From: Clostridia bacterium
GTDB taxonomy: Bacteria > Bacillota > Clostridia > Acetivibrionales > UBA4821
Direction of reading: 5' to 3'
Assembly (NCBI GenBank): GCA_041685035.1
Contig: JAWLGL010000001.1
Coordinates: 1 to 27,758 of the forward strand
DNA: 27,758 nt
The notes under the pieces were generated by a model. That model searched no databases. It saw only the letters and a program-made list of their open reading frames with translations, and had not been told where the DNA came from. The position numbers were made by a program, and so were the translations under genes. Numbering within the stretch: the stretch's first letter is position 1; each line of letters begins with the position of its first letter. Below are positions 1 to 27,758 of this stretch, piece by piece.

Positions 1-26
1 AAACAATAAGAAAGGAAGAAATAACC

Positions 27-710
27 TTGAGTAGAAAGCAGCAGGCGTCAATATTAATATGCATACTTACAGCAATAATATCTATAGCAATCTATGTATG
101 TCCGACACCCATAACAACGCTTTCACGTTATGGTTCGAGAGGGGATGAAGTTATCAATATTCAAGTCAAGCTGAAGAGATGGGGATATTACAAGGGTTCA
201 GTAGATGGAATATACGGATACCTCACATACACAGCTGTAAAGTGGTTTCAGGCAAGAAATGGACTCAGAATTGATGGAATTGCTGGACCTGAGACATTAA
301 GAGCGCTAGGACTGCCAACAGGTGAACCTGCAGCAGCAACAAGGACAGGTGCTGCGGTTTCAAGAAATGTCAATCTCCTTGCCCATGCCATACATGGAGA
401 GGCAAGAGGGGAGCCCTATCAGGGCAAGGTAGCAATTGCTGCAGTAATACTCAATAGGGTGGAGGACCCCAGGTTTCCAAAGACAATTGCAGGTGTAATA
501 TACCAGCCGGGAGCATTTACTGCCGTAGCGGACGGACAGATAAACCTTGACCCGGACACCAGTGCATATAATGCAGCAAGGGATGCTTTAAACGGCTGGG
601 ACCCGACTGGTGGATGCGTATATTATTTTAACCCTGCGACTGCAACCAGCAGATGGATATGGTCGCGTCCTATTGTGACTGTAATCGGGAAGCATTACTT
701 TGCGAAATAA
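27..710 (+). CDS. sleB: Spore cortex-lytic enzyme (PG-binding domain + Hydrolase_2 domain)
   Basis: N-terminal signal/TM. PG-binding motif (VDGIYG..T..AVKWFQ..NGL.IDGIAGPETL). Catalytic domain with LLAHAIHGEARGEPYQGKVAIAAVILNRV and IYQPGAF. TTG start with AAGGAAG upstream. Confidence 0.93.
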   Translation: MSRKQQASILICILTAIISIAIYVCPTPITTLSRYGSRGDEVINIQVKLKRWGYYKGSVDGIYGYLTYTAVKWFQARNGLRIDGIAGPETLRALGLPTGEPAAATRTGAAVSRNVNLLAHAIHGEARGEPYQGKVAIAAVILNRVEDPRFPKTIAGVIYQPGAFTAVADGQINLDPDTSAYNAARDALNGWDPTGGCVYYFNPATATSRWIWSRPIVTVIGKHYFAK

Positions 711-752
711 TAACGGATGAAATTATCACAGGATAACTGCACCTTAAAAATG

Positions 753-963
753 AGCTATTTGCGTTGTAAAAGTAATTCTTCGTAGAAATCCAGCATGTCA
801 TTGCGAGGCTGAAAGCCGTGGCAATCTAAGGTTTTATAGATTCCCACGTCGCTTTGCTCCTCGGAATGACACTGGTAATGCGATACAGTTTTCTGGGGGG
901 AAATATTTTTAACCCTTTCTAAATCCCTTATCTTTCAACGGGTTTAAAACATCGCAAATAGCT
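753..963. mobile_element. Candidate MITE-like non-autonomous element (~211 bp, no ORF)
   Basis: Terminal inverted repeats AGCTATTTGCGTTGT (753-767) and ACATCGCAAATAGCT (949-963) match at 14/15. TTAAAAA lies on both flanks (744-750, 964-970). It contains a palindromic core. Confidence 0.4.
797..870. repeat. REP-like nested palindrome GTCATTGCGAGG...GTGGCAATCT...AGATTCCCAC...CCTCGGAATGAC
   Basis: Outer arms GTCATTGCGAGG / CCTCGGAATGAC pair 11/12. Inner arms GTGGCAATCT / AGATTCCCAC pair 9/10. Confidence 0.75.
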
Positions 964-977
964 TTAAAAAATAGGTA

Positions 978-1006
978 TTAACATAAACCTCAACGTGTGA
1001 TATAAT
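978..1006 (+). promoter_or_regulatory. Sigma-A promoter (extended -10) for the GGDEF gene
   Basis: TTAACA (978-983), 17-nt spacer, TG-A-TATAAT (998-1006). Confidence 0.7.
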
Positions 1007-1029
1007 TTTGAATATATACTCTATAAAAA

Positions 1030-1127
1030 AATATTTTTTTAGTCCCGATAAGCAATTTAGCGGGCCGGCTGATTCGGTATGTATACCGGTTTAATTTACA
1101 GCCGGCTTTTTATTTTGGGCTAAAAGA
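1030..1127 (+). promoter_or_regulatory. Structured 5' leader / attenuator-like element, copy 1
   Basis: AATATTTTTTTAGTCC, then stem GCCGGCTG/CAGCCGGC (1064-1071/1099-1106) with an apical hairpin, then TTTTTATTTT-GGGC. Outer stem 1035-1045/1117-1127. Homologous to 6286-6403. Confidence 0.6.
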
Positions 1128-1166
1128 TTTTAATATATTTACTCCAATAAACAGGAGGGACGTCAA

Positions 1167-1805
1167 ATGCAAGAGATGCTTTTCGGCTTAGTCTTTGGTT
1201 TAATAGCTGTAATAGTCTTTATGTTGTGCCGACTTCATAGTTTGAAGGGAGAAAACGTTGAATTAAGACAGCATGCATTTACAGATGACTTGACCGGGTT
1301 AAAGAATCAAAGATACTACAATGAGTTTTTTTTAAAGGAAGTTAATTTTGCAAGAAGATATAATCTCCCCGTTTCAATTATCCTTATCGATTTAAACAAT
1401 TTCAAAACCGTTAATGACAAATACGGTCACGCAAAAGGAGATGACTATCTGAAGGAAGTTGCAAGAATTCTTAGAAGAACAGCCAAACGTGCAGAGGACC
1501 ATGTAATCAGGTACGGTGGTGATGAATTCGTCATAATCTTACCTGGAGCTGAGCCTAAGGATGCCGAGCGGATAGCTCAGAGGATAAAGACTGGAGTTAC
1601 ATCAATAAATCAACAACTGGGGCTGCAGATAGAGACTTCTGCTAGTGCAGGGGTAGCAGGACGGACAATATGGAGGTATGACAAGAGAATTACAAGCGAA
1701 TCGGAGGCGGAGAGCCTCTTTAACGAGGCAGATGCTTTAATGTACAAACAGAAGGAAGCGGCTAGGAAGGAGCGGCTTGAGAGTGGAACAGAAAACCAGG
1801 GGTAA
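1167..1805 (+). CDS. Membrane-anchored diguanylate cyclase (GGDEF domain)
   Basis: N-terminal TM helix, AFTDDLTGLKN, IDLNNFKTVNDKYGHAKGD, intact RYGGDEF, RxxD (RAED) I-site five residues upstream, ADALMY. AGGAGG RBS. Confidence 0.92.
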   Translation: MQEMLFGLVFGLIAVIVFMLCRLHSLKGENVELRQHAFTDDLTGLKNQRYYNEFFLKEVNFARRYNLPVSIILIDLNNFKTVNDKYGHAKGDDYLKEVARILRRTAKRAEDHVIRYGGDEFVIILPGAEPKDAERIAQRIKTGVTSINQQLGLQIETSASAGVAGRTIWRYDKRITSESEAESLFNEADALMYKQKEAARKERLESGTENQG

Positions 1806-1821
1806 CCCTGGTTCTTTTTTT
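1794..1821 (+). terminator. Intrinsic terminator overlapping the GGDEF stop codon
   Basis: AACCAGGG-GTAA-CCCTGGTT followed by CTTTTTTT. Confidence 0.8.
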
Positions 1822-1879
1822 ATATGTTTTTTCGACAGAATAATTTTAATTTAAGAATTGAAACATTTACAATTTGTAT

Positions 1880-2815
1880 CTAAATTAATGATTTTACACT
1901 CTGAACTATATCCAGAGCAGACAGGTTGAAGTGCTTAACCAACTCACCTGGCTTACCTGATTTTCCGAACAAATCCCTGACACCGACCATTGCCATAGGA
2001 ACAGGGCAGCATCTTGCAGTTACACCGGCCACTGCCTCTCCAAGGCCACCAATGATTGAGTGCTCCTCCGCTGTGACAATTCTGCCCGTATCTCTGGCTG
2101 CAGCTATGATTGCCTCTTGGTCAACAGGCTTAATGGTATGCATATTGAGAACCCGTGCACTGATACCTTCCTTTTCCAGAAGAACTCTGGCTTCCAAGGC
2201 TTCATGAACCATAAACCCTGCAGCGATAATGGTGACGTCCTTTCCATCTGCAAGCTGGACAGCTTTACCAAGCTCAAATCTATAACCCGTCATATCCTTA
2301 TATATGTACGGCACGGCAAGACGGCCCAATCTTAAGTACACAGGCCCCTGGTGCATAAGAGATGCTTTAACAGCTTCCTGGGTTTCAATACCGTCAGCCG
2401 GACAAATTACAGTCATGCCGGGAAGAGAACGCATAAGGGCAACATCTTCAATGGATTGGTGTGAACCGCCGTCTTCACCGACAGTAATTCCAGCGTGAGT
2501 AGCGCCGATTTTTACATTAAGTCCGGGGTAGGCAATAGAGTTTCTTACCTGGTCAAAAGCCCTTCCGGCAGCAAATACGGCAAATGTGCTTACAAAAGGA
2601 ATTTTACCACAGGATGCAAGTCCTGCAGCAACAGCCGCCATGTTTGATTCGGCTATTCCCATATTAAAAAACCTGTCGGGATATTTTTCCGCAAACTTAC
2701 TTGTATAAGTGCTCTTGCTGAGGTCAGCATCAAGCACCACCATCTCCGGATACCTGTCACCCAGTTGTGCCAGTGTCATACCGTATGCTTCGCGTGTTGC
2801 AACCTTGTCTGACAT
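1880..2815 (-). CDS. tkt: Transketolase, C-terminal (pyrimidine-binding) subunit
   Basis: ATREAYG..L, VVLDADLSKST, FFNMGIAE, THAGITVGEDGGSHQ, EEHSIIGGLG. Start reassigned to the ATG at 2815 with GGAGG RBS. Confidence 0.92.
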   Translation of the reverse strand: MSDKVATREAYGMTLAQLGDRYPEMVVLDADLSKSTYTSKFAEKYPDRFFNMGIAESNMAAVAAGLASCGKIPFVSTFAVFAAGRAFDQVRNSIAYPGLNVKIGATHAGITVGEDGGSHQSIEDVALMRSLPGMTVICPADGIETQEAVKASLMHQGPVYLRLGRLAVPYIYKDMTGYRFELGKAVQLADGKDVTIIAAGFMVHEALEARVLLEKEGISARVLNMHTIKPVDQEAIIAAARDTGRIVTAEEHSIIGGLGEAVAGVTARCCPVPMAMVGVRDLFGKSGKPGELVKHFNLSALDIVQSVKSLI

Positions 2816-2816
2816 A

Positions 2817-3653
2817 TTATCTATCCTCCAATCTTGATGAAAGTTCACTGATTGCCTGCTTGTACTGCTCCTGGTTCGGCGCCTTCCCATGCCAGCCGCC
2901 GATACCTTCCATAAACGATACTCCTTTGCCCTTCACCGTTTCACAGATTATGACAGTTGGCTTCCCCTGTACTTTCACGGCTTCATCCAGTGCCGATATA
3001 ATCTGTCCATGTTCATGTCCGTCAATTGAAATGATATTCCAGCCAAATGCCCTGAATTTTTCATCCACCGGTTCAGGGGACATGACCTCATGTACAGGGC
3101 CGTCAATCTGAAGCCTATTATGATCAAGAAATGCAGTTATATTGTCAAGCTTATAGTGAGAAGCAGACATGGCAGCCTCCCAAATCTGTCCTTCTTCAAT
3201 TTCACCGTCACCCATCAGGACATAAACCCTGTAATCTTTTTTATCAAGCTTCCCTGCCAGAGCCATCCCGACAGCTGCCGACAAGCCTTGGCCAAGGGAG
3301 CCTGTAGACATATCTACACCCCGCACCTTTTTCATATCCGGATGCCCCTGAAGGAAACTGTCAATCTGCCTGAATTTCTTTAATTCATCAACAGGGAAGA
3401 ATCCTTTGATTGCAAGGGCTGAATACAGAGCCGGCGAGCAGTGGCCTTTTGAAAGGACGAACCTATCTCTGTCTTCCCACGCAGGGTTTTCAGGTTCAAC
3501 CTTCATGGCATGAAAATATAGTACTGAGAGAATATCGGCGCATGACAGGGAGCCGCCCGGGTGTCCCGACTGAGCATGGAAGACCGCATCGAGAATACCT
3601 ATTCGTATTCTGGTTGAGATATCTTTCAGTGATTTTAAGTCTATAGTGTTCAT
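2817..3653 (-). CDS. tkt: Transketolase, N-terminal (TPP-binding) subunit
   Basis: SGHPGGSLS, DRFVLSKGH, LQGHP, STGSLGQG, GDGEIEEGQIWEA, TVKGKGVSFME. Start reassigned to the ATG at 3653 with AAAGGAG RBS. Confidence 0.93.
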   Translation of the reverse strand: MNTIDLKSLKDISTRIRIGILDAVFHAQSGHPGGSLSCADILSVLYFHAMKVEPENPAWEDRDRFVLSKGHCSPALYSALAIKGFFPVDELKKFRQIDSFLQGHPDMKKVRGVDMSTGSLGQGLSAAVGMALAGKLDKKDYRVYVLMGDGEIEEGQIWEAAMSASHYKLDNITAFLDHNRLQIDGPVHEVMSPEPVDEKFRAFGWNIISIDGHEHGQIISALDEAVKVQGKPTVIICETVKGKGVSFMEGIGGWHGKAPNQEQYKQAISELSSRLEDR

Positions 3654-3770
3654 ATGTACTCCTTTCAAGGCTTTGTAATATATTTCATAACAATGTAGTT
3701 AGAAACAAATTCAGTATTCCGCACTGAATATAGTATATACTCTTTTATCAGGTTATTTCAACAGATTTGC

Positions 3771-3799
3771 AGGGAAAAAGAAACCCCTCAGATGAGGGG
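3771..3799 (-). terminator. Intrinsic terminator after the AbrB paralog
   Basis: Minus strand CCCCTCA-TC-TGAGGGG followed by TTTCTTTTT. Confidence 0.65.
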
Positions 3800-3806
3800 G
3801 ATAAGG

Positions 3807-4061
3807 TTAAACCGATTCAGATTTGTTAAAGACGGCATTAGAGCAATCCTTGCATACCATCTTTCCCTTGAATGATTTTATATCATTGGTATTGCCGCAA
3901 AAAATACAACTCAGCTCATACTTCTTCAAGATGATGTAATTCCCATCAACATAGATTTCAAGGGCATCCTTTTCATCAATGCCCATAGAGCGGCGCAGTT
4001 CTATGGGAAGCACAACCCGCCCGAGGCTGTCGATTCTTCTGACTATTCCTGTTGATTTCAT
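3807..4061 (-). CDS. AbrB/MazE/SpoVT-family transcription regulator (second AbrB paralog)
   Basis: MKSTGIVRRIDSLGRVVLPIELRR, C-terminal CIFC...CKDC. 51/79 identical to the AbrB at 9250-9489 by manual alignment. AGGAGG RBS. Confidence 0.92.
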   Translation of the reverse strand: MKSTGIVRRIDSLGRVVLPIELRRSMGIDEKDALEIYVDGNYIILKKYELSCIFCGNTNDIKSFKGKMVCKDCSNAVFNKSESV

Positions 4062-4213
4062 GATTTACATCCTCCTTTTTAATATTATCCGGCCAGACCA
4101 TATAGAGACTGACTGATTCATCTCCCCGTTGTATTGTATATCTTGGGGTACGTCCACCGTTACCTGATAAGGTCCGGTCCAATTATGATTTCACACGAAG
4201 TATATTTGGTTTA

Positions 4214-4242
4214 AGTATATCTACATGACCAAGAGATTTCAA
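4214..4242 (-). promoter_or_regulatory. Sigma-A promoter for the AbrB paralog
   Basis: Minus strand TTGAAA, 17 nt, TATACT. Confidence 0.7.
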
Positions 4243-4245
4243 GGG

Positions 4246-5886
4246 TTATTTTACCTTAACTCCCAATATCTCCTGACCGCGGGTGCCGACTACAACCATA
4301 TTATTGTATACTGCCGGAGAACCTTCAACGTTTGCCCTGACATTAATCCTATCCAGAATTTTTCCGGTAGTTCCCTCTATAAGATACATACTACCACCCG
4401 AGTCGCAGAAAATTATATAGCTCTTTCCTTCAGGGGTATAGATGTCAACAGGTGAGCTCCAGGAATACCTGTCAAAGGTCAGTTCCCAGACTGTTTCCCC
4501 GGATTCCTTGTCAAATGCGGTCAGCCGGCCTCCATTTTGTTTATAGCTTTTTGCAATGTTGAAGATTACAAGGTGCTCGATATCATTTTTTCCTAAAACC
4601 GGTGTGCCTAAAACGCCTCCGTTTGTCTGGCTGTATCGGCACTTAAAACTTCTTTCCCAGAGAGTTTCACCCGTAAGGGCATTAAGCTTACGAATATACG
4701 ATAAGCCGTCAGCCCCCCGCCTGTCTACTTCGCAGGCGGTATAAAGGGAAACCTTGTTATCCTTTTCATCGATAACTATGGTGCTGTCAGTATCATCGGT
4801 TACATCCCTTACCCACACAGGCGAGAGTGTGTTTAAGTCCAGACACTGAAGGACACCGTCGTTATCTGCAAAATAAGCGTAATTTCTGTATACGGCAGGG
4901 GAGTTTTCAATACCCATCTTTCGGCTTTTTGAAGTATGATACCGGTACCTGGTTATTTCAGGGCTGATGCTAAGCTCATTTTTTGCCGGCTCATAGCGGC
5001 TGTTAAGCCTGGCAGTGTACACCAATCCATTTTCTCCGGCCACGACAAGTGTATCAGTCTTTGCATGGACCAGTGCAGTCGAATCGAAAGCCCCCCATCT
5101 CTTCAATGCGAACGAGTCGATACCATTGATGAAATGAAGCCTTTTCTGGTCCAGAAGGCTGTATATGCTGTAGCCAATGGGTACTCTCTTGCCTCCCACG
5201 GTGTTGATTCCCTGGCCTACATACAAAAGGGGATAGCCTCTCGGATCTACGGTTACACTACCCTTTATGGGACCCGAAGTTTTAATGGGTCTTCTCGTGG
5301 GCGTGCCTGTATCCAGGTCAAGAAAGTGAACTTTTCCGTCAAGCGCTCCGTAGATTACTTCCTTAAGCCCGGCCTTGTTTTTTTTGTACTCAAATATGTT
5401 CATACCGGCTTTGACTTCTTCATCCCATCTGACTATAGCGGGTTGGCCGTTCCACCCTACACCGGTCCATGTATCTATATATCCTATGCTGTGGCTCCAC
5501 ACGGGCTCAAGCTTCTCTGATTGTATGTCGGCAGTTCCGAAACTTGCTGAATCCCTATAATTATTGCCTCTGAAGCAGGTTACGCCGTTGACCTGAGAGT
5601 ACTCTGAAGGCTTTCCGTACAAGATGTCAGAAAATCCTTTGAATGTCCGGGAGGTTTGTCCACGGCTCTGAACCAGCCAGTTGAATCCAAATTGTTCGGG
5701 ACGGTTGGGTGCAGGAACCTCCATGGTATTGACAGGAGTGATATCTAACCTGTTTTGAGCTGGAGTAGTGCCCATAATAGTTAACCCTTCCCGGAGTACG
5801 AATAGTCCGCTCATTCCGATGAAGGATATGGTGCCTATAGCTGCAAGCCAGAATATGAATGTACTGAAGAATTTATCTGTCCGCAT
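4246..5886 (-). CDS. Membrane-anchored PQQ-like/BamB-type beta-propeller repeat protein
   Basis: N-terminal TM. Repeated blade motifs (GKVHFLDLDTG, GVLQCLDLNTLSPVW, GRLTAFDKESGETVW, GSMYLIEGTTG, SSPV/GSPAV). GGAGG RBS. Confidence 0.75.
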   Translation of the reverse strand: MRTDKFFSTFIFWLAAIGTISFIGMSGLFVLREGLTIMGTTPAQNRLDITPVNTMEVPAPNRPEQFGFNWLVQSRGQTSRTFKGFSDILYGKPSEYSQVNGVTCFRGNNYRDSASFGTADIQSEKLEPVWSHSIGYIDTWTGVGWNGQPAIVRWDEEVKAGMNIFEYKKNKAGLKEVIYGALDGKVHFLDLDTGTPTRRPIKTSGPIKGSVTVDPRGYPLLYVGQGINTVGGKRVPIGYSIYSLLDQKRLHFINGIDSFALKRWGAFDSTALVHAKTDTLVVAGENGLVYTARLNSRYEPAKNELSISPEITRYRYHTSKSRKMGIENSPAVYRNYAYFADNDGVLQCLDLNTLSPVWVRDVTDDTDSTIVIDEKDNKVSLYTACEVDRRGADGLSYIRKLNALTGETLWERSFKCRYSQTNGGVLGTPVLGKNDIEHLVIFNIAKSYKQNGGRLTAFDKESGETVWELTFDRYSWSSPVDIYTPEGKSYIIFCDSGGSMYLIEGTTGKILDRINVRANVEGSPAVYNNMVVVGTRGQEILGVKVK

Positions 5887-6046
5887 TTATATCTATCCAG
5901 ACCTCCGAGAGTTTTATGTATATTGACGGATTTTATAGTTTTTTAGTTCCATAATAATAAAACTATGTAGACGAATAATATAATAGCATAAGTACATCCT
6001 TTGATACAACGCACGCTGATTGGCCAGACCAAGAGCAGAAAATGCC

Positions 6047-6087
6047 GATTAAACCGGATGATTAAACCGGATGATTAAACCGATGAT
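6047..6087. repeat. Short tandem repeat, 13-bp unit GATTAAACCGGAT, about 3 copies
   Basis: Two perfect units (6047-6059, 6060-6072), a 12-bp third unit, then GAT. Confidence 0.85.
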
Positions 6088-6233
6088 ACCCAGTTAAACC
6101 ACAGAAAGAGGAACCAATGCTCATGTAAAATAAGGCAGAAAGTAATTGCGAACCATAATTAAGCTGTAAAGGGATTCTTAAGCTTAAACCTCAAAATTTT
6201 AACTAAAATTAACAAAATTAATCGCAATAAATA

Positions 6234-6262
6234 TTGATAAAATTCGACAATTTTAGTATAAT
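6234..6262 (+). promoter_or_regulatory. Sigma-A promoter for the HD gene with a Spo0A box in its spacer
   Basis: TTGATA (6234-6239), 17 nt, TATAAT (6257-6262). TTCGACA at 6243-6249. Confidence 0.7.
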
Positions 6263-6285
6263 TAAAGTATTGATTGAATAGTCAG

Positions 6286-6403
6286 AATATTTTTTAAGTC
6301 CAAAAATGTTTTTTTGGCTGGACGGCAGAGTTCATTATAAGAACTGGTGAGCTGCGCGGTACAGCCAAAATTTTTTATTTTTGGCAGAAGTTTAAAAAAA
6401 TGT
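6286..6403 (+). promoter_or_regulatory. Structured 5' leader / attenuator-like element, copy 2
   Basis: AATATTTTTTAAGTCC, then stem TTTTGGCTG/CAGCCAAAA (6312-6320/6362-6370) with an apical hairpin, then TTTTTTATTTTTGGC. Outer stem CCAAAAAT/ATTTTTGG and TTTTTTAA/TTAAAAAA. Homologous to 1030-1127. Confidence 0.6.
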
Positions 6404-6425
6404 CGTAGAAAAGGAGAGAAATTAA

Positions 6426-7517
6426 ATGCTATTACAGAAAAAAATGGAAGTAAAAAACCAAGGACAAACAGGTTCATACGAAGATTTCACCAAATATCAT
6501 GCGGTAATAAAAAAATCTACCCTTTATAGAAAACTCGAAGGCAAACCGCAGATAGTAGATCCAGAGCTAAACAACCGAAAGGACCATACAAAGCGTTGTA
6601 TTAAGGTTGGCCGCAAGATAGCCAGGAAACTAGGACTGAATGAATCGCTTGTTTCGGTAAGCTTGCGTGCTCATGACTTAGGTCATGCGGCATTCGGACA
6701 TCCATCTGAATTTGTATACGAGTGGTTTCTACAGAAGTTCGCGGGTTATCCTGTACAGGTTGCATGTGCACACCACAATGTTCAGGGCGCATGGATGTTG
6801 TTTGTACATCTTAAAGACATCCCTGCAGTAGTTATCGATAGTGTGGCAAGCCACTCTGGATTGTACGAGTATAATCCAGTAGACAGCGAGAAAAGCCTGA
6901 CCATTGAAACATGGCTATCCTCTGCATGCCAAACACCCTGCTCCTATGAAGGAGTTGCAACAAAGTATGCCGACAAAATTTCAAACGCCATAACAGACAT
7001 CATTGAAGCAAGAACGGCTGGTTTTGACGTATCGGAAATTTGGCATATCTTTGAAAAATTTGGAACAGAGGAAAAATTAGAGGATTTCCTGGTAGATGGA
7101 TTGGTACTGGACGCAGGTGGAATCTGGATGAAAGAAGAACAGTACAGGGTACTGAAAGCACTTCAGGCCTTTACTTATTCTTCAAAGGTACACAAGGCAC
7201 CCTGGCTTGTCAAGATTCGCCGCGGACTGAAGCGGGACATGGCAAGAGCCTTAGTAGCCGTGTACTACCTGTTGGAACAGAAAAACTTCACCAGGTACAA
7301 TAATACCAGAGCTGGAAGGATTGTAGAAGAATTTATGGAAAAAAGAGACAAGAATTATCCTTCAGACGTGCAAATTTGCAATAAAGTACGGGCAAAAGAC
7401 ATAGTAACGTACCTGGACGATGAGGATGTTAGAAAAATGCTTTCCAGTGTGCATGAAATTGCGGCTGGGAATAAAGAATTAGCGAAACTTTTAAACAGCA
7501 TACCTGCATTTGCATAA
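6426..7517 (+). CDS. Divergent dNTP triphosphohydrolase (dGTPase-like) HD-domain protein
   Basis: YRKLEGKPQI (cf. FRRLxxKTQV), H54, AHDLGHAAFGHPSE (cf. HDLGHTPFGHAGE), HHNVQG, EG..KYADKIS. AAGGAG RBS. Confidence 0.8.
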   Translation: MLLQKKMEVKNQGQTGSYEDFTKYHAVIKKSTLYRKLEGKPQIVDPELNNRKDHTKRCIKVGRKIARKLGLNESLVSVSLRAHDLGHAAFGHPSEFVYEWFLQKFAGYPVQVACAHHNVQGAWMLFVHLKDIPAVVIDSVASHSGLYEYNPVDSEKSLTIETWLSSACQTPCSYEGVATKYADKISNAITDIIEARTAGFDVSEIWHIFEKFGTEEKLEDFLVDGLVLDAGGIWMKEEQYRVLKALQAFTYSSKVHKAPWLVKIRRGLKRDMARALVAVYYLLEQKNFTRYNNTRAGRIVEEFMEKRDKNYPSDVQICNKVRAKDIVTYLDDEDVRKMLSSVHEIAAGNKELAKLLNSIPAFA

Positions 7518-7539
7518 GGGCGAAAGCCCTTTCTTTTTT
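7516..7539 (+). terminator. Intrinsic terminator overlapping the HD gene stop codon
   Basis: AAGGGC-GAAA-GCCCTT followed by TCTTTTTT. Confidence 0.85.
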
Positions 7540-7606
7540 GTTCTAGTTGACATATATCGTTATGCTGTGGTAAATATACATTAGGACAATAATAAGGAGT
7601 ACAGAG

Positions 7607-8344
7607 ATGACAGGTCTGCTCAAGCCAGGTGAACGCATAGACGATTTACAATACAAAGGACTTCGCATAATCCAGAACCCCAAAGGGTTCTGTTTTGGTA
7701 TTGATGCTGTACTGCTGGCTGGCTTTGCCCGGATAAGAAAGGGCTGGAAGGCTGCAGACCTTGGCTGCGGTACAGGTATAATATCTATACTCCTTGCCGG
7801 TAAAACTGAAGCCTCACACATTACCGGAATAGAGATTCAACCTGAGGCAGCAGAGATGGCTGATAGAAGCGTAAGGCTAAATGGTATTGATGACAGGGTC
7901 AGGATAATCAATGCAGACCTGAAAGAAGCGGCCTCTGTACTTGGGGCATCATCAGTGGATGCAGTAGTTACAAATCCCCCATACAGAACCAAAGGCTGTG
8001 GCATAGTCAATCCTGATGATGCCAAGGCTGCAGCCCGTCATGAGATATTGTGCTCCCTGGAAGACATTATAAAGGTGTCCAGAGCTGTTTTAAAACATGG
8101 GGGCACCCTGTTCATGGTGCACCGTCCTGACAGGCTTGTGGATATAATTTCCGGTCTGAGAAGCAGCGGCATGGAGCCAAAGAGGATGAGATTTGTACAT
8201 CCCCATAAGGACAAGCCGCCTGTGCTGGTCCTCATAGAAGCGCTTAAAGGGGGAAAACCATACATGAAGGTAGAGAAGCCGCTTATTATCTATGAAGAAA
8301 ACAAGTATACCGAAGAAGTAATGCTGATATATTACGGGGGATGA
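7607..8344 (+). CDS. yabB: tRNA1(Val) (adenine37-N6)-methyltransferase (YabB/TrmN6 family)
   Basis: FCFGIDAVLLAGFA, DLGCGTGII, GIEIQ, TNPPY, ARHEI, VHRPDRL. Adjacent to rsmI. Confidence 0.9.
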   Translation: MTGLLKPGERIDDLQYKGLRIIQNPKGFCFGIDAVLLAGFARIRKGWKAADLGCGTGIISILLAGKTEASHITGIEIQPEAAEMADRSVRLNGIDDRVRIINADLKEAASVLGASSVDAVVTNPPYRTKGCGIVNPDDAKAAARHEILCSLEDIIKVSRAVLKHGGTLFMVHRPDRLVDIISGLRSSGMEPKRMRFVHPHKDKPPVLVLIEALKGGKPYMKVEKPLIIYEENKYTEEVMLIYYGG

Positions 8345-8348
8345 TAAT

Positions 8349-9206
8349 ATGACAGACAAAGGAATTTTATATATGGTAGCTACACCTATAGGCAACCTTG
8401 AAGATATAACCCTCAGGGCCATAAGGGTACTGAAGGAGGTTGACCTTATAGCGGCAGAAGATACCCGGCAGACTCTGAAACTGTTGAATCACCTCGGTAT
8501 TTCCAAGCCTTTGACAAGCTATTTCAGGCACAACGAGACCAGGAAAGGCCAATACATAATAAACAAGCTTCTTGAAGGTCAAAGCATTGCGCTGGTTTCA
8601 GATGCTGGTACACCCGGGATTTCCGACCCAGGGGAGGAACTGGTTCAGCAGGCAATACAGAATGATATAAAGATTTCACCCATACCCGGGGCCTCAGCAG
8701 CCATCTCCGGCCTTATAGTGTCCGGCCTCCCTACCGGAAGGTTTGTCTTTGAAGGATTCCTTCCCATGAATAAGCGTGCCAGGCGGGAGAAGCTTGAAAA
8801 CCTTAGGAAAGAGGAAAGAACCATAATTTTTTACGAAGCGCCGCACAAGCTGGTATATTCCCTTAGAAACATATTAGAGATTCTGGGTGACAGAAATATT
8901 GTACTGGCAAGGGAGCTTACAAAGATGTATGAAGAGGTTATCAGAACTACCGTATCTGAAGCTATAGAGAAGTATAGAGAAAGAGCCCCCAAAGGTGAAT
9001 TTGTATTATTGGTTCAAGGACAGGAGAAAGGTGAGGAGCCCGGGGAGACTGGCATTGAATGGGAGGGCCTGACTGTCGAGGACCATGTTAAAGCATTCAT
9101 AAATCTTGGTATGAGCAGGAAAGATGCAATAAAGCAGGCGGCATCAGATAGGAATATCAACAAAAGAGAATTATACAAAATGCTTATAAAAAGCAATAAA
9201 CCGTGA
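8349..9206 (+). CDS. rsmI: 16S rRNA (cytidine1402-2'-O)-methyltransferase
   Basis: LYMVATPIGNLEDIT, AAEDTR, SDAGTPGISDPG, FEGFLP, FYEAPH, RELTKMYEE, KGEFVL. Confidence 0.96.
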   Translation: MTDKGILYMVATPIGNLEDITLRAIRVLKEVDLIAAEDTRQTLKLLNHLGISKPLTSYFRHNETRKGQYIINKLLEGQSIALVSDAGTPGISDPGEELVQQAIQNDIKISPIPGASAAISGLIVSGLPTGRFVFEGFLPMNKRARREKLENLRKEERTIIFYEAPHKLVYSLRNILEILGDRNIVLARELTKMYEEVIRTTVSEAIEKYRERAPKGEFVLLVQGQEKGEEPGETGIEWEGLTVEDHVKAFINLGMSRKDAIKQAASDRNINKRELYKMLIKSNKP

Positions 9207-9234
9207 CAGGGAACGGTTCCCTGTCACGGTTTTT
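9198..9234. terminator. Bidirectional terminator between convergent rsmI and abrB
   Basis: Perfect 16-bp inverted repeat AAACCGTGACAGGGAA-CGG-TTCCCTGTCACGGTTT, followed by a T run. Confidence 0.85.
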
Positions 9235-9249
9235 AAACAATAATATTCC

Positions 9250-9489
9250 TTATGACTTCAGTTCTTTCATACATGAAGGACAGATATTTTTTCCTTTATA
9301 TACGGCAACATCCTTTGCATCGCCACAGAAAATACAGGCGGGCTCATATTTCTTCAAAATGATTGTTGCCCCGTCCACGTAAATTTCTAAAGCATCCTTT
9401 TCCGCTATGTCCAGTGTTCTTCTTAACTCGATAGGAAGTACGACTCTGCCCAGTTCGTCAACCTTTCTAACAATACCAGTTGATTTCAT
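9250..9489 (-). CDS. abrB: Transition-state regulator AbrB
   Basis: MKSTGIVRKVDELGRVVLPIELRRTLDI..., CIFC/CPSC tail. Canonical position next to rsmI. Start reassigned to the ATG at 9489 (AGGGGG RBS). Confidence 0.93.
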   Translation of the reverse strand: MKSTGIVRKVDELGRVVLPIELRRTLDIAEKDALEIYVDGATIILKKYEPACIFCGDAKDVAVYKGKNICPSCMKELKS

Positions 9490-9521
9490 GATATGTTTCC
9501 CCCTTAGATTGGTATACAATT

Positions 9522-9572
9522 TTCGACACGCTTTGCGATTCTTATAATAACATAAATGTAAATTATCGTCAA
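9522..9572 (-). promoter_or_regulatory. abrB sigma-A promoter with a Spo0A box just downstream of the start site
   Basis: Minus strand TTGACG (9572-9567), 17 nt, TATTAT (9549-9544). TGTCGAA at 9528-9522. Confidence 0.75.
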
Positions 9573-9698
9573 TAAAATGTTGGATAATTTGTGAGAAATA
9601 TATTGGCATTAATCCAAACATTTTGAAGAAAGAAAGAGCAGTATTTAGGTATTTCGTAATGTTTGACGGTGTACCTATCAGGTTTTCAGTCAACAATA

Positions 9699-9792
9699 TT
9701 CGACAGAACACACAATAAAACCAAGGGCTTACTATATGCATAAAGCATATTTTGTAGAATAAAAATCATAAAACATTCGACATAATTCGACA
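9699..9792. promoter_or_regulatory. Cluster of Spo0A (0A) boxes in the abrB-spmA divergent region
   Basis: TTCGACA at 9699-9705, 9776-9782 and 9786-9792. The last two form a tandem pair 3 bp apart. Confidence 0.75.
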
Positions 9793-9905
9793 CAACAATT
9801 TTAACGACATTCTTAAGGTATTAGAAGATAAAGCAGTAATAAATGCACTGCTAAACCTGTATATTTGTATTACAAGCCATTTCACAGGATGCCAGTAGGA
9901 TTCAT

Positions 9906-10532
9906 ATGCTTAATTACATTTGGTCAGGAATGCTTCTAATAGGCTTTGTGGTAGGAATTATCAACGGAAGGCTCAGCCATGTAACTAGTGCTGTACTGGA
10001 CTCCTCTAAAGCTGCGGTGGACCTTTCCATAGCACTTCTGGGAGTGATGTGTCTATGGACCGGTGTTATGGAGATTGCATCCAGAGCGGGACTGATTAAA
10101 ACTATAGCAAACTTGATAAAACCTGTAACAAATATGCTCTATCCTGGTGTACCAAGGGATCACCCGGCAATGGCTTCAATAGTTATGAATATGGTTGCTA
10201 ATTTTTTTGGACTTGGAAATGCCGCAACCCCGCTGGGTCTAAAGGCAATGAATGAGCTGCAGAAGCTCAACCCCGATAAGGGCACAGCAACAGACGATAT
10301 GTGCATGTTTTTAATAATCAATACCTCGTCCATACAGCTTATACCTGCAACCCTGATTGCACTGAGGAGTGCGGCAGGTTCTTCTGAGCCTACTGTAATA
10401 ATAGGCGCTGTATGGGTTACCACAGTATGTACAACAGTGACCGGAATTGTAGTAGGGAAAATCTTCGCCCGAGGATGGAAGAAAAAGAACGGGGCAGGAC
10501 GGGGACAGACTAATGGGGGAATGGCAAAATGA
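9906..10532 (+). CDS. spmA: Spore maturation protein A
   Basis: MLNYIW, MNMVANFFGLGNAATPLGLKAM.EL, FLIINTSSIQLIPAT. Confidence 0.94.
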   Translation: MLNYIWSGMLLIGFVVGIINGRLSHVTSAVLDSSKAAVDLSIALLGVMCLWTGVMEIASRAGLIKTIANLIKPVTNMLYPGVPRDHPAMASIVMNMVANFFGLGNAATPLGLKAMNELQKLNPDKGTATDDMCMFLIINTSSIQLIPATLIALRSAAGSSEPTVIIGAVWVTTVCTTVTGIVVGKIFARGWKKKNGAGRGQTNGGMAK

Positions 10533-11056
10533 ACATACTTGGTTACATAAGCACAGCAGCTATTCCGACCATTATCATGGTAATTATTCTATCGGGGATA
10601 TTAAACCGGGTAAAGGTGTTTGATGCCTTTCTGGATGGAGCTAAGGAAGGAATAACTACTGTGGTGAAGCTGATACCGACACTGGTAGGCCTGATGGTGG
10701 CGGTTGGAGTTTTTAGAGCTTCGGGTGCGCTTGATATCCTAGTAGGAATGCTGAGGCCGCTATTCAGTCTTATAGGTGTGCCGGCAGATATACTTACTCT
10801 GGCATTTATGAGACCGGTATCGGGAAGTGCATCTTTAGCAATTGTTTCAGATATAATGGATAAATTCGGGCCGGATTCCTATATTGGAAAAGTAGCGTGT
10901 ACCATTATGGGCTCCACTGAGACCATATTCTACACATTAACCATTTACTTCGGAGCGGTAGCAATAAGGAATATAAAATACACGCTTTACGCAGCGCTCA
11001 TAACCGATGTTGTAGGTATTCTTGTTGCAGTATGGATATGGAGGATTATATTGTAA
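10529..11056 (+). CDS. spmB: Spore maturation protein B
   Basis: KVFDAFLDGAKEG, MRPVSGSASL, GSTETIFYTLTIYFGAV. ATGA overlap with spmA. Confidence 0.94.
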   Translation: MNILGYISTAAIPTIIMVIILSGILNRVKVFDAFLDGAKEGITTVVKLIPTLVGLMVAVGVFRASGALDILVGMLRPLFSLIGVPADILTLAFMRPVSGSASLAIVSDIMDKFGPDSYIGKVACTIMGSTETIFYTLTIYFGAVAIRNIKYTLYAALITDVVGILVAVWIWRIIL

Positions 11057-11109
11057 GGGGACACACCTTAACAGGGTGCATGCTTATGGGTCTAAGGAAT
11101 GTTCCCTTA
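11054..11109. terminator. Imperfect long inverted repeat between convergent spmB and purA
   Basis: TAAGGGGACACACCTTA (11054-11070) versus TAAGGAATGTTCCCTTA (11093-11109), 14/17 complementary. Confidence 0.5.
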
Positions 11110-11112
11110 ATT

Positions 11113-12396
<1,284 letters not shown>

Positions 12397-12427
12397 TTAT
12401 ATAATCATTCGGTTAAACATAGAACTA

Positions 12428-13819
12428 TCAACCAAGCCTGTTTAGTATTTCCCTTGCAACAACAACACCTGACACCGAGGCCTGTGCCAGTCCTCTGGTA
12501 ACGCCGGCACCATCGCCTATGGCAAACATGTTTTTAATCTGGGTCTCAAGCACAGGGGTTAGTTCAACCCGTGAAGAATAAAACTTAACCTCTACGCCGT
12601 AGAGAAGCGTGTGTTTGGAGTATACGCCGGGAGACACCTTGTCGAGAGCTTGAAGCATTTCGATTATATCTGTGAGATGCCTGTAAGGCAGTACCAGACT
12701 CAAATCGCCAGGAGTTGCGTCAGCCAGGGTGGGTTGAAGCAGGCTTCGCCTTATGCGTTCCTGAGTAGACCTTCTGCCGTCCAGCAAGTCTCCCAGCCTT
12801 TGAACAATTACTCCGTCACCCAGCATATTTGCAAGGGTGGCAATGTATTTGCCGTATGCAATCGGAGAATCAAAAGGTGATGTAAAATCCTTGCTTACAA
12901 GCAGAGCAAAATTGGTGTTGTTGGTCTTTATATCTGCATAGCTGTGGCCGTTTACAGTCTTTACTCCCTCCATGTTTTCGATAACCACTTTGCCATGTGG
13001 ATTCATACAGAAAGTCCTTACTCTGTCATCAAACGATTTTGTATAGTAAAGAAGCTTGGATTCGTATACCGAGTCGGTAATATCTTTCATGACAACTGCA
13101 GGTACTTCTACTCTAACACCAATATCCACAGGGTTCTTGGCAGTTATTAGTTTGAGCTTGCGGGTTTGCGATCGAAACCAATCTGACCCTTCCCTGCCTG
13201 GAGCGGCTACCAGGATTTTACAGGTGTAGAATTGTTTATCACTGGTTTTAACTCCCTGGATTTCACCGTTCGAGGTAACGATGTCCAGCGCAGAAGTGAG
13301 AAACTTGATTTCAATCTTATCACGAAGATACTCCTGCATTCTTTGCAGTATTTCATAGCATTTATCTGTGCCAAGGTGTTTTACCTTGGCAGGAATGAAC
13401 TTCAGGTCAGCAGAGGCAGCCTTTCTCTGGATTTCGTTAATCTTTTCAGTATCAGTGCCGTGAACTTCAGTTGTGGCACCGAATTTTAGATAAATAGAGT
13501 CAATATAATTAATAAGCTCCATCAGGCCATCTACCGAAAGATATTCATCCAGAATACCACCAAATTCAGTGGTCAGGGTTAGCTTGCCGTCACTGAAGGC
13601 TCCTGCTCCCCCCCAGCCGTTTAATATTGAACAGGGTTTGCACCCTATACACTTGGAGCCTTTTTCACTGGAGACACAGTATCTTTTATCAATACTCTGT
13701 CCTTTCTCAAGGAGAAGGATACTGTAGTTCCTGTTTGCGTTCAGCAGTTCAAGAGCGGTAAAAATACCTGAAGGCCCTCCGCCGATGATAATGACATCAT
13801 AATCCGTTTTCTGTTTCAT
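12428..13819 (-). CDS. NAD(P)/FAD-dependent oxidoreductase (uncharacterized conserved family)
   Basis: IIGGGPSG Rossmann motif, GWGGAGAFSDGKL, RTFCMNP, VNGHS, YGVEVKFYS, GDGAGVTRGLAQAS. Confidence 0.88.
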   Translation of the reverse strand: MKQKTDYDVIIIGGGPSGIFTALELLNANRNYSILLLEKGQSIDKRYCVSSEKGSKCIGCKPCSILNGWGGAGAFSDGKLTLTTEFGGILDEYLSVDGLMELINYIDSIYLKFGATTEVHGTDTEKINEIQRKAASADLKFIPAKVKHLGTDKCYEILQRMQEYLRDKIEIKFLTSALDIVTSNGEIQGVKTSDKQFYTCKILVAAPGREGSDWFRSQTRKLKLITAKNPVDIGVRVEVPAVVMKDITDSVYESKLLYYTKSFDDRVRTFCMNPHGKVVIENMEGVKTVNGHSYADIKTNNTNFALLVSKDFTSPFDSPIAYGKYIATLANMLGDGVIVQRLGDLLDGRRSTQERIRRSLLQPTLADATPGDLSLVLPYRHLTDIIEMLQALDKVSPGVYSKHTLLYGVEVKFYSSRVELTPVLETQIKNMFAIGDGAGVTRGLAQASVSGVVVAREILNRLG

Positions 13820-13953
13820 TAAGACCTCACCTTTACATTTATTGATGTATAATAACTGGTGATTTTACTTGTTACCCAGCATTATTAATAATATCATAAT
13901 ATATGCATAAAATCAAACAAAGCCCTACATCCAACAGATATTTAACATCTCCA

Positions 13954-13987
13954 TAAAAAAACACGGCCGCGAAGCTGCTGCCGTGTT
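13954..13987 (-). terminator. Intrinsic terminator after the DUF1858 gene
   Basis: AACACGGC / GCCGTGTT stem, followed by a T run on the minus strand. Confidence 0.65.
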
Positions 13988-14000
13988 CAGCATGCAGCGT

Positions 14001-14210
14001 TCAGCCTTTATTCTCGAGATACTCATTGAGTTCCTTTACAAGTTCGTCCGGATCAATACCGTGGACCATACATGCCTCCTCAATGCTCTCGCCCTGGGAT
14101 GACGGACAGCCCAAGCAATGCATGCCGTTGTTAAGAAGAATGGGAGCTGTCCCTTTGTCCAGTCTCAAGATATCACCAATTAACATATCGCGCGTAACTT
14201 TTGCCATCAT
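14001..14210 (-). CDS. DUF1858-domain small protein (hybrid-cluster-protein-associated redox disulfide domain)
   Basis: DMLIGDIL, GMHCLGCPSSQGESIEEACMVHGID.DEL..ELN. GGGAGG RBS. Confidence 0.88.
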   Translation of the reverse strand: MMAKVTRDMLIGDILRLDKGTAPILLNNGMHCLGCPSSQGESIEEACMVHGIDPDELVKELNEYLENKG

Positions 14211-14356
14211 ATTTCCTCCCTTAAATTTACTATCATTTATTATACTTTATTTTTTAATAAAAATACAAATAAAATCAGGCTGATGCATCCATATTTATAT
14301 ATAAGCAGAGTGCTTGTTCCGACAACCTCAATCAAATAGAATACAAACCTATTTTA

Positions 14357-14641
14357 TCAAAAGACTAGAGTAATTCCCCCGTAAGGTATACCAGTTCCCA
14401 AAGCAACCAGTGTGAAGATCACAAGGACTAGGGTCATAAAATTTTCAGTGAAAAGAGAATAAAAAACATATTGATAAAACAAAAATAGAAATACAGCCCA
14501 GAGGGTTAGGAAAAGAATAGAAAACCATATAGTTACTTTAACAGGCCCTATACCTCCATGAGCAAAGAAGAAGAATATCTGGACAATAAACAGAAAAAAC
14601 AGAAAATAGAAAATAGCCGTCCACAGCCAACCTTTTTTCAT
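14357..14641 (-). CDS. Small hypothetical integral membrane protein (about 3 TM)
   Basis: 94-aa very hydrophobic, Phe-rich ORF with GGAGG RBS. Confidence 0.65.
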   Translation of the reverse strand: MKKGWLWTAIFYFLFFLFIVQIFFFFAHGGIGPVKVTIWFSILFLTLWAVFLFLFYQYVFYSLFTENFMTLVLVIFTLVALGTGIPYGGITLVF

Positions 14642-14840
14642 CTTTTACCTCCAAAAAAGATTCTTTATGTGTATTTTATAATATATTGACGAAAAATGCC
14701 AGTAATAGAAATGGTTAAGAAATCAGCTAAAAACTTAAAGGCTATCCAAACCAGGAAAGCCTTTAAGTTTTGATGTTCGGGCAGTTTTAATTTCTGCCGA
14801 TAGGTAAGTGCTGCATTTGAAATGAAAGTATGTTCAATGA

Positions 14841-14957
14841 CTAGCAAACATCTGGCCTGACGCCAAAGAAACCATCATTACAGAAGCAGCAAATTAGCAG
14901 AATGATGAGTATTAGGCATAAGCAGTTGTTGGAACCAAAACCGAATCCACCTGTCAT
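14841..14957 (-). CDS. 38-aa Gly/Cys-rich hydrophobic peptide (small sporulation/spore-coat-like protein)
   Basis: Manual translation MTGGFGFGSNNCLCLILIILLICCFCNDGFFGVRPDVC*. AGGAGG RBS 9 nt upstream. Below the ORF-track length cutoff. Confidence 0.7.
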   Translation of the reverse strand: MTGGFGFGSNNCLCLILIILLICCFCNDGFFGVRPDVC

Positions 14958-15202
14958 GAGGGCTTACCTCCTGTTTAAGTATTTTAATATATATTATGAT
15001 TTCCTGACTAAAGTGTTACTGTCTTGCTGAAAACAAAAAATTATAAGTTCATAGTGTGATAAATTCTTATATAATTATGGAATAAAAGGATTAATCAGCA
15101 ACTATAGACAAGATTTACGGAATAGAGGTTTAGCTGCAGCGGTGTTAAAATTAAATATGTATACCTGAGTGTAAGGCTATATTAGATTCTGTCCAAGGGT
15201 GG

Positions 15203-16360
15203 TTGAAAATGAAATACTTTGTTTCGCTTTGCCTGGTTCTTTCATTATATGTTTCATTAAATGTATATTCAGCAAGTAAGGGGAGTGCTTTAGCCGGCAA
15301 GGATTTGGAATCGGAGGTATATCATTCTAAGGCTGGGAAAAAGAGCTTTATAGAAGGCACTTTTCTCCAACCCAATAGTATTTTAAGCTGGGATGAAAAA
15401 AGCTTTGACCGCCATATTCAGCAATATAAGGAGATACAATTTGAGCACGTTATACTTCAGTGGACTGAACACTATGAGTCGTCTACAGGAATCAGACATA
15501 TATACTATTCAAGCGGGGTGAAAGAAAAGAAGTCTGACAAGGATATTCTTACCAACCTGCTTATATATGGCAGAAAGCATAAAATGAAGGTATATGTAGG
15601 ACTAAATTCGAGTGACAGGTGGTGGGAGGCTTTTGCAAAGTCACCGGCCGAATTTGAAGAGTGGTGGAAGGCTGAAGCCGAAGAAACCATCCGGCTTGCA
15701 GATGAAATATGGGCAGAGTATAATCATTTTGCGCATTCCGACCAATTCAACCCGTTTATCGGGTGGTATATTCCGTTCGAAATCGATAATATTAGCTTTG
15801 CTTCAAAGGAAAAGCAAGAGGTGCTTTGCAGACAATTGGCGGTGATAACCGACCATCTCAAACAAAAAACAGGTCTTCCGGTTATGGTATCTCCGTTCTT
15901 TTACAGGTCGCTAGAAGCAATCTCCGGACCTAAGGAATGGAAAAATATGTGGAAGCATATTCTGTCGCAGACCGGCATAGATATTATAGCCCTGCAGGAT
16001 GGTATAGGTCGGAGGAGGGAATTCGGTTCAAGTGAAGAAGTAAGCAGGGAAAAAGCCATCGCAAATGCAAAGAAATGGTTCAGTGCAACTTTAGAAGCTA
16101 TTGAAGAATCAGGCAGAAAAGCAGAACTGTGGGCAAATATAGAAACCTTTACAGAAGTGAATTATGGTGGAGAAAATAAACTGGTCTCTTCGAGCATTGA
16201 TAGAATTGTCAAGCAGATTAAGGCAGAATCACCGTATGTTACAGGGATTACGTCTTTCAGCTTTCAGGCCTATCAGGATTCTGATAAAAACCATACCCTG
16301 TTCAGACAATACAAAGAATACGTCGAACAGCTGAAGAAAGGGTACCAAAAAGCAGAATAA
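15203..16360 (+). CDS. Secreted DUF4434-domain (glycoside-hydrolase-like TIM barrel) protein
   Basis: Signal peptide, GTFLQP, VILQWT, GWYIPFEID, LQDGIG, WANIETF, SFSF..Y. The true start may be the ATG at 15209. Confidence 0.75.
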   Translation: MKMKYFVSLCLVLSLYVSLNVYSASKGSALAGKDLESEVYHSKAGKKSFIEGTFLQPNSILSWDEKSFDRHIQQYKEIQFEHVILQWTEHYESSTGIRHIYYSSGVKEKKSDKDILTNLLIYGRKHKMKVYVGLNSSDRWWEAFAKSPAEFEEWWKAEAEETIRLADEIWAEYNHFAHSDQFNPFIGWYIPFEIDNISFASKEKQEVLCRQLAVITDHLKQKTGLPVMVSPFFYRSLEAISGPKEWKNMWKHILSQTGIDIIALQDGIGRRREFGSSEEVSREKAIANAKKWFSATLEAIEESGRKAELWANIETFTEVNYGGENKLVSSSIDRIVKQIKAESPYVTGITSFSFQAYQDSDKNHTLFRQYKEYVEQLKKGYQKAE

Positions 16361-16453
16361 CTACAGCTGTCTCATGAGGGAGCAAACCGGTTCACATAAT
16401 ACGCACAAAATGAATATACTGTAGCAATTAATATTATGTGAGGTGTTGTACTC

Positions 16454-16981
16454 ATGAGCTACCAGTATAGACAGCAATGCCCGCCGGGGACTGTTCCATA
16501 CACAATACGGGCCGGAGATACGGTTGCAAGATTGGCTCAGCAGTTTAATACTACGGTGCCGGCAATTATTTCGGCAAACCCATTTATAGAGCCAACCAAT
16601 CTCCGCATAGGACAGCGGATATGTATACCCCGGCAGCCCATTTTTCCAGCATGCCCGGAAGGCAACTACTATACCATTCGCCCCGGGGATACCTTATACC
16701 AGATAGCAAGAACTTATAATGTATCTCTCGATGACTTAATTGAAGCAAATCCGGGGATTGACCCGTTCAGGTTGTTTGCTGGGCAGGTAATTTGTATTCC
16801 CCTTGCCACGCCGCCGGTCACCTGTCCTCCCGGAACCACTACCTATACAGTGAGAAGAGGGGATACATTATACGCAATTGCCCGAAGGTTAAACACAACG
16901 GTGCAGGCACTTATATCAGCCAATCCAGGAATACGGCCAGAAGCGTTATTGATAGGCCAGGAAATATGCGTGCCTCGATAA
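16454..16981 (+). CDS. Triple LysM peptidoglycan-binding protein (SafA-like spore protein)
   Basis: Three repeats of CPxG..YT(I/V)RxGDT....A..(F/Y/L)N.....LI.ANP.I.P..L..GQ.IC(I/V)P. GAGGTG RBS. Confidence 0.88.
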   Translation: MSYQYRQQCPPGTVPYTIRAGDTVARLAQQFNTTVPAIISANPFIEPTNLRIGQRICIPRQPIFPACPEGNYYTIRPGDTLYQIARTYNVSLDDLIEANPGIDPFRLFAGQVICIPLATPPVTCPPGTTTYTVRRGDTLYAIARRLNTTVQALISANPGIRPEALLIGQEICVPR

Positions 16982-17042
16982 CAAGAGCATATATACATTA
17001 TTAATTGAAAGAGCAGTGTAAGCCAAATGAAAGACTTATATT

Positions 17043-17069
17043 CCATGGCACTGAAAGCCATGGTTTTTT
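17043..17069 (+). terminator. Intrinsic terminator after the LysM gene
   Basis: CCATGGC-ACTGAAA-GCCATGG followed by TTTTTT. Confidence 0.75.
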
Positions 17070-17114
17070 CTTTAACGTTGACACTGGGTACGGTTTGTTT
17101 GATAATTCAAAGCT

Positions 17115-18116
17115 TTAAGCATTAACAAGATTTATCGGACTGCCGGAAATGAATGCCCTGATATTTTCCACACTGGTATTAAATATCCTTTCTACAGCTT
17201 CCCTGCTGTTGAATGCATTATGCGGAGTGATAACTACATTCTCTCTGTGCACAAGGGAGCAGTTCTGCTGTACAAGTCTTTTAACGTCCTGAGAATAGTC
17301 ATTGTGAAGCTTGCAGCCCTCTTCGAGTATGTACTCTTCTCCTTCAAAAACGTCAAGTCCTGCGCCGGATAGAATACCCTTGTCCAAAGCCTCAACCAGA
17401 GCCTCGGTTTCCACCAGCCCCCCTCGGGAGGTATTTATCAAAAGGGCGCCTCTTTTAATAAGACAAATATTTTCTCTGTTTATAAGGTGGCGTGTTGACT
17501 GGTTTAATGGTGCATGCAATGATATCACATCAGAATTCTTAAGTATCTCTTCAATCGAGGCATATTTGAAATCAAGGATTTCTCCGAGGAAGTCATTTCT
17601 GTTCACATCGAAAGCAAGAACATCCATGCCAAACCCTTTTGCCATCCGGATTACATGCAGGCCGATTCTTCCAGCGCCGATAATTCCAAGGGTTTTACCC
17701 TTAAGGTCAAAACCCTGCAGGTCTTCCAAAGAGAAGTTGTTGTTTATTGTTCTCACGTAGGTCTTATGTATGTTTCGCGAGAGAGCAAGTATAAGGGCAA
17801 ATGTATGCTCGGCTACAGTGTTTTCACCGTAGATTGGAACATTGGACACAGCAATACCTCTTTGGCTGCACAGGGCTATGTCAATATGCTCAAATCCGGT
17901 TGAGCGTGTGGAAATGAATTTAAGCGCGGGTAGGTTTTCAAGGATATCACGGTTTACTTTTGAATGCATAAATAGAGAAATTATTTCACTGCCGCTGTAG
18001 AAGGAGGGATTTACATCCTGGATGTTTTCCCTGAAGGTCAGAACTTCATGACCTTCAAGCTGCTCCCTGAATCTATCTGCTTCTGCACCTTCAGTATTGA
18101 ATATGGCAATTTTCAT
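17115..18116 (-). CDS. D-isomer-specific 2-hydroxyacid dehydrogenase (D-lactate dehydrogenase-like)
   Basis: RSTGFEHID, VAEHTFALIL, GIIGAGRIG, INTSRGGLV, LDVFEGE, ITPHNAF. Confidence 0.9.
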   Translation of the reverse strand: MKIAIFNTEGAEADRFREQLEGHEVLTFRENIQDVNPSFYSGSEIISLFMHSKVNRDILENLPALKFISTRSTGFEHIDIALCSQRGIAVSNVPIYGENTVAEHTFALILALSRNIHKTYVRTINNNFSLEDLQGFDLKGKTLGIIGAGRIGLHVIRMAKGFGMDVLAFDVNRNDFLGEILDFKYASIEEILKNSDVISLHAPLNQSTRHLINRENICLIKRGALLINTSRGGLVETEALVEALDKGILSGAGLDVFEGEEYILEEGCKLHNDYSQDVKRLVQQNCSLVHRENVVITPHNAFNSREAVERIFNTSVENIRAFISGSPINLVNA

Positions 18117-18193
18117 TTTCGGACTCCTCTTCTATAGTTTGGGTATCTTAGTATATAGTTTCGCTGTTTTATGTGAGAAGTATTCCAGTGAAG

Positions 18194-20206
18194 CTATGAA
18201 TAATTCTCGACCTCGTTCACCCAGCTTTTACATTCAGTATCTGTGGACATTCGCCATGAAACCCTCGGAGACAAGTCCACCATTCCGATTTTAGGGCCGT
18301 CTGCCGATGCGTTTCGCTTGAACTGCTGACTGGAGAACCTCTTATAGAAATTAACCAGCCATTTCTTGAGAGTATCCAAATCATAGGTCTCTCCGAATGC
18401 GTTTTGGGCAGCGTCCAGTATTTTGCGGGGACTTGCCCCATAGCGTGCATGCCAGTATAGAAAGAAGTCATTTAATTCATATGGCCCTATCTTTTCCTCG
18501 GTAAGCTGTGTTATCTGACCCTCAAAACCAGAGGGCAGCAGCTCGGGACTTATAGGTGTATCCAGTATGGAGAAAAGAACCTGCTTCAATTTCTGTGGAC
18601 TTTCAATAGCCCAGTTGTCAACCTTTTCTGCGGCAGCCCATCTTATTACAAACTGGATAAGCGTCTTTGGTATACCAGAATTTATATCATACATGGATAT
18701 CTGGTCGCCGGCATAGGTGGACCAGCCGAGAGCCTTTTCGGACAGGTCTCCGGTACCCAGCACTATACCATTGAGCTTGTTTGCATAAGACATAAGCAAA
18801 AGCGTACGGACACGTGCCTGAACATTTTCCAGTGTTGTGTCTCCGAATTCCGGATGACTGCGGAGATTGTCTGCAAGCTCCTTGAGGCAGGAGACATTTG
18901 ATACAGCACGGTGCCCTATGATATTCAGGATTAGACAGCTTATATCGTTTATTGAGGTTTCAATAAGGGTGGCACCGATATGCCTGCAGAGTTCCTGGGC
19001 GCTGTTTTTCGTTTCTTCAGAAGTACCGAAGCCCGGCATGGTAATACAGTAGAGGTTGGAACGTGGCAGACCCATTGTGTCCAGTGTATTTGTGGCTGAT
19101 AGTGCTGCCAGAGTGGAATCAAGTCCTCCTGATACTCCAAGAATAATCTTACTGCATCCTATCTTTTCCAGACGTGTCCTCAGGGAATTTGTCTGGATTT
19201 CAAACACCTCCCAGCACCTCTCAGCCAATCTGACAGGGTCGGAGGGAATGAAAGGATAACGGTTTATTTTTCTCAGAAGAGTCCGGTCATTGTCCTGGGG
19301 AACTGCATCAAAACCGATAAGCCTGAAGGCCTTGTGGTTTGCATCGGCGCAGTCTCCAAAGGTGCCTATGGTTATACGGTCATGAACCAGGGACTCTATA
19401 TCAATATCGGTCGTAAGAAGCTGTGGCTCCCGGCTGAACCGGGGCCCGCTGGCAATAATTCTGCCGTTTTCACAGATGAAATGCTGACCATCCCATGCAA
19501 GCTCGGATGACTCGCCGGGAGCTGCGGAGGTAAAGATATAACAGCACTTCCCTTTGTCCGATGCACTGCGGGCCAGAAATTCCCTGATTTCGGACTTGCC
19601 GATGGTGAAGTTGGATGCCGATGGGTTGGCAATGATTATTGCTCCCGAGTTTATCTGGTAGATATGTGGAGACGCCTGAACCCATATATCCTCACATATC
19701 TCTATTCCTATTCTGCAGTTAGGTATATTGTCCGCTGAAAGCAGGATATCGGTCCCGAAGGGAACGGTTTGTCCCAGGATGTCTATAGACTTTTCCGGAA
19801 CTATAAACCGTCCCGGCCTGAACCATCTGCCTTCCTCAAATTCACCGTAATTGGGAAGATAGCTCTTGGGAACAACACACAAAATCTTTCCACCCTGTAT
19901 TGCCACGGCACAGTTATACATGCCGTTCTCATATACCACAGGCATACCTACTATAGCAATGGTGCCTATATGTTTACCTCTGTTGAGGAGCCATGAAAGT
20001 GAATTCTCAGCTTCCCGGAGAAGAAGGGTGTTATTAAAAAGGTCTTTAGCCGAGTATGAGGTTATACACAACTCAGGGAAGCATACCAGAACGCTGTTTT
20101 GTTTAAACGCTTTTTTCCACAGAGATAGAATCTGTTCCCTATTGAACTCAAAGTCTGCAATTTTCACCTGTGGAACTGCGGCAGATACCCGTACAAACCC
20201 TCTCAT
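18194..20206 (-). CDS. nadE: Glutamine-dependent NAD+ synthetase
   Basis: Nitrilase-like glutaminase domain (FPEL, PKSYLPNY.EF.E.RWF, EICEDIW) fused to a synthetase domain (GVSGGLDST, ENVQAR, GTGDLSE, TPISPEL). Confidence 0.96.
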   Translation of the reverse strand: MRGFVRVSAAVPQVKIADFEFNREQILSLWKKAFKQNSVLVCFPELCITSYSAKDLFNNTLLLREAENSLSWLLNRGKHIGTIAIVGMPVVYENGMYNCAVAIQGGKILCVVPKSYLPNYGEFEEGRWFRPGRFIVPEKSIDILGQTVPFGTDILLSADNIPNCRIGIEICEDIWVQASPHIYQINSGAIIIANPSASNFTIGKSEIREFLARSASDKGKCCYIFTSAAPGESSELAWDGQHFICENGRIIASGPRFSREPQLLTTDIDIESLVHDRITIGTFGDCADANHKAFRLIGFDAVPQDNDRTLLRKINRYPFIPSDPVRLAERCWEVFEIQTNSLRTRLEKIGCSKIILGVSGGLDSTLAALSATNTLDTMGLPRSNLYCITMPGFGTSEETKNSAQELCRHIGATLIETSINDISCLILNIIGHRAVSNVSCLKELADNLRSHPEFGDTTLENVQARVRTLLLMSYANKLNGIVLGTGDLSEKALGWSTYAGDQISMYDINSGIPKTLIQFVIRWAAAEKVDNWAIESPQKLKQVLFSILDTPISPELLPSGFEGQITQLTEEKIGPYELNDFFLYWHARYGASPRKILDAAQNAFGETYDLDTLKKWLVNFYKRFSSQQFKRNASADGPKIGMVDLSPRVSWRMSTDTECKSWVNEVENYS

Positions 20207-20241
20207 GACAATACTCCTTCCAGTTAATCCTTCTGAACAGT

Positions 20242-20250
20242 ATTATAGCA
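20242..20250 (-). promoter_or_regulatory. Extended -10 promoter for nadE
   Basis: Minus strand TG-C-TATAAT, about 35 nt upstream of the ATG. The -35 box is weak. Confidence 0.5.
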
Positions 20251-20282
20251 TTTATTATTAAGAATAAAAACTTTTTCAATTC

Positions 20283-20331
20283 TTTACATATTCCTGCCAA
20301 CTGAGTATAATAATATACGAACACGTGTTTG
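20283..20331 (+). promoter_or_regulatory. dinB sigma-A promoter with a LexA (Cheo/SOS) box
   Basis: TTTACA (20283-20288), 17 nt, TATAAT (20306-20311). CGAAC-ACGT-GTTTG (20318-20331) fits the Gram-positive CGAACNNNNGTTYG box. Confidence 0.85.
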
Positions 20332-20356
20332 CATATTATTATAAGGATGATACATA

Positions 20357-21595
20357 ATGCTTAGAACAATACTTCACTCCGACCTCAATAATTTCTATGC
20401 TTCGGTAGAGTGCAGGGTGAATCCGGAGATAAGGGATAAACCGGCAGCCGTCTGTGGATCTGAAAGCATAAGGCACGGTATAGTGCTGGCAAAGAACCAA
20501 TTAGCCAAAGGATATGGAGTAAAGACAGGAATGCCGGTGAGAGAAGCTAAAAGTATATGTCCAGGTCTGGTTACGGTAAAACCTAATTTTCCCTTGTACC
20601 TCAAATACTCAAGGATGGTGAGGAAGATATATTCCGATTATACCGACAGGGTAGAAGCTTTCGGGATTGACGAGTGCTGGCTTGACGTAACAGGAAGCCG
20701 CCGGCTCTTTGGAGACGGGGAGGCCATAGCTTGGAGAATCAAGGAGAGGATTAAGGATGAGTTGGGCATTACATGTTCCATAGGCGTGTCTTACAACAAG
20801 GTATTTTCCAAACTGGGAAGTGACATAAAAAAGCCTGATGCGATTACGGTCATCATGCCTGAACATATTGAGAGCAAGGTATTTCCCCTGCCTTGTGAAT
20901 ACCTGATTTATATAGGGAGAGCTACCAAAAGAAAGCTTAACAATATAGGAGTACATACAATAGGAAATTTAGCCAGGTGTAATCCTGTAACTCTGGAGAA
21001 GTTTCTTGGCAAGTGGGGACGGACACTCTGGTATTTTGCAAACGGCATGGACAATTCTCCGGTACAGAGAACAGACTGTGAGCAGGGAATCAAAAGTATA
21101 GGTAATTCACTTACAACACCCAGGGATTTGATCGATGAGCAGGAGGTCAGGATGCTCCTGCTGATTCTTTCTGAAAGTGTGGGCCAGAGGTTGAGACAGC
21201 ATGGAATGGCAGGAAGAACGGTTCAGATTACTATAAAGGACAGCAGTTTTAATACTATAGAACGTCAAGCCGGCCTAGGATTTTACACAAACACTGTTAT
21301 GGAGATTTACAAGGAATCTTTCTATATATTCAGGTTGTGCTGGGATTGGCATGTCAGTATAAGACTTCTTGGAGTAAGGGTTACGGACCTGGCGGCAGTT
21401 GATGGGTTTATACAGATGTCAATGTTTGCGGACAGGAAACATGACAAGCTGGAAAGACTGGACTACTGCATAGACCGTATAAGAGGCAGATTTGGGTACG
21501 GGGCGGTAAAGAGGGCGCTGGTCTTAAAAGAAGACCTGTTCAACTATAATTATGTTGAGGAGGATGCTATACATCCAACGGTCTTTAAGTTTTAG
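20357..21595 (+). CDS. dinB: DNA polymerase IV (Y-family)
   Basis: ILHSDLNNFYASVE, LAKNQLAK.YGVKTGM, FGIDECWLD, SKLGSDIKKPD, KSIGNSLT, RLLGVRV. Confidence 0.93.
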   Translation: MLRTILHSDLNNFYASVECRVNPEIRDKPAAVCGSESIRHGIVLAKNQLAKGYGVKTGMPVREAKSICPGLVTVKPNFPLYLKYSRMVRKIYSDYTDRVEAFGIDECWLDVTGSRRLFGDGEAIAWRIKERIKDELGITCSIGVSYNKVFSKLGSDIKKPDAITVIMPEHIESKVFPLPCEYLIYIGRATKRKLNNIGVHTIGNLARCNPVTLEKFLGKWGRTLWYFANGMDNSPVQRTDCEQGIKSIGNSLTTPRDLIDEQEVRMLLLILSESVGQRLRQHGMAGRTVQITIKDSSFNTIERQAGLGFYTNTVMEIYKESFYIFRLCWDWHVSIRLLGVRVTDLAAVDGFIQMSMFADRKHDKLERLDYCIDRIRGRFGYGAVKRALVLKEDLFNYNYVEEDAIHPTVFKF

Positions 21596-21623
21596 CAGAG
21601 ATGCCTTGTAGTATATGAATCAA

Positions 21624-21956
21624 TTAAGCAGGCATACCATGGTTCTTTTCATTCTCAATCTTTCTCCAGTGGTATACAAAAACGGGCAGAGCAACGAGGA
21701 CAAAGGATACAGCCTTTATCAGTCTTTTCTTGTTTTCCATATCGCGGTTCTGTTGTTCTCTTTGCCGAGCTTCTTCAAGTTGCTTTTCGGTCGGTTCAGT
21801 CGAATCACTGGTATCCATTTTGGGTATATGGTAGGAATAGTCTACCGGGAAAATTATATCTGTAATACTTCCTATGATGTTTACCGTACCGAATACCATC
21901 ATCATCAGTGTAACAAAACATACCAGGTAGAGATAAATATTGCGCAATTTCCACAT
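21624..21956 (-). CDS. Hypothetical two-TM membrane protein
   Basis: IYLYLVCFVTLMMMVFG TM, charged coiled region, second TM ending YHWRKIE. Start reassigned to the ATG at 21956 (AAGGAGG RBS). Confidence 0.8.
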   Translation of the reverse strand: MWKLRNIYLYLVCFVTLMMMVFGTVNIIGSITDIIFPVDYSYHIPKMDTSDSTEPTEKQLEEARQREQQNRDMENKKRLIKAVSFVLVALPVFVYHWRKIENEKNHGMPA

Positions 21957-22290
21957 AATACTGTCCTCCTTGATAAAGGGATTTAAATTAACCGGCTGCT
22001 TGCAGAGCAGATAAATTGGTTTATCTAATGATATCATCTTCTTTCCAATTTCTCAATACATGCCCCCCTTAAATATCAAGCCCAAAATGGTCAGTTCATT
22101 ATGGGAGTTTGATTATAAATAATTAACCTCGGGCTTAAATTAATCCTGCATTGACTCGGCTGTGTAATTACGATGCTCCGGCACCCGATAAGCTTAACAG
22201 AATCTTTTACTTAAGCGCCTGAAACACAAATAACACCTTCCGCGCTGCATAAGCTTTTTAATGTTTGGCCCTTAATCTGAGCTAACAGAA

Positions 22291-22319
22291 TTGACTTGTA
22301 TAATTGGGTGTAGTATCAT
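22291..22319 (+). promoter_or_regulatory. Sigma-A promoter for the MCP gene
   Basis: TTGACT, 17 nt, TATCAT. Confidence 0.6.
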
Positions 22320-22450
22320 AAGTATAGTGACATCAGAGGAGTTGCAAAAGACTATACCAGAAGCGTAGAGTAGGAAGTTTTAGCAAGTCTTTCATGTAAA
22401 AATCCGGTTCTATATTTTCAAAGCTACAGGTATAATAAGGGGGAATCAAT

Positions 22451-23731
22451 GTGCTTAAGGCAGTAGCGTCTGGGCAGGTTTCTATTTTCAGGTATGTTCT
22501 TAAGACGGTCTTTGTAGGGATATTAACCCTGAATTCTATGGCAGTATTAATCGTCCTTTTACTTGATTTAAGGAGTCTGCCGGATATTATTAAGCTGTTC
22601 CTGGTTTGCAATATGGGATTACTCCCGGCCGCAGGAATAAGCTATGTAAATTATAAGAAAATAATCAGACCTATATATAAGGTTACCGATTTTGTAAAAG
22701 ACCTGTTGAACGGAAAGACTGATGAGACCCTTGATGTTGGGGGGATGGGGAGACTAAAGCCTATTGCAAGGGAGATTAACAGCCTTGCAGGGGAGCTGGA
22801 CGATATAATAAAACACATAGACGAAACTGCAAAGGCTATATCTCATGCCTCAAGCGACCTTTATAAAAATGTAGAGAAAAATACCAATGAAATAAATATC
22901 ATTAATTCCAATACAAGGACCATAAAGGATATAGTTGCAGAAAACAGCAGACTTATAAATGACATATTGATAACCACTGAAGAACAGGCTAAAAATTCAC
23001 AGTCAGTAGCTTCATTCTGCTCAGAAGTATCTAACACAAGCGGAGAGACATATCAAATCGCCGTCAAGGGAGGCAGGGTGTTGGAGCAGTTGGAAAAAGC
23101 CATGGGAAATATAGTGGCATCTGAAGACAGGGTATATGAAGTAATAAACCATCTAAGTAAGTCATCACAGCAGATAGGAAAAATAATTGAAGCCATATCG
23201 TCAATCTCGGACCAGACAAACCTCCTGGCATTGAATGCCTCAATAGAGGCGGCAAGGGCAGGGGAGCACGGAAAAGGGTTTGCTGTAGTTGCAGACCAGA
23301 TCAGAAAGCTTGCTGAACAGTCAAATGATGCAACCCACCAAATTAGTTCAATAATAAAGGAAACCCAGGACAACACAAAAGAAACGGTTACTGCCATTGA
23401 AGAAGGCAAGAGTTATATTGTGGACGGAATGGAGCGGTTCGAAACATTAAAGGAGCAGTTCAACAGAATTATTCAGCACTCCCAGTCTGTTGCAACATGC
23501 GTTGAGAGTATAGCAGCTTCAACTGAGGAGCAGTCAGCCCAATCCGAAGAGGTAACCTCAATAGTTACTGATTTTAGCTCTTCTCTCCAGGATGTATATA
23601 AAGACATAGAAGAGATATTTTTATCGGTAGAAAAGGAAACGCAGATATCTCAGGCCGTAAGTGCTGTAACCGACCATCTGCTCACCGTATCCGGCAAGTT
23701 GGAAGTTTTGGTTCGGAAATTTTACGCTTAA
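22451..23731 (+). CDS. Methyl-accepting chemotaxis protein (2 TM, HAMP, MA domain)
   Basis: [44 protein letters not shown]-like IIRPI...L.G.....E...LA. GTG start. Confidence 0.93.
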
Positions 23732-23736
23732 GTGTC

Positions 23737-23780
23737 GAATCCCTTTTCATGCTGCATAAAGTAGTCATGAAAAGGGATTC
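23737..23780. terminator. Long-stem, probably bidirectional terminator after the MCP gene
   Basis: Perfect 15-bp inverted repeat GAATCCCTTTTCATG / CATGAAAAGGGATTC with a 14-nt loop. Confidence 0.7.
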
Positions 23781-23795
23781 TTATGTCCTTCTACT

Positions 23796-23936
23796 CTATT
23801 TGTCGGCAGATATCTCCCAGATAAAATATTCTCTCGTTATATTTGCTTCAATGTAGCCGTGAAGAAAATGTATAAGAGAAAGCAAAATCAGGATTAGAAC
23901 AAGTGTTATATTGAGTTTTACCAACTTTTCAAGCAT
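23796..23936 (-). CDS. Candidate 46-aa single-TM small protein
   Basis: Manual translation MLEKLVKLNITLVLILILLSLIHFLHGYIEANITREYFIWEISADK*. Weak GGTGA RBS. Ends just before the inverted repeat. Confidence 0.4.
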   Translation of the reverse strand: MLEKLVKLNITLVLILILLSLIHFLHGYIEANITREYFIWEISADK

Positions 23937-24079
23937 GCTTCGTTCACCAAAACCAGTATTTTGTAATTAGTATTCAAGATAGATTTAAAGTATGAATATT
24001 GATAAAAGCCTTACTTTTATTAAAACGGGTACGAGTATATAATATACTTAAAATCTGAAAGACAAAAGGAGAGTTTCTA

Positions 24080-24493
24080 ATGAAAAGCCGGACAGAATAT
24101 CTGTATTTCAACACCAGAAACCACAGGGAATACATAAACATAACCGACAAGGTTGCCGAAGTTGTGAATAAAAGCGGCGTACAGGAAGGATTCGTGTTGG
24201 TCTCGGCCATGCATATAACTGCAGGAGTATATGTAAATGATGCTGAAGATGGAATAATTTCAGACATAGACGAGATGCTGGAGAGGTTGGCTCCCTACAG
24301 GCCCGACTACCGTCATCACAGAACCGGAGAGGACAACGGGGACAGCCATCTGAAAAGCCTGCTTATCGGCCATGAGGTAATTGTGCCTATAACAGAAGGA
24401 AAACTCGATCTCGGGCCCTGGCAGCAGATATACTATGCCGAATTTGACGGTCAGAGAAAAAAAAGACTGGTAATAAAGGCAGTAGGGGAGTAA
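24080..24493 (+). CDS. yjbQ: YjbQ/UPF0047 family protein (secondary thiamine-phosphate synthase)
   Basis: [51 protein letters not shown]. Confidence 0.9.
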
Positions 24494-24571
24494 TCTGGCG
24501 CAAATGTATACTAATATCTGCGGCAGCCGAAACATATAATATTCTATCAGTTCTTATATTGAGGCTGTCCA

Positions 24572-25045
24572 GTGACCAATGATATAATTATACTCGTAGC
24601 TGTCCTGATACTTGGAATATGCGCAAAATCGAATGTAACTGCGGCAGCAGCGGCAACACTGCTTCTTATTAAATTTTTTAGCTTGGATAGATTCCTTCCG
24701 CTGATTGAAAGGAGAAGCCTTGAAGTAGGGCTTCTTTTTCTGAACCTGTCTGTCCTTGTACCTATGATATTAAATGACAAACTGTTGAATGATGTTTTAA
24801 AGACATTCACGTCAATGTCGGGGATTATTGCCATAATTGCAGGTATAATTGCAAGCCAGCTCAATGCGAGCGGCTTCATGTTTGTCAAAAACTTCCCCCA
24901 GTATGTAATAGGCATAATAGTTGGAACAATGATAGGTATTATATTCTTCAAAGGGTTTCCTGTGGGCCCACTAATGGCTGGAGGTATAATGCTGGTTTTT
25001 GTAAAGGTGGTTGAAGGTGTCACCAGTCTTATTTTTAACAGGTGA
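24572..25045 (+). CDS. DUF441-family membrane protein
   Basis: KSNVTAAAAA.LL, GLLFLNLSVLVP, G..IG.IFFKG.PVGPLMAGGI. The start codon is uncertain (weak RBS). Confidence 0.8.
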   Translation: MTNDIIILVAVLILGICAKSNVTAAAAATLLLIKFFSLDRFLPLIERRSLEVGLLFLNLSVLVPMILNDKLLNDVLKTFTSMSGIIAIIAGIIASQLNASGFMFVKNFPQYVIGIIVGTMIGIIFFKGFPVGPLMAGGIMLVFVKVVEGVTSLIFNR

Positions 25046-25054
25046 TGCCTTACC

Positions 25055-26275
25055 CTACTGCTCCTGTTGGAATTCAAGCATCTTGTTCTGGTTAATAAAT
25101 ATAGTTGACAGTATCCCGATTAGCAGGACTGTAACAGCCGGCACGAGGAACAGTATAAGGCTTCCCCTCTTTTCGAGGATGCTGAAGATGGGAGGTCCTG
25201 CAGCTACCCCAAAGAAACGTACGCTGCCATAAAAGCAGGTTATGGCTCCTCTCTTGGCTACCTTTGTACAGCTTGTCACCATGGTATTCAACGAAGTAAG
25301 AGTCATGCCTACCCCGATTCCCATAAGTGATATAAGTACCAGCAGCACGATGAAGTTGGAGAAAAATGCACCCAGTGTCATGGCCACAGTAAGTATAGCC
25401 ATGCCTATAATTACAAATACCTTGTATATCAGATTTTTCTTTTTAAGTACTATTCCCGACACCACCGAGGTAATGGTCATAAAAAGAACCGGTACAGCAA
25501 GAATAAAGCCTTTCCGTAAATTAATAATTCCATGCCTTTCTTCAAGGACATCCGAAATATAGGATAATACTCCAAAGAGGATAAACAGTGCAATCATTCC
25601 GGCAAGAAAACTAAGTATAAGGGATACTCCCTTATTTTTGAATGTTTCCCCGACACCGGCCAGATACTTTTTAAATGACTGCTTGTTCTGCTTGGCCTTG
25701 GATTCCTTAACAATAAAGGCCAGCAGGAGGACTACCGGGATGGCTATTACGGGATAAATATAAAACACCGAAAACCACACCATAAATAGCCCGATTAATG
25801 AGCCTAGAATGGGGCTCAGCACTTTTCCAAAGCCGTTCGAGGCTTCAAGTATTCCCAGAACCTTACTCCTTTGGGCTGATGTAAATAGGTCTCCTACCAG
25901 TGCCATGGCTACGGGGGCGGTTCCCGCTGCGCCTATACCCTGAATAACCCTTCCGCCAAGCATGACACCAAAGGGATTGTCAAAAAATACCGGTGCCAGA
26001 CCCGATACAATACCGCCCAGGGCATAGGTGATTAATGCAGGTATAAGCACAACCTTCCGTCCAAACCTGTCTGAAATAAACCCCACTATTGGTATTGTTA
26101 CTCCCGCAGGGACCGAAAACAGGGTAATAAACAAATTAGCCTGAAAATCCGAAATCTGCAAATCAGACTGAATCTGGGGTAGCAGCGGTATCAGTATGGA
26201 ATTCCCCAGAACCATTAAAAATGGAATTCCTACAAGTGAAGAAACAGTACCGAAGAATCCGGGTTTTTTTGCCAT
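25055..26275 (-). CDS. MFS transporter (DHA1-like)
   Basis: LGNSILIPLLP, GFISDRFGRK, GRVIQGIGAAG, GKVLSPILG, YGSVRFFGVAAGPP. About 12 TM. Confidence 0.9.
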   Translation of the reverse strand: MAKKPGFFGTVSSLVGIPFLMVLGNSILIPLLPQIQSDLQISDFQANLFITLFSVPAGVTIPIVGFISDRFGRKVVLIPALITYALGGIVSGLAPVFFDNPFGVMLGGRVIQGIGAAGTAPVAMALVGDLFTSAQRSKVLGILEASNGFGKVLSPILGSLIGLFMVWFSVFYIYPVIAIPVVLLLAFIVKESKAKQNKQSFKKYLAGVGETFKNKGVSLILSFLAGMIALFILFGVLSYISDVLEERHGIINLRKGFILAVPVLFMTITSVVSGIVLKKKNLIYKVFVIIGMAILTVAMTLGAFFSNFIVLLVLISLMGIGVGMTLTSLNTMVTSCTKVAKRGAITCFYGSVRFFGVAAGPPIFSILEKRGSLILFLVPAVTVLLIGILSTIFINQNKMLEFQQEQ

Positions 26276-26387
26276 ATTTTACCTCGCAGTAGTATAAATG
26301 AACAACCTTTAATATTTGTATACCGGAAGAAAAATATACAGGCGGCTATCAAATCAAAGGGAAACTCGAAAGAATGATAAAATTGAA

Positions 26388-26417
26388 AATGTACCCTTGA
26401 GACACCCAGGGTACATT
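26388..26417 (-). terminator. Inverted repeat after the PLP-enzyme gene
   Basis: AATGTACCCT / AGGGTACATT 10-bp stem, T-rich downstream on the minus strand. Confidence 0.55.
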
Positions 26418-26437
26418 GAAAAGTATAAAAGCTGTAT

Positions 26438-27556
26438 TCAGTAATCAGGATTTTCAGTTGTACCTGTAAAAGTAAGAAGTACATTCTCTCCGGGCTTAAT
26501 TATCCGGTCTTCAATAGCCTTAAGTATGCCCATGCCGTTCAATATGCCTGCCTTTTCCATAATTGCCGACTGATTGCCTATTTTTTTAATTTTAGGCTTT
26601 ATGCCCAGTTCAAGAATAATATCAAGGATATCCTCCTCAAGCCGTTGGTAGTCTGACTGGTCTATGCAGTAAAAAGCGCCGCCATTATCGCTGATTATAC
26701 CGTGGAGATACCTGTAATTATTTTCTGGCCGTGTTGAATAAAGAGTAGGTTCAAGAATATTATCCGGATGAAGGTTTATATCCTCCTCAGCTAGATGACT
26801 GCGGTCATTGGACCAGGCATTATACATGGGACAGACGCCGGCCTGCTGGACACCGATAAATCCGGGAACAGAATCCAATTCAAGGCCTTCTTTCATAAGG
26901 GAATACAGTTTTTTATAAAAACCTGCCGGTCCATGACCTCCCGAGACAGCCTGGCTGACCCACTGAAAAGCTGTATCATTTTCAAGCATATATTCGAGAA
27001 CAAATAAGGTTCTGCATGAGTTTGCTTCGAGCTGATATTCGTTTGAAGGAACAAAAGGCAGTGAATTACTGCGGGCGAATTCTCTTGCTGCTGCGTTTAT
27101 TTCCCATTCAGGTTTATCAAGTATCTCCACCTCGTGAATGCCTTCTTTGAGCAGAGAAAAATCAAACTTATAGGCCGATATTCTTGGCATGAATATGTAT
27201 GTTTTGAGCTGATGGTTCTTACTGTACCTTGCTATTGCCGATGCTGTGTTGCCTGAAGAGCACGTAACCAGCCCTTTCGCTCCCTGCTCCAGGCATCTTG
27301 CGATGGAAGTGCAGGCAACTGAGGATTTAAAGTTGCCGTCAGCCATATAGGATGCCATGTCCAGAACAAAGATGTTGACACCGCAGCAATCTACAGGTCC
27401 GACTATGCGGCAGCCTTCCCTTATGGAAACACTTTTAAGCAGTTGAATATCAATTTTAGGCGAAAAAGACTTGCAGTACCTTAAGACTATGCTTTCTTCG
27501 GGCGAAACCGATGAATCGACATAATCCTTCAGGCCGATAGACGTATATGTAATCAT
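26438..27556 (-). CDS. Fold-type II PLP-dependent enzyme, divergent threonine-synthase-like
   Basis: G.FK (MADGNFKSS) Schiff-base Lys motif, TCSSGNTASAIA, QAVSGGHG, GVQQAGVCPM, EKAG, TFTGT. AGGAGG RBS. Confidence 0.78.
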   Translation of the reverse strand: MITYTSIGLKDYVDSSVSPEESIVLRYCKSFSPKIDIQLLKSVSIREGCRIVGPVDCCGVNIFVLDMASYMADGNFKSSVACTSIARCLEQGAKGLVTCSSGNTASAIARYSKNHQLKTYIFMPRISAYKFDFSLLKEGIHEVEILDKPEWEINAAAREFARSNSLPFVPSNEYQLEANSCRTLFVLEYMLENDTAFQWVSQAVSGGHGPAGFYKKLYSLMKEGLELDSVPGFIGVQQAGVCPMYNAWSNDRSHLAEEDINLHPDNILEPTLYSTRPENNYRYLHGIISDNGGAFYCIDQSDYQRLEEDILDIILELGIKPKIKKIGNQSAIMEKAGILNGMGILKAIEDRIIKPGENVLLTFTGTTENPDY

Positions 27557-27698
27557 TATTCAATTCTCCCTCCTGTTTATGTAATGACCTGAAAATCTGA
27601 TAACATAATATGCCGGTCGGGTAAAAAGTGAACCATAAACATAGGTAAAATAAATTAACCGCTCATAAGGGCTGCGAAATCAAGATAAACTAGATACT

Positions 27699-27758
27699 CC
27701 CTCTCCCTTGATGGGAGAGGGTTGGGGTGAGGGTGAAAAAGAAATACTAACACCCTCC
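27699..27758. repeat. REP-like palindromic repeat CCCTCTCCC-N5-GGGAGAGGG-TTGGGGTGAGGGTG...CACCCTCC, truncated by the window end
   Basis: Perfect 9-bp hairpin 27699-27721. GAGGGTG (27729-27735) pairs with CACCCTC (27751-27757). Confidence 0.75.

Follow-up and report, generated by a model that had tools for sequence, protein, structure and literature searches.

Two candidate leader attenuators, probably independent of each other, precede a GGDEF and an HD-domain gene in a family of uncultured Clostridia

Introduction

Lineage-restricted leader attenuators are common in Firmicutes, and many of them have no known effector. The DNA analyzed here (the window, 27,758 nucleotides from position 1 of contig JAWLGL010000001.1 of a Clostridia bacterium) contains two candidates for such leaders, one upstream of a GGDEF diguanylate cyclase gene (copy 1) and the other upstream of an HD-domain protein gene (copy 2), and it raises the question of whether the two are related. 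A preliminary description had read them as copies of one undescribed, covarying cis-regulatory RNA. A shared class, if true, would be notable as a link between c-di-GMP synthesis and (d)GTP hydrolysis through a new riboswitch-like RNA. From a comparison of orthologous leaders we consider it probable (roughly 0.6) that the window holds two independent leader attenuators, each restricted to the host family, and not one shared RNA class.

Results

Gene order and sampling

The source assembly is fragmented (2.0 Mb in 256 contigs, 41.5% G+C, 81% complete), and the host family, which belongs to the uncultured Clostridia, is known from only five species-level genomes. In the following, G000 denotes the window genome, G001 a sister species of the same genus, G002 and G004 members of a second genus (g2), and G003 a third genus. 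A metagenome scan added one further locus on a metagenome contig, L162, and a word-indexed homologue search with the HD protein retrieved nothing beyond the query itself. Together with G001-G004, which fall in the same small family, this contig makes five orthologous loci, and each leader was consequently compared in six orthologous copies (G000-G004 and L162) from about four lineages. The covariation support that such a sample can provide is thin, and the compensatory changes reported below should be interpreted accordingly.

The gene order that contains the leaders, i.e. cell-wall hydrolase, GGDEF, sugar-metabolism genes, beta-propeller protein, HD and methyltransferase, is kept in G001, G002, G003, G004 and L162, and thus in three genera. 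In the window the block occupies positions 1-9741 (SleB-like hydrolase, GGDEF, sugar-metabolism genes, beta-propeller, HD, TrmN-like methyltransferase, RsmI and AbrB-like), and its synteny with G001-G004 and L162 argues against the GGDEF and HD genes as recently inserted cassettes. Within the block, genus g2 has a phosphofructokinase in place of the split transketolase. A perfect 16-bp hairpin with T runs on either side (9198-9232) lies between the convergent rsmI and abrB-like genes, and is probably a bidirectional terminator.

The GGDEF leader

The features of the GGDEF leader and gene are as follows.

978..1006, plus strand: putative sigma-70-type promoter (TTAACA, 17 nt, extended TG and TATAAT; 11/12 match)
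1042..1066, plus strand: P1 hairpin (GUCCCG, loop 1048-1060, CGGGCC), candidate antiterminator
1063..1116, plus strand: predicted intrinsic terminator (stem 1063-1071 with 1099-1107, apical hairpin 1074-1089, U tract 1107-1116)
1117..1131, plus strand: 3' arm of the outer stem of copy 1 (GGGCUAAAAGAUUUU), pairing with 1034-1046
1167..1805, plus strand: GGDEF diguanylate cyclase gene, 212 aa (Pfam GGDEF 4e-38; TIGR00254 7e-43)

The -10 region of the promoter and the transcript start that we infer from it are conserved in G001. The encoded protein has a hydrophobic segment at its N terminus. P1, whose 5' strand GUCCCG is part of the AGTCC box described below, is present in all six orthologous leaders across the three genera, and its closing pairs (GUC... 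with ...GNC) are retained in every one of them. When the six sequences are aligned on P1, 77% of the cells are paired, as compared with 23-54% in a control in which the partner strand was slid, and two pairs display compensatory changes. In folds of partial transcripts P1 forms in the G001 and g2 leaders, but not in that of G000.

A terminator is found in five of the six GGDEF leaders (G003 is the one without), and a compensatory G:C to A:U change is seen in its stem in G001. The 3' strand of P1 overlaps the 5' strand of the terminator in 5/6 leaders, and in the window the two have four nucleotides in common (1063-1066). Shared by the GGDEF leaders is, in order, a U-rich stretch, (A/G/U)GUC, a hairpin, and G-N-C-R-R-Y-U-R.

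The G003 leader (L040:10262-10310, minus strand) keeps P1 and lacks the terminator, and the 3' strand of P1 (AGGGGC) is here the Shine-Dalgarno sequence itself, 12-13 nt before the start codon. Overlap of P1 with the ribosome binding site would give G003 the opposite regulatory sign. The arrangement as a whole would follow the common scheme in which an antiterminator is combined with exchangeable expression platforms, with a sign that differs in G003.

The HD leader

The corresponding features of the HD leader and gene are the following.

6234..6262, plus strand: putative sigma-70-type promoter (TTGATA, 17 nt, TATAAT; 11/12 match)
6300..6317, plus strand: H1, a small A/U hairpin (CCAAAAA, loop UGUU, UUUUUGG), candidate antiterminator
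6312..6384, plus strand: predicted terminator, a long imperfect hairpin (base 6312-6320 with 6362-6370, U tract 6371-6382)
6320-6325, plus strand: GGACGG box of the terminator
6329-6345, plus strand: apex of the terminator (AGUUC/GAACU)
6400..6418, plus strand: pre-RBS block (A-run, G(A/U)CGU) and RBS AAGGAGAG, delimited from alignments
6426..7517, plus strand: HD-domain protein gene, 363 aa (Pfam HD 1e-6)

This leader is conserved, although the HD proteins are only 29-32% identical. The promoter, its spacer and the first ~25 nt of the predicted transcript are conserved across genera. An equivalent of H1, as read from the sequences, lies directly 5' of the terminator in all six leaders, with its 3' strand extending 2-6 nt into the terminator base in each of them. 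Among the six, one pair of H1 switches from A:U to G:C, and wobble changes are seen several times; predicted folds show H1 to be weak beside the terminator. In the model-fitted alignment of the terminator 88% of the cells are paired (28-40% when slid), with compensatory changes at three pairs. The 5' strand of the terminator is conserved in sequence (GGACGR and AGUUC, the former invariant in 6/6 leaders), whereas the 3' strand drifts. Conservation of the 5' strand thus goes beyond the needs of pairing, which suggests that a second constraint acts on it. The stem base of copy 2 consists of four A:U pairs, which is less typical for an intrinsic terminator, and the HD leader of G004 has a weak U tract.

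TGAAT-like direct repeats follow directly after the -10 box of the HD promoter (window 6263-6290) and are conserved in the three genera. The pre-RBS block, which the three genera likewise conserve, reads AAGACGU in four of the six leaders, AUGUCGU in the window and AAGGAUGU in G002. The repeats and the 6400-6418 block may represent an operator or a translation-control site.

With respect to the gene product, the NCBIfam dGTPase models match the HD protein with E-values of 1e-12 to 1e-9, far under their cut-offs, and PDB entry 2dqb matches residues 28-112 (1e-10). Judged from these matches, the protein is only a distant relative of the dGTP triphosphohydrolases. The HD proteins of the other two genera (L039:3094-4311, minus; L040:2960-4237, minus; L162:7866-9080, plus) possess an N-terminal extension of ~50 residues that is missing from the window protein.

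Leader peptides were considered and rejected: each G000 leader contains one upstream open reading frame of 14 codons, and these lose their starts and frames in G001, G002 and G004. The one in the HD leader (6306-6350, ATG at 6306) crosses the conserved GGACGG box and lacks a Shine-Dalgarno sequence, and G001 has ATT in place of its start codon.

Features common to the two copies in the window

All six of the features on which the preliminary description had based the likeness of the two copies are present in the sequence. The window contains the 15/16 box AATATTTTTT(T/A)AGTCC twice, at 1030-1045 and 6286-6301, and nowhere else. In both copies AGTCC begins 35 nt past the -10 box, whose TATAAT has its last base at 1006 and 6262, respectively, and it is separated from the ATG by 126 and 129 nt. 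GGCTG/CAGCC stems and apical hairpins are found in both, as are the tails TTTTTATTTT(G/T)GGC.

Both leaders fold better than shuffled controls (z -2.7), and in both a stable G+C-containing hairpin is followed by a U tract, as in intrinsic terminators. A mutually exclusive alternative hairpin is conserved in each case (P1 overlaps the terminator in 5/6 GGDEF leaders, H1 in 6/6 HD leaders). By eye and by scan, we found no promoter downstream of either terminator. Each copy can consequently be described as a conserved, attenuator-like 5' leader in which an intrinsic-terminator hairpin is accompanied by a competing upstream hairpin, and to this extent the preliminary description is borne out. It had also failed to recognize a known riboswitch class, and our searches agree: at gathering threshold no Rfam 15 family, including the PyrR site, T-box, ykkC, mini-ykkC and thiS families, matched the window or the five orthologous loci, and at E <= 10 the regions around both leaders gave only spurious matches with E > 1.

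Is the likeness more than chance?

As a null distribution we used 117-nt regions anchored on the T tract at each of the 5151 hairpin plus T-tract sites in the assembly. Copies 1 and 2 are reciprocal best matches among these sites, with an alignment score of 26 as compared to 21-22 for the next best and a background of 10 +/- 2. Across the 234,881 pairs that strong AT-rich terminator regions form in the assembly, however, the noise tail halves per score unit, so that ~6 pairs of this quality are expected by chance. A sensitive BLAST search of the whole 2-Mb assembly returned the other copy as best or second-best non-self match (31 bits, E about 0.1), and several unrelated matches were recorded at 29.7 bits. 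With nhmmer, each leader retrieved only itself.

Searches for the individual parts gave a similarly mixed result. The exact 14-nt tail has no further occurrence in the assembly. A descriptor search for the shared stem GGCTG...CAGCC with its T-run gave four other sites in the assembly and several in each relative. In the genome_contigs collection, the 16-base core GGCTGGACGGCANAGTT gave chance matches only, in unrelated and mostly coding DNA, since the pattern is too short for 596 Gb. MAFFT does not put the stems of the two copies into the same columns. The covariation that the preliminary description had seen between the copies does not stand; the stems belong to different terminators that have a 5-bp block in common. 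From sequence statistics the pair is a borderline outlier, but not a decisive one, and with an E-value of about 0.1 chance is a reasonable but not comfortable explanation of the likeness.

Comparison of the two leaders across loci

Orthologues provide a more discriminating comparison. The local alignment score between HD and GGDEF leader is 26 in G000, but only 11 in G001, 9 in G002, 8 in G004 and 8 in L162, i.e. in the four other loci where both leaders have a terminator. Cross pairs between G000 and G001 score 13-14. It follows that the resemblance rests on states of both leaders that are specific to G000. In its sister species G001, the HD box is AAGACC and is accompanied by a 2-nt insertion, the HD tail is GGT, the GGDEF tail is GCC after loss of its GG, and GGCTG...CAGCC is missing from both leaders. 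The HD box is GGGTC in G003, and the HD leaders of g2 have nothing comparable.

Covariance models were built from the six HD leaders (R1) and from the GGDEF P1 hairpin (R2). R1 finds exactly one significant match per family genome (99-125 bits in the six loci) and R2 one copy per genome (39-53 bits). Applied to the other leader, the models perform at noise level. With filters off, the window GGDEF leader reaches 19.3 bits with R1 (E 0.34 per 55 kb), and the register does not agree with the real stems. The window HD leader reaches 11.5 bits with R2 (E 0.63 per 55 kb), which aligns it as AGUCC-loop-GGACGG, the best non-self match of this model in the window. R2 gave no match to the HD leaders of the other five loci, and cross matches of either model in these loci were absent except for one at E 8.

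Further copies were found neither in G000 nor in the family nor in 144 other genomes of the order, in which R1 had no significant match. R2 also gave weak matches in family and order (E 1e-4 to 0.02); these correspond to ordinary terminators or, in L210, fall within coding sequence. The preliminary description had itself named the lack of further genomic copies or covariation as the outcome that would speak against its proposal, and since this is what we observe, the idea of one shared family fails by its own criterion: the boxes are lost in orthologues, the likeness is confined to G000, and the two models detect each other's leaders only as noise.

A pairing of AGUCC with GGAC/GGCU was also proposed as the antiterminator of the HD leader. 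We rejected this candidate in preference to H1: the change to AGACC disrupts it in G001, and nothing equivalent is seen in g2. All HD leaders, and among the GGDEF leaders those of genus g2, carry a GACG-containing box on the 5' strand of the terminator, which could hint at a common factor.

The outer stem

Both copies had further been described as enclosed by an outer stem. We tested this by comparing the duplex energy of the two arms with that of dinucleotide shuffles of the 5' arm. Copy 1 nominally beats the shuffles (z -2.6), but copy 2 does not (z -0.56). Among the other GGDEF leaders the stem has a z of 0.07 in G001 and is absent in G002, G004 and L162, and with this lack of conservation it is probably fortuitous. 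In the HD leaders, z is -2.3 in G001, where indels in the two arms compensate each other, -1.05 in G004, -4.2 in G002 and -4.9 in L162, and the stem is absent in G003. The g2 leaders of G002 (L039:4326-4457, minus) and L162 (L162:7728-7851, plus) contain a 17-19-bp helix that joins the 5' end of the transcript to a segment past the U tract and thereby encloses the terminator, with a compensatory A:U to C:G change between them. The predicted terminator-enclosing helix thus appears to be real in the HD leaders of one genus and marginal in the genus of the window. Since the polymerase must pass the U tract before the 3' arm of this helix is transcribed, the helix cannot decide termination; if functional, the outer stem would act on the read-through RNA, through stability or processing.

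Discussion

We hypothesize that the two leaders act as separate attenuators. According to this hypothesis a transcript from a strong sigma-70 promoter would, in each leader, run into an intrinsic terminator ahead of the coding region. In predicted folds the terminators dominate and are far more stable than P1 or H1, so that premature termination would be the default state. In the GGDEF leader a stabilized P1 would weaken the base of the terminator and permit read-through; in the HD leader H1, which overlaps the base of the long terminator hairpin, is the candidate for the same role. Read-through would in both cases need some factor, be it a protein, a small molecule or an RNA.

That the leaders do not form one family is, in our judgment, very probable, and the similarity of copies 1 and 2 in their AGTCC box, GGCTG/CAGCC block and U-tract tail looks coincidental, as can arise between AT-rich leaders, with neither common descent nor a common motif behind it. 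The contrary explanation, one undescribed cis-regulatory RNA class defined by a shared 5' box, terminator and outer stem, in which a common signal, perhaps a guanine nucleotide, would co-regulate both enzymes, accounts well for the reciprocal best match among terminator-like regions genome-wide, for the identical register of both copies relative to the -10 box and the ATG, and for the R2 alignment of the window HD leader. However, it would predict that the likeness extends to the four other loci compared, where it is missing, and it is difficult to reconcile with boxes that mutate freely between sister species, with model cross matches that are at noise level and confined to G000, with an outer stem that is not conserved among GGDEF leaders, and with the lack of a third copy in the genomes searched. 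We therefore regard a shared class as improbable. The GACG box on the 5' strand of the terminator, in HD leaders and g2 GGDEF leaders alike, also counts in its favor and would permit a narrower variant, in which one factor or ligand reads both leaders through a G(N)CGR / GGACGR box whose pairing partner might be the GUC-containing 5' box. This variant, too, we hold to be improbable, if anything slightly more so; if true, it would place c-di-GMP synthesis and a dNTPase-like enzyme of this family of Clostridia under the joint control of a very small attenuator class.

A different question is whether the hairpins switch at all. They could set a constitutive low level of read-through, serve as 5' stabilizers or RNase III substrates, or release a short terminated RNA of ~100-115 nt that could act in trans. 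The far greater stability of the terminators relative to P1 and H1 is in line with such functions, as is the conservation of the first ~25 nt of the HD transcript, which resembles that of an sRNA seed, and an RNase III substrate could be recognized in the long nested helix, clearest in the g2 HD leaders (17-19 bp in G002 and L162) and echoed by the compensating arm indels in G001. However, this helix is weak in the HD leaders of G000 and G004, absent in that of G003 and absent from the GGDEF leaders outside G000; neither gene has a recognizable promoter of its own past the terminator; and the conservation of P1 and H1 beside the terminator fits alternative pairing better. Hairpins without conditional switching consequently appear to us unlikely, whereas an explanation at the DNA level, by a miniature mobile element or a folded recombination site ahead of the two genes, is highly improbable. 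The 5' box and the segment past the U tract do constitute an inverted repeat in both copies, but the arms are not conserved, no other copies of box or arms are present in the assembly, and no integrase or transposase gene is found among the genes scanned. Moreover, each genome has the leaders as single copies at orthologous positions, and the surrounding gene order is shared by three genera; the folded recombination site that the preliminary description had listed among its alternatives is thus unsupported.

With two independent attenuators as the preferred reading, what the locus still offers is modest, namely a pair of clean candidate cis-regulatory leaders, conserved and absent from Rfam, of which the HD leader has conserved sequence inside its terminator and, in one genus, a long enclosing helix as well. 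The pair also provides a worked example of how AT-rich terminator regions within one genome can resemble each other block by block, in a manner that is gone in the sister species.

Among known systems, the PyrR site (RF00515) is one point of comparison: the U-rich stretch and AGUCC of both copies and a possible AGUC:GGCU pairing resemble the beginning of the PyrR-binding loop with its consensus ARUCCAGAGAGGYU. Both copies nevertheless lack the CAGAGAGG core, no Rfam match to this family is obtained at E <= 10, and the genes are not pyrimidine genes. ANTAR targets consist of two tandem hairpins with hexaloops carrying A1 and G4, the second hairpin overlapping a terminator. This type was rejected for the present leaders: the P1 loop is 13 nt in G000, and no leader has a tandem hairpin pair. 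The inner loops in g2 are AAAAUU, AGAGUU and GUAUUC, of which AGAGUU (G004) alone shows A1 and G4. The c-di-GMP-I and c-di-GMP-II riboswitches often stand upstream of GGDEF genes and use terminator platforms, but neither matches the window or the five loci, at gathering score or at E <= 10, and the GGDEF leader is too short for them. The HMP-PP (thiS motif) riboswitch has its aptamer embedded in the terminator (PMC6478431), and the HD leader is similar to it in layout only, with conserved nucleotides within the terminator. The HD leader differs from it in having no Rfam match and a gene context unrelated to thiamin. The remaining comparison is with the classical terminator/antiterminator attenuators of Firmicutes, whose expression platforms are under the control of a riboswitch or a protein. 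The window leaders differ from these insofar as they have no recognizable sensor domain, with only ~50 nt before the terminator, and no Rfam match, but they share the strong promoter, a leader of ~100 nt, a terminator before the ribosome binding site, and an upstream hairpin that has nucleotides in common with the terminator (P1 with 1063-1071, H1 with 6312-6320).
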